DNA from: Syntrophales bacterium | Lineage (GTDB): Bacteria; Desulfobacterota; Syntrophia; Syntrophales; UBA2210 | DNA: 64,000 bases | Assembly: GCA_963666365.2 (NCBI GenBank) | Contig: CAXXNF010000002.1 | Span: 1,888,001-1,952,000 of the forward strand | Direction of reading: 5' to 3' | In this document: positions 1 to 64,000 of the stretch, one piece after another | Numbering within the stretch: the stretch's first letter is position 1 | Layout of the letters: every line of letters begins with the position of its first letter | The notes under the pieces: generated by a model | What the model saw: the letters and a program-made list of their open reading frames with translations, nothing else | Database searches by the model: none | What the model was told of the DNA's origin: nothing | Program-made: the position numbers and the translations under genes

Positions 1-139
1 ACTGCCGTGCAAGCCGCACGGCGGTGCACCCGTCCTCGGCTTCGGCAACCACCTCCATGCCCGGCTCGCTGTCGATCAGCGTGCGTAACCCATCGCGTAC
101 AATTTTGTGGTCATCAGCCAGCAAAATTCTTGTATTCAT
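1..139 (-). CDS. NarL/LuxR-family response regulator, 5' part only (runs off window edge)
   Basis: Not in the ORF track. Manual translation from ATG at 139 gives MNTRILLADDHKIVRDGLRTLIDSEPGMEVVAEAEDGCTAVRLARQ, a close paralog of the regulator at 472-1128. GAGGA RBS upstream. Confidence 0.9.
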   Translation of the reverse strand, partial: MNTRILLADDHKIVRDGLRTLIDSEPGMEVVAEAEDGCTAVRLARQ

Positions 140-195
140 TGTACATCCTCTATTATAGAGCACATTCTTTTATTTCACGCTCCTCACGGGGTAGC

Positions 196-244
196 GGGAT
201 GCCGGAAGGCGTCAAGGAAGGCACAACCCGCCTCCCGGCATCCC
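196..244 (-). other. GC-rich hairpin (16-bp stem) between two response regulator genes
   Basis: GGGATGCCGG(A)AGGCG...CGCCT(C)CCGGCATCCC. The single mismatch becomes a G-U pair on the minus strand. No U-tract follows. Confidence 0.6.
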
Positions 245-471
245 TATCATGACAAGCACAGGCACATTCTGCTTGAGAATATATCACCATCGACCGTGAA
301 TCCGCTTCACTCTAACAGTGCCGCATGATCACGCATTCAAGAGTTTTTACCTGCTCCGATGTTGAGTATAGGGATATCGCAGAGTCTTTGTTTACACCAT
401 CGGGAGTATGCTGGTTTTTATGATTAAAATAACAGGATTTATTTCTAAGGAAACGGATGATATCGCCTGCG

Positions 472-1128
472 TTACGTTTCCAGGGAGGTCAGACCCTCGC
501 GAATGGCATACTTCACCAGCTCCGATATGCTGTGGATGTTCAACTTCTCCATGATGTTCCGACGGTGGGTCTCCACCGTCTTCACGCTTACGTTCAGATG
601 AAAGGCGATCTCCTTCGTCGTCATCCCCTCAGCCAAAACCTGCAGCACTTCACGCTCACGCTGCGTCAAATTAGTAAACACCGACGACTCCGTCCGGGGA
701 CTCTTCCCTATGTAGCGATTCACCACGATGCCCGCAATCTTCGGACTCAGGTACGTCTGATGGGACACCACTGAACGAATCGCACGCACAAGCTCCTCAA
801 AGGCACAGTCCTTCAAAAGATACCCCGAGGCGCCCGCCTCAAGCATCCCCGATACGAACCGACGATCCGAATACATCGACAGTGCAATTACCTTCACCCG
901 AGGATTCTCGTGAATGATTACACGGGTGGCGTCGATCCCGTTCATGTCGGGCATCGCAATGTCCATGATCACGACATCCGGCGAAAGATCCTGCGCCAAA
1001 CGAACCGCACTGCGTCCGTCCTCAGCCTCCGCTACCACCTCCATCCCCGTCTCGCTGTCGATCAGCGTCCGAAGCCCGTCTCTCACTATCTTGTGATCAT
1101 CCGCCAACAGTATCTTTACGTTACTCAT
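472..1128 (-). CDS. NarL/LuxR-family response regulator (copy 1)
   Basis: Receiver motifs LADDH, MDIAMP, YLLKD and LuxR HTH LTQREREVL...TVETHRRNIMEKL. Start set at ATG 1128 (MSNVKILL), overlapping the kinase 3' end. Confidence 0.95.
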   Translation of the reverse strand: MSNVKILLADDHKIVRDGLRTLIDSETGMEVVAEAEDGRSAVRLAQDLSPDVVIMDIAMPDMNGIDATRVIIHENPRVKVIALSMYSDRRFVSGMLEAGASGYLLKDCAFEELVRAIRSVVSHQTYLSPKIAGIVVNRYIGKSPRTESSVFTNLTQREREVLQVLAEGMTTKEIAFHLNVSVKTVETHRRNIMEKLNIHSISELVKYAIREGLTSLET

Positions 1129-1869
1129 CGCCCTTTCCCCTCTTGTCACGACGCCTCGATTCCGGGTGCATCTCCATCCGAACACGCGTACCCTTCCCCG
1201 GCGCCGACGTAATCTTAAATCGCCCGCCCAAATAGTTCAAACGCTCACCGATACTGAACAACCCGAATCCCTGAGTCCAGTCCGTCGGAGATTTGATCTT
1301 CCGCACGTCAAAACCGATCCCGTCATCCTCAACCCCTACTGCAACATTCCTACCATTTTTCTTCACCCAAACCAAGACATGTTTCGCCTTAGCGTGCTTC
1401 GTCACATTCACCAAAAGCTCCTGAACACACCGAAACAGCACAAAGGCTCGGTCCTTGTCCAAACTCTCCTTGCCCGTCCCTCGCTTCTTGAAGGCAATGG
1501 TCAACCCGTATTTCTCCTGGTACTGCTCCGTCAACCACTCCAAGGCCGCCTCCAAACCCAGTATGTACAGCACCGGAGGACTCAAATCGAAGGTCAGCGA
1601 TCGCGTGTCGCGGATCAGCTGGTCCAGCAACTGCACAATCTCTTCCAATGAACCCGAATGAGCCGTCGCCGACGTCTCCTTCTGAAGCGCCTCCACCTTC
1701 ATCTTTGCCACCGCCATCGTCTGACCGATGCGGTCGTGAAGCTCCGTCGCCAACTGCTGACGCTCACGCTCTTCCGTACGCGTCAACTCCGATGATAAAA
1801 ACCGCAGCTTCTCATAGTTCTCCGACAACTTCTGCTCCGCTTCCTTCGCCTCCGTCACATCCTGACCGA
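472..1869. repeat. 1398-bp direct repeat, copy A (matches 35352-36749)
   Basis: No mismatch found by eye, and ORF translations in several frames are identical between copies. Offset is 34880 bp. Confidence 0.92.
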
Positions 1870-3376
1870 CAGTAAGAAGTCCCACCAGGCGGTCATCGCT
1901 GTCACAGAGTGTTTTCGTGTTCCAGGTTACGATTCGTTTTGAACCTTCGCGGGTAATTATGGTATTGACAAATCCCTTCGAAGTAATCCCCCTGAGCGCC
2001 CGCTGAAAGGCATCAATGGTGACGGTCCAGTCTTCCTTAACTATAAATGTTTTGAGCCAGTTCTTACCCTGAATCTCCTCCAGCGGGTAGCCCACCAGTT
2101 CTTCCGTGTAGGGATTGTAGCGAACAATCCGCCCCCGGGTATCCAGGACCAGGACTACTGCCTGGGCCGTCTCGATCAGACTTTCGGCAAAATCGCGCTC
2201 CCTGACCAGGGCCAACTCCGCCTGTCGGCGCTCGGTAATATCTTCATAGACCACCACAACCTTGCGACTTCGAGGACTGACGCCCAGTTTCGATGCCGTC
2301 AGGGCGCAGATGATCTCACGGCCCTCACGATCAATACAACGAATTTCGTCGAAGCGGACCTTGCGTCCCGTATGCTCACCATAGAGATTTTGACCTACTT
2401 TACGATATTCCCTGTCATTCAAGTAGAAAATGCGACTGCTCTTACCGATCAATTCGTCGGGGCTCCAGCCGAAGACCTGATGTACCGCATTATTGGCAAA
2501 GATGATTCGCCTGTTTTCAAGGCCTATTACGGCATGGGGGATCGTTTCAAGAATCGACGACTCAAGGGCTTCAAGTTCTTCCAGCTTCTCCCGCGCCTCG
2601 CGAAGCTCAGTCACGTCCATGACGTTGCCCAGAAGCGCCCGGCGCCCCTTGTAGTGTATGGGTGAAATGACCGCCACAAGACGTCGGACATGACCGTCTT
2701 TTCTAATGATTCGCACTTCATAAGGGGAGGAGGTTTCACCATCTATCATTTTCTGAGAATATTCCATCACCTTCTTGCGATCACGGAGATGTACAATTGT
2801 CTCCGCCTTTTTTCCCAATGCTTCGCTTGTGTCGTACCCCGTATAGGACTCCATCATGGAATTGATAAAACAGAGCTTTCCATCCTGCACAATGAAAACC
2901 CCGGTCTGCATTTTGTCGGTAAGAATACGGTACAGTTCTTCCGCTCTTTTGCGCTCCGTAATATCCCTGAAAGAGGCAATTCGAATCGTCCTTCCCTCAA
3001 AGCTGATGTTTTTCCCCTGCACCTCCATGGGAAACGTAGACCCATCTTTCCTCAGGGCGGTTACCTCATAGGGCTTCTCATAGGCCTCATTCACATACCT
3101 CTTCACTGTTTCCCGATGCTCCGGCGCAATGATACTGAGAAGTTCCGCATCCACAAGCTCCTCGGGATCATATCCTGTTATCACGGCAAGCGCTCTGTTT
3201 GCGTCGAGAAAACGTCCGTCGGCATGGATGCAAATTCCTTCGGAAGTAGAAAAATGAAAATCCTGAAGAGGACTTTCATCCAGCACTGACTCTATATCGC
3301 TCTCACGGAGAGGTTTTTTCTCTTCCAATGATCTAATCTTCGCGTGCAATTCTTTACGGGTAGGCCTTCCAGACAT
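1121..3376 (-). CDS. Soluble multi-PAS sensor histidine kinase, HisKA_3 type (copy 1)
   Basis: Four PAS/PAC repeats ending in D(I/V)TE, H-box ATELHDRIGQ, N-box QELLVNVTKHA, G boxes EDDGIGFD and GFGL. No TM segment seen. ATG 3376 chosen on RBS spacing. Confidence 0.93.
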   Translation of the reverse strand: MSGRPTRKELHAKIRSLEEKKPLRESDIESVLDESPLQDFHFSTSEGICIHADGRFLDANRALAVITGYDPEELVDAELLSIIAPEHRETVKRYVNEAYEKPYEVTALRKDGSTFPMEVQGKNISFEGRTIRIASFRDITERKRAEELYRILTDKMQTGVFIVQDGKLCFINSMMESYTGYDTSEALGKKAETIVHLRDRKKVMEYSQKMIDGETSSPYEVRIIRKDGHVRRLVAVISPIHYKGRRALLGNVMDVTELREAREKLEELEALESSILETIPHAVIGLENRRIIFANNAVHQVFGWSPDELIGKSSRIFYLNDREYRKVGQNLYGEHTGRKVRFDEIRCIDREGREIICALTASKLGVSPRSRKVVVVYEDITERRQAELALVRERDFAESLIETAQAVVLVLDTRGRIVRYNPYTEELVGYPLEEIQGKNWLKTFIVKEDWTVTIDAFQRALRGITSKGFVNTIITREGSKRIVTWNTKTLCDSDDRLVGLLTVGQDVTEAKEAEQKLSENYEKLRFLSSELTRTEERERQQLATELHDRIGQTMAVAKMKVEALQKETSATAHSGSLEEIVQLLDQLIRDTRSLTFDLSPPVLYILGLEAALEWLTEQYQEKYGLTIAFKKRGTGKESLDKDRAFVLFRCVQELLVNVTKHAKAKHVLVWVKKNGRNVAVGVEDDGIGFDVRKIKSPTDWTQGFGLFSIGERLNYLGGRFKITSAPGKGTRVRMEMHPESRRRDKRGKGDE

Positions 3377-3614
3377 TTTCAACTCCTCTACCCCTCATGG
3401 TAAGGGTAATTTATCGGTACTATATACACACATATATGTCGGAACTGCAAGATTTCAGGCCGCCCTGTGGACACACTTTATCATGGAACTTCCCATTCAA
3501 ATCGTATAGAGTGCACTAAGTCCGTTGTTATAATAAAGGAGAAACATAAAATATTATAGTTCAATACTACTCAACTCGCTATGGCACAAGCTGGCGACTT
3601 CCAGAAAATTCACG

Positions 3615-3896
3615 ATGAAACAATCTATTTTACAGTGCCTGAGGAATTTCTTTTCGACGATTGATGCATCCCATCGAGAACGGGCGGCCGCACTTACCGT
3701 CGTCGAAATGGAGGAATTGGAAAACATTTTCGCACTTCTGCTTCTGGGTTCTTTCGTCGGGTTCCCTTCTCCGCCCTCCTTTCTGGCAGTAGAATTGTTG
3801 CCGTTCATGGAGAAAGAATTGACCATACTGACCGAACGAGCAAAAAATTCGGATGATATGCTCGCCACACTGTGTGGAACCTTGGGCATCGATTAA
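3615..3896 (+). CDS. Small hydrophobic protein of the type found with CstA/ArsA-family ATPases
   Basis: 93 aa with ELENIFALLLLGSFVGFPSPP...ELLPFM. Its stop directly abuts the next ATG (TAAATG). Confidence 0.75.
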   Translation: MKQSILQCLRNFFSTIDASHRERAAALTVVEMEELENIFALLLLGSFVGFPSPPSFLAVELLPFMEKELTILTERAKNSDDMLATLCGTLGID

Positions 3897-4817
3897 ATGA
3901 AGATTATTTTTTTCACCGGAAAAGGGGGCGTGGGAAAGTCGTCGCTGTCGGCAGCGGCGGCATGGCAATTGTCACAGACGCATCGAGTCCTGATAGTGTC
4001 GCTTGATCCCGCCCATAATCTCGGTGACATTTTCGGGGTACCCCTTCAGACTGCAACAGTCAGGTTCACCAACAGGCTTTTTCTCAAGGAAATAGATCTG
4101 AAGGGGCTTGCAAAGGAGTACCTTCAAAGAGAAATATCCGTTTTTTCCAATAGCTATGCCTATCTGAAGGCCCTCAACCTGGACACCTGTTTTTCGGTGC
4201 TCCAGTATTCCCCGGGAATAGAGGAATACGCCCTGCTCACGGGCATCGAAGCGACATTGCACAAAAAAGACTTTGATTATGTGATTTTCGATACTCCTCC
4301 CACGGGGCTTACTCTGAGGTTTCTTGCGCTGCCTTCAATTACCATTACCTGGCTAGAAAGGCTCATCGCGCTCAGAAGGAAAATTCTTGATAAGCGTTAC
4401 ACGATTCACCGAATCAGGGGCGCCGGCGGTGCGGGCGAAACCACACTCGCCTATAACGAGTTGAAGGACGATGTCCTTAGCAGGTTGCAATCTCTTGATC
4501 ACAATTACAGGCAGTTGAATGCAATACTTCAGGGAAGCGAATGCTCGATCGTGCTTGTTTTCAACCCCGACACCCTCTCACTGAAGGAATCGGAACGGCT
4601 GATTCAGGGGATTGAAGACCTGGGGCTCCCTTTGCGCCGGTTGATTCACAACAAGGTGCAGGACGATATGATCGACGTGATCGCTCGCATCGAGAAATCA
4701 ATTCTCTTAAAAGCAGGGCAGGTTCCTGTGACACGGATCGGGTTTATACGATCATTTCTTGACGACGAAAATCGAAAACTGTACGATGTTAATGTTGATT
4801 TAACTTCACTGTTTTGA
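3897..4817 (+). CDS. ArsA/Get3-family ATPase, single domain
   Basis: Deviant P-loop GKGGVGKS, switch I SLDPAHNL, SPGIEE, switch II FDTPPTG, HNK. Confidence 0.92.
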   Translation: MKIIFFTGKGGVGKSSLSAAAAWQLSQTHRVLIVSLDPAHNLGDIFGVPLQTATVRFTNRLFLKEIDLKGLAKEYLQREISVFSNSYAYLKALNLDTCFSVLQYSPGIEEYALLTGIEATLHKKDFDYVIFDTPPTGLTLRFLALPSITITWLERLIALRRKILDKRYTIHRIRGAGGAGETTLAYNELKDDVLSRLQSLDHNYRQLNAILQGSECSIVLVFNPDTLSLKESERLIQGIEDLGLPLRRLIHNKVQDDMIDVIARIEKSILLKAGQVPVTRIGFIRSFLDDENRKLYDVNVDLTSLF

Positions 4818-4836
4818 AAACCGGTGTGATAGAAGG

Positions 4837-5502
4837 ATGTTTCAGCACGATTATATTGCCCAGCAGCCAGTGTTTCTTCTGTTTATTGCCTTTTCGTTTA
4901 CCCTGACGTTTGGTTATTTTTGGGGAAGGAGGCAGAACAGGACTATTTTTCTTTCCGCGTTCAACGATCTTGTGAGTGTACTGCACCCGGACGATCAGAC
5001 CTTTACCAACATTGGAGGTGTCATAGGGTATCACGCCAATTTCTTTATCACCAAAAGGGAAGCGCTCATATCGCAGGTTGACGCGACCATCACGCTTCTT
5101 CCGCGACAGTCCTGGCTCTACTTTCCCATTTCCAGACTGTTCAGGCGTTATGACAGGCTCTTCATCACCTTCTACTTCAAAAAAAGACCGCCCGAAGAAG
5201 GGCATCTTATCGAAACCCGTTTCAATGGTTTCAGGAGTTCACACATCACCAGCACCGACCATCTTAATAAGGAACGGATTCAATGGGGGTCGCATGAATT
5301 TTTACTGTATTACCAGGGAAAAGCGGTACGGTCACAACTCCTTCGATTTATTGATAAAAATCCGGACCCCGGCGTCGTGCGGCACATGGCGATTGTTCCT
5401 GAGCAAAAAAAGGGATATTTGTTCATGATTCCAGGTAAGACAGGGATCGCCGCCTGCCTTGCGCCTGTATACCGGTGGTTTCTTTCCCAGGTGAAAGAAT
5501 AA
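4837..5502 (+). CDS. Single-pass membrane protein of unknown function (possible CCDC47/DUF1682-like)
   Basis: 221 aa, N-terminal hydrophobic helix (about aa 11-29) followed by GRRQN. Starts 19 bp after the ATPase. The family call is tentative. Confidence 0.75.
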   Translation: MFQHDYIAQQPVFLLFIAFSFTLTFGYFWGRRQNRTIFLSAFNDLVSVLHPDDQTFTNIGGVIGYHANFFITKREALISQVDATITLLPRQSWLYFPISRLFRRYDRLFITFYFKKRPPEEGHLIETRFNGFRSSHITSTDHLNKERIQWGSHEFLLYYQGKAVRSQLLRFIDKNPDPGVVRHMAIVPEQKKGYLFMIPGKTGIAACLAPVYRWFLSQVKE

Positions 5503-5688
5503 CTGATTTCCCGAAGCGAACCCCCCGAAGAGGATATAAATTTTTTATCTGTATTATGCGATAATAAAGATGTACAATAACAGCATGACATTCAAAAGAA
5601 ATCATCGTTCTCTTACCTTTCGTTACCCACAACCTTTGTAGTACGTGAGTACATCCATCGATGTGTCGGAAAGGAGGTTTTATATCGC

Positions 5689-6789
5689 ATGGCTACACTA
5701 CAGTCGCTAGACGAACTCATGCCCTTAATGCACAGGCATGTAGGAATCTGCGTATCCATCTATATGCCCACGGCGAGAAAAGGAATGGAAACGCAGCAGA
5801 ATCAGATCCGGTATAAAAACATGCTTCGCCAGGCGGAAGAGCGACTTGCGGGAAGCGACCTGAGGCCGTCGGAAGTAAAAGAGTTCCTGGCTCCCGCTCA
5901 GGAATTTATCAGCGACGAGCTCTTCTGGCGAAATCAAAAGGATGGACTGGCTCTTTTTCTATCACAGGATTCATTCAACTACTTCAAGATTCCTCAAAGT
6001 TTCGAAGAGCTGGTAGTCGTATCGGAGCGCTTTCACTTCAAACCCCTCATTGGATTTCTCAGCAATGATGTCGATTTTTATATCCTTGCCGTCAGTCAGA
6101 ATAACATCAGACTGTTCGAATGCTCCCGTTATCAGAAAAAAGAGGTTAAGCTCGCAGGGATTCCTTTAAGCCTCCAGGAAGCGCTCAACCTTGATGACTT
6201 TGAAAAACGTCTTCAGCTGCACACGGGGAGCGAGGACACAAAAGCCCTGGTGCTGAAGTTTTTTCAGCAGATCGAACGGGGGCTTCGCGAACATTTTCGT
6301 AAAAAGGGCGCCCTGCTGGTATTTGCCGGGGTGGAGTATCTCTTCCCAATATACCGGGAGGCAACTACCTATCCTCACCTGCTGGATAACGGCATCTTCG
6401 GAAATCCGGAAACGCTGACCGCGGAAGAATTACACGAGCAGGCGTGGTCCTTCATCGAACCCATTGCAGAAGAAAAAAAGGAAGGCGCTATTGCGCGGTA
6501 TCATCAGAATGCAGGCACCGGTCTTACCTCCGGAGAATTGAAGGAAATCGTTCGATCTTCCTATCACGGCAGGGTGGCTGTGCTCTTTGTTCCCGTGGGC
6601 GTACAGCAATGGGGCAATTTTAACCGGAGTTCAAATGAGGTCACCCTTACCGGAACCACTGATGCGTCCGATGAAGATCTCTTCGATTTTGCCGCAATCC
6701 AGACACTGCTGAATGGAGGAATCGTCTACACCCTTGCACCTGAACAGATTCCCGGAGGAGAGCCGATCGCCGCCGTCTTCAGATACTGA
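5689..6789 (+). CDS. Bacterial aeRF1-like (baeRF3/baeRF7-type) protein
   Basis: CVSIYMPT, IRYKN, GLALF, FHFKPL, LVFAGVEYLFP, GNPE, GRV..LF and C-terminal AAVFRY. Strong AGGAGG RBS. Confidence 0.8.
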   Translation: MATLQSLDELMPLMHRHVGICVSIYMPTARKGMETQQNQIRYKNMLRQAEERLAGSDLRPSEVKEFLAPAQEFISDELFWRNQKDGLALFLSQDSFNYFKIPQSFEELVVVSERFHFKPLIGFLSNDVDFYILAVSQNNIRLFECSRYQKKEVKLAGIPLSLQEALNLDDFEKRLQLHTGSEDTKALVLKFFQQIERGLREHFRKKGALLVFAGVEYLFPIYREATTYPHLLDNGIFGNPETLTAEELHEQAWSFIEPIAEEKKEGAIARYHQNAGTGLTSGELKEIVRSSYHGRVAVLFVPVGVQQWGNFNRSSNEVTLTGTTDASDEDLFDFAAIQTLLNGGIVYTLAPEQIPGGEPIAAVFRY

Positions 6790-6847
6790 AAAAAATACGC
6801 AGCGATGAAAGGGATCGAAGACATCACGTATTCGATCCCTTTTTAAC

Positions 6848-6909
6848 TTGACAATTGACCGCATAGTTCTTATTGTGACCATCTGGTTCAAATACTGACT
6901 GGTCGGTCA
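6848..6909 (+). promoter_or_regulatory. Sigma70 promoter overlapped by three putative TetR operators
   Basis: TTGACA (6848-6853), 17-bp spacer, TATTGT (6871-6876). Imperfect 14-bp palindromes start at 6856, 6876 and 6896. Confidence 0.75.
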
Positions 6910-6921
6910 AATGCTGATACT

Positions 6922-7557
6922 ATGGCTGTTGACAAGCGAAAAGAGCGGAAAAAAATTCTTGATGCCGTTACACGGCAGGACATTATCGATGCCGTCGCCG
7001 CAACCCTGATCAGTGAGGGGATGCAGGGATTTACCATGGATAAGGTAGCGGCAAAGGCCGGCGTCGCCAAAGGAACTCTCTATACTCATTTCAAAAGCAA
7101 GGAAGAGGCCATTGAGGTCACTATGGACTCCATCATAGAACCGCTTTCCGTCACACTGGACACTATTGCCCATTCCGATATGACACCGACTGAAAAGCTC
7201 ACAAAGTACACCTCGCTTCACTTCGCCTTTTTTGACGATCATCAGGACCTCTTTCGCGTCATTCTTTATGATCGCGAACAGGCCCATGCTCCCAAAGAGC
7301 GATTTCAGAACAGTCGATACTGGCAATTCGTACAGAAGCTCGCCGGCATATTCGAAGACGGCATGCACAGAGGGGAGTTCGCCCCCCTCCCCCCGCTTAA
7401 GATCTCGTCGATGTTCATCGAAGCCAACATATCGCTGGTGATGCAGCGTCTTGCGAATAAGGTAACCGGCAATATCGGAGAGGATGTGGCACTGGTAATG
7501 GGGTTGTTCTTGAGAGGAATTCTTTTGAACCCCGACACGCAACGAAAAAGAGGATAG
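6922..7557 (+). CDS. TetR/AcrR-family regulator
   Basis: HTH FTMDKVAAKAGVAKGTLYTHFKSKEE, directly upstream of an RND operon. Confidence 0.93.
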   Translation: MAVDKRKERKKILDAVTRQDIIDAVAATLISEGMQGFTMDKVAAKAGVAKGTLYTHFKSKEEAIEVTMDSIIEPLSVTLDTIAHSDMTPTEKLTKYTSLHFAFFDDHQDLFRVILYDREQAHAPKERFQNSRYWQFVQKLAGIFEDGMHRGEFAPLPPLKISSMFIEANISLVMQRLANKVTGNIGEDVALVMGLFLRGILLNPDTQRKRG

Positions 7558-7652
7558 GGCCGTCACAGTCATTGATCTACGGTCGTGCTCCAGGGTATTT
7601 TTTTATTCATCCCTATAGGTACAGCGAATCATAGAATAAGTGGAGACAGCGA

Positions 7653-8864
7653 ATGAAAATGAATCACAGAGGCATACTTGTCATAATTATGGTGATACTT
7701 ACCGGGCTTCTTCTACCGGCAGGATGCAACCGCGAAAATGCCCCGCAGGGACATCAGCAACAACGGGGCATACCCGAAGTTGCCGTCGTCGCGATACAGT
7801 CGAAACCTCTGGTTGTCACCAATGAATTGCCGGGGCGTACCTCGGCCAGCCTGGTCGCCGAAGTGCGTCCCCAGGTAAGCGGCATTATCAAGGAACGCCT
7901 TTTTAGAGAAGGTTCGGACGTCAAGGCCGGCCAGGTGCTTTTTCAAATCGATCCGGCACTCTTTCAGGCAGCGCTGGACAACGCCGAGGCCGGACTTTCC
8001 AGGGCCAAGGCCAATCTGTCGGCAATCCGGCTGAAGGTGAATCGTCTGCGAGAGTTGCTGGCCGACAAAGCGGTGAGCCGACAGGATTACGATGATGCCT
8101 CTGCGGCACTCAATCAGACCGAAGCGGATATCCGCTACTGGGAGGCCACGGTCAAAACGGCCCGCATAAATTTAAAGTATACCTCTGTCACTGCCCCTAT
8201 CTCAGGCCGCATCGGCAGATCTAACATTACAAAGGGCGCCCTGGTAACGGCGCAGCAACCCACCCCGCTGGCAACCATCCAGCAACTGGATCCGATGTTC
8301 GTGGATGTGCCCCAATCAACGGCCCAATTGATGCGTCTGCGCCGGCGGATGGAGCAGGGTCAACTCGACACAAAGGAACAGACCAGGAACACCGTCAATC
8401 TCATTCTGGAAGACGGCGCCGTATATCACTTAAGGGGCGAACTCAAGTTTCGTGATGTCACTGTCGATCCCACTACAGGAACCGTCATCGTACGCGCGGT
8501 ATTTCCAAACCCGGATACCATTCTTCTCCCGGGTATGTTTGTGCGGGCGTGGGTGGAAGAAGGGGTTGACAAAAACGCGATACTGGCGCCTCAGCAGGGG
8601 GTGTCCCGAGACCTCCGGGGAAATCCCTATGCGTTGATTGTAGATGCCGAGGATACCGTTCAGCAGCGGATGCTAACGGTCAGCAGGACCGTCGGCGATC
8701 AATGGCTGGTTTCATCGGGCCTTGAGGCAGGAGATCGAGTGATAGTCGAGGGGATACAAAAGGTACGACCGGGCGATAAAGTAAAAATCGTCCTTTACGA
8801 CCCGAAGGGAGGGAAAAAGAATACACTTGCGAACACTGCCTCTCCCACTGCACGATCAAATTAA
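7653..8864 (+). CDS. RND efflux periplasmic adaptor (AcrA/MexA-like lipoprotein)
   Basis: Lipobox PAGC, EVRPQVSGII, APISGRIG, LLPGMFVRA. Confidence 0.95.
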   Translation: MKMNHRGILVIIMVILTGLLLPAGCNRENAPQGHQQQRGIPEVAVVAIQSKPLVVTNELPGRTSASLVAEVRPQVSGIIKERLFREGSDVKAGQVLFQIDPALFQAALDNAEAGLSRAKANLSAIRLKVNRLRELLADKAVSRQDYDDASAALNQTEADIRYWEATVKTARINLKYTSVTAPISGRIGRSNITKGALVTAQQPTPLATIQQLDPMFVDVPQSTAQLMRLRRRMEQGQLDTKEQTRNTVNLILEDGAVYHLRGELKFRDVTVDPTTGTVIVRAVFPNPDTILLPGMFVRAWVEEGVDKNAILAPQQGVSRDLRGNPYALIVDAEDTVQQRMLTVSRTVGDQWLVSSGLEAGDRVIVEGIQKVRPGDKVKIVLYDPKGGKKNTLANTASPTARSN

Positions 8865-8879
8865 CGGAGGCTCCCGCTG

Positions 8880-11800
8880 ATGTTATCGAAGTTTTTCTTG
8901 AAGCGACCGGTTTTCGCCTGGGTTATCGCCATTATTATCATGGCGGCGGGTGGACTCGCCATCCACAATCTCCCCATTTCTCAGTATCCTCCCATTGGAC
9001 CGCCCACCATCGCCCTCTCTGCCTCCTACCCGGGCGCCTCGGCGGAAACCATTGAAAACAGCGTCACCCAGATCATAGAGCAGAAAATGACCGGTTTCGA
9101 AAATCTGCTCTATCTCTCGTCAACCAGCGATTCGGCGGGTACCTGCCGGATCGAGCTGACCTTCCGGGCCGGCACCGATCCGGACATTGCCTGGACGCAG
9201 GTACAGAATAAACTCCAGCTCGCCATGTCGAGCCTGCCCGAAGTGGTGCAGAAGCAGGGGGTGAACGTCCGTAAATCCACAAGGAATTACCTGCTGTTCG
9301 TGGGGCTTATTTCGGCGGACGGAAGTATGGACGGCAAAGACTTGAGGGACTATGCAAAATCCAATCTGGAGAGCGTACTGGCCAGGGTACCGGGCGTAGG
9401 CGAAGTGGAGGTCTTCGGCGCCGGTTACGCCATGCGCATCTGGTTCGACCCCGACAAATTGACCGCCTACGGTCTGACCGTGCAGGAAGTAATCACCGCA
9501 CTCGAAGCCTATAACGCCGAGGTTTCCGCCGGGCAGTTCGGAGGTACGCCGGCCGTAGAAGGCCAACGCCTGAACGCCACCATCGTTGTGCAGAATATGC
9601 TCAAAATGCCCGAAGAATTTGCTGCGGTTCCCATCCGTATTAATCCCGATGGGTCCATCGTACGGATCAGCGATATAGGCTGGACGGAACTGGGAACCGA
9701 GTATTACGATGTCGAGACCAGCTATAACGGAATGCCCGTCGCCGGCATCGCCATCCGTCAGGCAGCGGGCGCCAATGCACTAGATGCGGCCGATGCCGTC
9801 AAGGCGAAGATGAAGGAGATGGCGCCATTTCTGCCGCCGGGGATGAAGGCCGTCTATCCCCATGACACCACCCCCTTTATCAGGGTCGCCATCGACGAGG
9901 TGGTGAAGACCCTCATCGAGGCGATTATTCTGGTCTTTTTGGTGATGTGGCTTTTCCTCGGCAACATGCGGGCCACACTCATTCCGACCATCGCCGTCCC
10001 GGTAGTGATCCTTGGAACCTTTGCGATGCTGTCCTTTTTCGGCTTTTCAATCAACATGCTCACCATGTTCGCCATGGTGCTGGCCATCGGTCTTTTGGTG
10101 GATGACGCCATCGTGGTGGTGGAAAATGTGGAACGCATCATGGCGGAAGAGGGGCTACCCCCCAAGGAGGCAACGGCTAAGTCAATGGAGCAGATCACCA
10201 GTGCGCTCATCGGCATCGGACTGGTACTCTCGGCGGTCTTCGGCCCCATGGCATTTTTTCCCGGCTCCACTGGTGTCATCTATCGTCAGTTTTCCATCAC
10301 CATCATCGCCGCCATGCTTCTTTCGGTGGTGGTGGCATTGATCCTGACACCGGTCCTCTGCGCCTCACTGCTCAAACCGGTGCGTGCGGGGCACGAACCG
10401 TCGGAAAACGCGGTCTTTTTCCTGCGCCCCTTTTTCCGGCTCTTTGATCGTCTCTTCTTCGGACTGAGAGATGCCTACGTACGATTCGTCGGTCATTCCC
10501 TTTCCAGAACAGTTCGCTATATACTCGTGTTCCTGGCAATCGTCGCAGCCATGGGGATTCTCTTTTTGCGCATGCCCACCTCCTACCTGCCCGATGAAGA
10601 TCAGGGCTCGCTGTTCGCGCAGGTAATGCTCCCGAGCGGCTCTACGCTGGAGCAGACCATTGCGGTTTCAAGGCAGCTTGAACACTATTTCAACACAGAG
10701 GAAAAAGAGGTGATAGAGTCCACCTTCATGCTGTCCGGCTATGGGTTTTCCGGAAGGGCGCAGAATAACGGCATGGTGTTCATCAAGTTGAAAGACTGGA
10801 ATCTCAGGACCCGGGAAGATCAGAAAGTGAAGGCTGTTGCCGAAAGGGCCATGAAGCACCTTTCGAATATCCGCGGGGCAAGAATCTTTGTCTTTCCGCC
10901 TCCCGCCGTTGCCGAATTGGGAAGCGCCAAGGGATTTGATTTTCAGCTCCTTGACCGGGGCGGTCTCGGCCACAAGGAACTCATGGAGGCGCAATACCAG
11001 CTTCTTGACATCGCCGCCGGTGACCCCAGAATAACCTCAGTCCGCCCGAACAGTATGGAGGATGTCGCTGAATACCGTATCGACGTGGACTGGGAAAAGG
11101 CAGGTGCCCTTGGGGTGCCCATCACCGCGATCCATCGAACCATCTCGGCGTCCTTCGGAAGCGCCTACATCAATGATTTCGTTCAGGGAGGACGGGTCAA
11201 GAAGGTGTATGTACAGGCCGATGCCCCCTACCGCATGCTTCCCAAGGACCTGGAAAAACTCTATGTCCGAAACAGGGAAGGCAAAATGGTCCCTTTTTCC
11301 TCTTTTGCCTCATGCCGCTGGACTTCCGGATCACCCAGGCTCGCCCGTTTTAACGGCTTTCCCTCCATCAACATATGGGGAGAACCGGCACCGGGAAGAA
11401 GCTCGGGCGAGGCCATGCAGGCCATGGAAGAGGCAGTCCGGAAACTGCCCCGGGGCATCGGCTTCGACTGGTCAGGACTCTCCTACCAGGAAAAAATAGC
11501 CAGTACCCAGGCGCCGCTGCTCTATGCATTTTCCATATTTGTAATCTTTCTCTGTCTGGCTGCGCTGTATGAAAGCTGGACCATCCCTGTTTCCATTCTG
11601 ATCGTCCTTCCTCTGGGCGTAATCGGCGGCATTATCGCCACGAGCATGCGCGGACTGTCAAACGATGTCTATTTTCAGATCGGTCTTCTGACTACCCTGG
11701 GCCTTGCCACGAAAAACGCCATACTGATCGTTCAGTTTGCCAAAGACGGACTGGAAAAGGGTATGAGCCTTGTTGATGCCACACTGGAAGGAGCGAAGTT

Positions 11801-12050
11801 GAGATTCCGTCCTATCGTCATGACCTCGCTCGCCTTCGGTTTCGGCGTCCTTCCTCTCGCACTGACCAGCGGCGCGGGCGCCGGCGCGCAGAACGCCATC
11901 GGCACCAGCGTCCTGGGGGGCATGATCACCGCCACCGTGCTCATCGTTATTTTCGCTCCCCTCTTTTTTGTGCTGGTTGAAAGATTCTTCGGAAGAAAAG
12001 GCAGGCATGCCGCATCCGATGCGCCTGATATCACATTACCGGAGGATTGA
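8880..12050 (+). CDS. RND efflux permease, HAE1 family (AcrB/MexB-like)
   Basis: 1056 aa. RPVFAWVIAI, GLLVDDAIVVVENVER, KNAILIV, RFRPIVMTSLAF. Confidence 0.97.
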   Translation: MLSKFFLKRPVFAWVIAIIIMAAGGLAIHNLPISQYPPIGPPTIALSASYPGASAETIENSVTQIIEQKMTGFENLLYLSSTSDSAGTCRIELTFRAGTDPDIAWTQVQNKLQLAMSSLPEVVQKQGVNVRKSTRNYLLFVGLISADGSMDGKDLRDYAKSNLESVLARVPGVGEVEVFGAGYAMRIWFDPDKLTAYGLTVQEVITALEAYNAEVSAGQFGGTPAVEGQRLNATIVVQNMLKMPEEFAAVPIRINPDGSIVRISDIGWTELGTEYYDVETSYNGMPVAGIAIRQAAGANALDAADAVKAKMKEMAPFLPPGMKAVYPHDTTPFIRVAIDEVVKTLIEAIILVFLVMWLFLGNMRATLIPTIAVPVVILGTFAMLSFFGFSINMLTMFAMVLAIGLLVDDAIVVVENVERIMAEEGLPPKEATAKSMEQITSALIGIGLVLSAVFGPMAFFPGSTGVIYRQFSITIIAAMLLSVVVALILTPVLCASLLKPVRAGHEPSENAVFFLRPFFRLFDRLFFGLRDAYVRFVGHSLSRTVRYILVFLAIVAAMGILFLRMPTSYLPDEDQGSLFAQVMLPSGSTLEQTIAVSRQLEHYFNTEEKEVIESTFMLSGYGFSGRAQNNGMVFIKLKDWNLRTREDQKVKAVAERAMKHLSNIRGARIFVFPPPAVAELGSAKGFDFQLLDRGGLGHKELMEAQYQLLDIAAGDPRITSVRPNSMEDVAEYRIDVDWEKAGALGVPITAIHRTISASFGSAYINDFVQGGRVKKVYVQADAPYRMLPKDLEKLYVRNREGKMVPFSSFASCRWTSGSPRLARFNGFPSINIWGEPAPGRSSGEAMQAMEEAVRKLPRGIGFDWSGLSYQEKIASTQAPLLYAFSIFVIFLCLAALYESWTIPVSILIVLPLGVIGGIIATSMRGLSNDVYFQIGLLTTLGLATKNAILIVQFAKDGLEKGMSLVDATLEGAKLRFRPIVMTSLAFGFGVLPLALTSGAGAGAQNAIGTSVLGGMITATVLIVIFAPLFFVLVERFFGRKGRHAASDAPDITLPED

Positions 12051-12054
12051 TAAT

Positions 12055-13461
12055 ATGAATAGAATCCTGTTCCTCATGCCCTTCATGCTGGGCATCGTCC
12101 TGTGCGCCTGTTCCCTGGCCCCCGAGTATACGCGGCCTGCGGCGCCCGTCCCTGAAAACTGGCCCACCGGCAAGGCGTACAGGGATGTGCAAACCGCCGC
12201 CGCGACAGATGTGGAGTTACAGTGGAAGGAATGCTTTACCGACATAAGGCTTCAGCAGATCATTGAAACGGCGCTGAAGAATAATCGAGACCTGCGCATT
12301 GCCGCTCTGAATGCAAGGAAGGTTCGCGCCCTTTGCGGGATTCAGCGGGCCGAACTGTTTCCCACGATCAACACGACCGGCGGCATGGTAAAAGAGCGGA
12401 TTCCCGCTGATCTCTCCTCCTCAGGAAAATCAATGACGGCGGAACAGTACAGCGTCTCTCTGGGCATCGCGTCCTGGGAAATCGATTTCTTCGGCCGCAT
12501 CCGCAGTTTGGAAGATCGGGCCTTGCAGGAATACCTCGCCACGGAACAGGCGCGCCGGAGCGTACACATTTCGCTGATCTCCGGTATCGTCAATGCATAC
12601 CTGACTCTTGCAGCGGATCGGGCAAACCTTCAATTAGCACGGTTTACCCTGGAGGCTCAACAGGCCTCGTATACCCTTATCAGGAAACGTTTTGAGGCAG
12701 GGTTTGCCACCGAATTGGACCTCCGCCGGGCACAGACACAGGTTGACACGGCGCGAGGCAATGTGGCCCGTTATACCCAATTGACAGCACTGGACCGGAA
12801 TGCCCTGGATCTTTTGATAGGCGCTCCCGTTTCCGAGGAACTTCTTCCCGCAGACTTGAACAGTGTGACCTCCCCAAAGGATATTTCCCCCGGACTCTCT
12901 TCCGAGGTGCTGCTGAATCGACCTGACATTATGGCGGCGGAGCACCGGCTCAAGGGGGCCTACGCCTACATAGGCGCCGCCCGGGCGGCATTCTTCCCGC
13001 GCATTTCTCTTACCTCATCGATCGGAACGGCGAGTGCGGAACTGTCCGATCTCTTCGGTGCGGGCTCCGCGACCTGGAGCTTTGTGCCCCGGATTTCGAT
13101 ACCGATTTTTGACGCCCGCACCTGGGCGGCGTTACGGGTCAGCAAAGCGGATCGGGAGATCATCCTGACACAGTATGAAAAGACCATACAAGTCGCCTTC
13201 AGAGAAGTTGCCGACGCCCTTGCCATACGCGGCACGGTAGACCAGCGCTTAGCAGCCCAGCAATCGCTGGTTGATGCGGTTTCGGAGACGTACCGCCTCT
13301 CCAATAAGCGTTATACCATGGGGGTAGACAGCTATCTGGGCGTCCTCGATGCGCAGCGCATGCTTTACGCAGCCCAGGAGGGATTGATCGCGCTTCAGCT
13401 GGCGCGGCTTGTCAATCGGGTAGCTCTCTATAACGTCCTTGGGGGTAGCCGAGAACAGTAG
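12055..13461 (+). CDS. Outer membrane factor lipoprotein (OprM/NodT family)
   Basis: Signal peptide with ACSLAP, NNRDLR, WEIDFFGR, RPDIMAAEH, LYNVLGG. ATG at 12055 chosen. Confidence 0.93.
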   Translation: MNRILFLMPFMLGIVLCACSLAPEYTRPAAPVPENWPTGKAYRDVQTAAATDVELQWKECFTDIRLQQIIETALKNNRDLRIAALNARKVRALCGIQRAELFPTINTTGGMVKERIPADLSSSGKSMTAEQYSVSLGIASWEIDFFGRIRSLEDRALQEYLATEQARRSVHISLISGIVNAYLTLAADRANLQLARFTLEAQQASYTLIRKRFEAGFATELDLRRAQTQVDTARGNVARYTQLTALDRNALDLLIGAPVSEELLPADLNSVTSPKDISPGLSSEVLLNRPDIMAAEHRLKGAYAYIGAARAAFFPRISLTSSIGTASAELSDLFGAGSATWSFVPRISIPIFDARTWAALRVSKADREIILTQYEKTIQVAFREVADALAIRGTVDQRLAAQQSLVDAVSETYRLSNKRYTMGVDSYLGVLDAQRMLYAAQEGLIALQLARLVNRVALYNVLGGSREQ

Positions 13462-13651
13462 TTTCATTGCGCACGGCGAAGGAAACAACTCTTTGGACTT
13501 TGGAACTTGCCCGACCTTTACAAACTCATGCAGCTGGTCTATTATTTTTCACTTTCTTCACAACAGGCAATAAGGTACGTATAGATTTACGCATGTCCCA
13601 CCGCCGCATTGATCCGGCTACAAAAAGGGGGAACGACAAGGGCTGGAAACT

Positions 13652-14719
13652 ATGAAGAAAACCTTCGCTACATCTATGATTTCGACAATCCTCTGTGCGA
13701 CGCTTGCATGGACGGCTCAGGCTGCAGCGGCTGGCCGAGATCCGTCTAATGTGGTGGTTGCGAAGATAACCCGGGGCACAATCGCACCTGAAAACACCTT
13801 TATCGGCACCGTCTATTATCCGGAGGTTTCCGATGTTGCTGCAGAGGTAGAGGGAAGGGTGGAAACCGTCACCTTCGACGAAGGCCGGTTTTTGACCAAG
13901 GGCGCCATACTGGTGCAGATGGACTCGAGTCTCCTTCAGAAAACCATCCAATCCAAAAAGGCTTCCCACGAACAGGTACTCGTGGACCTGACACGGGCGA
14001 CCAAAGACCTGGAACGAACGAAAAATCTCTATGAACGAAAAATTGTTGCGGAAAAGGACCTCGATGATCAGATCTACACGGTGCAGGGACTGGAAAAAAA
14101 AGCGGCTTCCCTCAAGGCAGATGTGGAGTGCCTGGAAATAGAGCTGGCAAAAAAAACTATCAGGGCGCCTTTTAACGGAATTGTGATAAAAAAGACAACA
14201 GCCACCGGCGAGTGGCTTTCACCGGGATCCACTGTTGCCACAATCGCGAAGAACGGCGCCTTCGATGTTATTGTCTCCGTTCCCGAGGATATTCTTCCCT
14301 ATCTTGAGAAGGAAATGAAGGTGCAGGTAACGGCCGGAGGCGTGAAAACAATGGGAACAATTATCGCCGTTATCCCGAAAGGGGATATTGCGACACGCAC
14401 CTTTCCGGTAAAAATCCGCGTTACCCAGGCACCCTCGCTGATGGAAGGAATGGAGGCGCGTGTCAAGCTCCCCGCGGCCCGAAGCGCACAGGCCTATTTC
14501 GTCCCCCGCGATGCCGTCCTTACTGTGTCCGACACGACGCATCTCGTGGCCATAGTGGATGGAAAGGCCGCGTTAATAAAGGTTCGCGTTGTCGGATATC
14601 AGGGAATGATGGCGGGAGTTGAAGCAGAGGGAGTCAAAGATGGCATGAAAGTGGTGGTCAAGGGAAATGAGCGCCTTAAAGAAGGAGATCCCGTTACCGT
14701 CATAAAGGAAATTGAATAG
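13652..14719 (+). CDS. RND efflux periplasmic adaptor (second system)
   Basis: Signal peptide, lipoyl-like halves (VAAEVEGRV, IRAPFNGIV), ATRTFPVK. Confidence 0.9.
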   Translation: MKKTFATSMISTILCATLAWTAQAAAAGRDPSNVVVAKITRGTIAPENTFIGTVYYPEVSDVAAEVEGRVETVTFDEGRFLTKGAILVQMDSSLLQKTIQSKKASHEQVLVDLTRATKDLERTKNLYERKIVAEKDLDDQIYTVQGLEKKAASLKADVECLEIELAKKTIRAPFNGIVIKKTTATGEWLSPGSTVATIAKNGAFDVIVSVPEDILPYLEKEMKVQVTAGGVKTMGTIIAVIPKGDIATRTFPVKIRVTQAPSLMEGMEARVKLPAARSAQAYFVPRDAVLTVSDTTHLVAIVDGKAALIKVRVVGYQGMMAGVEAEGVKDGMKVVVKGNERLKEGDPVTVIKEIE

Positions 14720-14721
14720 TC

Positions 14722-17700
14722 ATGGATCCTGTAAAATTTTCAATAAGAGAATCCGTAAAGGTTGCCGTGACGGTTCTTGCTATCCTTCTTTTCGGTTTTA
14801 TAGGACTCTCCCGCATGCCCTATCAGCTAAGCCCCGATCTTACGGTTCCCCTGATTACCGTAAGAACTGCATGGGACGGCGCCACCCCCTATGAGGTTGA
14901 ACGGGAGATTATAGAAGAGCAGGAAAAGGTATTCAAAGGCATTCCCAATCTGGAAGAGATGGAAAGCCAATCGTCCAATAGCCGGGGTTCGGTGACTCTT
15001 AAATTTAAACTGGGAACCGACATCAATGATGCGCTTCTCCGCGTTTCCAACAAGTTAAACGAAGTGAAATCCTACCCTGAAAATGTAGAACGACCCGTTA
15101 TCAGCGCCACCGGAGAATCGACGTCGCCGGTGATATGGATGGCCCTTCTTGCCGAAGATGACAACCCGAGATCCATTTACGAATACCGCACCTATTTCGA
15201 AAACGAGATCAAGCAATATCTGGAACGGGTTGAAGGGGTGGCCGATCTGTATATCGGAGGGGGAACGGAAGAACAGATGCATGTCATCGTCGATCCCCAC
15301 AAGCTTGCCGCATACAAGTTGACCATCGGGAACATCGCCACGCTGCTCGGCGCCGAGAACATGAACGTGTCTGCAGGCAATCTCTATCTCGGGAGAAGGG
15401 ACTTCAGAATCAGGACCGTGTCGGAGCTTCAATCTGCGGAGGAACTGAGACACCTCGTGATCACATCGACCGGCCAGGAGCGCATCACCCTTTCCGATGT
15501 GGCGGAAGTCCGACCGGGCTATCAGAAGAGGACCTGGGCCTCTCTGCAAAACAATAAAGAAAGTATCAGTGTAGGGGTGAGACCGCAATCGGGGGTCAAC
15601 ATTCTTGCACTTACCGACCGCATAGAAAAAACCGTCCGTCAGCTCAATACGGAAAAACTGAAACCGGTGGGGATACATCTGCACTGGTCCTATGACCAGC
15701 GTCCCTATATCAAGAGCGCCATCGGACTGGTTCAAAAGAACATCATGATCGGCGGAGCTCTCGCGGTCATTGTGTTACTTATCTTTCTGCGAAGTTTTCT
15801 TTCCACCCTCATTGTCGCAACGGCTCTTCCCATAAGCGTGATCGGATGCTTTTTCTTCCTCAATCTTTTCGGACGCACCCTCAATGTGGTTTCTCTCGCA
15901 GGGATTTCTTTCGCCATCGGCATGCTTCTTGACAGCGCCATCGTCGTGCTTGAAAATATCGATCGCCACAGAAAAATGGGGAAATCATCCTTCGATGCCG
16001 CCTACGAAGGGACGAAAGAGGTATGGGGCGCTATACTGGCTTCGTCTTTGACAACGGTTGCCGTCTTTCTTCCCGTTGTCTTCATTGAGGAAGAAGCGGG
16101 GCAACTTTTCCGCGATATCGCCATCGCGGTGACCTGTGCCGTAGTACTGAGTCTCTTTGTCTCCATTTCCGTTATTCCCGCCTATGCACACAAGCTCTTC
16201 GCGCTTACAAAACAGGACAGCGGCAATAAAAAGGGCGGAATCGCCCCTCTGGGTTTATCGCTCGTCAATGCAATCATGACCCTCGTTGAATGGTCGCTCA
16301 AAAACTGGCTCACCCGGATAAGCACAATTCTTGTCTTGACCCTCTGTTCCATTCTGATCGCCCTCTTTCTGACGCCTAAAATGGAATATTTACCGCAGGG
16401 CAACAGAAATTATGTGTTCAATCTTCTCGTACCGCCGCCGGGACTTTCCTATGAAGAACGACGAAATATCGGTAAAACGATCTTCAGGGAAATCGGCCCC
16501 TATGCGGGAAAGGAGGAATATGAGGGATTCCCGGGCATAAGAAATGCTTTTTACATAGGCGCCGATCGCTTTGTCTTTTGCGGCGCCATCAGCACCCAGG
16601 AGGAACGGGCAGGAGAGCTTGTACCGCTTTTTTCGAAAATAATCAACAGTATTCCCGGTGTCTTCGGCGTCAGCAGCCAGGGAGGCATATTCCAAACCCG
16701 TCTCGGCGGAGGGCGTACCATCGACGTCGATGTCAGCGGCAAGGAATTGGAGGATATTGTCAAGGCAGCAGGCACGCTCTTGGGAATGATAAAGGAAACG
16801 ATTCCCGATTCCCAGGTCAGGCCGAAACCACCAATCGAAATTCTTTATCCTGAGATTAATTTTATTCCCTACCGCGACCGGCTTCGGGCATCGGGCATGA
16901 GCGCCGGCGATCTTGGCGTGAACCTCGACGTACTCCTTGATGGAAGAAAGGTGAGCGAGTTCAAAAGGGAAGGTCAGAAAAAAATTGACCTCGTTCTCAA
17001 GGGGTCGGATATAGAATTTCATGTCCCGGAGGAACTGTATCATGCCCTTCTGGCCACCCCGGAGGGGAAGGTGGTTCCCGTATCATCGCTGGCGGATATG
17101 AAAAGAACCACCGGAGTCACAGAGATACGGCACCTCGAACGACAGCGCACCATCACTCTCCAGGTGACACCCCCAAAGGCGATATCGCTGGAAGAAGCAA
17201 TGGACCGCATCAACGACCGGGTGATCCCTGAGGCCGGCGCGCAGGGGCTGCTCAAGGACATCAACGTCACCATGAGCGGCGAGGCCGACAAACTCACCCA
17301 GACAAGAAAGGCGCTTCAATGGGATTTTCTCCTGGCGGCGGTTATTATCTACTTGCTGATGGCGGGCCTTTTCAGCAATTTCATCTATCCCCTGGTGATA
17401 CTCTTCACGCTGCCCCTGGCAGCTGCCGGTGGGTTTATAGGACTGCGCCTGGTGAATCTTTTCATTCTCCCCCAGCCGCTGGATATCCTTACTATGCTCG
17501 GATTTGTCATACTCATAGGAGTGGTGGTGAATAATGCGATCCTCATCGTCTACCAGTCTCTCAACAATATTCGATACGGCGGGATGCCCTATCGCGAGGC
17601 CGTTCTTGACGCGACGCGCACCCGACTCAGGCCCATATACATGACCACCTTCACCAGTATCTTCGGCATGCTTCCTCTGGTAGTGTCACCGGGAGCAGGT

Positions 17701-17817
17701 TCGGAAATATACCGTGGGCTCGGCAGCGTCATTCTGGGAGGACTTGCATTATCATCCCTCTTCGTGATATTCATCATCCCCTCTCTGCTCATGTTTTTTA
17801 TAAAGATGGAAAAATAG
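14722..17817 (+). CDS. RND efflux permease (second system)
   Basis: 1031 aa. GMLLDSAIVVLENI, GVVVNNAILIV, RLRPIYMT. Confidence 0.95.
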   Translation: MDPVKFSIRESVKVAVTVLAILLFGFIGLSRMPYQLSPDLTVPLITVRTAWDGATPYEVEREIIEEQEKVFKGIPNLEEMESQSSNSRGSVTLKFKLGTDINDALLRVSNKLNEVKSYPENVERPVISATGESTSPVIWMALLAEDDNPRSIYEYRTYFENEIKQYLERVEGVADLYIGGGTEEQMHVIVDPHKLAAYKLTIGNIATLLGAENMNVSAGNLYLGRRDFRIRTVSELQSAEELRHLVITSTGQERITLSDVAEVRPGYQKRTWASLQNNKESISVGVRPQSGVNILALTDRIEKTVRQLNTEKLKPVGIHLHWSYDQRPYIKSAIGLVQKNIMIGGALAVIVLLIFLRSFLSTLIVATALPISVIGCFFFLNLFGRTLNVVSLAGISFAIGMLLDSAIVVLENIDRHRKMGKSSFDAAYEGTKEVWGAILASSLTTVAVFLPVVFIEEEAGQLFRDIAIAVTCAVVLSLFVSISVIPAYAHKLFALTKQDSGNKKGGIAPLGLSLVNAIMTLVEWSLKNWLTRISTILVLTLCSILIALFLTPKMEYLPQGNRNYVFNLLVPPPGLSYEERRNIGKTIFREIGPYAGKEEYEGFPGIRNAFYIGADRFVFCGAISTQEERAGELVPLFSKIINSIPGVFGVSSQGGIFQTRLGGGRTIDVDVSGKELEDIVKAAGTLLGMIKETIPDSQVRPKPPIEILYPEINFIPYRDRLRASGMSAGDLGVNLDVLLDGRKVSEFKREGQKKIDLVLKGSDIEFHVPEELYHALLATPEGKVVPVSSLADMKRTTGVTEIRHLERQRTITLQVTPPKAISLEEAMDRINDRVIPEAGAQGLLKDINVTMSGEADKLTQTRKALQWDFLLAAVIIYLLMAGLFSNFIYPLVILFTLPLAAAGGFIGLRLVNLFILPQPLDILTMLGFVILIGVVVNNAILIVYQSLNNIRYGGMPYREAVLDATRTRLRPIYMTTFTSIFGMLPLVVSPGAGSEIYRGLGSVILGGLALSSLFVIFIIPSLLMFFIKMEK

Positions 17818-17831
17818 AAGGAGGTTTGTGA

Positions 17832-18797
17832 ATGAACATAGTTGAAATTACTCTTGATAATCTCAATGTTGACGCTTTCATCGAAGAGAAGGCCCGTGAA
17901 ATTTCATCAACCGTCGGCAACGGGTATGCCGTAAACGCGCTCTCCGGGGGAGTTGATTCGGCGGTGGTAACCATGCTTGGCCACAAAGCCCTCGGCAACC
18001 GTTTAAAATCATATTTTATCGACAGCGGCCTCATGCGGGAGGGCGAACCCCGGCAGATCGTCGACTGGTTTGCGGAACTGGGCATAATCGTGGAAATCGT
18101 GGATGCTCAAAAAGATTTTTTTGACGCCCTCAAAGGGAAAACGGACCCGGAAGAAAAACGGGAGGCCATTACACAAACCTTCTACAAACAGGTCTTCGGT
18201 GAACTTGTCAGAAAGAGCAATGCGAAATATCTCCTCCAGGGCACGAATTTTACCGACATAGAGGAAACAGTGGCAGGGGTAAAACGACAGCATAATATCT
18301 TAGAGCAATTGGGCATAGATCCGCAGGAACATTTCGGATACAAAGTCCTGGAACCGCTTATTGAAGTGAGAAAACCGGCCATACGACTTATAGGAAAGGC
18401 TGCAGGTCTGCAGAAGGAGATATACTCGCGTCCGCCCTTCCCCGGTCCCGCCCTGGCGGCCCGGGTTATCGGCGAGGTCACACCGGAACGGGTGGCTTTG
18501 GTACGAGCGGCAACAGTCATTGTGGAAGAAACACTTTCGCACTCCGGGGCATTCCAGTATCTCGCCATTTTACATGAGGAACGGGTAACGGGAGTACGGG
18601 ACGGCAAAAGGGATTTCGGCCTTCAGATCGAGATACGGTGCTGGGACAGTGAGGACGCCCTCACCGCCTCGCCCACAAGGCTCCCCTATGAAACGCTCGA
18701 ACAGATGGCTGACGAGATAGTAACGGCGGTTCCCGGTGTGGTCAGCGTCACCTACAATATTACGAGAAAGCCGCCCTCCACAATCGAACCCGTCTGA
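17832..18797 (+). CDS. GMP synthase ATP-pyrophosphatase-like subunit lacking the glutaminase domain
   Basis: PP-loop ALSGGVDS, DPEEKR, LLQGT, PFPGPALAAR and C-terminal KPPSTIE. Only 321 aa. Confidence 0.88.
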   Translation: MNIVEITLDNLNVDAFIEEKAREISSTVGNGYAVNALSGGVDSAVVTMLGHKALGNRLKSYFIDSGLMREGEPRQIVDWFAELGIIVEIVDAQKDFFDALKGKTDPEEKREAITQTFYKQVFGELVRKSNAKYLLQGTNFTDIEETVAGVKRQHNILEQLGIDPQEHFGYKVLEPLIEVRKPAIRLIGKAAGLQKEIYSRPPFPGPALAARVIGEVTPERVALVRAATVIVEETLSHSGAFQYLAILHEERVTGVRDGKRDFGLQIEIRCWDSEDALTASPTRLPYETLEQMADEIVTAVPGVVSVTYNITRKPPSTIEPV

Positions 18798-18939
18798 TCC
18801 GTTTGAAACAACCGTGAGGGAAATGCACGCGCAAAATGACGCTGCCCGCACACATTCATTGTTCTTATGCAGGCGCCTTTGAGTGATAATTGAAAGAATA
18901 CGCAACTTCAGCACACACAGTATTGATTAGGAGGCAGTT

Positions 18940-19527
18940 ATGGGAAAGGAAACAGCGATGGTAATTCAGGATACGACGGCAAATCCGGCCCCTCTCGGAT
19001 TGATGGGCTTCGGCATGACCACGGTGTTGTTAAACATCCACAATGCCGGTTTTTTTCCATTGGACACAATGATTCTCGCCATGGGAATCTTTTACGGCGG
19101 TCTGGCCCAGGTTATTGCGGGAATCATGGAGTGGAAAAAGAATAACACCTTTGGCACAACGGCGTTCACTTCTTACGGTCTCTTCTGGCTGACCCTGGTG
19201 TTTCTTCTGTTGATGCCTAAGTTCGGATGGTGGAACGGCGCGACAGCAGGTGCAATGGCGGTGTACCTTTTTATGTGGGGACTTTTCACCTTGTTTATGT
19301 TCATCGGCACATTAAAACTGAACAGGGCGCTTCAGTTCGTGTTTTTCACCCTGACAGTGTTGTTCTTTCTCCTGGCTATCGGCGACGCCACGGGCAGCAC
19401 GGCGGTCACCCATCTGGCTGGTTACGAAGGAATCATTTGCGGATTATCGGCAATCTATGCCGCCATGGCCCAGGTCTTAAACGAGGTATACGGCAAGGTC
19501 GTGATGCCGATTGGACCGGTAAAATAG
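18940..19527 (+). CDS. satP: Acetate/succinate channel, GPR1/FUN34/YaaH family
   Basis: Signature [15 protein letters not shown], six hydrophobic segments, AGGAGG RBS. Confidence 0.93.
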
Positions 19528-19605
19528 GATATCAGAACCGCTGCAAGGGGATGCAGGATTGAAGTTGCGTATATCTTTACCCTTATTTTCCTGTATGTCG
19601 TCGTC

Positions 19606-21243
19606 ATGACTGAAAGAAAAAAAGTGGCCGGCACTGTCGTCGACGTGCTGAACGAGCGCATTTACAAGGGTACGATCATTATTGAAAATGGCCGTATCGC
19701 CGACATCGTCCGCGGGGACAACAGAGGCAGCAGCGTTATTATCCCGGGATTTGTGGATTCGCACGTGCACATAGAAAGTTCCATGCTGCCGCCCTCAGAA
19801 TTTGCACGGGCCGCCACTCTTCACGGTGCCATCGCGGCCGTCTGTGATCCCCATGAGATCGCAAATGTCTGCGGAGTGGACGGCATTGATTACATGTGTA
19901 ACGATGCCGCCAGGGCGCCGATGAAGTTCTATTTCGGGGCGCCTTCCTGCGTCCCCGCCACCGATTTCGAAACCTCCGGCGCCTCTCTGGGTGCATCCGT
20001 CATAGAAACGCTGATGCAGCGAACAGACATATGGCATCTCGGCGAGGTGATGAACTATCCCGGCGTCATAAACGGCGATCCTTCGGTGCTTCGTAAAATA
20101 GAAAGCGCAGTGCAAGCGGGAAAACCCGTTGACGGTCATGCCCCGGGACTTACCGGCGTTGATCTTAGGAAATACGCTGGCGCCGGCATCACCACCAATC
20201 ATGAATGTCTGAGTGCTGAAGAGGCCCTGGCGGATATCAAGGCAGGCATAAAGGTTCAGATCCGTGAGGGTTCGGCAGCCAAACTGCTCGATCAATGTTT
20301 TCATCTTATCGACCTTCATACGGATCATTGCATGTTCTGCAGCGACGACAAGCATCCCGATGATCTGCAGCAGGGATACATAAACGACATGGTAAAAAGG
20401 TCCATTCAGGCGGGCATTGATCCACTGAAGGTGCTGAAAGTCGCCTCAGTCAATCCTGCGTTCCATTATGGACTTGATATGGGACTGCTGCGCGAAGGCG
20501 ATCCTGCCGATTTTCTCGAAATCGACGACCTCCGGCATTTGAATATTCTGAAAACATGGATCGGGGGATCGGTAGTTGCCAGTGAGGGAGTTTCCCTGAT
20601 TCCACGATCCAGTGCCAGATCTGTCAATCGGTTCAATGTCGCCACAAAAGCCCCCGAAGATTTTGTCATCCGAGGCAACGGAAACGTACTGCAGGTAATC
20701 ATTGCTCTGGACAGGCAGGTCTTTACCGAGAGAACATCTCTGGCACCCAGCCTTCATGGAGGCATGGTTGTTTCCGATCCCGCGCGCGACGTTTTGAAGC
20801 TTGCCGTGGTAAACCGTTATGCCGATGCGCCCGTGTCCATCGGATTTGTCAAAAATTTTGCCTTTCGTGAGGGCGCGATCGCCTCAAGCGTCGCCCACGA
20901 CTCTCATAATATCGTTGCCGTCGGCGTCAGTGACAGTGAAATCTCCAGGGCCGTAAACCTGATCATAAAAAACAGGGGGGGCATTTGCGCCGTCAGAGGT
21001 GAAGAAGAACGGATTCTGCCGCTTCCCGTTGCAGGACTTATGAGTAACGAGGACTATGGAACAGTGGCAAACAAGTACACTCTCCTCAATCGCATGGCCC
21101 AGAGCATGGGGACACAATTGAAGGCCCCTTTTATGACGCTCTCATTCATGTCGCTTCCGGTTATTCCTCGCCTTAAACTCACCGACAGAGGCCTCTTCGA
21201 CGGCGACGTCTTTCGCTACATCGATCTTCTGGACTCAATATGA
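19606..21243 (+). CDS. ade: Adenine deaminase
   Basis: DSHVHIESS, DPHEIANV, DGHAPG, IREGSAA, SDDKHP, SVAHDSHN. Confidence 0.96.
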   Translation: MTERKKVAGTVVDVLNERIYKGTIIIENGRIADIVRGDNRGSSVIIPGFVDSHVHIESSMLPPSEFARAATLHGAIAAVCDPHEIANVCGVDGIDYMCNDAARAPMKFYFGAPSCVPATDFETSGASLGASVIETLMQRTDIWHLGEVMNYPGVINGDPSVLRKIESAVQAGKPVDGHAPGLTGVDLRKYAGAGITTNHECLSAEEALADIKAGIKVQIREGSAAKLLDQCFHLIDLHTDHCMFCSDDKHPDDLQQGYINDMVKRSIQAGIDPLKVLKVASVNPAFHYGLDMGLLREGDPADFLEIDDLRHLNILKTWIGGSVVASEGVSLIPRSSARSVNRFNVATKAPEDFVIRGNGNVLQVIIALDRQVFTERTSLAPSLHGGMVVSDPARDVLKLAVVNRYADAPVSIGFVKNFAFREGAIASSVAHDSHNIVAVGVSDSEISRAVNLIIKNRGGICAVRGEEERILPLPVAGLMSNEDYGTVANKYTLLNRMAQSMGTQLKAPFMTLSFMSLPVIPRLKLTDRGLFDGDVFRYIDLLDSI

Positions 21244-21339
21244 ACAGCAATGAAAGTCATTTCGAAATTAAAGAAAAATCACTTTAGAAAAAGGTCCAAT
21301 CTGTCGATAAAGAATGTGTGACGCCTATAGGTGACAGCC

Positions 21340-22266
21340 ATGACGGATAACATGATTCCCGCACGAAGGTCACAATTGCCTTTCTATAAAACCATTCCTC
21401 TCTTCATAGAGGGGAAAGAGAACGAGTATATCCTTTACAAACCCGCGGGAATCACAATTCAGGATATGCGTGTCGAGGAAAACAGACTGCCTCATGCACT
21501 CTTCATAAGGAGAGGAGACAAGATGCGAGGCATTCAGGAAACTCAAGAGGCTTTTAATCTACAGCTCATGTCCTATATGAAAACGGCAGAACCTGCAAGG
21601 ATAAAGGAAACCGTCGTGTCCATCGTGGAAGAAACGCTTTCAGAGCCTCGCAGCGGCAGTCTTGAAGGCATTGCGGGCACACTGGATATTCTCATAAGCG
21701 ATTACGCAAAGGAGTCCCGAATAGTCACCCACCTGTTGAGCATTTCCAGCAGCGATTATTCAACCATTATTCACTCAATCAACGTGATGGCCTTTGCATT
21801 GGGATTTGCCTTTCATTGCAAATTGAACTATTCCGAAACAAAAGCTCTCGGATTGAGTGCGCTTCTTCACGATACGGGAAAAACAAAAATTCCTCCCGAC
21901 ATATTGAAGGCGCCGCGAAAACTGACGGATGAAGAATTTCAAGTAATACAGCGTCATTCAATAATCGGCTATAACATCTTGAAGGAATGCCGTTTTACGG
22001 ATCCCTCCATATGCCTTGCCGCGCTGGAGCACCATGAAAAGCTTGACGGTTCCGGATATCCTGAAGGGAAAAAAAATCTTCACTTTTTTTCACAGGTCAT
22101 TGCCATCATTGACTGCTATGAAGCGCTTACCAACGACGATAGGCTCTATAGAAGCTCGATGCCGCCGATTAAGGCCCTGGACATTCTCAAAAATGATGTC
22201 GAAAAAGGAAAATTCGATAAAAATATCTTCAAGGATTTTGCCTACAGCCTCGTGAGAGACCACTGA
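21340..22266 (+). CDS. HD-GYP domain phosphodiesterase
   Basis: HSINV, LLHDTGK, HHEKLDGSGYPEG, IDCYEALT. Confidence 0.9.
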   Translation: MTDNMIPARRSQLPFYKTIPLFIEGKENEYILYKPAGITIQDMRVEENRLPHALFIRRGDKMRGIQETQEAFNLQLMSYMKTAEPARIKETVVSIVEETLSEPRSGSLEGIAGTLDILISDYAKESRIVTHLLSISSSDYSTIIHSINVMAFALGFAFHCKLNYSETKALGLSALLHDTGKTKIPPDILKAPRKLTDEEFQVIQRHSIIGYNILKECRFTDPSICLAALEHHEKLDGSGYPEGKKNLHFFSQVIAIIDCYEALTNDDRLYRSSMPPIKALDILKNDVEKGKFDKNIFKDFAYSLVRDH

Positions 22267-22468
22267 CACGCAGCCCTTCTTTTCAAAGCTTTGTCACATT
22301 CCTTCCGGACCATTATTCCGCTGCGCTGCGACCGTTAAAATTTTGTAAAGGGATTGTTGTTCAGCCTTTCTCCGCCATGTCGAAAAAAAACTTTATCAAA
22401 AATATGCATTAATATGATAATAAGACACTGTCAATCATGAGAAATAAGTGCGGAAAGGAGCACACGCA

Positions 22469-23158
22469 ATGTCAAAGGGATCCCTGGCCCGCTGCACGCA
22501 GTGTACCGTACCACCGAGCGAGAGATGTTGCCTTAACCCGAAGGGAAAAGGAGCTCCTGGGTGTCCCACCCTAACGAAAAAGGGATGTCATGAGCAATCC
22601 CTTGAAGCATATGATGATGAAAAGGTAAGAGAGTTTGCCCGACAGGCTTCTATCCAGGAGAGTACCTGCTACGAGGGCAGAAATCAACAGCCCTATGTGC
22701 TGCATCCTTCAAAACCCCGCATTCAGGAAATATGTGAATTCGCCCATCGCATGGAATATCGCCGTCTGGGTCTGGTGTATTGTGTCGGATTAGCGGCGGA
22801 AGCGGCCATCGTCGATCGTATTCTGCAGGTGCAGGGGTTCGAGGTCGTCTCCGTATGGTGTAAAGTAGGGTCAGTGCCGAAAGAACGCATCGGCATTAAA
22901 GAGGAAGAAAAAATTTATATCGGCCGCTATGAAACGATGTGTAACCCTATCATGCAGGCGAAAATAGTCAACGACGCGCAGACGGATTTCAACATCGCCC
23001 TCGGTCTCTGCGTTGGCCATGATTCACTTTTTTTTAAGTATGCCGAGGCACCGACGACAGTGCTTGCCGCCAAGGACCGCGTACTGGCCCATAACCCTCT
23101 CGGCGCCTTGTACTCGTCGGGAAGCTACTATGCACGGCTTATGCGGAAAGGATTTTGA
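22469..23158 (+). CDS. DUF1847-type Cys-rich metal-binding protein
   Basis: N-terminal Cys cluster, CVGL, CKVG, MCNPIMQA, GLCVGHDSLF, KDRVLAHNP. Confidence 0.82.
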   Translation: MSKGSLARCTQCTVPPSERCCLNPKGKGAPGCPTLTKKGCHEQSLEAYDDEKVREFARQASIQESTCYEGRNQQPYVLHPSKPRIQEICEFAHRMEYRRLGLVYCVGLAAEAAIVDRILQVQGFEVVSVWCKVGSVPKERIGIKEEEKIYIGRYETMCNPIMQAKIVNDAQTDFNIALGLCVGHDSLFFKYAEAPTTVLAAKDRVLAHNPLGALYSSGSYYARLMRKGF

Positions 23159-23320
23159 CCGTGATGTGTGCAGACCCGCCTACTGTTTGATGAAGTATAT
23201 CAAACAATTCAGTGCTATTTTATTAAAGACAGCACACCAATCATATGGTAGAACAAAAAAACGATGGAGTGAGCAAAGCAGCACTAATGACCGCACCGAG
23301 AGGTTTCTAAGGAGAACTCT

Positions 23321-24160
23321 ATGATAATCCGATGTTGGGGCGCCAGGGGTTCTATTCCAGTCTCTGGGAAACAGTATATAAAATATGGCGGCGATACCAC
23401 ATGTCTTGAAATAAGAACCATAGACGACAACATACTTATAGTAGATTCCGGAACAGGAATTCGTAGACTCGGCAATCGTCTTATTCAGGAAAACCGTCTT
23501 TCATTGCACCTGCTGTTTACCCATTCCCACTGGGATCACTTGATGGGATTTCCTTTCTTTAAACCCATATATATGGAAGAGGCCTCCATCACCTTGTACG
23601 GATGTCCCTTTCACCATTCCTCGATAAGGGAATTCGTATCCAATGTCATGACCTTTCCTCACTTCCCCGCTGAATACAGCAGTCTTCGTTCCTCCATATC
23701 CTACCAGGAACTCTGCAGTGGCGGTTTTTCCATCGGAGCCGTGACTGTCTTCCCCATTATGTTGAGCCATCCCAATAACGGAGTCGGATATAAGTTTATT
23801 GAAGGGAATAAATCATTCATTTTTCTCACTGATAACGAATTAGGATACACCCATCCGGGAGGCATGAAATACTCGGATTATTGTGATTTCTCATCAGGAG
23901 CTGATCTGCTTGTTCACGATGCCGAATTTACCTTCGAAGAATACGAAAAGACAAAAAGTTGGGGGCACAGTGTGTACACCGAGGCGTTAAATCTCGCACT
24001 GGACTCCGGTGTGAAGCAATTCGGCCTCTTCCATCACAATCAGGACAGAACCGACGAAGAGATTGATGGCATGGTAGACGCCTGCCGCCGCATTGTGGGT
24101 GAACGGAAATCATCGCTCGAATGTTTCGCCCTGTCACAGGACATGGAAATAGTCCTGTAA
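23321..24160 (+). CDS. MBL-fold metallo-hydrolase
   Basis: WGARGSIP, YGGDTTC, THSHWDH, HDAE, WGHS, FHH. Confidence 0.92.
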   Translation: MIIRCWGARGSIPVSGKQYIKYGGDTTCLEIRTIDDNILIVDSGTGIRRLGNRLIQENRLSLHLLFTHSHWDHLMGFPFFKPIYMEEASITLYGCPFHHSSIREFVSNVMTFPHFPAEYSSLRSSISYQELCSGGFSIGAVTVFPIMLSHPNNGVGYKFIEGNKSFIFLTDNELGYTHPGGMKYSDYCDFSSGADLLVHDAEFTFEEYEKTKSWGHSVYTEALNLALDSGVKQFGLFHHNQDRTDEEIDGMVDACRRIVGERKSSLECFALSQDMEIVL

Positions 24161-24196
24161 TTCACAATTCAACCTTAAAGAAAAGGAAACTCCACA

Positions 24197-24730
24197 ATGT
24201 GTACCACTGATACAACTGTGCTGATCGTGATTGATCTTCAGGAAAAGCTTGTCCATGCGATGCATGACAGCGCCTTTGTCATCGAAAACCTCCAAAAGCT
24301 CATAGAGGGAGCCTGCATCCTGGGAATACCCCTGATCGCAACGGAGCAGATCAATTTAGGCCCCACGATTTCCGGCATAGCAGATCATTTCAGAGGAATC
24401 ACGCCCATTCAGAAACGAAGCTTCAGTTGCTGCGGCGAGGCAGACTTCATGCAGGCACTTCAAAGGGACAACCGTCGCCACGCGCTCATTGCAGGAATCG
24501 AGTGTCATATCTGCGTATATCAAACCGCCGTCGATCTTGTACGCCTGGGCTATGAAGTCCAGGTCGTCGCCGATTGCGTCTCCTCGCGGACCGAGATGAA
24601 TCGCGCAATCGGGCTTGCAAGGATGCAATCCGAAGGCGTTCGGATCTCTTCTACGGAAATGGCCTTGTTTGAGCTTTTAAAGGTTGCCCAGGGTGAAGGA
24701 ATTCGTCAAATAAGCAGATTGGTCAAATAA
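24197..24730 (+). CDS. Isochorismatase-family hydrolase
   Basis: IDLQEKL, KRSFSC, GIECHICVYQT, DCVSSR. Confidence 0.92.
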   Translation: MCTTDTTVLIVIDLQEKLVHAMHDSAFVIENLQKLIEGACILGIPLIATEQINLGPTISGIADHFRGITPIQKRSFSCCGEADFMQALQRDNRRHALIAGIECHICVYQTAVDLVRLGYEVQVVADCVSSRTEMNRAIGLARMQSEGVRISSTEMALFELLKVAQGEGIRQISRLVK

Positions 24731-24737
24731 GAATATC

Positions 24738-25595
24738 ATGCCCGGTTTCTGGACTTCCGTTGCGCTGATCGGCGTACTTTGCGCCACATTTCTTGCGGGG
24801 AGGCGTCTCTATAAAAATGAAAAACGCAGACGCATCATTGCGGCGCCCTTTCCCGACAGCTGGGAACGGACCCTCCTGAAAAACGTATCACTTTACAGAA
24901 AAGTCCCACCGGCACTCCGTGAGAGGCTCAGAAACAGCATCAAACTCTTTATTGCGGAAAAACGCTTCGAAGGCTGCAACGGCCTTGTCGTTACGGAAGA
25001 GATACGGGTTACCATTGCGGGACAGGCCTGCCTGCTACTCATGAACAGACCGAATAAAAACTATCCGGGCCTCACCTCAATACTGGTATACCCCAGCGCC
25101 TACCTTGCCCAGGGAAGGATGCACCTTGAGGGGGGCGCCTATGTGGAAGGGCCCCAGATCCGCGCGGGAGAATCGTGGACAAGAGGCGTTGTCGTCCTAG
25201 CCTGGGATCACGTACAAAAAGAATCCTCAAGAATCTACGGCGGAAAAAACGTAGTCCTCCATGAATTCGCCCATCAACTGGATCAGGAAGACGGAATTGC
25301 AAACGGCGTCCCTGTTCTTTCCGATCAGTCGCGCTACGCATCCTGGAGTGCGGTATTTCAGAATAATTTTCAAAAACTGCGAACCCGTGCGTATCAGGAA
25401 GACACACTCCTTGACGAGTACGGGACGCTGAACCCCGCCGAATTCTTCGCCGTTGCCACAGAAGCCTTTTTTAAAAAACCTTTTGAAATGAAAATAGAGA
25501 AACCCGACCTTTACGCAGAATTGAAGGAGTACTATCGGATTGATCCCGCCGAGTGGCTTGAAGCAGAAAAAGAGGGCGAACATCCCTTGCCGTAG
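24738..25595 (+). CDS. MtfA/M90-family zinc peptidase with N-terminal membrane anchor
   Basis: IAGQACLL, NVVLHEFAHQLD, EFFAVATEAFF. Confidence 0.9.
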   Translation: MPGFWTSVALIGVLCATFLAGRRLYKNEKRRRIIAAPFPDSWERTLLKNVSLYRKVPPALRERLRNSIKLFIAEKRFEGCNGLVVTEEIRVTIAGQACLLLMNRPNKNYPGLTSILVYPSAYLAQGRMHLEGGAYVEGPQIRAGESWTRGVVVLAWDHVQKESSRIYGGKNVVLHEFAHQLDQEDGIANGVPVLSDQSRYASWSAVFQNNFQKLRTRAYQEDTLLDEYGTLNPAEFFAVATEAFFKKPFEMKIEKPDLYAELKEYYRIDPAEWLEAEKEGEHPLP

Positions 25596-25690
25596 GGTGC
25601 GCGCCCTCTGCAATCGGTCCTTTTGTCAATCACTTATGCCGAAGGCATTTTCATGGCAATAGCACTCTGCAGCAACCATCTACTCCTACA

Positions 25691-27040
25691 TTATTTCCTC
25701 AATTGAGCCGGTGATCGATAATTTGCCGGGTCGATGTAGCGATCGTATATTTCCTTGTCCACTTTAGGCGCCGCAATCCATACGATTTTACCGTTTTCCT
25801 GATACTGTGCCACGGGAAGCATAAAATAGCCCGGCAGCATTTTATAGGGGTTTCGAGGATCACACATGAGACGGGAATGAAAAAAGGGCTTGATTCTCTG
25901 CACCTGATATTTCATCCTTCCCAGCGAATAGGTTGTCTGGACCTCCTCCATTGCCCTTATTATCGCATCGATATCATCGGTCCCCTCGGCCCACTCTATG
26001 GCAGCTTTAATATGATAGATATCGGCATAGGCAAGATGCACATGAATCTGTGAAGGAATGCCCTGCATGCGCGCCTTTGCAATAAAAGGGAGCGTTTTTT
26101 CCGTATAGGCAATATTTCCCTCAAAAAAGGGAGTAATTACGCCGGCCGCCTTTCCGCCGGTCATATCCCAGAATCCGTGGGTCTGCGAAACACCGCCATA
26201 AAGGATAATCGGCAGATCCCGTGCCGCTGAATCATGCCATTGTTTGGTAAAGGTTTCCGTGTCGGTAAACCAAGAGCTTACGTAAAAGATGACCTCGGCC
26301 TTTTTTGCCGCAATTTGCTGGAGGATCGGAAGATACATGGTCCCTCGCGGTTTTACCGCCTTACTGTAGACCACCTCCAGGCCGTACTTTTCTTTCGCCA
26401 CCTCTTCCCAGGGTGGAAGCGTTTGGTCTCCCAGTTTCAGTCCCTTACGCCATCCCTCCGTCCAGGTCAGATCCTCCCAGAGAATGGCAATCCGCTTTGC
26501 CTTTATGGTAGACTTGACGACCTGACCAAACACGGTTTCAAGCCACGCATAATGCGAAGCGGCATCCCAGTCACGAAAACTGAATTTGAATTTATCATAG
26601 TCGTCAACCACGCGATCCGTCAACTCAGGGGCCATTGGTCCATTAAAAATCATAATATGGGGATACTGTTTAAAGAGCACTGCGGAATTTTCCTGAGCTG
26701 CAAGACATATCTCCGAGCGTCCCTCAACGGTAATGAAATCTGCTTTATCTTCGATAATAAGTCTTCGGGCGCCTTCGACAGTCTGGGATGTTCCCCCTTT
26801 TCCATCGACAATAATAAATTTGACGGGACGCCCCAATATGCCGCCGCCCTTATTAATTTCTTCAACGGCAAATTTCTGAATTTCCATGTTCGGTCTTGTC
26901 CCCGGTGAAGTCACATCGCCGATATAGCCTATCACAATGGGCTTACCGGTCAAGGTCGCAAAGGCGGACGGCGAACACGCACAGAACGCTATTCCGGCAA
27001 TCGCAAGAAGCACCACACCGATCCTCAGTCTCATCATCAT
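25691..27040 (-). CDS. ABC transporter substrate-binding protein, branched-chain amino acid (Liv) type, paralog 2
   Basis: Signal peptide after ATG 27040, PIVIG, EINKGGGILGRPV. Clear paralog of the adjacent gene. Confidence 0.9.
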   Translation of the reverse strand: MMMRLRIGVVLLAIAGIAFCACSPSAFATLTGKPIVIGYIGDVTSPGTRPNMEIQKFAVEEINKGGGILGRPVKFIIVDGKGGTSQTVEGARRLIIEDKADFITVEGRSEICLAAQENSAVLFKQYPHIMIFNGPMAPELTDRVVDDYDKFKFSFRDWDAASHYAWLETVFGQVVKSTIKAKRIAILWEDLTWTEGWRKGLKLGDQTLPPWEEVAKEKYGLEVVYSKAVKPRGTMYLPILQQIAAKKAEVIFYVSSWFTDTETFTKQWHDSAARDLPIILYGGVSQTHGFWDMTGGKAAGVITPFFEGNIAYTEKTLPFIAKARMQGIPSQIHVHLAYADIYHIKAAIEWAEGTDDIDAIIRAMEEVQTTYSLGRMKYQVQRIKPFFHSRLMCDPRNPYKMLPGYFMLPVAQYQENGKIVWIAAPKVDKEIYDRYIDPANYRSPAQLRK

Positions 27041-27078
27041 AGATCCTCTCCTTTTCCAGATCACCCCATAATGAAGGA

Positions 27079-27104
27079 GCGCTCCGACACCATAGTCGGA
27101 GCGC
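27079..27104 (-). terminator. Intergenic hairpin (terminator or mRNA stabiliser) between the two binding-protein genes
   Basis: Perfect 10-bp stem GCGCTCCGAC-accata-GTCGGAGCGC with only a weak U-tract. Confidence 0.55.
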
Positions 27105-27140
27105 CCCGCAATCATTAATGAGACACTCATCCCTTAACCG

Positions 27141-28508
27141 TTACTTTCCGCGCTTTCTCAGCTCAGCGGGATAGACATAGTCCGTCGGTGCGCCTATACC
27201 CTTGTACTTGGGCTCGTTTTCCTCGCAGGAAGCGCCCAGATACTGGATTTTTCCGTCATTCTGGAACTGAGCCATCGGCTGATAGAACACGCCGGGAATG
27301 GTCTTCGTCATCGGGTCGGAGAGATCAATCCTTACCTTTGAATGGAAGTAGGGTTTGACCTTCTGCGTCTCATAGGCCATTTTACCCAGCGAATAGGTGG
27401 TTTCCGTCGACTCCATCGATTTGATCAGCTTTTCTATATCATCGATGCCGCCGGCGTTTTCAATCACCTTCTTGAAGAAATAAATGTCGGCGTAGGCGAG
27501 ATGTACGTGAATCTGCGTGGGAATGTTATGCTTTTTCGCCAGTTTCACAAAGGGAATCGTTGCCTCGGTAAGCGGCAATTCACATTCGGTAAAGGAAGTG
27601 ACCACTCCAAGGGCCTTTCCGCCGGTCATTTTCCAGAAATCACTCGTCTGGGCAACGCCTCCGTAAAGGTTGACGGGAATGTCCCGTGCCGCCGAATCGC
27701 ACCACTGTTTGGTGAAGGATTCCGTATCGGTGAACCATGAACTGATATAGAGAATTACCTGTGCCTTTTTCATGGCGATCTGCTGCAGGAGCGGCATGTA
27801 CATGGTCCCTCTCGGTTTAACCGCCTTACTGTATACCACCTTAATGCCGTGTTGCTTCTCCAGCATTTCTTCCCAGGGGGGCATCTTCATATAATCGATA
27901 CCTACTCTCCACTGGTGCGTCCAGGCAAGATCTTCCCAGAGGAATGCCATGCGCTTGATACCCGGAAACATCTTCGGCCAGGTCTTCCCCCAGAAATAAT
28001 TCATCTGAGGATAATGGGCCGGCTCAGGATCCCAGTCACGAAAACAGAATTTGTACTTGTCATATTCGTCAAGCACCCGTGCCGTGAGTTCGGCGCCCAT
28101 GGGGCCGTTAAACACGAGAATGTGGGGGTAATCCCTGAACATGGCCGCTGAATTTTCCTGGGCGGCAAGACAAATTTCCGTGCGTCCTTCCACGGAAATG
28201 AACTTCGCCTTGTTTTCGAGCAAGAGCCGCCGCGCGCCCTCCACCGTGAGTGACGTGTCGCCCTTGTTATCTGCCACCACATACTTCACGGGACGTCCCA
28301 GAATACCCCCCGCCTGGTTGATTTCCTCAACCGCTATTTTCTGAATGTCCATACAGGGTCTCGTCCCCGGAGAGAGGATCATTCCCACATATCCTATCAC
28401 TATGGGCTCTCCCGAGGGAGCAGCGGCAATCGCCGGCGGTGCGAATATCATGACCGCCATCGACAGTGCTGCTACGACATACACACCTAATCTCAATCTT
28501 CTTACCAT
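27141..28508 (-). CDS. ABC transporter substrate-binding protein, Liv type, paralog 1
   Basis: Signal peptide after ATG 28508, PIVIG, EINQAGGILGRPV. Confidence 0.9.
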   Translation of the reverse strand: MVRRLRLGVYVVAALSMAVMIFAPPAIAAAPSGEPIVIGYVGMILSPGTRPCMDIQKIAVEEINQAGGILGRPVKYVVADNKGDTSLTVEGARRLLLENKAKFISVEGRTEICLAAQENSAAMFRDYPHILVFNGPMGAELTARVLDEYDKYKFCFRDWDPEPAHYPQMNYFWGKTWPKMFPGIKRMAFLWEDLAWTHQWRVGIDYMKMPPWEEMLEKQHGIKVVYSKAVKPRGTMYMPLLQQIAMKKAQVILYISSWFTDTESFTKQWCDSAARDIPVNLYGGVAQTSDFWKMTGGKALGVVTSFTECELPLTEATIPFVKLAKKHNIPTQIHVHLAYADIYFFKKVIENAGGIDDIEKLIKSMESTETTYSLGKMAYETQKVKPYFHSKVRIDLSDPMTKTIPGVFYQPMAQFQNDGKIQYLGASCEENEPKYKGIGAPTDYVYPAELRKRGK

Positions 28509-28797
28509 ATACCTTTCCCTCCTTTCATGATTGCATGCACCGTTCTCTATTATTACTTCCTCATTGTGTAATGGAACAGACACAGAGGCTTACGCATACC
28601 ATGGATGTGCAACCCGCACATACACGCCACTATTCGGAACACTGCACCTTTGCATCACAGGTGGATTCACGCCGCGGAAAAACAATTAAAAAAACCCCCA
28701 TTTTTTATCATGTTTCTTTATTCGTAACAAGCTTAGCCCTCTGCTGTCAAGTAAATTATATATTTGAAGACACTTTGGGCACTGGCGCATTATGCAC

Positions 28798-30153
28798 CTA
28801 CTCCGCCTGATCTTTCAGGTATTTTCCCCTTACATATTCGTTGTCCTTCCCGATGTCGGCAGTCACCCACTTCACCTGGGGAGGCGATTCCGTCATCTTG
28901 ACAAACCCTGATGTCACCGTGAATTTCCCCAGCGTTTCGTCTTCAATCTCCTTAAAAGACTTACGAATTTCCCACTGTGTGTTCTGTCGGGTATTCTCCG
29001 GCGTCATGACTTTCATCACAATGGGCACACCACCGCCCCGCCATTTCGAACGGGCCGCCTTCATCGCGTAATTAAGCGCCTTGGCTGTCAGCTCGTCGGC
29101 CGTATGTTTGACCGTTTCCTTTTCAATCTCGCGGTGCAGCTCCATCGCCTGATCGATAATATCGGGGATGCGGTCGGCGGTATACTTAAAATCGTCCTCC
29201 AGGTCCCATCGCCCCAGAATCTTGAGCAGCGCCCGGAAATCATGATCTCTCGGCGCTGCAATAGCCACGAGGCCGTCCTTGCTCTTCCAGTGACCGTAAG
29301 GATAAAGAATGAAGTCCAGCACCCCGATACGAGGCCTTGACTTGTCCCAGGTATAGCCGATACTCGCGGGAAATCCGGTCATTGATGAATAGGCGTCCAT
29401 CCCGGCAACGTCGATCATTTGACCCTCTCCTGTCGACTGACGGTACATGAGCGCCATCATCCCGCCCAGCGCCGCACTGAGACCCGATATGTACCACCCC
29501 ATCCACATTCCCGCCTTCATCGGCCAATTATAGGGTTCAGGCTCTGTCGGCAAATCGCCGATCTGGGCCGATAAACCGGATCCTGCCTGAGTTGTGATAT
29601 CCGTATCGGGAAAATTCACATATTCCTGCGCTCGTTGAGTGTACTGTCCATAAGGCGTGATGCCGATGTAGACAAGGCCTGGATTTTTTTCGGAAAGCTG
29701 CCGATACCCTATACCCCACCCATCCATCGCGTTCGCAGGAAAGGTTTCAATCACGACAGCCGCCTTTTGAGCCAGTGTTGCAAGAATTTCACGATCTTCC
29801 TCGCTCTGTTCCAGGTCGAGGGTCATGTATCGTTTATTGCGCCCCTCCAATATGAAGGGAATCCCCACCCCCTTGATGTTTTTGCCGAAGGGAGTCATCT
29901 TCCGGCAGGGATCACCCTGAGGGGGCTCAATCTTGATCACCTCGGCGCCAAATTCGGCAAAAAAACTTGCAGCAATGATACCCGAAAAATTCGCCACACT
30001 CAGATCAAGAACCATTATATCGTCGAGCACCTCGGGACGTCCTTCAGGCGTCATGAGTTTCTCAACCGTTTCTTTCCACCGGGACACGCCTCCACCGGCA
30101 GTGGAATATCTCGTATATACCCGCTCCTTGTCTTTTCTTTTGAATACACTCAT
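28798..30153 (-). CDS. Class III CoA-transferase (CaiB/BaiF family), subunit 2
   Basis: VLDLS, FGAEVIKIEPPQGDP, RNKR..TLDL, ITPYGQ, DITTQAGSG. Confidence 0.92.
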   Translation of the reverse strand: MSVFKRKDKERVYTRYSTAGGGVSRWKETVEKLMTPEGRPEVLDDIMVLDLSVANFSGIIAASFFAEFGAEVIKIEPPQGDPCRKMTPFGKNIKGVGIPFILEGRNKRYMTLDLEQSEEDREILATLAQKAAVVIETFPANAMDGWGIGYRQLSEKNPGLVYIGITPYGQYTQRAQEYVNFPDTDITTQAGSGLSAQIGDLPTEPEPYNWPMKAGMWMGWYISGLSAALGGMMALMYRQSTGEGQMIDVAGMDAYSSMTGFPASIGYTWDKSRPRIGVLDFILYPYGHWKSKDGLVAIAAPRDHDFRALLKILGRWDLEDDFKYTADRIPDIIDQAMELHREIEKETVKHTADELTAKALNYAMKAARSKWRGGGVPIVMKVMTPENTRQNTQWEIRKSFKEIEDETLGKFTVTSGFVKMTESPPQVKWVTADIGKDNEYVRGKYLKDQAE

Positions 30154-31505
30154 TTTGCCACCTCTCTGCCGTAATTATAGATGGGGTCCCTGTCAAGGTT
30201 GTAGTAGATAGGCGGTTTCAGTCCCGGCTTGTCGTCATAGGTACCGATCACTTTCTTTTTTTCGAGATCTTCCATTTCTTCTTCGGAAAGACCGAGAAAT
30301 TTTTTAAGCACAAGCCTGTTGTGATACCCGAGAGGCCGGGCCAGCCACTTCGTCCTCCCGGGAGTTTTGCTCAAACGGGCAGACGGACCGGCGAGGGCAA
30401 GTTCACCGTACATATCATCCTGAAAAAGGATGACACTGCCCCTCTCCCGCCGCCAGGAATCGTAACAGATCATTTTATCATCCATTACTTCGGCAGCGGC
30501 AAAACCTTTATCGCGGGCCAATGTTATAATTTCGCTGCAGGCTTTTGTCTTAATCCAGTCAGCGACTATGGCGCGCAAGGCCTCCGCATTCTCTTCCTTC
30601 AGGGCATTGAAATAGTCGGAAAACCTTTTATCTTCAAACAGATCAGGCTTTTCCATGGCATCACAGAGGCCCTGAAACTGCGTCTCCGTCGCGCAGGCCA
30701 ATCCCAGATATTTTCCGTCGCGGGTCTTGAAAATAGAAGCCGCTATCATTGCCGGGTCGTTGTGCCCCGTTCGTCCGAGACTTTCACCGGTAAGACTGTG
30801 ATAGGTAAAGTGCGGAAGCACCCGCATCATTGAATCCGTCTGAGAAAGGTCGAGATACTGTCCCTTGCCCGTCTTGTTGCGATAGTAGAGCGCCATGAGC
30901 AGCACCAAAGCGCCCATATTACCGGGCACGAAATCCCCGAGATAGTCCGGGAGCTTGAAGTGTTTATCGGTTCCCGGAAATCCATTGAGACTGAGAACGC
31001 CGCTTGCCGCTTGTGCAAGAAGATCCCATCCCGGGAAATACCGCATGGGGCCGTACTGTCCGTAAGTGGAACAGCTCAGGTATATAATATTCGGATTAAC
31101 CTCGCTGAGACGTGAATACCCAACTCCCCAGGCCTCCGCCGTTCCCGGCGCAAAGTTTTCGAGCACAATGTCCGACGACTTGGCCAGACGGTAAATCAGA
31201 TCCTTGGCTTCGGCACGCTTGAGATCGACCGATACGAAATACTTATTTTGCGTGACGAAATGCCATATCGGGTTCGAATGTTTCCAGTACCTCCCCCAGT
31301 AGGTGGCGGGCCGCCAGAGGTCGCCGTAAAAGGGAAGCTCCAGTTTGATAACTTCGGCGCCGTAATTACCCAAAATTCTCGACGCCGTGGGACCGAAAAT
31401 CACGTGGGTAAAATCGAGCACTCTGAGACCTTTCAGTGCCTCCGGCTTTTCGTTCACGCTGGATGGATCAAACAGTTTTGTCGTATAAGAAAAATAATCT
31501 TCCAT
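30150..31505 (-). CDS. Class III CoA-transferase (CaiB/BaiF family), subunit 1
   Basis: LKGLRVLDFT, GAEVIKLE, ENFAPG, YGQYGP, WDLLAQAASG. Confidence 0.94.
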   Translation of the reverse strand: MEDYFSYTTKLFDPSSVNEKPEALKGLRVLDFTHVIFGPTASRILGNYGAEVIKLELPFYGDLWRPATYWGRYWKHSNPIWHFVTQNKYFVSVDLKRAEAKDLIYRLAKSSDIVLENFAPGTAEAWGVGYSRLSEVNPNIIYLSCSTYGQYGPMRYFPGWDLLAQAASGVLSLNGFPGTDKHFKLPDYLGDFVPGNMGALVLLMALYYRNKTGKGQYLDLSQTDSMMRVLPHFTYHSLTGESLGRTGHNDPAMIAASIFKTRDGKYLGLACATETQFQGLCDAMEKPDLFEDKRFSDYFNALKEENAEALRAIVADWIKTKACSEIITLARDKGFAAAEVMDDKMICYDSWRRERGSVILFQDDMYGELALAGPSARLSKTPGRTKWLARPLGYHNRLVLKKFLGLSEEEMEDLEKKKVIGTYDDKPGLKPPIYYNLDRDPIYNYGREVAK

Positions 31506-31508
31506 AAT

Positions 31509-32213
31509 TTATCTCCCCAGGTATGCCTTTTTCACGAGATCGCTTTTCATGAGGTCCTCGGATTGCCCTTCCATTACGATTTTGCCGTCCTGAATCACGT
31601 ACCCTCTGTCTGCAAGCTGAAGGGCTCGTAGGGCGTTTTGTTCCGGCAGGAGAATCGTGATTCCCTGCTCCCGAAGCTTAGCCAGCGATTCAAAAAGGCT
31701 ATCCACAATCACCGGTGCGAGACCGACCGACGGCTCATCAACCATAATAAATCGCGGATGCGACATCAGCCCTCTTCCGATATTGAGCATCTGTTGCTCA
31801 CCCCCGGAAAGCAATCGAGATTCCTGGTTCGAGCGCGCCCTCAGAATGGGAAACAGATTCATCACCCACTCCATGGCTTCGCGCCTGTCTTTCCAGGCGT
31901 TGCCGGGATAGGCGCCGAGAAGGAGATTCTCCTTCACCGTGAGATAAGGAAATACCCTGTGTCCTTCGGGAATATGGATGACCCCCTCTTCGACAACCCT
32001 GTGCGGGGGTAAGCCGGTAATGTCCTTCCCATCAAAGACAATCCGACCGGATGTGGGTTTCATAACCCCCTGAACGGTGTTCAGGATCGTGCTCTTGCCT
32101 GCCCCGTTCGATCCCAGGAGGGTTACAATCTCGTCAGGCCTGATTTCAAAGCTGACGTCATGCAGGACGGCGAGCGTCCCGTAGGATGCGCACAGATTTT
32201 TTACTTCAAGCAT
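31509..32213 (-). CDS. livF: Liv-type ABC ATP-binding protein
   Basis: GSNGAGKST, LSGGEQQML, DEPSVGLAP. Confidence 0.92.
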   Translation of the reverse strand: MLEVKNLCASYGTLAVLHDVSFEIRPDEIVTLLGSNGAGKSTILNTVQGVMKPTSGRIVFDGKDITGLPPHRVVEEGVIHIPEGHRVFPYLTVKENLLLGAYPGNAWKDRREAMEWVMNLFPILRARSNQESRLLSGGEQQMLNIGRGLMSHPRFIMVDEPSVGLAPVIVDSLFESLAKLREQGITILLPEQNALRALQLADRGYVIQDGKIVMEGQSEDLMKSDLVKKAYLGR

Positions 32214-32952
32214 AATTCCTCCACCCCTTGCCTAAGTATGCCTCGATTACCGCATCGTTATTCACAACCTCATCGGGTGTTCCTTCCGCCATCATCTGCC
32301 CGTAGTGAATGGCTATGATCCGCTCCGCCGCTTCGACAAGCACCGCCATGACATGCTCTATCCAGAAGATCGTAAGACCGAACTGCTGCTTGGCCTTCAT
32401 GACCATGCTGACTGCCCTGCTGGCCTCTCCCGGATTAAGTCCCGCCATAACCTCGTCGATAAAAAGGAGTTTCGGCGTTGTCGCCAGGGCCCGGGCGAGT
32501 TCGAGCATGCGCAATTCGTAAAATGTCAGATCCCGGGCCAGAATATTTCTCTTACTGAAAAGACCGACAAATTCCAGATAATGGGTCGCCTCTCCCGCCG
32601 CATCTTCAAAGCTCTGATTTACCCGTTCCTTGCCGCACAAGACAGCCGTAATCACGCTCATGAGCGCTGTCAATTCCGGAAAAGGCCGCGGGATCTGATA
32701 GGTGCGCGCAAGGCCGAGGCGGGCTCGCTCGTAGGGCTTCTTCCGGGTGATGTCCTTTCCGGCCATGACAATTTTTCCGGCATCGGCCATGAGATAGCCG
32801 CTCATGACATTGACCATGGTGGATTTTCCGGCGCCGTTGGGACCGATGAATCCCAGTGTTTCCCCTTCCCGTATCTCGAAGCTTACATCATCGATCGCCG
32901 TAAGACCGCCGAACCGCTTGGTTATATTTGATACTTGCAAAAGTGCCGCCAT
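32206..32952 (-). CDS. livG: Liv-type ABC ATP-binding protein
   Basis: KRFGGL, GPNGAGKST, LARTYQ, VIEAYLG. Confidence 0.92.
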   Translation of the reverse strand: MAALLQVSNITKRFGGLTAIDDVSFEIREGETLGFIGPNGAGKSTMVNVMSGYLMADAGKIVMAGKDITRKKPYERARLGLARTYQIPRPFPELTALMSVITAVLCGKERVNQSFEDAAGEATHYLEFVGLFSKRNILARDLTFYELRMLELARALATTPKLLFIDEVMAGLNPGEASRAVSMVMKAKQQFGLTIFWIEHVMAVLVEAAERIIAIHYGQMMAEGTPDEVVNNDAVIEAYLGKGWRNYA

Positions 32953-32957
32953 CGTCC

Positions 32958-34004
32958 CTACCTCCGCACGTGAATGGTTGGCATGTACTCCCGGTAGTGC
33001 CGCCTGCGATACAGGCCGAAAAGTCCCTCTCCCCTCGGGAGGATAAAGAGGAGTATCAGAAGTATGATCGGGAATGCAACCGGTTGGAACTGCCCCATCG
33101 TCCTGATGAGAATCATTTCAAGAAAGGCGACGAAATACCCGCCGACGACGCACCCGAACACCTGCGATCGTCCTCCTACCATGAAGACCAGCAGAATCTT
33201 AAGCATGTAGGTCATGGGCAGGTAGGTAATGCCGGCAAAGGTACCGAAATAGTGTGCCAGAAACCACCCCATAACACCAATCATCCCTGCGGCACCCACA
33301 AAGGTGAGGATCTTTACCTTACTGATGTTGACCCCAATGCCGTGGGCCACTTCCTCGTCGTCGTTCACCGTCGCCATGATCAAACCATAGCGAGATTTCA
33401 GAACCTTGTTGACAATCAGGAGATAGAGCAGCATGATCCCGGCCGATATGTAGGCGGCAGCGAGAAAATTGATTTTCGCATTGTCAAAGTTGACCAGCAG
33501 CTGGATCCCGAAAAGCCCCACATCACCCTTAAAAATTCCCGTATAGATGAAGGTTACTTCAAGAAATACGAGAGGGAGGAGGAGTGTCAACAGTACATAA
33601 TAAAGACCGCGCGCCATAATCACCAGGGGACTGAAAATTACGGCGGCAAATACCGATACAATAATCGCAAAGGGAAGCGTTGCCAGAGGCCCCCAGCCAA
33701 GATAGATACTTAAAAGGGCGGCAACATAGCCCCCCACGCCGACATAAAAATTGGGTCCGAAGTTGATTCGCCCGGTTCCGACAGTCATCAGGGCCAATGG
33801 TATGGCGATAGCCGCATAAATATTTGCCGATACCATTGTATTCACAAGACCGGGGCTCAAGAAATAGGCGAAGAGAGGAAAAAGAAGTAACGCGATGGTC
33901 CAGTATATGGTGTTCCGCCAGTACCGGGGTTCAAGCATCCAGTCCCACTTCTTCCCCTTATATCGAATAACAATCCGATCTCTCTTAATCTCAACGTCTA
34001 CCAT
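32958..34004 (-). CDS. livM: Liv-type ABC permease
   Basis: Multi-TM protein with TGRINFG, RGLYYVLLTL, SRYGL; operon position. Confidence 0.85.
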   Translation of the reverse strand: MVDVEIKRDRIVIRYKGKKWDWMLEPRYWRNTIYWTIALLLFPLFAYFLSPGLVNTMVSANIYAAIAIPLALMTVGTGRINFGPNFYVGVGGYVAALLSIYLGWGPLATLPFAIIVSVFAAVIFSPLVIMARGLYYVLLTLLLPLVFLEVTFIYTGIFKGDVGLFGIQLLVNFDNAKINFLAAAYISAGIMLLYLLIVNKVLKSRYGLIMATVNDDEEVAHGIGVNISKVKILTFVGAAGMIGVMGWFLAHYFGTFAGITYLPMTYMLKILLVFMVGGRSQVFGCVVGGYFVAFLEMILIRTMGQFQPVAFPIILLILLFILPRGEGLFGLYRRRHYREYMPTIHVRR

Positions 34005-34873
34005 AACGATTCACTCCTCGCGATTCCTTGGGGTCGTATCACCAAGATCACCATTACCAGGATCAGGGCCGACAGGTTCATGAATCTCGGTTCACCTACG
34101 ACAAAGCACATAATTGCGTGGGTGATGCCGATGAGAAAACTTGCGATTATAGTACCTCTGATATTTCCGAGACCTCCCAGCACGGCTATCAAAATGGCAA
34201 TCGTCATATACTGCCATCCCATAGCCGGCTCGACGGTCCAGACGGGGACAACCAGCAGCATGCCCACAATAACGGGGATGAGCACCAACATCATCGTCAG
34301 GGTATAGAGTTTCTCCACATTGAGACCGACAACACGGGAGCTTAAAATATCCTGAGAAAGGGCCCTGACGGCAAGCCCTGCTTTAGTTTTGATGAAAAAG
34401 AGGGCGAAAAGACCGGTCATCACAAGTGCAACGATGGATCCGATAATCAGCTGTTTTGAAATGGTGGCAGGACCGATCTCCCAGATTCCTTCAAGTATTG
34501 TCGTATCGAGATATACTCCTTCCTGGATGGGGTATCGCCAGGATGTCGCCTGTTCCACAATAAGGGCGACAAGAAGAAGGGCCGTCAGGAGCGTCATTTC
34601 ATCGTCCAGATACTTTCTGACCAGAAACGTGTAGATAAGATAGGACACAATGAATTGTAAAATCACCATCCCGATGATGGCAGGAACCAGGCTAAATCCG
34701 AACTCCCTCATGAAGAACCAGGTACCGTAGACGGTAAGAGGAAAAAGGTAGGCATAGCCGAGATGAAAAATTCTGAGAACACCGCAAATAAGAGAAAATC
34801 CGAGCGCCACAAGCAGATAGATGGCGCCCATTACAAAACCAAAAATGAGAATGAACAAGACCGTGTCAATCAT
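33998..34873 (-). CDS. livH: Liv-type ABC permease
   Basis: YLLVALGFSLICG, GLAVRALSQ, VLGGLGNI, RPQGI. Confidence 0.88.
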   Translation of the reverse strand: MIDTVLFILIFGFVMGAIYLLVALGFSLICGVLRIFHLGYAYLFPLTVYGTWFFMREFGFSLVPAIIGMVILQFIVSYLIYTFLVRKYLDDEMTLLTALLLVALIVEQATSWRYPIQEGVYLDTTILEGIWEIGPATISKQLIIGSIVALVMTGLFALFFIKTKAGLAVRALSQDILSSRVVGLNVEKLYTLTMMLVLIPVIVGMLLVVPVWTVEPAMGWQYMTIAILIAVLGGLGNIRGTIIASFLIGITHAIMCFVVGEPRFMNLSALILVMVILVIRPQGIARSESLW

Positions 34874-35089
34874 TAAGCCCCAACTCCTTTCTGGAGGTAT
34901 TCTATTAACCCATCAAGGCCTAATCAGACCGCTCTTTTGCGGCACGCATGACTGATTACGCCCCGGGCACATCGCCATGTCCTGTTTCGTTACGCTCTAT
35001 ACTGCGCCATATCAGAAATTCCGGTTATGCTGTTTCGGTTATTATGTGATGTTGGATCTTTGGAGGTAGGCTCACCTTGAATTGCTTCA

Positions 35090-35158
35090 CAATTCAGACT
35101 TGCCAATGCCAACCCATTGTGGATTCAATGTATAGCAAGTCTTGAATTGATGTGTCAA
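35090..35158 (-). promoter_or_regulatory. Candidate promoter and inverted repeat upstream of the liv/CoA-transferase operon
   Basis: Minus strand reads TTGACA-18 bp-TATACA with TG extension. Inverted repeat CAATTCAGACTTGC (35090-35103) / GCAAGTCTTGAATTG (35135-35149) with one bulge. Confidence 0.5.
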
Positions 35159-35351
35159 GAAAAAATATAGAAAACACCAGAGACGATTCTATCAGCTTTT
35201 AAAATACTACAGACACAAGCGCAACCGGCAAATGCATGAGTTGCGGGTTCTCTTCACCTTATATTATGCTAAGGTTTTGGATGATGCGATATAGGGTATT
35301 TCTCCGGCCGGAGAACGTTCATATACTGTGTACTGGGAATATCCACCCGCA

Positions 35352-36008
35352 TTACGTTTCCAGGGAGGTCAGACCCTCGCGAATGGCATACTTCACCAGC
35401 TCCGATATGCTGTGGATGTTCAACTTCTCCATGATGTTCCGACGGTGGGTCTCCACCGTCTTCACGCTTACGTTCAGATGAAAGGCGATCTCCTTCGTCG
35501 TCATCCCCTCAGCCAAAACCTGCAGCACTTCACGCTCACGCTGCGTCAAATTAGTAAACACCGACGACTCCGTCCGGGGACTCTTCCCTATGTAGCGATT
35601 CACCACGATGCCCGCAATCTTCGGACTCAGGTACGTCTGATGGGACACCACTGAACGAATCGCACGCACAAGCTCCTCAAAGGCACAGTCCTTCAAAAGA
35701 TACCCCGAGGCGCCCGCCTCAAGCATCCCCGATACGAACCGACGATCCGAATACATCGACAGTGCAATTACCTTCACCCGAGGATTCTCGTGAATGATTA
35801 CACGGGTGGCGTCGATCCCGTTCATGTCGGGCATCGCAATGTCCATGATCACGACATCCGGCGAAAGATCCTGCGCCAAACGAACCGCACTGCGTCCGTC
35901 CTCAGCCTCCGCTACCACCTCCATCCCCGTCTCGCTGTCGATCAGCGTCCGAAGCCCGTCTCTCACTATCTTGTGATCATCCGCCAACAGTATCTTTACG
36001 TTACTCAT
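35352..36008 (-). CDS. NarL/LuxR-family response regulator (copy 2, identical to copy 1)
   Basis: Translation identical to 472-1128. Confidence 0.95.
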   Translation of the reverse strand: MSNVKILLADDHKIVRDGLRTLIDSETGMEVVAEAEDGRSAVRLAQDLSPDVVIMDIAMPDMNGIDATRVIIHENPRVKVIALSMYSDRRFVSGMLEAGASGYLLKDCAFEELVRAIRSVVSHQTYLSPKIAGIVVNRYIGKSPRTESSVFTNLTQREREVLQVLAEGMTTKEIAFHLNVSVKTVETHRRNIMEKLNIHSISELVKYAIREGLTSLET

Positions 36009-36749
36009 CGCCCTTTCCCCTCTTGTCACGACGCCTCGATTCCGGGTGCATCTCCATCCGAACACGCGTACCCTTCCCCGGCGCCGACGTAATCTTAAAT
36101 CGCCCGCCCAAATAGTTCAAACGCTCACCGATACTGAACAACCCGAATCCCTGAGTCCAGTCCGTCGGAGATTTGATCTTCCGCACGTCAAAACCGATCC
36201 CGTCATCCTCAACCCCTACTGCAACATTCCTACCATTTTTCTTCACCCAAACCAAGACATGTTTCGCCTTAGCGTGCTTCGTCACATTCACCAAAAGCTC
36301 CTGAACACACCGAAACAGCACAAAGGCTCGGTCCTTGTCCAAACTCTCCTTGCCCGTCCCTCGCTTCTTGAAGGCAATGGTCAACCCGTATTTCTCCTGG
36401 TACTGCTCCGTCAACCACTCCAAGGCCGCCTCCAAACCCAGTATGTACAGCACCGGAGGACTCAAATCGAAGGTCAGCGATCGCGTGTCGCGGATCAGCT
36501 GGTCCAGCAACTGCACAATCTCTTCCAATGAACCCGAATGAGCCGTCGCCGACGTCTCCTTCTGAAGCGCCTCCACCTTCATCTTTGCCACCGCCATCGT
36601 CTGACCGATGCGGTCGTGAAGCTCCGTCGCCAACTGCTGACGCTCACGCTCTTCCGTACGCGTCAACTCCGATGATAAAAACCGCAGCTTCTCATAGTTC
36701 TCCGACAACTTCTGCTCCGCTTCCTTCGCCTCCGTCACATCCTGACCGA
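35352..36749. repeat. 1398-bp direct repeat, copy B (matches 472-1869)
   Basis: As for copy A. Identity starts at the regulator stop codon and ends at the GQDVTE junction of the last PAS domain. Confidence 0.92.
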
Positions 36750-38262
36750 GAAGAAGCAAACCCAGCAGATCGCCCTCGCTGTCGCGAAGCGTCTTGTTGG
36801 ACCAGCTTATCAGACGCTTTGAACCACTACGGGCAATAATGGTATTGACCGCTTCACCTTTCGCCGGCATATCGTTAAGGGCAGCGCGAAAACTTTCTGT
36901 TGTCGAGGTCCATTCATTTTTTGGAATGAAATGCTTCATCCAGCCCTCACCCCGCATTTCCTCCAGCGGGTAGCCCACCAGTTCTTCCGTGTAGGGATTG
37001 TAGCGGACAATCCGCCCCCGGGTATCCAGGACCAGGACTACTGCCTGGGCCGTCTCGATCAGACTTTCGGCAAAATCGCGCTCCCTGACCAGGGCCAACT
37101 CCGCCTTTCGGCGCTCGGAAATGTTTTCGTATACCGCTACTGCCTTGCGGCTTCGCAGACTCGGCCCCAGTTTCGATGCGGTAAGGGTACAGAGATTTTC
37201 TTGGCCGTTGCGGTCAACGCACCAGATTTCGTCAAACCGTATCTTCCTTTTACTCGGGTCTTCATAAAAAGCCAGTCCCGTTTCTTCGTACTCGAGATCG
37301 CTTCGGTAAAATATTCGGCTGCTCTTACCGATAAGCTCTTCCGGTTTCCAGCCGAAGACCTGATACACGGCGTTGTTCGCAAAAATGATCCGCCTGTTTT
37401 CAAGACCTATCACGGCATGGGGAATCGTTTCAAGAATCGATGACTCAAGGGCCTCAAGCTCCTCCAGCCTTTCCCTCGCCTCGCGAAGCTCAGTCACATC
37501 CATTGCGTTTCCCAAAACTGCCCGGCGCCCGTCATAGTATATGGACGACACCACTCCCATGAGACGTCGCGCCTCTCCGTTCCTTGTAATGATTCTAAAT
37601 TCATAGGGTGAGGTGACTGCTCCCTGAAGCATCTTCTTTGCATGATCGCGGACCCTGCTTCGATCCCCGGGATGCACCATGAGGAGTCCATCCTTGCCGA
37701 TAACTTCGGTCCGTTGATACCCCGAATATGCCTCTACCATGGCGTTCACAAAGCAGATCTTTCCATCTTTGACGATGTACACACCCGTCTGCATCTTGTC
37801 GGTAAGGATCCGATAGAGTTCTTCCGCTCTTTTGCGCTCCGTAATATCCCTGAAAGAGGCAATTCGAATCGTCTTTTTCTCAAAGCTGACATTTTTCCCC
37901 TGAACCTCCATGGGAAATGATGATCCGTCTTTTTTCAAGGCGCGCACTTCGTAGGGTTTTTCATAGCCTTCCTCTACAAGCGTTGCCATCATATCGCGAT
38001 ATTCCGGTGCTATCAAACTTTCAACACTCATATTAATCAGTTCGTGGGGGGCATACCCCGTAATATCCGACAACACTTTGTTGGCATCGATGAGCCGACC
38101 GTCCATATGGACGCAAATACCCTCAAAGGAAGCAAAGTGAAATCTATTATAGACATCACCGCCACTCAATACCGCTCCCCAGGACCGATCGACGGCAGAG
38201 GCCGAGGATTCCAACGCATCGTTTTTCAGTTTCATATCAAGTTCTTCAGGCTTTCGAGCCAT
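36001..38262 (-). CDS. Soluble multi-PAS sensor histidine kinase, HisKA_3 type (copy 2)
   Basis: Same architecture as copy 1 with identical kinase core and diverged PAS domains. GAGGAGG RBS. Confidence 0.93.
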   Translation of the reverse strand: MARKPEELDMKLKNDALESSASAVDRSWGAVLSGGDVYNRFHFASFEGICVHMDGRLIDANKVLSDITGYAPHELINMSVESLIAPEYRDMMATLVEEGYEKPYEVRALKKDGSSFPMEVQGKNVSFEKKTIRIASFRDITERKRAEELYRILTDKMQTGVYIVKDGKICFVNAMVEAYSGYQRTEVIGKDGLLMVHPGDRSRVRDHAKKMLQGAVTSPYEFRIITRNGEARRLMGVVSSIYYDGRRAVLGNAMDVTELREARERLEELEALESSILETIPHAVIGLENRRIIFANNAVYQVFGWKPEELIGKSSRIFYRSDLEYEETGLAFYEDPSKRKIRFDEIWCVDRNGQENLCTLTASKLGPSLRSRKAVAVYENISERRKAELALVRERDFAESLIETAQAVVLVLDTRGRIVRYNPYTEELVGYPLEEMRGEGWMKHFIPKNEWTSTTESFRAALNDMPAKGEAVNTIIARSGSKRLISWSNKTLRDSEGDLLGLLLLGQDVTEAKEAEQKLSENYEKLRFLSSELTRTEERERQQLATELHDRIGQTMAVAKMKVEALQKETSATAHSGSLEEIVQLLDQLIRDTRSLTFDLSPPVLYILGLEAALEWLTEQYQEKYGLTIAFKKRGTGKESLDKDRAFVLFRCVQELLVNVTKHAKAKHVLVWVKKNGRNVAVGVEDDGIGFDVRKIKSPTDWTQGFGLFSIGERLNYLGGRFKITSAPGKGTRVRMEMHPESRRRDKRGKGDE

Positions 38263-38559
38263 TAATGATCCTCCTCGCTGTCCTGTGTAACGGCCGTACT
38301 ATATCCTGATCATTACGAAACATCAAGAGGCAGACTGAACGGACGCCTTCAGGACTTTTTTCTTTACATGGAGAACCCGTTATTATATGAGATATCAGGC
38401 ATTTCAACGTATAGAATCATCCATAACCCTATTGTCGGATACCGCCGGGCAGGGTAACGGCATATCTGACATATTTACAGTCATGATCTTTCGAAAGGAA
38501 GACAACCGGGACACACCCCGATTAGAAGGCCAATAACCCAGAAGAGAGGAGAGGTATTG

Positions 38560-39468
38560 ATGTCAAAAATTGACTTTACAGGAAGAGTAGCAATTGTTAC
38601 CGGCGCCGGCGGCGGCATCGGAAGGAATCATGCCATTGAACTGGCAAAACGGGGCGCAAAAGTGGTGGTAAATGACATGGGAGGCGCCAGAGATGGAGTG
38701 GGGAGCGATGCCTCCGCGGCAAAAATGGTAGTCGACGAAATCAAGGCTGCTGGCGGCGAGGCCGTTCCAAACTACGACAATGTCGCCACTGCCGAAGGCG
38801 GTGAAAATATCGTCAAAACAGCCATCGACGCCTACGGAAAGGTCGATATTCTCGTGAATAATGCCGGCATATTGCGAGACAAGACTTTCAACAAGATGGA
38901 TCCGGAAAACTGGGATGCCGTTATAAATGTGCATCTGAGAGGGGCCTACTGCGTCACGAAGCCGGCGTTCCTGAATATGCGTGAAAACGGCTACGGCAGA
39001 ATCGTCATGACTTCATCCGTCGCCGGCGTGCTGGGAAACTTCGGGCAATCCAATTACGGGGCCGCCAAGATGGGGCTTATAGGTCTGACTCATGTGCTGA
39101 AACAGGAAGGGGAGAAATACGGGATCAAAGTAAATGTGCTCGTTCCCAATGCGGCCACACGGATGACCGAAGACGTGCTTCCCCCGGAGATATTTAAAAT
39201 GTTCAAGGTGGAACTCGTCAGCCCGCCAGTGCTTTATATGTGTTCCGAAGAATGTACTGATAGCGGTATGATCATTCATAATGTCGCTAATTATTACTCT
39301 CGTTTCGCCATCGTTATGGGACCGGGCATGGTCCTGGGCAGCGCCGATGCGATGCCCACACCGGAGGATATCAGGGATAACTGGGGTAAAATCTCGAACC
39401 TGGAAAATGCCCAGTATTTCGGGGGCGTGAACGATCTCTTTGCAAAATTGGGCTCGCTCTTTTCATAA
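38560..39468 (+). CDS. SDR oxidoreductase, MFE-2-like 3-hydroxyacyl-CoA dehydrogenase
   Basis: TGAGGGIG, VVVNDMGG, NNAGILRD, GNFGQSNYGAAK. Confidence 0.92.
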   Translation: MSKIDFTGRVAIVTGAGGGIGRNHAIELAKRGAKVVVNDMGGARDGVGSDASAAKMVVDEIKAAGGEAVPNYDNVATAEGGENIVKTAIDAYGKVDILVNNAGILRDKTFNKMDPENWDAVINVHLRGAYCVTKPAFLNMRENGYGRIVMTSSVAGVLGNFGQSNYGAAKMGLIGLTHVLKQEGEKYGIKVNVLVPNAATRMTEDVLPPEIFKMFKVELVSPPVLYMCSEECTDSGMIIHNVANYYSRFAIVMGPGMVLGSADAMPTPEDIRDNWGKISNLENAQYFGGVNDLFAKLGSLFS

Positions 39469-39476
39469 CATCCTTC

Positions 39477-39513
39477 GGACTGTCGGCCGGGCCATTCGCC
39501 CGGTTGACAGTCC
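39477..39513 (+). terminator. 16-bp hairpin just after the SDR stop codon
   Basis: GGACTGTCGGCCGGGC-cattc-GCCCGGTTGACAGTCC with two G-U pairs on the plus strand. No U-tract. Confidence 0.6.
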
Positions 39514-39597
39514 TCATGGCCCCATTCTCGACGTGACGGCGGGAAACCTTCCAGTTCACCTTGTCATGGCTCACTGAAAGGAAACTGCCAAACGGCA

Positions 39598-40233
39598 CTA
39601 AGCGAAGGAAAGATCCAAGGGGCTGAAACGATAGGCGTCGGAATCGAAAAGGGCGCAGGCGCCACGCTCGATGGCGCCTACAGTAATGATGTAGTGTTTG
39701 TTTTTATCAAGATCGATTGACACACCGGGCTTGACAGGAAGCTTCTCTATTTTGTCACCACATATTTCAAGCACCGAACAGCGATGCGAATGCCCCCGGA
39801 ACAATATTCCGAAGGGCAAGGACCCATTCGCCATCATGCGGGGTAGATAATATCTTAGGGGCCGTCTCGTTGCTTCGGGCCATTCAAAGGGCGCCGAGTG
39901 CGCATAGACAACAGCCTCGCTACGAATCATATAGGGGAGGTTCTCGAGAAAGACACGCGTCGGCAGACTCAACTGATCGGGGTGGCTGACCGCAAACTCG
40001 GTCATTACCGCACACTCATTATTGCCTCTGACGGCCTCCACCCGCTCTCTCTCCAATATCTCAACTGCCCTTTCCAAAAATTCCGGGTGCAAAGAGTCAC
40101 ATATATCGCCAAGGTGAACCATTCGGGTGGCGCCCCGTTTTCTCAGAAAATCGATGGCCGCCGTCATAAGGGAAAGGTGGTTGTGACTATCGGAAATCAA
40201 TCCAATCACGTGATGTTGGGCGCTCCTTGTCAT
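39598..40233 (-). CDS. Calcineurin-like metallophosphoesterase
   Basis: ISDSH, HLGDICD, RGNNE, AHS, GHSH. Confidence 0.88.
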   Translation of the reverse strand: MTRSAQHHVIGLISDSHNHLSLMTAAIDFLRKRGATRMVHLGDICDSLHPEFLERAVEILERERVEAVRGNNECAVMTEFAVSHPDQLSLPTRVFLENLPYMIRSEAVVYAHSAPFEWPEATRRPLRYYLPRMMANGSLPFGILFRGHSHRCSVLEICGDKIEKLPVKPGVSIDLDKNKHYIITVGAIERGACALFDSDAYRFSPLDLSFA

Positions 40234-40349
40234 GCACGAGTCTATAGCGCTCTTTTCTCATAAACACAAGAGGGTTCGGGAAGTCATAAGGTCTGGACCG
40301 CCTGAGTGTTTTTGTGATATAGGGGATATCACGAGCATGGAGGGACGAT

Positions 40350-41138
40350 ATGATGGATACAAATGACATCGAGGCAAAGATCGAGGCAGCGGCTGACGCC
40401 ATCGTTGAAGCCAAACGAATAGTAGTCTTCACAGGGGCCGGGGTCAGCACTGAATCGGGCATACCGGATTTTCGGAGTCCCGGAGGTATCTGGACCAAAT
40501 TCGATCCCGAAGATTTTACGATACAGAAATTTCTATCCAGTGAAGATTCAAGAAAAAAACAGTGGAAGGTGCTGATCGAGGGGGGACTGTTCGGTAAAGT
40601 GGCGCCCAATCCTGCCCACTACGCTATCGCGGAACTGGAAACGTTGGGGAAACTTGACTGTGTCATAACCCAGAATATCGACAATCTCCACCAGAGAGCG
40701 GGAAATTCTCCGGACATTGTCTTCGAACTGCACGGAAACATGCAGTGGATTATCTGTCTTCACTGCGGGAAGCGATATACCACCGAAGAAATAATCGATA
40801 CATTGAAATCGGGCGTCGAAGTGCCGGAGTGCGAACACTGTCACGGAATGTTGAAACCGGATGTGGTTTTTTTTGGCGAATCACTCCCCTACGAAACCTT
40901 GAATGCCTCCATAGAACACTCCAAACGCTCAGACCTGTTCATTGCCATCGGTTCTTCCCTCGTGGTCACACCGGCAGCCTACATGCCTTCATACGCGCTC
41001 GAATCGGGGGCAAGGCTGATCATTATCAATATCGGGGAAACATCCCTCGACGGGAAGGCTCATATCCTGATTGAGGGAAAAGCCGGGGAAATCATGGCAA
41101 AAATACTGCAAAAGGTGAATGCGCGCCTGTGTGCCTGA
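40350..41138 (+). CDS. cobB: NAD-dependent protein deacylase (sirtuin)
   Basis: GAGVSTESGIPDFR, TQNIDNLH, ELHGN, two CxxC motifs, KPDVVFFGE, GSSLVV. Confidence 0.95.
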   Translation: MMDTNDIEAKIEAAADAIVEAKRIVVFTGAGVSTESGIPDFRSPGGIWTKFDPEDFTIQKFLSSEDSRKKQWKVLIEGGLFGKVAPNPAHYAIAELETLGKLDCVITQNIDNLHQRAGNSPDIVFELHGNMQWIICLHCGKRYTTEEIIDTLKSGVEVPECEHCHGMLKPDVVFFGESLPYETLNASIEHSKRSDLFIAIGSSLVVTPAAYMPSYALESGARLIIINIGETSLDGKAHILIEGKAGEIMAKILQKVNARLCA

Positions 41139-41923
41139 TTGTCTTCGCATATAGATTCCACCGGGACTATCCTCTTATCATCGCCGCCAACCGTGATGAG
41201 TTTTACGATCGCCCCTCTGCCGCCGCTTCATTCTGGAATGAAGCCCCTCAGATTCTGGCCGGACGAGACTTGAAGGGGGGAGGGACCTGGCTTGGACTTA
41301 CTACCGACGGGAGGCTTGCCGCGATTACAAACTATCGCGATCCTGCGCGCCTTAAGGCAAGTGCCCCTTCGAGGGGACTTTTGATCAGCGATTATTTGCG
41401 CGAGTCCGGCACATCGACGGCCTATCTGAAAAAAATCCACCCATACTCGCAAGATTACAATGGGTTCAATCTTCTCATCGGAAACGTTGTGTCCCTCTAT
41501 CACTATTCTAATGTCACCGGGAAGACCACCCCCATTGCCCCGGGCATTCACGGATTGAGCAATCACCTTCTTGACACGCCATGGCCGAAAGTGACACGGG
41601 CAAAAACGCTTCTTCAGGGGCTTCTTTTACACCAACCCTCTCTGGACGTTGAACCGATACTTTCCCTTCTTGCTGACAGGGAACACCCGCCTGAAGATCA
41701 GCTTCCCGATACGGGCATCGGGCGTGACTGGGAACAAATGCTTTCTCCACTGTTCATAACCAGTCCTTATTACGGAACCCGTTCATCCACGGTTATCCTC
41801 GTCGACAAACACCACAGAGCGACCTTTGTCGAGAAAATCACGGAAGCGGGAGATATGCAGGGTACTGTTCATCGCTTCGCTTTTGACATTCCTTTCCTGC
41901 ACAGACGAGAGGATGAAAGGTAA
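41129..41923 (+). CDS. NRDE/TANGO2-family protein
   Basis: N-terminal MCLI, ANRDEFYDRP, GRDLKGGGTWLG, TN, SRG, YGTRSST. Confidence 0.95.
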   Translation: MCLIVFAYRFHRDYPLIIAANRDEFYDRPSAAASFWNEAPQILAGRDLKGGGTWLGLTTDGRLAAITNYRDPARLKASAPSRGLLISDYLRESGTSTAYLKKIHPYSQDYNGFNLLIGNVVSLYHYSNVTGKTTPIAPGIHGLSNHLLDTPWPKVTRAKTLLQGLLLHQPSLDVEPILSLLADREHPPEDQLPDTGIGRDWEQMLSPLFITSPYYGTRSSTVILVDKHHRATFVEKITEAGDMQGTVHRFAFDIPFLHRREDER

Positions 41924-42360
41924 TGTCCGGAAGAGAGTATCCACAGCACCCGCGGGTTGGAGTAGGTGCGATAGTGATCAGAAACAACGCCGTCCTTCTT
42001 GTCAGAAGAGGAAACCCGCCGGGGAAAGATCTCTGGGCAATCCCCGGGGGCCGTCTTCGGCTCGGAGAAAGCCTCCAGGAGGCGGCGGAACGTGAAATAA
42101 TGGAAGAAACGGGAGTGCGCATACGGGCCGGCAGCCCTCTCTATACCTTTGACTTTATCGAAAGGGACTCTGAAGGCCGCATTCGTTACCACTATGTTAT
42201 CGTTGACCTTCACGCGGAGTATATGAGCGGTGAACCCTGCGGCGGCGATGATGCACTGGAAGCTCTATGGGTTACAGAGCAGGAGTTGAAAAGTTTGAAC
42301 CTGTCGGCAAATACCCTCGCCCTTTTGAAGATCTTACAATTCAGCCCCGGACCGGCATGA
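41923..42360 (+). CDS. Nudix hydrolase (ADP-ribose pyrophosphatase-like)
   Basis: Nudix box GGRLRLGESLQEAAEREIMEETG, YHYVIVD, GDDA. Confidence 0.92.
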   Translation: MSGREYPQHPRVGVGAIVIRNNAVLLVRRGNPPGKDLWAIPGGRLRLGESLQEAAEREIMEETGVRIRAGSPLYTFDFIERDSEGRIRYHYVIVDLHAEYMSGEPCGGDDALEALWVTEQELKSLNLSANTLALLKILQFSPGPA

Positions 42361-42470
42361 CAGAAGATCATCCGGCCCGGCATGAAAAAGTCCTACTCGT
42401 CGATCCGGGGCGAGAGAATTCCCCCTCTACCATTGAACCCTCGCCCCCTTGAATCTTTGAGCGCCTTCCA

Positions 42471-42902
42471 CTACAAACGGTAGATTTTATCTCCGGGCAG
42501 AATAACAAACCCCTTCTCCTGCAGCGCCTCTATGGCATCATCGGTACGATCGAACCTGAAGATAATGATCGCGTTTTCTCCACTCCTTTCGACAAAGGCG
42601 TAGGTATATTCCACATTAACACCTTTTTTCGAAAGTGTTTCCACGATGCTGTGAAGCCCCCCCGGCCTGTCGGGAATTTCAACGGCTACCACGGAAGAAC
42701 GCCGCACCGTGAATCCTTCTTCCTGCAATGTTTTTTCTGCGAGGTTCGTATCATTGACAATAAGCCTCAAGATGCCGAAATCGGAAGTGTCGGCGAGAGA
42801 AAGCGCACGAATATTAATGTCCGCATCCTTGAGAACCCTCGTGACATATTCAAGTCCCCCCGGTTTATTCTCCAAAAATATGGAAATCTGTTCCACCTTC
42901 AT
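42471..42902 (-). CDS. ACT-domain protein (PaaK-associated)
   Basis: QISIFLENKPG, INIRALSLADTSDFGILRLIV, DRPGGL, NVEYTYAF. Confidence 0.92.
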   Translation of the reverse strand: MKVEQISIFLENKPGGLEYVTRVLKDADINIRALSLADTSDFGILRLIVNDTNLAEKTLQEEGFTVRRSSVVAVEIPDRPGGLHSIVETLSKKGVNVEYTYAFVERSGENAIIIFRFDRTDDAIEALQEKGFVILPGDKIYRL

Positions 42903-42923
42903 ATCAACCTCCCGCATGCTCTC

Positions 42924-44225
42924 TTATATTTGCCGTTTATCCAGGACGCGCTGCGACTTTCCTTCGAAACGCTGCAGATGCTTCGGCTCCACCAGTTTCA
43001 CCGCTGCCGTGACGCCTAAATAATCTTTGATGTCTTTGGCAATACGTCTCTCAATTTGCTGAAGCGCCCTTACCTCGTCGGAAAAGATCTGCTCACTGAC
43101 CTCAACGCGAACTTCCAGCGTATCAAGCGTTCCTTCTCTGTCCACAATCAGCTGGTAGTGGGGCTCAAGTCCCTCAATCGCCAAAAGCACACTTTCAATC
43201 TGCGAGGGGAACACATTGACGCCCCTGATGATGAGCATGTCATCACTTCTTCCGGACACTCTCGCCATTCGAGTGAGCGTTCTCCCGCACCTGCAGGGGG
43301 CTTTTATCAACGATGACAAGTCCCGGGTTCTATATCTGATCAGCGGAAAAGCCTCTTTTGTAAGGGAGGTAAAGACCAGTTCACCGATCTCACCGTTTTT
43401 TACGGACTCTTCCGTAGCGGGATTGATCACTTCCACAATAAAGTGATCCTCGAACACGTGAAGGCCGCTTTTCCCCTCTATGCATTCCATGGCGACGCCG
43501 GGGCCTATGATTTCAGAAAGACCGTAAATATCGAGAGCCCTGATCCCAAGCCGTTCTTCAATTTCCTCTCTCATCTGCTCACTCCAGGGCTCGGCGCCGA
43601 GAATCCCGACCCTGAGACGCAGGGATTTCATGTCCACACCCATTTCCTCACCCTGCTCGACCAGATAAAGGGCGTAAGAAGGGGTACAGCATATTGCCGT
43701 AGGACCGAAGTCCTGGAGTATCATGACCTGCTTCTTCGTGCTTCCGCCCGACATGGGAATCACGCTGGCGCCGAGTTTTTCCGCGCCATAGTGGGCCCCC
43801 AATCCCCCCGTAAAAAGACCGTAACCATAGGCATTGTGAATGATGTCATTTTTTGTCAGACCGGCGGCAACAAATGATCTCGCCATCAACGTCGACCACG
43901 TATCAATATCGCGCTTCGTATATCCCACGACCGTAGGCTTTCCCGTGGTACCCGACGATGCATGGAGTCGAATCACGTTCCCCATGGGAACGGCAAAGAG
44001 ACCGAAGGGATAATTATCCTTGAGATCCTGTTTGGTAGTGAAGGGAAGCCGTCTGATATCATCCAGACTTTTAATATCCTCGGGGGTTACGCCTGCCTCG
44101 TCAAAGGCTCGGCGGTAAAAACCCACCGTGTGATAGACTCGCTCGGCCACCTGCTGCAACCTCTTTAATTGAAGCGCCTCCAATGCCTCCCGTGGCAATG
44201 TTTCAAACTCTTCATCGTAAATCAT
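42924..44225 (-). CDS. paaK: Phenylacetate-CoA ligase family protein
   Basis: [54 protein letters not shown]. Confidence 0.95.
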
Positions 44226-44289
44226 TTCACGATCTCCTTTTTCACAGTATTCTCCTCTTTGTCCCGCTCACAGTGGTATTTGAAAAATT

Positions 44290-46098
44290 CTATTGACTGT
44301 ACATGGCGTCGATCTCTTTTCCGTATTTTTCCAGAACCACCCTCCGCTTAAGCTTCATTGTCTGTGTCAATGTCCCGTTTTCAAGAGAAAAATTCTCTTT
44401 AAGATATATAAATTTTTTGGGAATTTCATAATGGCCGTATTTGCCTTCAAGGCTGCGGGTAATCTCCGCGCCGATCAGTGCCTTGATAGTTTCGTTTTCA
44501 ACCATTTGGGCGGGGTCCGTCGGAAGTCCCTTTTCCCGGGCATATTTCTCCAGCACCGCGAAATCGGGGACAATCAGCGCAATGGTGTAGGCACGCGACT
44601 CCCCGAAGATCATAGCCTGTTCCACAAAAGGAACGAGCTTGATATCTTCTTCAAGTGAAACGGGAAAGACGAATTTGCCGTTTTCAAGCTTGAATTGCTC
44701 TTTAATACGTCCCGTAATAAAGAGATACCCATCCTCATCGAGCCTTCCGCGGTCACCGGTCCGGAATCCACCGTCCTCAGTCATAACTTTTTTCGTTTCC
44801 TCGGGCTTGTTGTGATAGCCTTTCATGACGTTGGGTCCGTAGACGATAATCTCTCCGTCATCTTTTTCCAGATCACCCAGACTTTTGTCGATTACCACCT
44901 TAATTTTGTCAATGGGTTTCCCCACACTTCCCAACCGGTTGTTCGAAGGTGAATTAATGGTCACTGCAGGCGATGTCTCGGTCAAACCATAACAATCGTA
45001 GGTGGGGATGCCGATATCGTGAAAAAAGTGCGCGATCTCGATATTCATCACGGCGCTTGCCGTGAGGGCGCCTTTGAGACGGCCGCCGAAGCGCGCCCTG
45101 ATTTTTGAAAAAACAATCTTGTCGGCAATCTTGAATTTCAGATTCGTCCAGGCGCTCGATTCGCCTTTTGCGGCAAGCGCTCTTTTTTTCTTTGCGCTCT
45201 CCACACCCATGACAAACAATTTTTTTGCCACCCCGCCCTCTTCATTCATGCGCGCCCACAGACCGTCATAGACACGATTGAAGATACGGGGAACGGCAAT
45301 CAGAAATGTCGGCTTGACTTTTCCGAGATCTTCCGCAATGGTGTTCAGGCTCTCGGCCAATCCCATGGAAGCGCCGAGTCGAATGAAAGAATAGAGATCC
45401 GCCGTCTGCCCGTAGGAATGAGCCCAGGGCAAAATCGGCAGTGAACGTTCATTTTCATCGAATTCCGGATAGAGCTTTGTGGCCGCATGAGCGTTGCTCG
45501 TAAAATTACCATGACTCAGCAGCACACCCTTGGGTTCCCCTGTCGTCCCGGAGGTGTAGATCAGCACGGCGATATCATCGGCGTCAGGATGCAGTGAAGG
45601 TACAGGATTCTGCGCTCCACTTTTTTCCAGCGCCTTCATTGTAGCTTCGCCTTCCCCTTCAATAAGATAGATGTGTGCCAGTGTTGGGATATCTTTTTGA
45701 AATTCCTTTACTTGCTCATATATTTCCGGTTTCGATACAAAAAGTATCTTCAGAGCGCTGTCAGCGATTATATACTTCCATACCTGAACCAACTCGGCTT
45801 CGTACATGGGGACATAACGGGCGCCGAGACCGTATACGGCAAAGGCGATGACGGCCCATTCTTCCCGGTTGTTTGCGATGACCCCTACGGCATCGCCCTT
45901 TGTCACGCCCAGTGACGCGAGACCTCCTCGAAGATTATCCACCCGCTTGGCAACCTCTCCATAAGTGCTCCATAGATATTCTCCATCGGGGCCTTTCGTT
46001 CCAAAAAGAGGATTGTCATTGTACCGCGACACGCTTTCTTCAAACAAATCGACCAAATTGTCAGGTTTATCCAGTGTATACACAAGTTCCCTCCTCAT
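44290..46098 (-). CDS. Long-chain fatty acid-CoA ligase
   Basis: YTSGTTGEPKG, YGLTETSP, RTGD, GRIKE..KLENGK, LTQTMKLKR. Confidence 0.93.
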   Translation of the reverse strand: MRRELVYTLDKPDNLVDLFEESVSRYNDNPLFGTKGPDGEYLWSTYGEVAKRVDNLRGGLASLGVTKGDAVGVIANNREEWAVIAFAVYGLGARYVPMYEAELVQVWKYIIADSALKILFVSKPEIYEQVKEFQKDIPTLAHIYLIEGEGEATMKALEKSGAQNPVPSLHPDADDIAVLIYTSGTTGEPKGVLLSHGNFTSNAHAATKLYPEFDENERSLPILPWAHSYGQTADLYSFIRLGASMGLAESLNTIAEDLGKVKPTFLIAVPRIFNRVYDGLWARMNEEGGVAKKLFVMGVESAKKKRALAAKGESSAWTNLKFKIADKIVFSKIRARFGGRLKGALTASAVMNIEIAHFFHDIGIPTYDCYGLTETSPAVTINSPSNNRLGSVGKPIDKIKVVIDKSLGDLEKDDGEIIVYGPNVMKGYHNKPEETKKVMTEDGGFRTGDRGRLDEDGYLFITGRIKEQFKLENGKFVFPVSLEEDIKLVPFVEQAMIFGESRAYTIALIVPDFAVLEKYAREKGLPTDPAQMVENETIKALIGAEITRSLEGKYGHYEIPKKFIYLKENFSLENGTLTQTMKLKRRVVLEKYGKEIDAMYSQ

Positions 46099-46349
46099 TC
46101 TCCTTGAGGATCTTCCTTTGAGGTCGATCCTCCACGTTAGCAGTCAGTTGCCCTATCCGACACCCCATTGTAAGTTCACTGCATATCATTTTTACTACAG
46201 CACCGGCAGATCTTGTAATTAAAACTTCTTTTTGAAGTATCAAAATATTCAGCAGAATACAAGCAGTAACGCTTTTTGGAACCAGAGGAAAAACACTTGA
46301 CATTCCGTACGGTATAATTTATTTAAATTTTTATTTAAACTTTATAGTA

Positions 46350-46363
46350 TAACTATTTAGTTA
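46350..46363. promoter_or_regulatory. Putative TetR operator
   Basis: Perfect palindrome TAACT-attt-AGTTA in an AT-rich tract 44 bp before the TetR start. Confidence 0.55.
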
Positions 46364-46407
46364 AAATAAATGCGCCCTATTGAAAAATCAAATCTGAAAG
46401 TGATGAG

Positions 46408-47058
46408 ATGACTCACGAATCGATTACAGAAAAACGTCTTGAAACAAATCGGCGCATCCTCGATGCAGCAAAGGATGTTTTTGCGGAAAGTGGATTTGCC
46501 GGTGCCCGTATCGATGAAATCGCCCTTCGTGCAGGGGTGAACAAGGCAACGATTTACTATCATATCGGCAACAAAAAAACGCTCTATGCCGAAACCATTC
46601 ATGAGGTGTTGGAAAATGCCACCGAAAAGATTGCACTGGCCATTGGCAAATCGAGAAATCCCGAGGAAAAGCTCTATCATTACATCCACACCATTGCCCG
46701 TACGATTGACGACAACCCCCAGATGGCGCCGATCATATTGCGGGAAATTGCTTCTGGGACACAAAATATACCCGATATTATACCCAGAGATATGGCGCAA
46801 ATAATAGGAATGCTCTCGGAAATCCTTGAAGAAGGACTTCAGAGGAGTATTTTTGTGAAAACGATGCCCGCCGTCATTCACCTTATGATTATCGGATCAC
46901 TCCTCCTCTATAAGGCCGGGACAAACATTCGACGACAGCACAGGGAACTGTCCCTTGCATTTAATGAGAACGATTCGGAAAATCCTGCAAGGTTTATCAA
47001 CGAGGTGGGAAGACTTATCGCTCGAGCCTTAGCCGGACATGCTGAATTCTCCAGCTGA
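46408..47058 (+). CDS. TetR-family regulator
   Basis: GFAGARIDEIALRAGVNKATIYYH. Confidence 0.93.
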   Translation: MTHESITEKRLETNRRILDAAKDVFAESGFAGARIDEIALRAGVNKATIYYHIGNKKTLYAETIHEVLENATEKIALAIGKSRNPEEKLYHYIHTIARTIDDNPQMAPIILREIASGTQNIPDIIPRDMAQIIGMLSEILEEGLQRSIFVKTMPAVIHLMIIGSLLLYKAGTNIRRQHRELSLAFNENDSENPARFINEVGRLIARALAGHAEFSS

Positions 47059-47093
47059 GATTCTTCATTGGTGCCGACCGGAGCTGAAACGTA

Positions 47094-48266
47094 ATGGCAA
47101 TAAAAAAAATGATGATCGGCATAGTTTTTATATGTCTTTTAATGGTCGTTGCCCTTCTTGTCTATGTGGGGCAATGGCAAAAAGGGAGAAGCAGTCTCTA
47201 TTATTCCGGGACATTTGAAGCGACTGCAGCCCACCTGGCCTTTCAGACCGCAGGAAAAATCGTTCGGGTCCATGTGGATGAAGGACAGAGGGCAGAAAAA
47301 GATCAACTCCTCGCGGAACTTGACCGCAATGAATTACAGGCCAGATACGATCAGGCTGCAGCAAAGCTTGCACAGGCCCGTCTTGTGCTGGAACAGAGGA
47401 GGATGCTTCTTGATCTTTACCGCCGGACGCTGCCCGCCGAGGTAGAACGTGTCAAAGCAGCGGCCAAGGCGGCGGCCTTTCAGCTTGCCGAGCTTCGGGC
47501 GGGTACCCGTGCACAGGATATTGAACGAGCCCAACAAACCATGCTCGCCGCCCGCGCCGTCAAGGAGGACGCGCAAAAAAATCGGGACAAATACGACATT
47601 CTGTTTCAAAAAGGGATTATCTCCGAAAAAGAATGGGATGCCGTGAACTTGAGATATGAAACGACCCTGCGTGATTACGAGCGGAGCAGAGAAGCCTACA
47701 ATCTTGCGAAAGAAGGCGTCCGCAAAGAAACGATTCAGGCTGCCCAGGCGCGGCTGGCGGAAGCCGAGGTTGCAGTAACACAGTCCCGAAGCAATTTGAA
47801 AAGGATAGATGTGGCGGAAAAGGATGTCGACGCCGCCCAAGCGCAGGTTAACTTGGCCGAAGCGTCACGCACACAGGCACAGATAGCTCTCGGGTACACC
47901 CAGTTAAGGGCGCCCTTCGCAGGGATCATCACATGCCGCAGTATTGAACCGGGCGAGTGTGTCACAGCCGGAGAAGAGGTACTGACCTTATCCGATCTTT
48001 CGACAATGGATCTCAAGATTTTTGTTGACGAAACCCGCATAGGCGCGGTCAGACCCGGACAAAAAGTGGAGGTCCGCGTAGACAGCTTCCCCGGAAGATC
48101 TTTTGACGGCAAGGTCACTTTCATTTCTCCGGAAGGTGAATTCACCCCCAAAATTATTCAAACACAAAAGGAACGGGTGAAGCTGGTCTACCTTGTGAAA
48201 GTATCGCTTCCAAATTCCGATCTGTCACTAAAGCCGGGAATGCCGGCAGATGCATGGCTTAAATGA
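47094..48266 (+). CDS. HlyD/YbhG-type membrane fusion protein
   Basis: N-terminal anchor, long coiled coil, EFTPKIIQT, LKPGMPAD. Confidence 0.9.
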   Translation: MAIKKMMIGIVFICLLMVVALLVYVGQWQKGRSSLYYSGTFEATAAHLAFQTAGKIVRVHVDEGQRAEKDQLLAELDRNELQARYDQAAAKLAQARLVLEQRRMLLDLYRRTLPAEVERVKAAAKAAAFQLAELRAGTRAQDIERAQQTMLAARAVKEDAQKNRDKYDILFQKGIISEKEWDAVNLRYETTLRDYERSREAYNLAKEGVRKETIQAAQARLAEAEVAVTQSRSNLKRIDVAEKDVDAAQAQVNLAEASRTQAQIALGYTQLRAPFAGIITCRSIEPGECVTAGEEVLTLSDLSTMDLKIFVDETRIGAVRPGQKVEVRVDSFPGRSFDGKVTFISPEGEFTPKIIQTQKERVKLVYLVKVSLPNSDLSLKPGMPADAWLK

Positions 48267-48284
48267 TTTTCACCATCGAATGAC

Positions 48285-49085
48285 ATGAACAGCGCACATC
48301 ACACCACAGGGGACAGTAATCGAAAGGTGAGCAACGAAGCCTTTATCACCATCGACGGCCTCTCCATTTGTTTTGGTCATCTTAATGCCCTGACGCATGT
48401 CTCACTGTCCATAGAGAAAGGCGCCATATTCGGTGTAGTGGGCTCAGATGGCGCGGGAAAATCGACATTGCTGCGTACAATGGCGATGATGATCAGGCCC
48501 ACGAAGGGAAATATTATCATTGGGGGACGAAATACCGTTGAACATCGGCGGGAACTCAAGCCCTTAATCGGCTATATGCCGCAACGCTTCGGACTCTATG
48601 CCGATCTCACCGTAATTGAAAACGTGAATTTCTTTATGGACATATTTGATATCCGAGGAATTGACCGGAGAGAGCGCATAGAACGATATCTGGGCTTTTC
48701 GAACCTGCTTCCCTTCGTCGACCGGCAGGCAGGCAATCTGTCCGGTGGGATGAAACAGAAATTGGGACTTGCCTGCGTGCTGGTTCATGAACCGCAGGTG
48801 CTTATCCTTGACGAGCCCACCAACGGCGTCGACCCCCTCTCACGAAGAGAATTCTGGGATATTCTCATACAGATGCAGGCCGAAGGCATGACCATCGTGG
48901 TGTCCACTGCCTATCTCGACGAGGGAGAAAAATGCGACCGCCTTGCGCTTCTGCATCGTGCGGAACTCATTGATGTTGTATCTCCCCGTCGGCTGCGCGA
49001 GGGGTTCCCCACCCTTGAGGATGCCCTTATCGATCGTCTTACGGAGGCAGACGAGGAGTTGAATCATGACAGTTTCAAACGATGA
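48285..49085 (+). CDS. ABC ATP-binding protein (YbhF N-half-like)
   Basis: GSDGAGKST, YMPQRFGLY, LSGGMKQKL, DEPTNGVDP. Confidence 0.92.
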   Translation: MNSAHHTTGDSNRKVSNEAFITIDGLSICFGHLNALTHVSLSIEKGAIFGVVGSDGAGKSTLLRTMAMMIRPTKGNIIIGGRNTVEHRRELKPLIGYMPQRFGLYADLTVIENVNFFMDIFDIRGIDRRERIERYLGFSNLLPFVDRQAGNLSGGMKQKLGLACVLVHEPQVLILDEPTNGVDPLSRREFWDILIQMQAEGMTIVVSTAYLDEGEKCDRLALLHRAELIDVVSPRRLREGFPTLEDALIDRLTEADEELNHDSFKR

Positions 49086-49821
49086 CGTCATCGCCGTGGA
49101 AGAACTTGTCAAAAATTTCGGGGACTTTACGGCGGTAGATCACATCAGCTTTTCCGTGCGCAAGGGAGAAATATTCGGATTTCTCGGCGCCAACGGTTCG
49201 GGCAAATCGACAACCATCCGCATGCTCTGCGGCATACTGACCCCCACTTCCGGTACCGGTCATGTGGCCGGGCACGACATCTTCACTGCGCCGGAGCGCA
49301 TCAAGCAATCCATTGGATATATGTCGCAGAAATTCTCCCTCTATGATGAGCTGACACCCTATGAGAACCTCCGTTTTTACTTGGGCGTATACCGCATACC
49401 AACCCGCAACTGGAAGGTACGTATAGAATGGGTGCTGGAAATGACCCGTCTTTCTTCGGTGCAACACAGGTTGACAGGGGATCTTCCCCAAGGTTGGAAA
49501 CAGCGTCTCGCCTTGGGGTCATCGCTTTTGCACAAACCGAACATACTGTTTCTCGATGAACCCACCTCCGGCGTCGACCCGGTTACCCGCCGACATTTCT
49601 GGAATTTTATCGGCGATCTCGCCAATGAAGGCGTGACGGCCTTCGTCACCACCCATTACATGGATGAAGCGCAAAACTGCAACCGAATTGTGATGATCAA
49701 TCAGGGGAAAATAGTCGCATCCGGCTCTCCGGACACAATAATACGCGAGGCCTGCCCGGGCAGCCCGGATGTTGACCTTAATGATGCCTTTATTGCCATC
49801 ATGTCGCGGAAAAACCAATGA
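49066..49821 (+). CDS. ABC ATP-binding protein (YbhF C-half-like)
   Basis: GANGSGKST, YMSQKFSLY, LPQGWKQRL, THYMDEA. Has its own GAGGAG RBS. Confidence 0.92.
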   Translation: MTVSNDDVIAVEELVKNFGDFTAVDHISFSVRKGEIFGFLGANGSGKSTTIRMLCGILTPTSGTGHVAGHDIFTAPERIKQSIGYMSQKFSLYDELTPYENLRFYLGVYRIPTRNWKVRIEWVLEMTRLSSVQHRLTGDLPQGWKQRLALGSSLLHKPNILFLDEPTSGVDPVTRRHFWNFIGDLANEGVTAFVTTHYMDEAQNCNRIVMINQGKIVASGSPDTIIREACPGSPDVDLNDAFIAIMSRKNQ

Positions 49822-50951
49822 AGATACGAATCGTTGCAGCCGTGGCGCGAAAAGAATACTATCACTTGATCCGGGATTTTCGAAGTCTTTATCTTGCCTT
49901 TGCCATTCCGATCATCCTAATTTTACTTTTCGGGTATGCCCTCAGTCTCGATGTGGAAAATATTAAAACGGTCGTAGTTGATCATGACCGAACGGACCTG
50001 AGCCGCGATTTTCTCCGTAAGTTTGAAGCATCCCCCTATTTCCAGATTGCCGCCTTTCTTCCGAACAGCGCAGCCGCTGCAAAGGCGCTCGATCACGGAT
50101 ACGCCACTATGGCGCTCATCATTCCCCCCGGATGGACCGCGGAGATACGCGCTGATCGGGAGTCCCCCCTGCAGATGCTTCTTGATGGAAGCGATCCCAA
50201 TTTCTCAGGCATCGCCCGTACCTACATCACCTCCTTTGTCGAAAGCTACAACAGCGGTCTCCTCAAGGACTTTCTCAACCGTCGGGGCATTAGGGAGCTT
50301 CACAGTCCCGTGGAAGGAAGAGTCCGCCTGTGGTTCAATGAAGACCTGGAAAGCAGAAACTTCATCGTTCCCGGAATTATTGCCGTCATCATAATGATTG
50401 TAGGGGCCATTTTGACCTCGCTCGTCATTGCCAGAGAATATGAAAACGGAACAATGGAAACAATCCGCTCGCTTCCCCTCACCGCCTCGGAATTTCTCAT
50501 CGGCAAATCCGTACCCTACTTCTTCATCGGGCTCGCAGATGTGCTTGTCGCTGTCTTTATGGGACAGGTACTCTTTGGGGTGGTCATGAAATCGAGTTTT
50601 TTGCTCATGATATTGGCCTCCTCCCTGTATCTCATGGTGGCCCTTGCCCTGGGATTGCTCATTTCCTCCCTCACCAAATCACAACTGGTGGCAAACCAGG
50701 GCGCCATTCTTATCACCTATCTGCCATCACTGCTGCTTTCCAATTTTGTCTTTCCCGTCTCCAACATGCCGAAGCCTTTGCAGATGCTGACCTATGTAGT
50801 TCCCGCCACCTATTACGTCGATATCCTGGGGGGCATTTACCTCAAGCACCTGGGACTGGCGGACATGTGGCCGAGCTACTCTGTCATGGCGGTTATGGCA
50901 CTGGCGCTTATGCTGCTCAATGTCGTCGCTCTCCGCAGGGAGGGCTTTTAG
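49818..50951 (+). CDS. ABC-2 permease (YbhS-like)
   Basis: LFGYALSLDV, DGSDPN, AREYENGTME. Confidence 0.9.
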   Translation: MKIRIVAAVARKEYYHLIRDFRSLYLAFAIPIILILLFGYALSLDVENIKTVVVDHDRTDLSRDFLRKFEASPYFQIAAFLPNSAAAAKALDHGYATMALIIPPGWTAEIRADRESPLQMLLDGSDPNFSGIARTYITSFVESYNSGLLKDFLNRRGIRELHSPVEGRVRLWFNEDLESRNFIVPGIIAVIIMIVGAILTSLVIAREYENGTMETIRSLPLTASEFLIGKSVPYFFIGLADVLVAVFMGQVLFGVVMKSSFLLMILASSLYLMVALALGLLISSLTKSQLVANQGAILITYLPSLLLSNFVFPVSNMPKPLQMLTYVVPATYYVDILGGIYLKHLGLADMWPSYSVMAVMALALMLLNVVALRREGF

Positions 50952-50952
50952 T

Positions 50953-52074
50953 ATGAGCTGGCTGAGAATACGGGAACTGGTCCGCAAGGAATTCATCCAG
51001 CTTTTTCGAGATCCGAAGAACCGGCGCGTGCTGATTATTGCTCCCATAATGCAGCTCATGATATTCGGCTATGTGGTCAACTATGATATCCGCACCATCA
51101 ATGTGGCCTTTCTCGACTATTCCCGGACACCGGAAAGTCGAAGATTGATTACCGCCTTTACGGGAAACGGCATTTTTCAGATAGTCGCAGGGGTCGCTGA
51201 TAACAACGCACTGGAAGCGCTGCTGCTGAAGGGCCGGTTGGATCTGGGGATCACGGTGCCGCCGGATTTTGCCGGAACGATCCAGAAAGGCAGAACCGCC
51301 TCGATTCAGGTTCTGGTCGACGGCAGCATGAGCAACATGGCCTCGCTGCGCATCGGCTACGCCCTGCAGGTGCTGGAGCGCTTTAACCGGGAACGGATGA
51401 GTGAACTCTATCCCATGCAACTCACCTACGGGCAAATCGACGGCCGTCTTCGTACCTGGTATAATCCCAATCTGGAAAGCCGGTACTTCTTTGTGCCCGG
51501 CATCGTCGCCTTTACGGTCGTGTTGATTTCGCTGCTTTTAACCTCTATTGCGATCATTAAGGAAAAAGAGGCCGGAACCATGGAACAGCTCATTGTAACA
51601 CCCCTGCGGCCCGTTGAACTTATCGCAGGGAAAACCATTCCCTATGTGCTTATATCCATCATCCAGATGCTCATCGTCACGCTTCTGGCACTCTACTGGT
51701 TTGAAATCCCCATGAAGGGAAATGTGCTGTTTCTTTTTTTCGCCACCTGTCTCTTTCTGATCAGCTCGATGGGGCTCGGTCTTTTTATCTCCACCGTCTC
51801 TTCAACACAGCAACAGGCAATGATGACCACCTTCTTCTTCATTCTTCCCATGTTCATGTTGAGTGGTTTTGTATTTCCTGTCGCCAATATGCCCATGGCT
51901 GTCAGATGGATCGCCTATTTGAACCCCCTCACGTATTTCCTCATAATTATAAGGGGAATTTTCCTTAAGGGCGTGGGATTCACTGTACTTTGGCCCCAGA
52001 TTGCCGCCCTCGTCGCCATTGGCTTTGCACTCTTTACGGGCTCGATCCGGCGCTTCAGAAAACGGCTGGATTAA
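50953..52074 (+). CDS. ABC-2 permease (YbhR-like)
   Basis: KEFIQLFRD, WYNPNL, EKEAGTMEQLIVTP. ATG 50953 chosen. Confidence 0.9.
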   Translation: MSWLRIRELVRKEFIQLFRDPKNRRVLIIAPIMQLMIFGYVVNYDIRTINVAFLDYSRTPESRRLITAFTGNGIFQIVAGVADNNALEALLLKGRLDLGITVPPDFAGTIQKGRTASIQVLVDGSMSNMASLRIGYALQVLERFNRERMSELYPMQLTYGQIDGRLRTWYNPNLESRYFFVPGIVAFTVVLISLLLTSIAIIKEKEAGTMEQLIVTPLRPVELIAGKTIPYVLISIIQMLIVTLLALYWFEIPMKGNVLFLFFATCLFLISSMGLGLFISTVSSTQQQAMMTTFFFILPMFMLSGFVFPVANMPMAVRWIAYLNPLTYFLIIIRGIFLKGVGFTVLWPQIAALVAIGFALFTGSIRRFRKRLD

Positions 52075-52095
52075 AAAAATAAAGGAGGAAACACT

Positions 52096-52839
52096 ATGAA
52101 GGTACTCTACGATCCGGAATTCAATCTCTCCTACTGCACCGATCCTGCTGCCGCCATCGGCCGCATGGAATCTATCGTGAGCGTTATAAAGGAGAAGGTA
52201 ACCTTTGTGGAAGCAATGCCTGCAGACAAAACCGACATCGCCGCCTGCCATTCCGATCGCCACATCGAGCAGGTCAGGCGAATCGGGCTTTATGATATTG
52301 CCGCGCTCGCCGCTGGAGGCGCTGTGCAAGCGGCGTTCACGGGACTGACGGAACCCTGCTTTGCCCTTATCAGACCCCCGGGACATCACGCATCCCATGA
52401 CAGTGCCTGGGGCTTTTGTTTCTTCAACAACATGGCCATCGCCCTTTCAAAATTAAAAAGGGAGAAACGAATTACAAGGGCCTTTATTCTCGACTTCGAC
52501 CTTCATTTCGGCGACGGCACCGTTAATATTCTGGGTAATGCCGGATATGTGGACATATTCAACCCCAGCGAATCTGATGCCGGAAAATACCTGCTGCAGG
52601 TCGAAAGAAATCTGCCCGACGACGTCGATATTATCGGCATATCCGCCGGGTTCGACAACCATAGGGAAGACTGGGGCGGCCTTCTCTCGACCGATGATTA
52701 CCGCGAGATGGGACGCATGGTGCACCGTGCCGCCGAAAAAAGCGGGGGAGGAAGCTTCGCCATTCTCGAAGGGGGGTACAATCACCGTGTAGTAGGCCAC
52801 AATGTCATGGCCCTCATCGAGGGGATGGAGGGTAAATAG
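52096..52839 (+). CDS. Zn-dependent histone-deacetylase-family protein (compact, 247 aa)
   Basis: RPPGHHA, GFCFFNN, DFDLHFGDGT, SAGFD, LEGGY. Confidence 0.92.
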   Translation: MKVLYDPEFNLSYCTDPAAAIGRMESIVSVIKEKVTFVEAMPADKTDIAACHSDRHIEQVRRIGLYDIAALAAGGAVQAAFTGLTEPCFALIRPPGHHASHDSAWGFCFFNNMAIALSKLKREKRITRAFILDFDLHFGDGTVNILGNAGYVDIFNPSESDAGKYLLQVERNLPDDVDIIGISAGFDNHREDWGGLLSTDDYREMGRMVHRAAEKSGGGSFAILEGGYNHRVVGHNVMALIEGMEGK

Positions 52840-52847
52840 CAACACAA

Positions 52848-54224
52848 CTACTTGCCGATACAGAAATTTGCAAAAATTCTGTCGAGCACCTCGTCGTCGA
52901 TGCTCTCACCGGTTATGCTGTCCAGACACGCGATCGCCTTATTCACGTCGCAGGCCGTCAACTCCGGAGACAAACCCTCGTCCAGAGACCGGACCGCTCT
53001 TCCGACTGCCTCCGTCGCTTCTTCCAGTGCCAGCTTATGGCGCAGATTGGTGAGCAATACCTCCGATTCGTATGCTTCATCAACCTGTGTATGCCGATAG
53101 ACCCCATCCTTAAGGGCATCGATACCTGCGCCTGTCTTTGCCGATATGAACACAGGCTCGATTTCGGGAAAGATTTCCTTCACTCTGTCAAGGCTCGAAT
53201 GAAGGGGAAGATCGATCTTGTTGACCACGACAATTTTTCTCTTAGCCCTGTGTTTCTCGATAATCTCTCGATCGTCTTCGGAAAATTCCCGGTGGCCGTC
53301 CAATAGGATCAGCACAAGGTCTGCCTGAGCCGCCCTCTCCCAGGCATACTTCACTCCTTCCCTCTCCAGTGCTTCTCCAGCGATTCTGATACCCGCCGTA
53401 TCGGTAAAACGAACGGGAATACCCTTGATCCTGATCTCCGCATCTATAAAATCTCGTGTGGTTCCCGGAATATCCGTCACAATCGCCCGGCGTTCACCGG
53501 CAAGGCGATTGAGCACACTCGATTTCCCCACATTCGGTCTTCCCATGATTACGACATTAACGCCGTCTCGGTACATCCTGCCCCTGTAATAGGTGGCTGC
53601 AACCTCTTCAATGGAATGCCGGACACGTTGCAGAATAATGCCGGGCGCTTCCTGCGATAGACCGATATCATCTTCTTCCGAAAAATCAATTGAGGTTTCC
53701 AGATGCACTGCCGCATCCAAAAGAAATGACCGAAGGTCTTTAATTTTTTCTGTTAAGGTTCCCTTGAGGGTGGCTGTGGCCTGTCGCACACCCCGTTCTG
53801 TCTTCGCAGCGATGAGATCGGCAATTGCCTCGGCCTGGGCAAGGTCAATTCTGTTGTTGAGAAAGGCACGCCTGGTAAACTCGCCTGGATCGGCGAGCCG
53901 CGCCCCCGCCATGCAGGTTTCCTGCAAAACGGCCTGGAGAATGAGGGGGTTCCCGTGGCAGTGTATTTCGAGTACATCTTCTCCCGTATAAGAATGAGGC
54001 GCCTTCATGAGTGAAATTAGCACCTCATCTATCACGGTTTCACTTTTTGACGCGACCAAGTCTCCATGGTAGAGCCGATGGCTTTCAAACTCGTCCACTC
54101 TGTTCCTGGCCCTGAAGAGGGCGCGACAGATCCTCTCAGACGCAGCGCCGCTTATTCTGACGATCCCTATGCCGCCGGCGCCTGCCACCGAGGTTGCAAT
54201 GGCTGCAATTGTGTCTTCCTGCAC
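52848..54224 (-). CDS. mnmE: tRNA modification GTPase MnmE
   Basis: DTIAAIAT, PHSYTGEDV, GEFTRRAFLN, GRPNVGKSS, PGTTRD, DTAG, FCIGK. Confidence 0.98.
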   Translation of the reverse strand: MQEDTIAAIATSVAGAGGIGIVRISGAASERICRALFRARNRVDEFESHRLYHGDLVASKSETVIDEVLISLMKAPHSYTGEDVLEIHCHGNPLILQAVLQETCMAGARLADPGEFTRRAFLNNRIDLAQAEAIADLIAAKTERGVRQATATLKGTLTEKIKDLRSFLLDAAVHLETSIDFSEEDDIGLSQEAPGIILQRVRHSIEEVAATYYRGRMYRDGVNVVIMGRPNVGKSSVLNRLAGERRAIVTDIPGTTRDFIDAEIRIKGIPVRFTDTAGIRIAGEALEREGVKYAWERAAQADLVLILLDGHREFSEDDREIIEKHRAKRKIVVVNKIDLPLHSSLDRVKEIFPEIEPVFISAKTGAGIDALKDGVYRHTQVDEAYESEVLLTNLRHKLALEEATEAVGRAVRSLDEGLSPELTACDVNKAIACLDSITGESIDDEVLDRIFANFCIGK

Positions 54225-54295
54225 AGTACGACGCCTCTAACGGCAGGGGTGAGGACGCCGGTTTTTGCGAAACCAAACCATTACCGGCACCGGAA

Positions 54296-55024
54296 TTATC
54301 CCTTTTTATGGGGAACGATTATAATTTTTCTGAAGGCGCCCTCGCCTTTGCTCTTCGTCAGTAAATCTTTATCGTTCTGGAGCGCAAGGTGGATAATTCT
54401 GCGGTCATGCGCATTCATAGGGTTCACGGTCACCGGTTTTTTGATGCGCTTTGCCTTCTCTCCCAGCTTTCTGGCAAGCGACACCAGCGACTTTTCTCTT
54501 TTGGCCCGATAATTCTCCGTGTCCAGGATCACACGTTTTCGCTCTTTACCGTTTTTATTGAGCGCCTTGTTCACGATATACTGCAGCGCATCAAGCGTCT
54601 GCCCACCTTTCCCGATGAGCAAACCACTTCCGTCGCCTTTGATATCGAGAGTGACATACTCATCCACTTCGGTGGCAACAACGGGAAAGGGAAACCCCAT
54701 CCTTTCGAGGATACCCTCGACAATTTCCCTGCTCTGGGATGCCGTGTCCCTGTCATCGAAATTCTCCCGGGAGAGCGTCTCGCCTTGGGGAAGAGGCTCG
54801 GGCACAGGAGCTGTATCACGGAAAGGGTCATCGAAATCCACAGTAACAGACATCAGGCTTGCCTTTATCTTCGCCTTCTTCGCGCCCAAAATACCCAGGA
54901 ACCCTCCCGATCCCTCTGTAATAATTTCAATATTCAGCTTTTCCCTGGCAACATCAAATGCGCTGCACGCCTTCTCTATTGCCTGATCAATAGTTTTTGC
55001 TTCAATTTCCAGATATTCTTTCAT
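54296..55024 (-). CDS. jag: Jag/KhpB RNA-binding protein (KH + R3H)
   Basis: GFLG, LIGKGGQTLDALQ, RRIIH; operon position. Confidence 0.95.
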   Translation of the reverse strand: MKEYLEIEAKTIDQAIEKACSAFDVAREKLNIEIITEGSGGFLGILGAKKAKIKASLMSVTVDFDDPFRDTAPVPEPLPQGETLSRENFDDRDTASQSREIVEGILERMGFPFPVVATEVDEYVTLDIKGDGSGLLIGKGGQTLDALQYIVNKALNKNGKERKRVILDTENYRAKREKSLVSLARKLGEKAKRIKKPVTVNPMNAHDRRIIHLALQNDKDLLTKSKGEGAFRKIIIVPHKKG

Positions 55025-55040
55025 CTTTACTGCCCTCGAC

Positions 55041-56666
55041 TTAATTCCGCTTGTTTATATAGTACTGCTGCCCAATGCTCAAGATGTTGTTAAACAGCCA
55101 GTAAATAACGAGCCCCGCCGGGAAATTGAGAAATAGAAAGGTAAAAATGACAGGCATCCACAGCATTATCTTCGCCTGCATCTCGTTTCCTGCCGGAGTG
55201 GGGCTCATCTTCTGCTGTAGAAACATCGTAGCCCCCATAATGATGGGAGTGACATAATAGGGATCTTTGGCTGAAAGGTCCTGAATCCAGAAAAAGAAGG
55301 GGGAATGTCTGAGTTCGATCGAATAGAGCAAGGCCCTGTATAACCCGAAGAACACCGGTATCTGTATCAACATGGGAAGACAACCGCTCATGGGATTCAC
55401 TTTGTGCGCCCGGTAAAGCGCCATTGTTTCCTGCTGAATTTTCGCCTTATCATCTTTATATTTTTCCCGGATCTTGAGCATCTGGGGCTGCAGCTTCTGC
55501 ATGCCCTTCATGGACCGGTAGCTGATTGTTCCCAGCGGCCAGAAAATAATTTTAATTAAAATGGTGATAATAATGATGGCGACGCCGTAATTGTGTACGT
55601 ACTGTTCCACAAAGTTCAGCGCTTTCAGAAGAGGAAGGGCAAGCCATTTGATCCATGATCCGAAATTAATTGAATTTTCAAGCCCTACGCCCTGGGCCTT
55701 GAGGTAGTCATAATTTTTAGGCCCGAGGTAGAGGTCATACCGATATATGCCGGTCTGATGGGGCGGTATGATGTTGTTCGGTCCCTGCAGGGCGACAGAC
55801 GCGATGTTCTTATCGTTTTTTGACATGATGAGATTGGTAAGTGACGGCTGCTGCGATATCATGGAAGCGATGAAATACTTACTTTCAAATCCCCCCCAGA
55901 GGACATCGGGACCGAAGAGCTTCGGTTCATCAAGCTTCTTCACCTTTTCCGATTTGAAATCACCCTTTTCGAAACCCACAGGCCCCTCATGGCTGTAACG
56001 ATCGGTATCGGCATCGGGGTCGGCATATTCGTTCCATACAAGCCGCGCATTCTGATGCAGCGTGGTATCGGATAAATTGATCACCCTCACTTCCAGAGCG
56101 AAGGCATAGGTATCAGGATAAAAGGTATATATCTTCTCCACCTTGATCTCGCCCGGATAGGACCATGAAAAGACGATCGTTCCCTCGCCGATCATTTTAG
56201 TGAGATCGAGACTTTCTCTATTCGGTTCATAGAGCGAATCGGCGGGGATATCGAGATTGGAATCGGGGAATGTAACCGTCAGCGGATACTCCATATCCCC
56301 TCGAAGCGCTACAAGTTCAATGCGCTCCGAATCTTTTTCCATGTTTTTTTTATAATCGTTTAACCGAAAGGATTTGAGAGCCCCGCCTCTGGTGGAAAAT
56401 ACCGCATGATAGAGTGAAGTGGTCACAGACACATCTCTGCTTCCCCTGGAAGAATCTTCCTCTTTCACAAGCGATTTCTTCGTATCGGCAGTCGCAGGCA
56501 CTTCCACAACTGCGCCTTTCTCGTTCCGTTCCTGTGGAAGAACGGTCGTCCCCTCTTCAATTTGAGGAGCGCTTTTTTCTTCAGGGCCCGGTTTCATAAA
56601 TAAATACTGGTAGCCCATCACAAGAATCAGTGACAACACAATGGCAAGAACCGTTTTCTTGTCCAT
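55041..56666 (-). CDS. yidC: Membrane protein insertase YidC
   Basis: YLGPK, NYGVAII, NPMSGCLP, WIQDLS, GLVIYW. Confidence 0.97.
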   Translation of the reverse strand: MDKKTVLAIVLSLILVMGYQYLFMKPGPEEKSAPQIEEGTTVLPQERNEKGAVVEVPATADTKKSLVKEEDSSRGSRDVSVTTSLYHAVFSTRGGALKSFRLNDYKKNMEKDSERIELVALRGDMEYPLTVTFPDSNLDIPADSLYEPNRESLDLTKMIGEGTIVFSWSYPGEIKVEKIYTFYPDTYAFALEVRVINLSDTTLHQNARLVWNEYADPDADTDRYSHEGPVGFEKGDFKSEKVKKLDEPKLFGPDVLWGGFESKYFIASMISQQPSLTNLIMSKNDKNIASVALQGPNNIIPPHQTGIYRYDLYLGPKNYDYLKAQGVGLENSINFGSWIKWLALPLLKALNFVEQYVHNYGVAIIIITILIKIIFWPLGTISYRSMKGMQKLQPQMLKIREKYKDDKAKIQQETMALYRAHKVNPMSGCLPMLIQIPVFFGLYRALLYSIELRHSPFFFWIQDLSAKDPYYVTPIIMGATMFLQQKMSPTPAGNEMQAKIMLWMPVIFTFLFLNFPAGLVIYWLFNNILSIGQQYYINKRN

Positions 56667-56694
56667 TCATAACCTCCAAGTTTTTCCTCTACAA

Positions 56695-56934
56695 CTACTC
56701 TACGGGATCGAAACCACCGGCACTGAAGGGATGACATCGAAGCACGCGCTTGAGCCCCAGCAACGATCCCCGCAGGGGACCATAACGCTTAACGGCCGTC
56801 AGCGCATATTCGGAACATGTGGGATAATAACGGCAGGCAGAAGGGAATAGTGGCGATATACACATCTGGTAAAATCTGATACAAAAAATCAGGACCATTT
56901 CTACCAATTTTACAAGGATTACCGTTTTTCGCAC
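56695..56934 (-). CDS. yidD: Membrane protein insertion efficiency factor YidD
   Basis: [21 protein letters not shown]. Confidence 0.95.
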
Positions 56935-57263
56935 ATCACCTCTAATTCTTTACACACCACCTGGTAATTGAGCAACGATATATCCTTTTTTGCTATGACC
57001 ACGATATCCGTCGAAACAGGGAGCCTGTCTCTATTCAAACGGAAAAATTCTCTTACTAGACGTTTAATTCTATTGCGCGCTACCGAATTCCCCACCTTTT
57101 TACTTGCCGTTATTCCAAGCCTCGTTCTTCCCCGGCAATTAGGGTTTACCAGTACAATAAAACTCTTTGAGTGAACCCTGGCGCCTTCCTTGTAAATCGA
57201 CTGGTAATCGCTTCGTTTTCGGATTCTCTGTTCTTTTCCGAATGATTTGTTTTCCATGTTCAT
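56919..57263 (-). CDS. rnpA: RNase P protein component
   Basis: [28 protein letters not shown]. Confidence 0.96.
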
Positions 57264-57305
57264 TGCAGGTGGACAGAGACTTCGGCCGTCTCTATCCGCC
57301 CAAGG

Positions 57306-57443
57306 CTACACGGCAAGTCTTTTACGTCCTTTGGCCCGCCTTCTATTCAGTACCTGCCTCCCCCATCGTGTTGACATTCTTGTGCGGAAACCATGTGTCC
57401 GTTTCCTTTTTACATTGCTGACGTTTGTAAGATTTTTTTTCAT
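57306..57443 (-). CDS. rpmH: 50S ribosomal protein L34 (45 aa, absent from the ORF track)
   Basis: Manual translation [45 protein letters not shown], in the canonical position upstream of rnpA. Confidence 0.96.
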
Positions 57444-57630
57444 AATGTATGAACTCCGAGTGAAATCAAGGCGTGATTCGACCACAAGAGCATTCTTTTG
57501 TCAAGAGTTAATATATGTACTTTTACACTGGTTACTTTTACGCTTGCATAAAGGGGCATCTCATTTTAGAATCACCCGTATTTTTCAGGGCGGTGCGATA
57601 TAACTTCACAAAAAAGGCAGCTCACGTAAA

Positions 57631-58407
57631 ATGAAACAGAAGCTTCCCCTGTCTGTTGCGATCATCACAAAGAATGAATCGAAAAATCTACCCGATTGCC
57701 TGGCCAGTGTGAAATTTGCAGATCAGATGGTGGTGGTCGATTCGGGAAGCAGCGATACCACTGTTGATATCGCAACTTCTTTCGGCTGTACGGTGTTCAT
57801 CGAACCATGGCGAGGTTTTGGTTTACAAAAGCAGTCTGCTCTCGATAAATGCAACAATCCATGGATACTTCTCCTTGATGCGGACGAGCGTATTCCCGCG
57901 GATACCGCCCCCGTCATAGAACAAATAGTGATGAAGGCGCCGGGCGTCATAAGGGGGTATCGCTTCCCCAGACGAAATTATTTTAAAGGCCGGTGGATCA
58001 AGCATCTCGGTTGGTGGCCCGATCCTGTAACTCGATTGTTTCAGAGAAATTACGGCCGAATGTCGAGGGCGCTGGTGCATGAATCGGTGGAAATCGACGG
58101 TCCGGTAAAAATGCTCGACGTTCCCATCGATCATTATACGGAAAGCAGTCTTTCCCAGATACTTCTCAAAATTGACCACTATTCGACACTGGGCGCGAGC
58201 GAAGCCCATCAGGCGGGAAAGCACTCATCCGTATATTCGGCATCCTTTCGCGCACTGCTCGTCTTTTTACAAAACTACCTGCTCAAAGGAGGATGTTTGG
58301 AGGGGAAACAGGGATTGACTCTTTCCATAACGGACTCGGTCAACAAGTTCTTCAAATATGCGAAGCTGGAGGAACTCAATGCCGCTTCGAAAAACCCCGC
58401 ACCCTAA
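57631..58407 (+). CDS. GT2 glycosyltransferase (WaaE/KdtX-like)
   Basis: IITKNE, VVDSGSSD, GFGLQK, LDADER, VHE. Confidence 0.9.
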   Translation: MKQKLPLSVAIITKNESKNLPDCLASVKFADQMVVVDSGSSDTTVDIATSFGCTVFIEPWRGFGLQKQSALDKCNNPWILLLDADERIPADTAPVIEQIVMKAPGVIRGYRFPRRNYFKGRWIKHLGWWPDPVTRLFQRNYGRMSRALVHESVEIDGPVKMLDVPIDHYTESSLSQILLKIDHYSTLGASEAHQAGKHSSVYSASFRALLVFLQNYLLKGGCLEGKQGLTLSITDSVNKFFKYAKLEELNAASKNPAP

Positions 58408-58424
58408 CCCTGATCGAATTCCCA

Positions 58425-59369
58425 ATGGATATATCGTTCATCATAGTAAGCTGGAATACGCAACACCTTCTCGAAGCCTGTCTGCACTCAATATATGACA
58501 CCGTGCAGGATGTTGCCTTTGAAGTGATCGTAGTCGATAACGGCTCACAGGACGGCAGCGTGACCTTTATGAAAGAGTATTTTCCTTCGGTCAGGATCAT
58601 TGAAAATAGCAACAATAGAGGCTTTGGCGCTGCAAATAACCAGGCCTTCGCAATAATGAAAGGGCGCTATGCCCTCCTTTTGAACACCGACGCGATCCTG
58701 ACTCCCCACGCAGCAGCACATCTTTTTTCCTTCATGGAATCGACCCCTGATGCCGCCCTGGCCTGCGGCCAGCTTCTGAATGCCGACGGAACGAAGCAGA
58801 ATTCAATCGCCGTCGCGCCAAGCCTTGCAACCCTTCTTTTCAACACGGCAGTTCTTGAATACCTTTTTCCGAAGCGGTTTCCGAGCAAGCGCTATACCCA
58901 TGCGAAACCCATCGAAATCGAATCCGCAGTGGGCGCCTGTATTATCGTGCGAAGGGACGCCATCGACGATATTGGCCTATTTGATGAAAGGTATTTTTTC
59001 TTCTTTGAAGAAACGGACTGGATGTGGCGCATGAGAATCGGAGGATGGAAACTCTATCATGTGCCTTCCGCCCGCATCTACCATCTGCAGGGACAGAGTA
59101 TCGGGCCGAGCATTCGTTCACGCATTGAATTCTACCGTTCGCGCTACCAGTTCTTGAGAAAATGGGAAGGACCCCTTTACAACGCCTTTGCCGGAGCAAT
59201 TATTTTCTGCCGCCTGACGATAAATCTGCTCTCCATGACCATCGGCTGTGCGGCCACCCTGTGGCGGAAAAAAAATGTCAGGGACAAGCAGCGCCTTTAC
59301 GGACAGCTTTTCCTGTGGCACCTGAAGGGATGCCCCGTATCATATCATGGTGACCGGAAGGAGCAGTAA
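58425..59369 (+). CDS. GT2 glycosyltransferase (WbbL-like)
   Basis: IIVSWN, VVDNGSQD, GFGAANN, LLNTD, FDERYFFFFEETD. ATG 58425 chosen. Confidence 0.9.
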   Translation: MDISFIIVSWNTQHLLEACLHSIYDTVQDVAFEVIVVDNGSQDGSVTFMKEYFPSVRIIENSNNRGFGAANNQAFAIMKGRYALLLNTDAILTPHAAAHLFSFMESTPDAALACGQLLNADGTKQNSIAVAPSLATLLFNTAVLEYLFPKRFPSKRYTHAKPIEIESAVGACIIVRRDAIDDIGLFDERYFFFFEETDWMWRMRIGGWKLYHVPSARIYHLQGQSIGPSIRSRIEFYRSRYQFLRKWEGPLYNAFAGAIIFCRLTINLLSMTIGCAATLWRKKNVRDKQRLYGQLFLWHLKGCPVSYHGDRKEQ

Positions 59370-59372
59370 CCA

Positions 59373-60479
59373 TTGATCGTAAAAGGGAAACGCATTTCGC
59401 TGGAAGGCATTAAAAAGATTCTTGTGATCCAGCTCGGCGACATAGGCGATGTCGTGTGGGCCACGCCGACCTTTCATTCCCTTAAAAAGGCCTACCCGAA
59501 GGCATCGATGTACGTCCTTCTTCGGCACGGTGCGGGATCATTGCTGCAGGCGGACCCCGCCATTGAAAATATTTTCGAAGTCCCCGCTCCCAGAGATAAT
59601 TTTCACGATACCGCTGCAGAACAACTGCACCTTATCAGGCAACTGCGCTGTGAACATTTTGATGTGCTGTTCGATCTTCGCGCCGATGAGCGGGGCGCCA
59701 TTACGGGATTTCTCTCCGGCGCCTCCCACAGAGTCGCCCGATATTTTCAGGGACCGGGGGTCCCCTTCTGGAGAAACGTCCTTTTTACCCATCTGGTGCG
59801 TGCACCCGTCTCTGCGCCAAACAAGCAATCCTACGGCGCCGCAGAACAGTCTCTCAGTCTATTGCGGGGATTCGGCATTGCCGCATCAACCACATTGCCG
59901 AAACTCTGGGTGTCGGCAGTCGACGAGCAGAAGGTTGCAGGCATTCTTGCCGGAAAGGGCATCACGGAGCGGACGCGCTGGATCTCCATGAACCCTTTCT
60001 CAAGGTGGCCCTACAAGGAGTGGGACCTTCAAAAATGGGCGACTATCATTGAATGGCTTTTTGCAGAACGGGGGATTGTCACGGTTCTTGTAGGCGCGGG
60101 CAACGAAAAAAAGAGGGCTTCTGAAGTCGCTGCGCACTGCAAAAACGTGGCTGTGAATCTCGTGGGGGCAACCTCGCTGGGCGAACTCGCCGCCCTCCTT
60201 TCAAAAAGCATGCTTCATGTAGGCGTTGACAGTGCAGCGCCCCATATTGCAGCTGCGACGGGAACACCGACAGTCACCATTTACGGCCCTTCATCCTGGA
60301 AGGACTGGGCGCCCGTAGGGGAAACTCATCATGTCATTGTCCCCTCCGATCCCTGCGCACCTTGCCATCAAAAAGGATGCGAGGGATCGGGGCGAAGCCG
60401 CTGTCTCGAACACCTTGGGATCGACAGGGTTAAAGACGGCATTCACCATGCCCTGGCCGACATTGGCCGGCCTTTCTAG
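59373..60479 (+). CDS. GT9 LPS heptosyltransferase-family protein
   Basis: IGDVV, YKEW, VGVDSAAPHIAAA, IYGP. Confidence 0.9.
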   Translation: MIVKGKRISLEGIKKILVIQLGDIGDVVWATPTFHSLKKAYPKASMYVLLRHGAGSLLQADPAIENIFEVPAPRDNFHDTAAEQLHLIRQLRCEHFDVLFDLRADERGAITGFLSGASHRVARYFQGPGVPFWRNVLFTHLVRAPVSAPNKQSYGAAEQSLSLLRGFGIAASTTLPKLWVSAVDEQKVAGILAGKGITERTRWISMNPFSRWPYKEWDLQKWATIIEWLFAERGIVTVLVGAGNEKKRASEVAAHCKNVAVNLVGATSLGELAALLSKSMLHVGVDSAAPHIAAATGTPTVTIYGPSSWKDWAPVGETHHVIVPSDPCAPCHQKGCEGSGRSRCLEHLGIDRVKDGIHHALADIGRPF

Positions 60480-60667
60480 CCGCCGTTGCGGGAACTCTCC
60501 GCCAGAGGTTTTGCCTCATCGATAAGCATAATAGGAATGTCATCGCGTATTTCATATACAAGCCGGCACCTTGTACAGATCAAGCCATTGTTTTTTTCAT
60601 CGAAGATCACAGCCCCCTTACATTGCGGGCAGGCAAGGATGTCTAAAAGCTCTTTTTTAATCGTCAT
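60476..60667 (-). CDS. Trm112/YcaR-family protein
   Basis: LLDILACPQCKG...CRLVYEIRDDIPIMLIDEA. Confidence 0.92.
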   Translation of the reverse strand: MTIKKELLDILACPQCKGAVIFDEKNNGLICTRCRLVYEIRDDIPIMLIDEAKPLAESSRNGG

Positions 60668-60784
60668 GCCGCTCTTCCTCCTTCTATGATTTCTATGATA
60701 TGGAAGGCAATGCAGTCGTCCCCTTCATTTGCATTGACGGATAAGGGGAGATCACTCATCTGCATCCCCACCCTCTTGAATCGT

Positions 60785-61822
60785 TTATTCCTTGGTCAGA
60801 AGACGCGTGACTGCTTCAAACACCGCTTCTACCGTGATATTTTTCATACAGCTCCTCGTTTCGCACGACTTCAGGAAACAGGGACTGCAGGGCATTCCGG
60901 CGCTGACAATCACGTGCCCCTTTCCGTAGGGCCCTGTTCTCAAAGGATCGGTCGGGCCAAAGAGGCCGATCGTCGGGGTTCCCACCGCAGCCGACAAATG
61001 CATGGGACCTGAGTCCGTGCTTACCACAATATCCGCCATCTCATAGAGACAGGCAAGTTCCCGAAGCGTGGTGTCGCCTGCTACATTGACGGCTCGATGC
61101 GTCATGCGCGAAAGAATATTGTCGATAACTCTTCGGTCTTTTCCACCCGTAAAAACCACCTTTTTTTTGAGTTCCGAAATAATCCGGTCAGCCAAAGCGG
61201 CACACTTCTCATCGTCCCAGAGTTTTGTTTCCCAGAGAGCAACCGCATTAACAGCCACAAATGATTCGCCCTCTTCAATGCCGTTGTGTTGCAAGAGGAG
61301 CCGCGCCCGTTGTCGTTCTCTACCCGTGAGAGCCAGTGTAAAAACCGGTTCTTGTACGCTGAACCCCAGATACCTGACAAAATCCATATAACGATCGACG
61401 GCATGTTTCCCCATATCTTCAGGAACTTTTTCTCCATAAAAAAGACCGCTCAGCTCCTGCATGCTTCTGTATCCTATTTTTCTTTCGGCACGGGAAAACC
61501 CCATGATAAGGGCGCTTTTTAAAAGACCATGAAAGTCTATGGCTATGTCGTATCTGCGGTCTCGCAGCGTTGAAAGAAATGATCTGATTTCTTCGACTGT
61601 CCGACCTATAGAATTCCCTGTTTTCAGGTTTTTTACCCACCGTTTACGATATGAGACAAGCACACGGTCGCAGGCGGGATGATCCATAATGAGGTCGGAG
61701 GCGCCCTCCTCCACAACCCATGTGATGTGGGCATGGGGATAGACACTCCTCAATGCCTGAAGCGATGGAATCGTGTGGAGTACGTCACCGATTGCACTCA
61801 ATTTTATCATGAGGATGTTCAC
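60785..61822 (-). CDS. GT9 LPS heptosyltransferase (WaaC-like)
   Basis: KLSAIGDVLH, DFHGLLKS, DSGPMHLS, LFGPT. Confidence 0.9.
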   Translation of the reverse strand: MNILMIKLSAIGDVLHTIPSLQALRSVYPHAHITWVVEEGASDLIMDHPACDRVLVSYRKRWVKNLKTGNSIGRTVEEIRSFLSTLRDRRYDIAIDFHGLLKSALIMGFSRAERKIGYRSMQELSGLFYGEKVPEDMGKHAVDRYMDFVRYLGFSVQEPVFTLALTGRERQRARLLLQHNGIEEGESFVAVNAVALWETKLWDDEKCAALADRIISELKKKVVFTGGKDRRVIDNILSRMTHRAVNVAGDTTLRELACLYEMADIVVSTDSGPMHLSAAVGTPTIGLFGPTDPLRTGPYGKGHVIVSAGMPCSPCFLKSCETRSCMKNITVEAVFEAVTRLLTKE

Positions 61823-62384
61823 TGTCTTTCACCTTCATAATCCACCGCACCGCATCCAGCACATCATCAGCCACGTAGGCGGTCGTCGGCGGAGGCACAA
61901 CACCGCCCCCATAGCCGGTCCTTACGAGAATACCCGCAGCCCCTGCATTATTGGCTGCTTCCACATCTTTTGCCATATCTCCGACCATAAATGATCGTGA
62001 AAGGTTTATATTAAGATCCTCGGCAGCCTGAATGAGCATACCCGGTTTCGGTTTTCTGCACGGGCAATCAAGTTTGTACGGTCCTCTTCCCTCCTCGGGA
62101 TGATGGGGACAGAAATAGAATCCATCGATCCGCGCATCTTCAACTTCAAGAAGTTCGGCGAGCTTTTCATGAAGCGACACTACAAACGCTTCATCGAAAT
62201 ACCCCCGCGCAATGCCTGACTGATTGGTAATAACCACCGCCTTCATTTCCATTTCATTGACCATGCGGATGGCTTCCCCCACACAGGGATACAGTTTAAG
62301 TCGGTCAATACTCGCCAGGTACCCCACATCTTCGTTTAAGGTGCCGTCTCTGTCGAAAAAGACCGCTCTGTTATTCTTTTTCAT
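61785..62384 (-). CDS. gmhB: D-glycero-D-manno-heptose 1,7-bisphosphate phosphatase
   Basis: FFDRDGTLN, TNQSGIARG, CPHHP, CRKPKPGM, VGD. Confidence 0.95.
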   Translation of the reverse strand: MKKNNRAVFFDRDGTLNEDVGYLASIDRLKLYPCVGEAIRMVNEMEMKAVVITNQSGIARGYFDEAFVVSLHEKLAELLEVEDARIDGFYFCPHHPEEGRGPYKLDCPCRKPKPGMLIQAAEDLNINLSRSFMVGDMAKDVEAANNAGAAGILVRTGYGGGVVPPPTTAYVADDVLDAVRWIMKVKDSEHPHDKIECNR

Positions 62385-62415
62385 AGCGCCCCATTACACC
62401 ATTTTCACCTCTATA

Positions 62416-63486
62416 TCACTTGCAATGAAACTCCTCACGCAACATTGTCTCCGCCTTATGGTACACTTCGTCGATGGAAATCAGATTCATGCACCTGAAA
62501 TCCTTTGGACAGGTTTTTTCGAGGCAGGGACTGCACTCCACGTGTTTGTAAATAACCACGCTTCTTTTTCCTGCAGGCGAGGTCGTGTTCGGATTGGTGG
62601 ATCCGAAGATCGACACAAGGGGAATTCCCAGGGCGCCGGCTACATGCATGAGTCCAGAATCGTTGGAGATAAAAAGACGGCATCGCGACATGAGGGCGAT
62701 TGCCTCGGCGAGAGAAGTTTTTCCGGCAACATTCAGAAGCGGTCGTTCTGCATGTGCTTCGACAATTTCGGCCTGCCTCCTGTCACCGCCGCTTCCGAAA
62801 AGGAGCACCCGGCAGGAAAACTGTTCTATCAGTCGATCGGCCACGGCGGCATACCTTTCAGGGCGCCACATCTTCGCAGGACCGTAGGCGGCGCCCGGCG
62901 CCATTCCCACCAGGAGATCCTCCTCGCTGACGCCCTCTTTCTTCAGCAGGTGCAAACTTTTTTCAAGACTTGTTTCATCCGGCTGTATGGACGGTTCGCC
63001 GGGATCGCAGTCGAAACCGCATGCCTTTACCATCTCGAGATAATATCGTGACTGGTGCACGGTCTTGACCCCTCTCCTTACCTTGACCGGGCGGGTAAGC
63101 AGCATGCCCCGGCCGTCGGTGCGGTACCCTGCCCTGACCGGTATGCCGGCCAGACTGGTAATAATCGCCGCTTCTATGGCATTTTGGAGAAGGAGTGCTG
63201 CATCGAATCCCCTGGATTTCAGATCCATCGCAAGACGCCACTTGCCCATAAGGCCGTCATGAACACCGGGACTTCTGAACAGGATCACCTCGTCGACATC
63301 GGGGCATAGACGATAAAGATCGGCAACCCAGGGTTTTGCCAGCACAGTGATCTTTGTATCGGGGCTGGCCCCTTTGACGGCTGAAATAGCCGGCAGGCTC
63401 ATAATCACGTCTCCGATCCAGTTTGTTCCCCGAACCAGCATGTGACGAGACTCGAGAAGCGCTTTTTTATTTACAGTGGGTCTCAT
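62416..63486 (-). CDS. waaF: LPS heptosyltransferase II
   Basis: NWIGDVIMS, PGAAYGPAKMW, NDSGLMHVA, FGST. ATG 63486 overlaps the upstream stop. Confidence 0.9.
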   Translation of the reverse strand: MRPTVNKKALLESRHMLVRGTNWIGDVIMSLPAISAVKGASPDTKITVLAKPWVADLYRLCPDVDEVILFRSPGVHDGLMGKWRLAMDLKSRGFDAALLLQNAIEAAIITSLAGIPVRAGYRTDGRGMLLTRPVKVRRGVKTVHQSRYYLEMVKACGFDCDPGEPSIQPDETSLEKSLHLLKKEGVSEEDLLVGMAPGAAYGPAKMWRPERYAAVADRLIEQFSCRVLLFGSGGDRRQAEIVEAHAERPLLNVAGKTSLAEAIALMSRCRLFISNDSGLMHVAGALGIPLVSIFGSTNPNTTSPAGKRSVVIYKHVECSPCLEKTCPKDFRCMNLISIDEVYHKAETMLREEFHCK

Positions 63487-64000
63487 GGCCGCACCTGCAG
63501 TTCCTTTGTCTTCCAGCGCTGGTGAATCCACAGCCACTGTTCAGGATATTTTCGCACTACATCTTCGATAACTCGGGTAAAGTTCTGCGTATTGATGATT
63601 ACGTCGCGATTTTTGTCGCCCGTTTTAACCACCGGTACAGGATTCTCCACAATTAGACGATATGTACCCGAGGGCGCACGCACCATAAACGCGGGGACAA
63701 CGGGGATGTCGGAACGAAGCGCCACCAGGGCAAGACCGTCGGTTGTGCATGCAGGTTGACCGAAGAAATCGACAAATACGCCTTCCTGCCACGCCATATT
63801 CTGATCGATCAGTATTCCCACGACTTCTCCCTTTCGCAGACGCCTTACAATGGGCAACATGGCACGCTCTTTGGGAAGCACTTCATTTCCCTTGGAAGTT
63901 CTGATCCATGCCAAAAGATTCTCAAGAATGGCACTGTCCAAAGGACGATATATCACGGCGACCGGCCGTGCCAGAATTGCCAGCGTTGCCGCTAAAAGCT
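63483..64000 (-). CDS. Lipid A acyltransferase (LpxL/HtrB family), 3' part only
   Basis: YRPLD, LIDQ, VDFFG, PEQWLWIHQRWK. The frame stays open to the window edge. Confidence 0.9.
   Translation of the reverse strand, partial: LLAATLAILARPVAVIYRPLDSAILENLLAWIRTSKGNEVLPKERAMLPIVRRLRKGEVVGILIDQNMAWQEGVFVDFFGQPACTTDGLALVALRSDIPVVPAFMVRAPSGTYRLIVENPVPVVKTGDKNRDVIINTQNFTRVIEDVVRKYPEQWLWIHQRWKTKELQVRP

Follow-up and report, generated by a model that had tools for sequence, protein, structure and literature searches.

A cstX-ATPase-cstY gene trio separated from cstA in a Syntrophales bacterium, encoding a single-domain ArsA/Get3-class ATPase and a CstY with a CCDC47-like predicted fold

What does a single-domain ArsA/Get3-class ATPase do when its gene is packed between those of a small helical protein and a single-pass membrane protein, with no arsenic genes close by? 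This question is raised by a locus on contig CAXXNF010000002.1 (GenBank assembly GCA_963666365.2) of a Syntrophales bacterium, of which a stretch of 64,000 nucleotides, here called the window, was analysed. An earlier, sequence-only reading had seen in this locus three tightly coupled genes as a candidate membrane-protein biogenesis module, with a possibly CCDC47-like third protein, rather than an arsenic resistance system. The features of the locus are the following.

3525..3552, plus strand: promoter-like site (TTGTTA, 16 nt, TAAAAT; 9 of 12 consensus matches)
3615..3896, plus strand: cstX, open reading frame of 93 aa, predicted to form two long helices with a hydrophobic tip
3897..4817, plus strand: gene for a single-domain ArsA/Get3-class P-loop ATPase (arsA homologue), open reading frame of 306 aa, matching PF02374 and TIGR00345
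4837..5502, plus strand: cstY, open reading frame of 221 aa, in which a short N-terminus leads into one membrane helix and then a cytoplasmic alpha/beta domain

The open reading frames and their junctions bear out the tight coupling of the three plus-strand genes. The TAA of cstX directly abuts the ATG of the ATPase gene, and a spacer of 19 nt with a GAAGG-like site ahead of cstY follows the ATPase gene. All three frames are intact, with neither stops nor frameshifts, and family-invariant residues are kept in all three proteins. The promoter-like site sits in a 232-nt gap between cstX and a divergent PAS histidine-kinase gene, the upstream neighbour of the trio; it carries little weight, because the consensus scan returned 10 such sites in the region against 4.2 expected. 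No remnant of cstA, the gene that precedes the trio in relatives (see below), was found upstream of it here. Within about 8 kb, none of the six neighbours scanned is an ars gene, as had been said of arsB, arsC and arsD; they comprise a LuxR-type response regulator, the PAS histidine kinase, a TetR regulator and a three-part RND efflux system. Downstream, a baeRF-like gene lies near the trio. We rejected this baeRF/Balon-like gene as a possible fourth member, since it adjoins the trio only in a same-family genome and lies 3-4 kb off in two others.

The ATPase matches PF02374 (ArsA_ATPase) at 1.1e-54, and against TIGR00345 it scores 163.4 bits (cut-off 135). Its GKGGVGKS P-loop, like its DPAHN and DTPPTG motifs, varies little or not at all among 31 orthologues (G8-S15, D37-N41 and D132-T139 are conserved, T133 being nearly invariant), and judging from this conservation the enzyme looks competent. 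The nearest solved sequences are ARSA1 (5zme, 3.5e-42) and the archaeal-type 3ug6 (1.2e-30), while solved Get3 sequences match at 1e-24 to 1e-16. The protein has one domain and no CxxC, as claimed earlier; the motif is present in 0 of the 31 aligned orthologues, and this alignment has no conserved cysteine column. The long helical insert after DTPPTG that had also been singled out is present, but we take it to be the normal helical subdomain of this ATPase family and not an oddity. In the monomer sequence, residues 55-125 and 138-215 hold no methionine and have hydrophobic fractions of 0.46 and 0.44, respectively.

CstX is only moderately hydrophobic, with a best 19-residue Kyte-Doolittle mean of 1.56, which corrects the earlier description of a hydrophobic protein; the stretch is interrupted by an invariant proline turn. 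The AF2 model is of low confidence (pLDDT 70.5) and predicts helices at residues 2-48 and 55-90, joined via an invariant G-x-P-x-P-P turn at a hydrophobic tip that is short for a membrane span. Sixteen columns are invariant in an alignment of 37 sequences. A precomputed match to PF25952.1 is found on 120 of the 120 CstX homologues listed, which are up to 82% identical. PF25952 is DUF7990 according to the Atlas, where the top three clusters for CstX score 0.96-0.97 and are 98-100% DUF7990. A Foldseek search with the low-confidence model gave no meaningful match (best E-value 9.8), and no relation to E. coli YjiX was detected by hhalign (probability 0.2%). A CstX of 82% identity and a CstY of 91% identity are present in other assemblies.

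The gene-neighbourhood survey that the sequence-only reading had called for revealed that linkage of the trio is conserved across two phyla, with bacterial cstY in Syntrophales-type and Spirochaetota genomes; in one spirochaete locus the ATPase gene is split. Of 39 related loci (genome_contigs), 36 have upstream DNA, and each of these carries cstA immediately ahead of the trio on the same strand; the other three have none. The loci were found from a six-sequence alignment and are hence biased towards close relatives. In the phylum sample, cstA is upstream in 13 of the 14 loci from other genomes. The full cstA-cstX-ATPase-cstY order occurs in 12 of 13 strong phylum loci, the thirteenth having cstA and then cstY only. 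This pairing, in a genome with neither cstX nor the ATPase gene beside it, speaks for CstY being a platform on the transporter. All seven upstream open reading frames scanned belong to PF02554 (1e-121 to 1e-128), and the median spacers in related loci are 15 and 9 nt, with some overlaps. CstY was detected in 15 of the 401 sampled genomes of the phylum and CstX-like matches in 60; the core module can therefore do its work without CstY, which counts against the mechanism favoured below. No conserved neighbour other than cstA was found in these loci, baeRF being common to close relatives only. The conserved partner is one transporter gene, and the proposal of a general membrane-protein biogenesis module finds no support in that form.

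In the organism itself, the only cstA copy found lies at C2:542158-543729, about 1.35 Mb from the trio, which therefore stands alone; the earlier reading missed cstA on account of this distance. The gene is intact (578 aa, 417.5 bits) and shares about 70% identity with cassette-linked cstA genes. The window trio is the only locus seen without an adjoining cstA, and it is assigned to the module despite the distant cstA because its three proteins are orthologous to the linked ones. Going by orthology and gene order, the trio is the set of accessory genes of a cstA-cstX-arsA-cstY module, detached from cstA in this genome.

Gene context had led Castillo and Saier to a cstA-cstX-arsA-homologue-cstY cluster in 2010 (Int J Microbiol, PMC2963123). 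The parts reported there are CstX (about 90 aa), an ArsA homologue with one domain (about 300-330 aa) and a single-helix CstY (about 210 aa), which the window proteins (93, 306 and 221 aa) and their gene order fit. Its authors proposed ATP energisation of CstA, giving as precedent that ArsA makes the ArsB carrier ATP-driven. They reported that CstA, CstX and the ATPase co-evolve, that no cstX exists without a cstA and that ars genes occur in no cstA cluster; peptide carriage by CstA is called only "possible". The window trio resembles these clusters in part sizes, in the absence of ars genes and in having cstA as partner in all relatives examined. It differs in lying 1.35 Mb from cstA and in a CstY that is bacterial rather than archaeal, CstY being reported there from five archaea only. 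A likeness of CstY to CCDC47 is not mentioned in the accessible portion of PMC2963123. In the literature searched, we found no bench experiment on any cstA-cstX-arsA-cstY module since 2010.

The AF2 model of CstY (pLDDT 95.1, pTM 0.89) has about 10 residues ahead of the membrane helix and ends at residue 221 with one short helix (204-219). Its top fold matches are 7tm3_4 (Z 17.2, rmsd 3.0, 207 residues), 9i78_4 (Z 15.6) and 6w6l_7 (Z 11.5), and an exhaustive structure search also returned 7tut_4 (Z 17.1). CCDC47-containing translocon entries rank on top both in Foldseek, a check that had been suggested earlier, and in the exhaustive search made without Foldseek. We infer that the matched chains of 7TM3, 7TUT, 9I78 and 6W6L are CCDC47, since it is the sole shared component with a single helix and a large globular cytosolic domain. 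On the chains with Z of about 17, 207-208 of the 221 CstY residues superpose at 3.0-3.1 A; the structure-based identity to CCDC47 is 9-11%. TtfA follows at Z 9.9, and all other folds score 7.3 or less. Among these lower-scoring folds are type III secretion chaperones (Z 5-7.3), proteins that hold unfolded polypeptide, which the CstY domain likewise resembles.

At the sequence level, Pfam PF07946 matches CstY over aa 15-116 with 17.9 bits (E 0.0018), below the cut-off of 27.7, and with 16.7 bits in a six-frame search. It reaches E ≤ 0.01 in 15 of 94 diverse CstY homologues (best 6.2e-5), and 3 of the 120 close homologues listed have a precomputed match. The matched region covers both motifs from which the CCDC47 likeness had been proposed, YFWGRRQNR (aa 27-35) and ITLLPRQSWL...YDRLFI (aa 85-110). 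Their positions had been given correctly, and the best-conserved residues of the family fall within them: G30, N34, P89, R90 and D106 are each at least 90% conserved in the 94 diverse homologues. Searches of solved-structure sequences with full-length and N-terminal-half CstY profiles and with one PF07946-bearing homologue did not return CCDC47 at E ≤ 10. Longer or fused CstY relatives, including eukaryotic CCDC47, were not found at E ≤ 0.01, a search that constitutes weak evidence. The proposed CCDC47 likeness of the third protein thus holds at the fold level, in a predicted model, with sequence support below threshold. A near cluster of CstY in the Atlas (0.96) is 70% archaeal, which is no more than a lead towards the archaeal CstY proteins named in PMC2963123.

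How far do known systems inform on the function of the module? Get3 is characterised by a CxxC zinc site at the dimer interface and a methionine-rich hydrophobic client groove. The window ATPase belongs to the same family as Get3/TRC40, scores above the TIGR00345 cut-off and shares the Switch I/II motifs and a deviant Walker A with its signature lysine. It differs by lacking both the CxxC and the methionines of the helical segments, and by its place in a permease-linked module instead of a pathway with Get1/Get2-type receptors. ArsA, whose Switch II reads DTAPTGH, sets the precedent within this ATPase family: it docks on the secondary carrier ArsB and makes it ATP-driven. The window ATPase has DTPPTGL at this position, one domain instead of two, no conserved cysteines and no ars neighbours. 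The E. coli genes btsT-yjiX-yjiA likewise encode a CstA-family carrier, a small protein and a P-loop NTPase in this order on one strand, but YjiA carries the annotation of a GTPase from a different family and a CstY-like gene is missing. The second-best CstY fold, TtfA (PDB 6T84; Z 9.9, 151 residues, rmsd 4.3 A, 11% identity), is a much weaker match than CCDC47. We know of no ATPase partner of TtfA. This protein occurs in a complex with the multi-pass mycobacterial transporter MmpL3 (PMC6593404), and as the best non-CCDC47 neighbour it speaks for CstY being a transporter platform. With CCDC47 itself, CstY shares the order and orientation of its parts, a single membrane helix and then a cytosolic alpha/beta domain, as well as the weak, collinear PF07946 match, which covers the helix and the domain's first half. 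In eukaryotes, CCDC47 partners with Asterix and binds the ribosome-Sec61 complex. Unlike CCDC47, CstY has no signal peptide, luminal domain or C-terminal coiled coil, the last of which runs to the ribosome exit and Sec61 in CCDC47 (PMC7505659), and its gene partners are an ATPase and a permease, not a ribosome-bound translocon.

Starting from the observed genes, motifs, fold and cstA linkage in relatives, we infer the physical contacts and the direction of coupling as follows. The ATPase would form a nucleotide-dependent homodimer, as the deviant signature lysine in its Walker A motif suggests. CstX, a predicted helical hairpin with a hydrophobic tip, would be its small membrane partner. CstY would span the membrane once, N-terminus out and C-terminus in, and offer its CCDC47-like cytoplasmic domain as a docking platform, so that CstX and CstY together hold the ATPase at the inner membrane face. 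ATP binding and hydrolysis would be coupled to the multi-pass CstA permease and drive or gate substrate uptake, in parallel with ArsA turning the ArsB carrier into an ATP-driven pump. CstA-family proteins may carry peptides; E. coli relatives carry pyruvate, btsT being annotated as a pyruvate:H+ symporter. Since the E. coli CstA-family carriers work without such an ATPase, the NTPase seems to add a function instead of being needed to build the carrier. We favour this docking of the ATPase by CstX and CstY onto CstA, to which we give slightly less than an even chance. With the trio unlinked from cstA, we can only assume that it acts jointly with CstA in this organism. A separate observation concerns the closest sampled relative, a member of the same family, in which the trio lies beside a 5'-truncated cstA and no other copy was found; this would be odd if the trio served CstA only.

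The main rival holds that the trio is a dedicated assembly chaperone, PAT/GET-like with one client, which would help to insert, fold or quality-control CstA; apart from the single client, it comes close to the earlier proposal. In its favour, membrane-protein biogenesis is the setting from which both the ATPase family and the CCDC47 fold are best known. The PAT intramembrane chaperone has CCDC47 among its subunits (PMC9816642), CstY matches the multipass-translocon entries at Z 17.2, 17.1 and 15.6 against 9.9 for the next fold, and the ATPase matches solved Get3 sequences. The invariant cstA neighbour and the resemblance to type III secretion chaperones point the same way. A common fold is not a common function, however, and CstY is without those CCDC47 parts that touch the ribosome exit and Sec61; the ATPase is without CxxC, and the helical segments of the window protein without methionine. 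E. coli builds its CstA-family carriers without such factors, and the tight, stoichiometric-looking coupling together with the reported co-evolution (PMC2963123) would suit a stable complex equally well. On balance we consider an assembly chaperone rather unlikely. The bolder version, in which CstY is an ancestor-type prokaryotic CCDC47 that forms with CstX and the Get3-class ATPase an ATP-driven intramembrane assembly machine for CstA, appears doubtful to us.

Other explanations start from the isolation of the trio. It may be a stand-alone system that serves another client, or in which CstX is itself a hairpin client passed by the ATPase to a CstY receptor. The 232-nt upstream gap with its promoter-like site, the lack of a cstA remnant, the intact frames with their invariant residues, the short tip of CstX and the same-family genome that retains the trio next to a truncated cstA are consistent with such a system. 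It fits less well with the intact cstA of the cassette-linked type in this genome, with cstA adjoining at every other locus that has enough upstream DNA, with the report that cstX never occurs without cstA (PMC2963123) and with the lack of an alternative conserved neighbour among the loci compared, and we hold it to be improbable. That the trio is a decaying, functionless orphan left by a rearrangement could be argued from its being the sole locus seen without cstA beside it, from the damaged locus of the closest sampled relative and from the split ATPase gene in the spirochaete; the preserved reading frames, invariant positions and gene junctions, and the closely similar CstX and CstY in other assemblies, make decay very improbable. 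For a classical ArsA arsenite-efflux ATPase with two accessory proteins there is the family name only, given by PF02374 and by an ArsA equivalog model that the protein matches in part. That match (TIGR04291) is confined to residues 3-154 and reaches 96.3 bits where the cut-off is 650; at 306 aa the protein is single-domain, versus a duplicated ArsA of about 580 aa, conserved cysteines and ars neighbours are missing in the sets given above, and the cstA clusters of PMC2963123 contain no ars genes. Arsenite efflux is thus hardly credible, in line with the sequence-only reading. On the interpretation favoured here, the trio is neither an arsenic system nor a general tail-anchor pathway.

The module joins a Get3/ArsA-class ATPase to the CstA nutrient carrier, in a phylum where CstX-like matches occur in 60 of 401 sampled genomes. 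CstY represents a minimal, genetically tractable form of the CCDC47 domain of the eukaryotic multipass translocon, and its likeness to CCDC47 raises the question of the origin of the PAT complex. If the assembly-machine interpretation were true, a four-gene operon would offer, open to genetic study, a bacterial and archaeal forerunner of the PAT/GET logic of the endoplasmic reticulum. The window itself is a natural experiment, in which the three helper genes have been parted from cstA. If the ATPase drives or gates CstA, as we favour, this would be a second case in which the family converts a secondary carrier into a primary one, and an ATP-coupled CstA would matter for how low-energy anaerobes scavenge carbon.

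The trio comprises cstX, an ArsA/Get3-class ATPase gene (arsA homologue) and cstY. ORF calls in the window reproduce the coordinates, protein sizes and motif positions of the sequence-only reading. The features are:

3615-3896, + strand: cstX, ORF of 93 aa
3897-4817, + strand: ArsA/Get3-class ATPase gene, ORF of 306 aa
4837-5502, + strand: cstY, ORF of 221 aa
5689-6789, + strand: baeRF family 3 protein, 366 aa (PF18845, 3.4e-43)
6922-13461, + strand: TetR regulator, membrane-fusion protein, AcrB-type pump and outer-membrane factor (RND efflux operon)

The cstX stop lies directly against the start of the ATPase gene, and the 19 nt between the latter and cstY hold a purine-rich site. A 232-nt gap 5' of cstX is followed by a divergently oriented PAS histidine kinase gene. 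The baeRF-family gene begins 186 nt 3' of cstY and precedes the TetR regulator and the RND efflux system, which form an ordinary efflux operon. The baeRF protein scores 137.1 bits against the AOC03_06830 ribosome-hibernation-factor model, under the cut-off of 330. Its gene directly follows the trio in the window and in a genome of the same family (L061), lies 3-4 kb downstream in loci L021 and L023, and is unlinked in the remaining loci.

A CstY pattern retrieved 39 genome_contigs loci, six from Syntrophales/deltaproteobacterial MAGs and 33 from Spirochaetota MAGs. The linkage expected from the sequence was found: the order of the three genes is the same in 38, and the 39th has no upstream DNA. 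Directly 5' of the trio, on the same strand, these loci encode a 560-600-aa ORF, and all seven of those scanned are CstA (PF02554, 1e-121 to 1e-128), a multi-pass carrier. Using the CstA of this genome, tblastn located cstA in 36 of the 39 loci, the other three being without upstream DNA. One spirochaete MAG (L028 4051-4984) has separate ORFs of 150 and 176 aa in place of an intact ATPase gene, owing to either a frameshift or a sequencing error.

In an even sample of the phylum, 15 of 401 genomes have a CstY match. Outside the own genome (14 loci), cstA lies upstream in 13, and the full cstA-cstX-ATPase-cstY order is present in 12. Genome G181 carries a minimal cstA-cstY pair (L067 3223-5531, G181:C60), with cstY directly after cstA, neither cstX nor the ATPase gene nearby and no CstX match in the genome; G002 has a weak CstY match in another gene layout. 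CstX-like matches occur in 60 of the 401 genomes. Eighteen are strong (E<=1e-13), and CstY was detected in 13 of these. The 42 further genomes have weak matches of ~25-30 bits, including tandem pairs and matches interrupted by in-frame stops (e.g. G291:C42:10160-10622, G008:C484:591-1141, G121:C22:21551-22098 and G036:C307:8144-8615, 25-30 bits). Among 12 CstY-negative CstX loci examined, cstA is near ten and an ATPase match near nine. Seven weak loci were examined: cstA is present at L100, L102, L104, L105 and L111 and absent at L101 and L108, and a divergent ATPase match also occurs at L100, L102, L105 and L111. These weak loci are probably a two-paralogue form of the module. CstY is an optional extra on a wider cstA-cstX-ATPase module.

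The window trio and its relatives correspond to a cluster described in the accessible text of Castillo and Saier (2010, PMC2963123), who saw cstA, a ~90-aa CstX and a single-domain ArsA homologue in SEED gene context, with a ~210-aa CstY additionally in five archaea. In their proposal CstA is energised by the ATPase and CstX serves as linker; they also stated that cstX is never encoded without cstA. That statement, as worded there, fails for the window. The single cstA of this genome lies ~1.35 Mb away (C2:542158-543729); its product is ~70% identical to cassette-linked CstA proteins, and no cstA remnant was found 5' of cstX in the window. Four of five relatives checked have a single, cassette-linked cstA. 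In G149, of the same family, the only cstA is a 5'-truncated copy adjoining the trio (L061 2447-3676, G149:C70; also L080), and its 409-aa ORF spans profile positions 238-559 of 560. A second cstA was not found in that genome, and the truncation may reflect either genuine decay or an artefact of assembly. Given the single distant cstA here and the arrangement in relatives, this lineage has undergone a rearrangement at the locus. Downstream of the detached cstA come panC- and panD-like genes, as read from translations (L060 3500-4570), and in L021 (6390-7304) an unknown gene separates the trio from one resembling ketopantoate reductase (Pfam ApbA), a possible pantothenate-pathway neighbourhood.

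The CCDC47 likeness of CstY, proposed from motifs in the sequence-only reading, held at the level of fold and stayed below threshold in sequence. The Pfam CCDC47 model scores 17.9 bits (cut-off 27.7), with aa 15-116 on profile positions 7-123. It is matched at E<=0.01 by 15 of 94 diverse family members, with no second recurring family; the CstY family has 620 matches in a clustered database and 197 representatives at E<=0.001 in a 50%-identity library. AlphaFold2, given an alignment of 94 sequences, predicts with very high confidence (pLDDT 95.1, pTM 0.89) that a long N-terminal helix leads into a beta-rich alpha/beta domain. Foldseek placed 7tm3_4 (E 1.2e-7) and 9i78_4 (E 5.9e-7) on top, and re-alignment gave Z 17.2 for the 7TM3 chain (rmsd 3.0 Å, 207 residues), 15.6 for 9I78 and 11.5 for 6W6L. 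An exhaustive, Foldseek-independent search of 48,161 representative chains was led by 7tut_4 (Z 17.1) and 9i78_4 (15.6), then TtfA (9.9), the rest scoring <=6.7. We infer from entry titles, not chain names, that the matched chains of 7TM3, 7TUT, 9I78 and 6W6L are CCDC47, because no other component common to these entries fits. Reverse sequence searches from the CstY family did not recover CCDC47, so the putative homology would rest on the fold and a weak collinear profile match.

CCDC47 is described, in the accessible text of PMC7505659 and PMC9816642, with a single membrane helix, a large globular cytosolic domain and a C-terminal coiled coil. The CstY domain is predicted to be cytoplasmic, oriented as in CCDC47, because the basic GRRQNR follows the helix and the positive-inside rule applies. 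Neither the luminal domain nor the coiled coil of CCDC47 is present in the bacterial protein, hence the name mini-CCDC47. The best non-CCDC47 fold match is TtfA (PDB 6T84, 151 residues), a mycobacterial MmpL3 accessory factor, followed by type III secretion chaperones (Z 5-7.3). These matches hint that TtfA, CstY and CCDC47 have a common membrane-anchored platform fold.

The ATPase matches PF02374 (1.1e-54) and exceeds the family-level TIGR00345 cut-off (163.4 bits vs 135); identity as an ArsA equivalog was rejected (96.3 bits vs 650). Across 31 orthologues there is little or no variation in the GKGGVGKS P-loop (leading lysine included), DPAHN or DTPPTG, so the enzyme looks catalytically competent. 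A CxxC motif, reported missing from the window ATPase, occurs in none of the 31, which have no conserved cysteine column, and methionine is absent from both helical segments of the window ATPase. The closest solved-structure sequence is ARSA1 (5zme, 3.5e-42), then the archaeal-type Get3 homologue 3ug6 (1.2e-30) and eukaryotic Get3 proteins. All 120 CstX homologues among the matches listed carry PF25952.1 (DUF7990 in Atlas naming). Across 37 CstX sequences, sixteen columns are invariant, among them those of ELEN, GSF-G and a P-x-P-P turn. A model of modest confidence (pLDDT 70.5) has two long helices meeting at this turn, with a hydrophobic stretch on both sides that is borderline for a membrane span.

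We lean, at somewhat below even odds, towards an ATPase homodimer that would be docked on CstA via CstX and CstY and would drive or gate CstA transport. This reading is favoured because ArsA-ArsB sets a precedent, the genes are tightly coupled (median spacers 15 and 9 nt), CstA, CstX and the ATPase are reported in the accessible text of PMC2963123 to have co-evolved, and one genome retains just cstA and cstY. It is also favoured because TtfA, the nearest bacterial fold relative, is an accessory protein within a transporter complex according to the accessible text of PMC6593404, and because E. coli has a CstA-family carrier with a pyruvate:H+ symporter annotation that operates without an ATPase of this kind, its gene nevertheless being followed by one for a small protein and one for a P-loop GTPase. 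E. coli K-12 btsT-yjiX-yjiA (L081 3910-7280) has the same one-strand architecture of CstA-family carrier, small protein and P-loop NTPase; hhalign detected no similarity between YjiX and CstX (probability 0.2%).

In the main rival reading the trio would be a chaperone dedicated to the assembly of CstA, an idea to which the CCDC47 fold of CstY and the Get3 kinship of the ATPase lend weight; however, CstY has none of the CCDC47 parts that contact the ribosome and Sec61, and two Get3 hallmarks are missing from the ATPase, and we consider this reading rather unlikely. Separation from cstA could also mean that the trio has a stand-alone role in this organism, which seems improbable, or is a decaying orphan, which seems very improbable. 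Arsenic resistance is scarcely credible; the scanned neighbours of the trio in the window include no arsenic gene, as the sequence had suggested.

In a literature survey judged mostly from titles and abstracts, to which subscription journals and supplements may add, we found neither a prokaryotic CCDC47 relative nor an experiment on the cstA-cstX-ATPase-cstY module. The gene cluster itself has been in print since 2010, and the local twist of the window is that its trio is separated from cstA.
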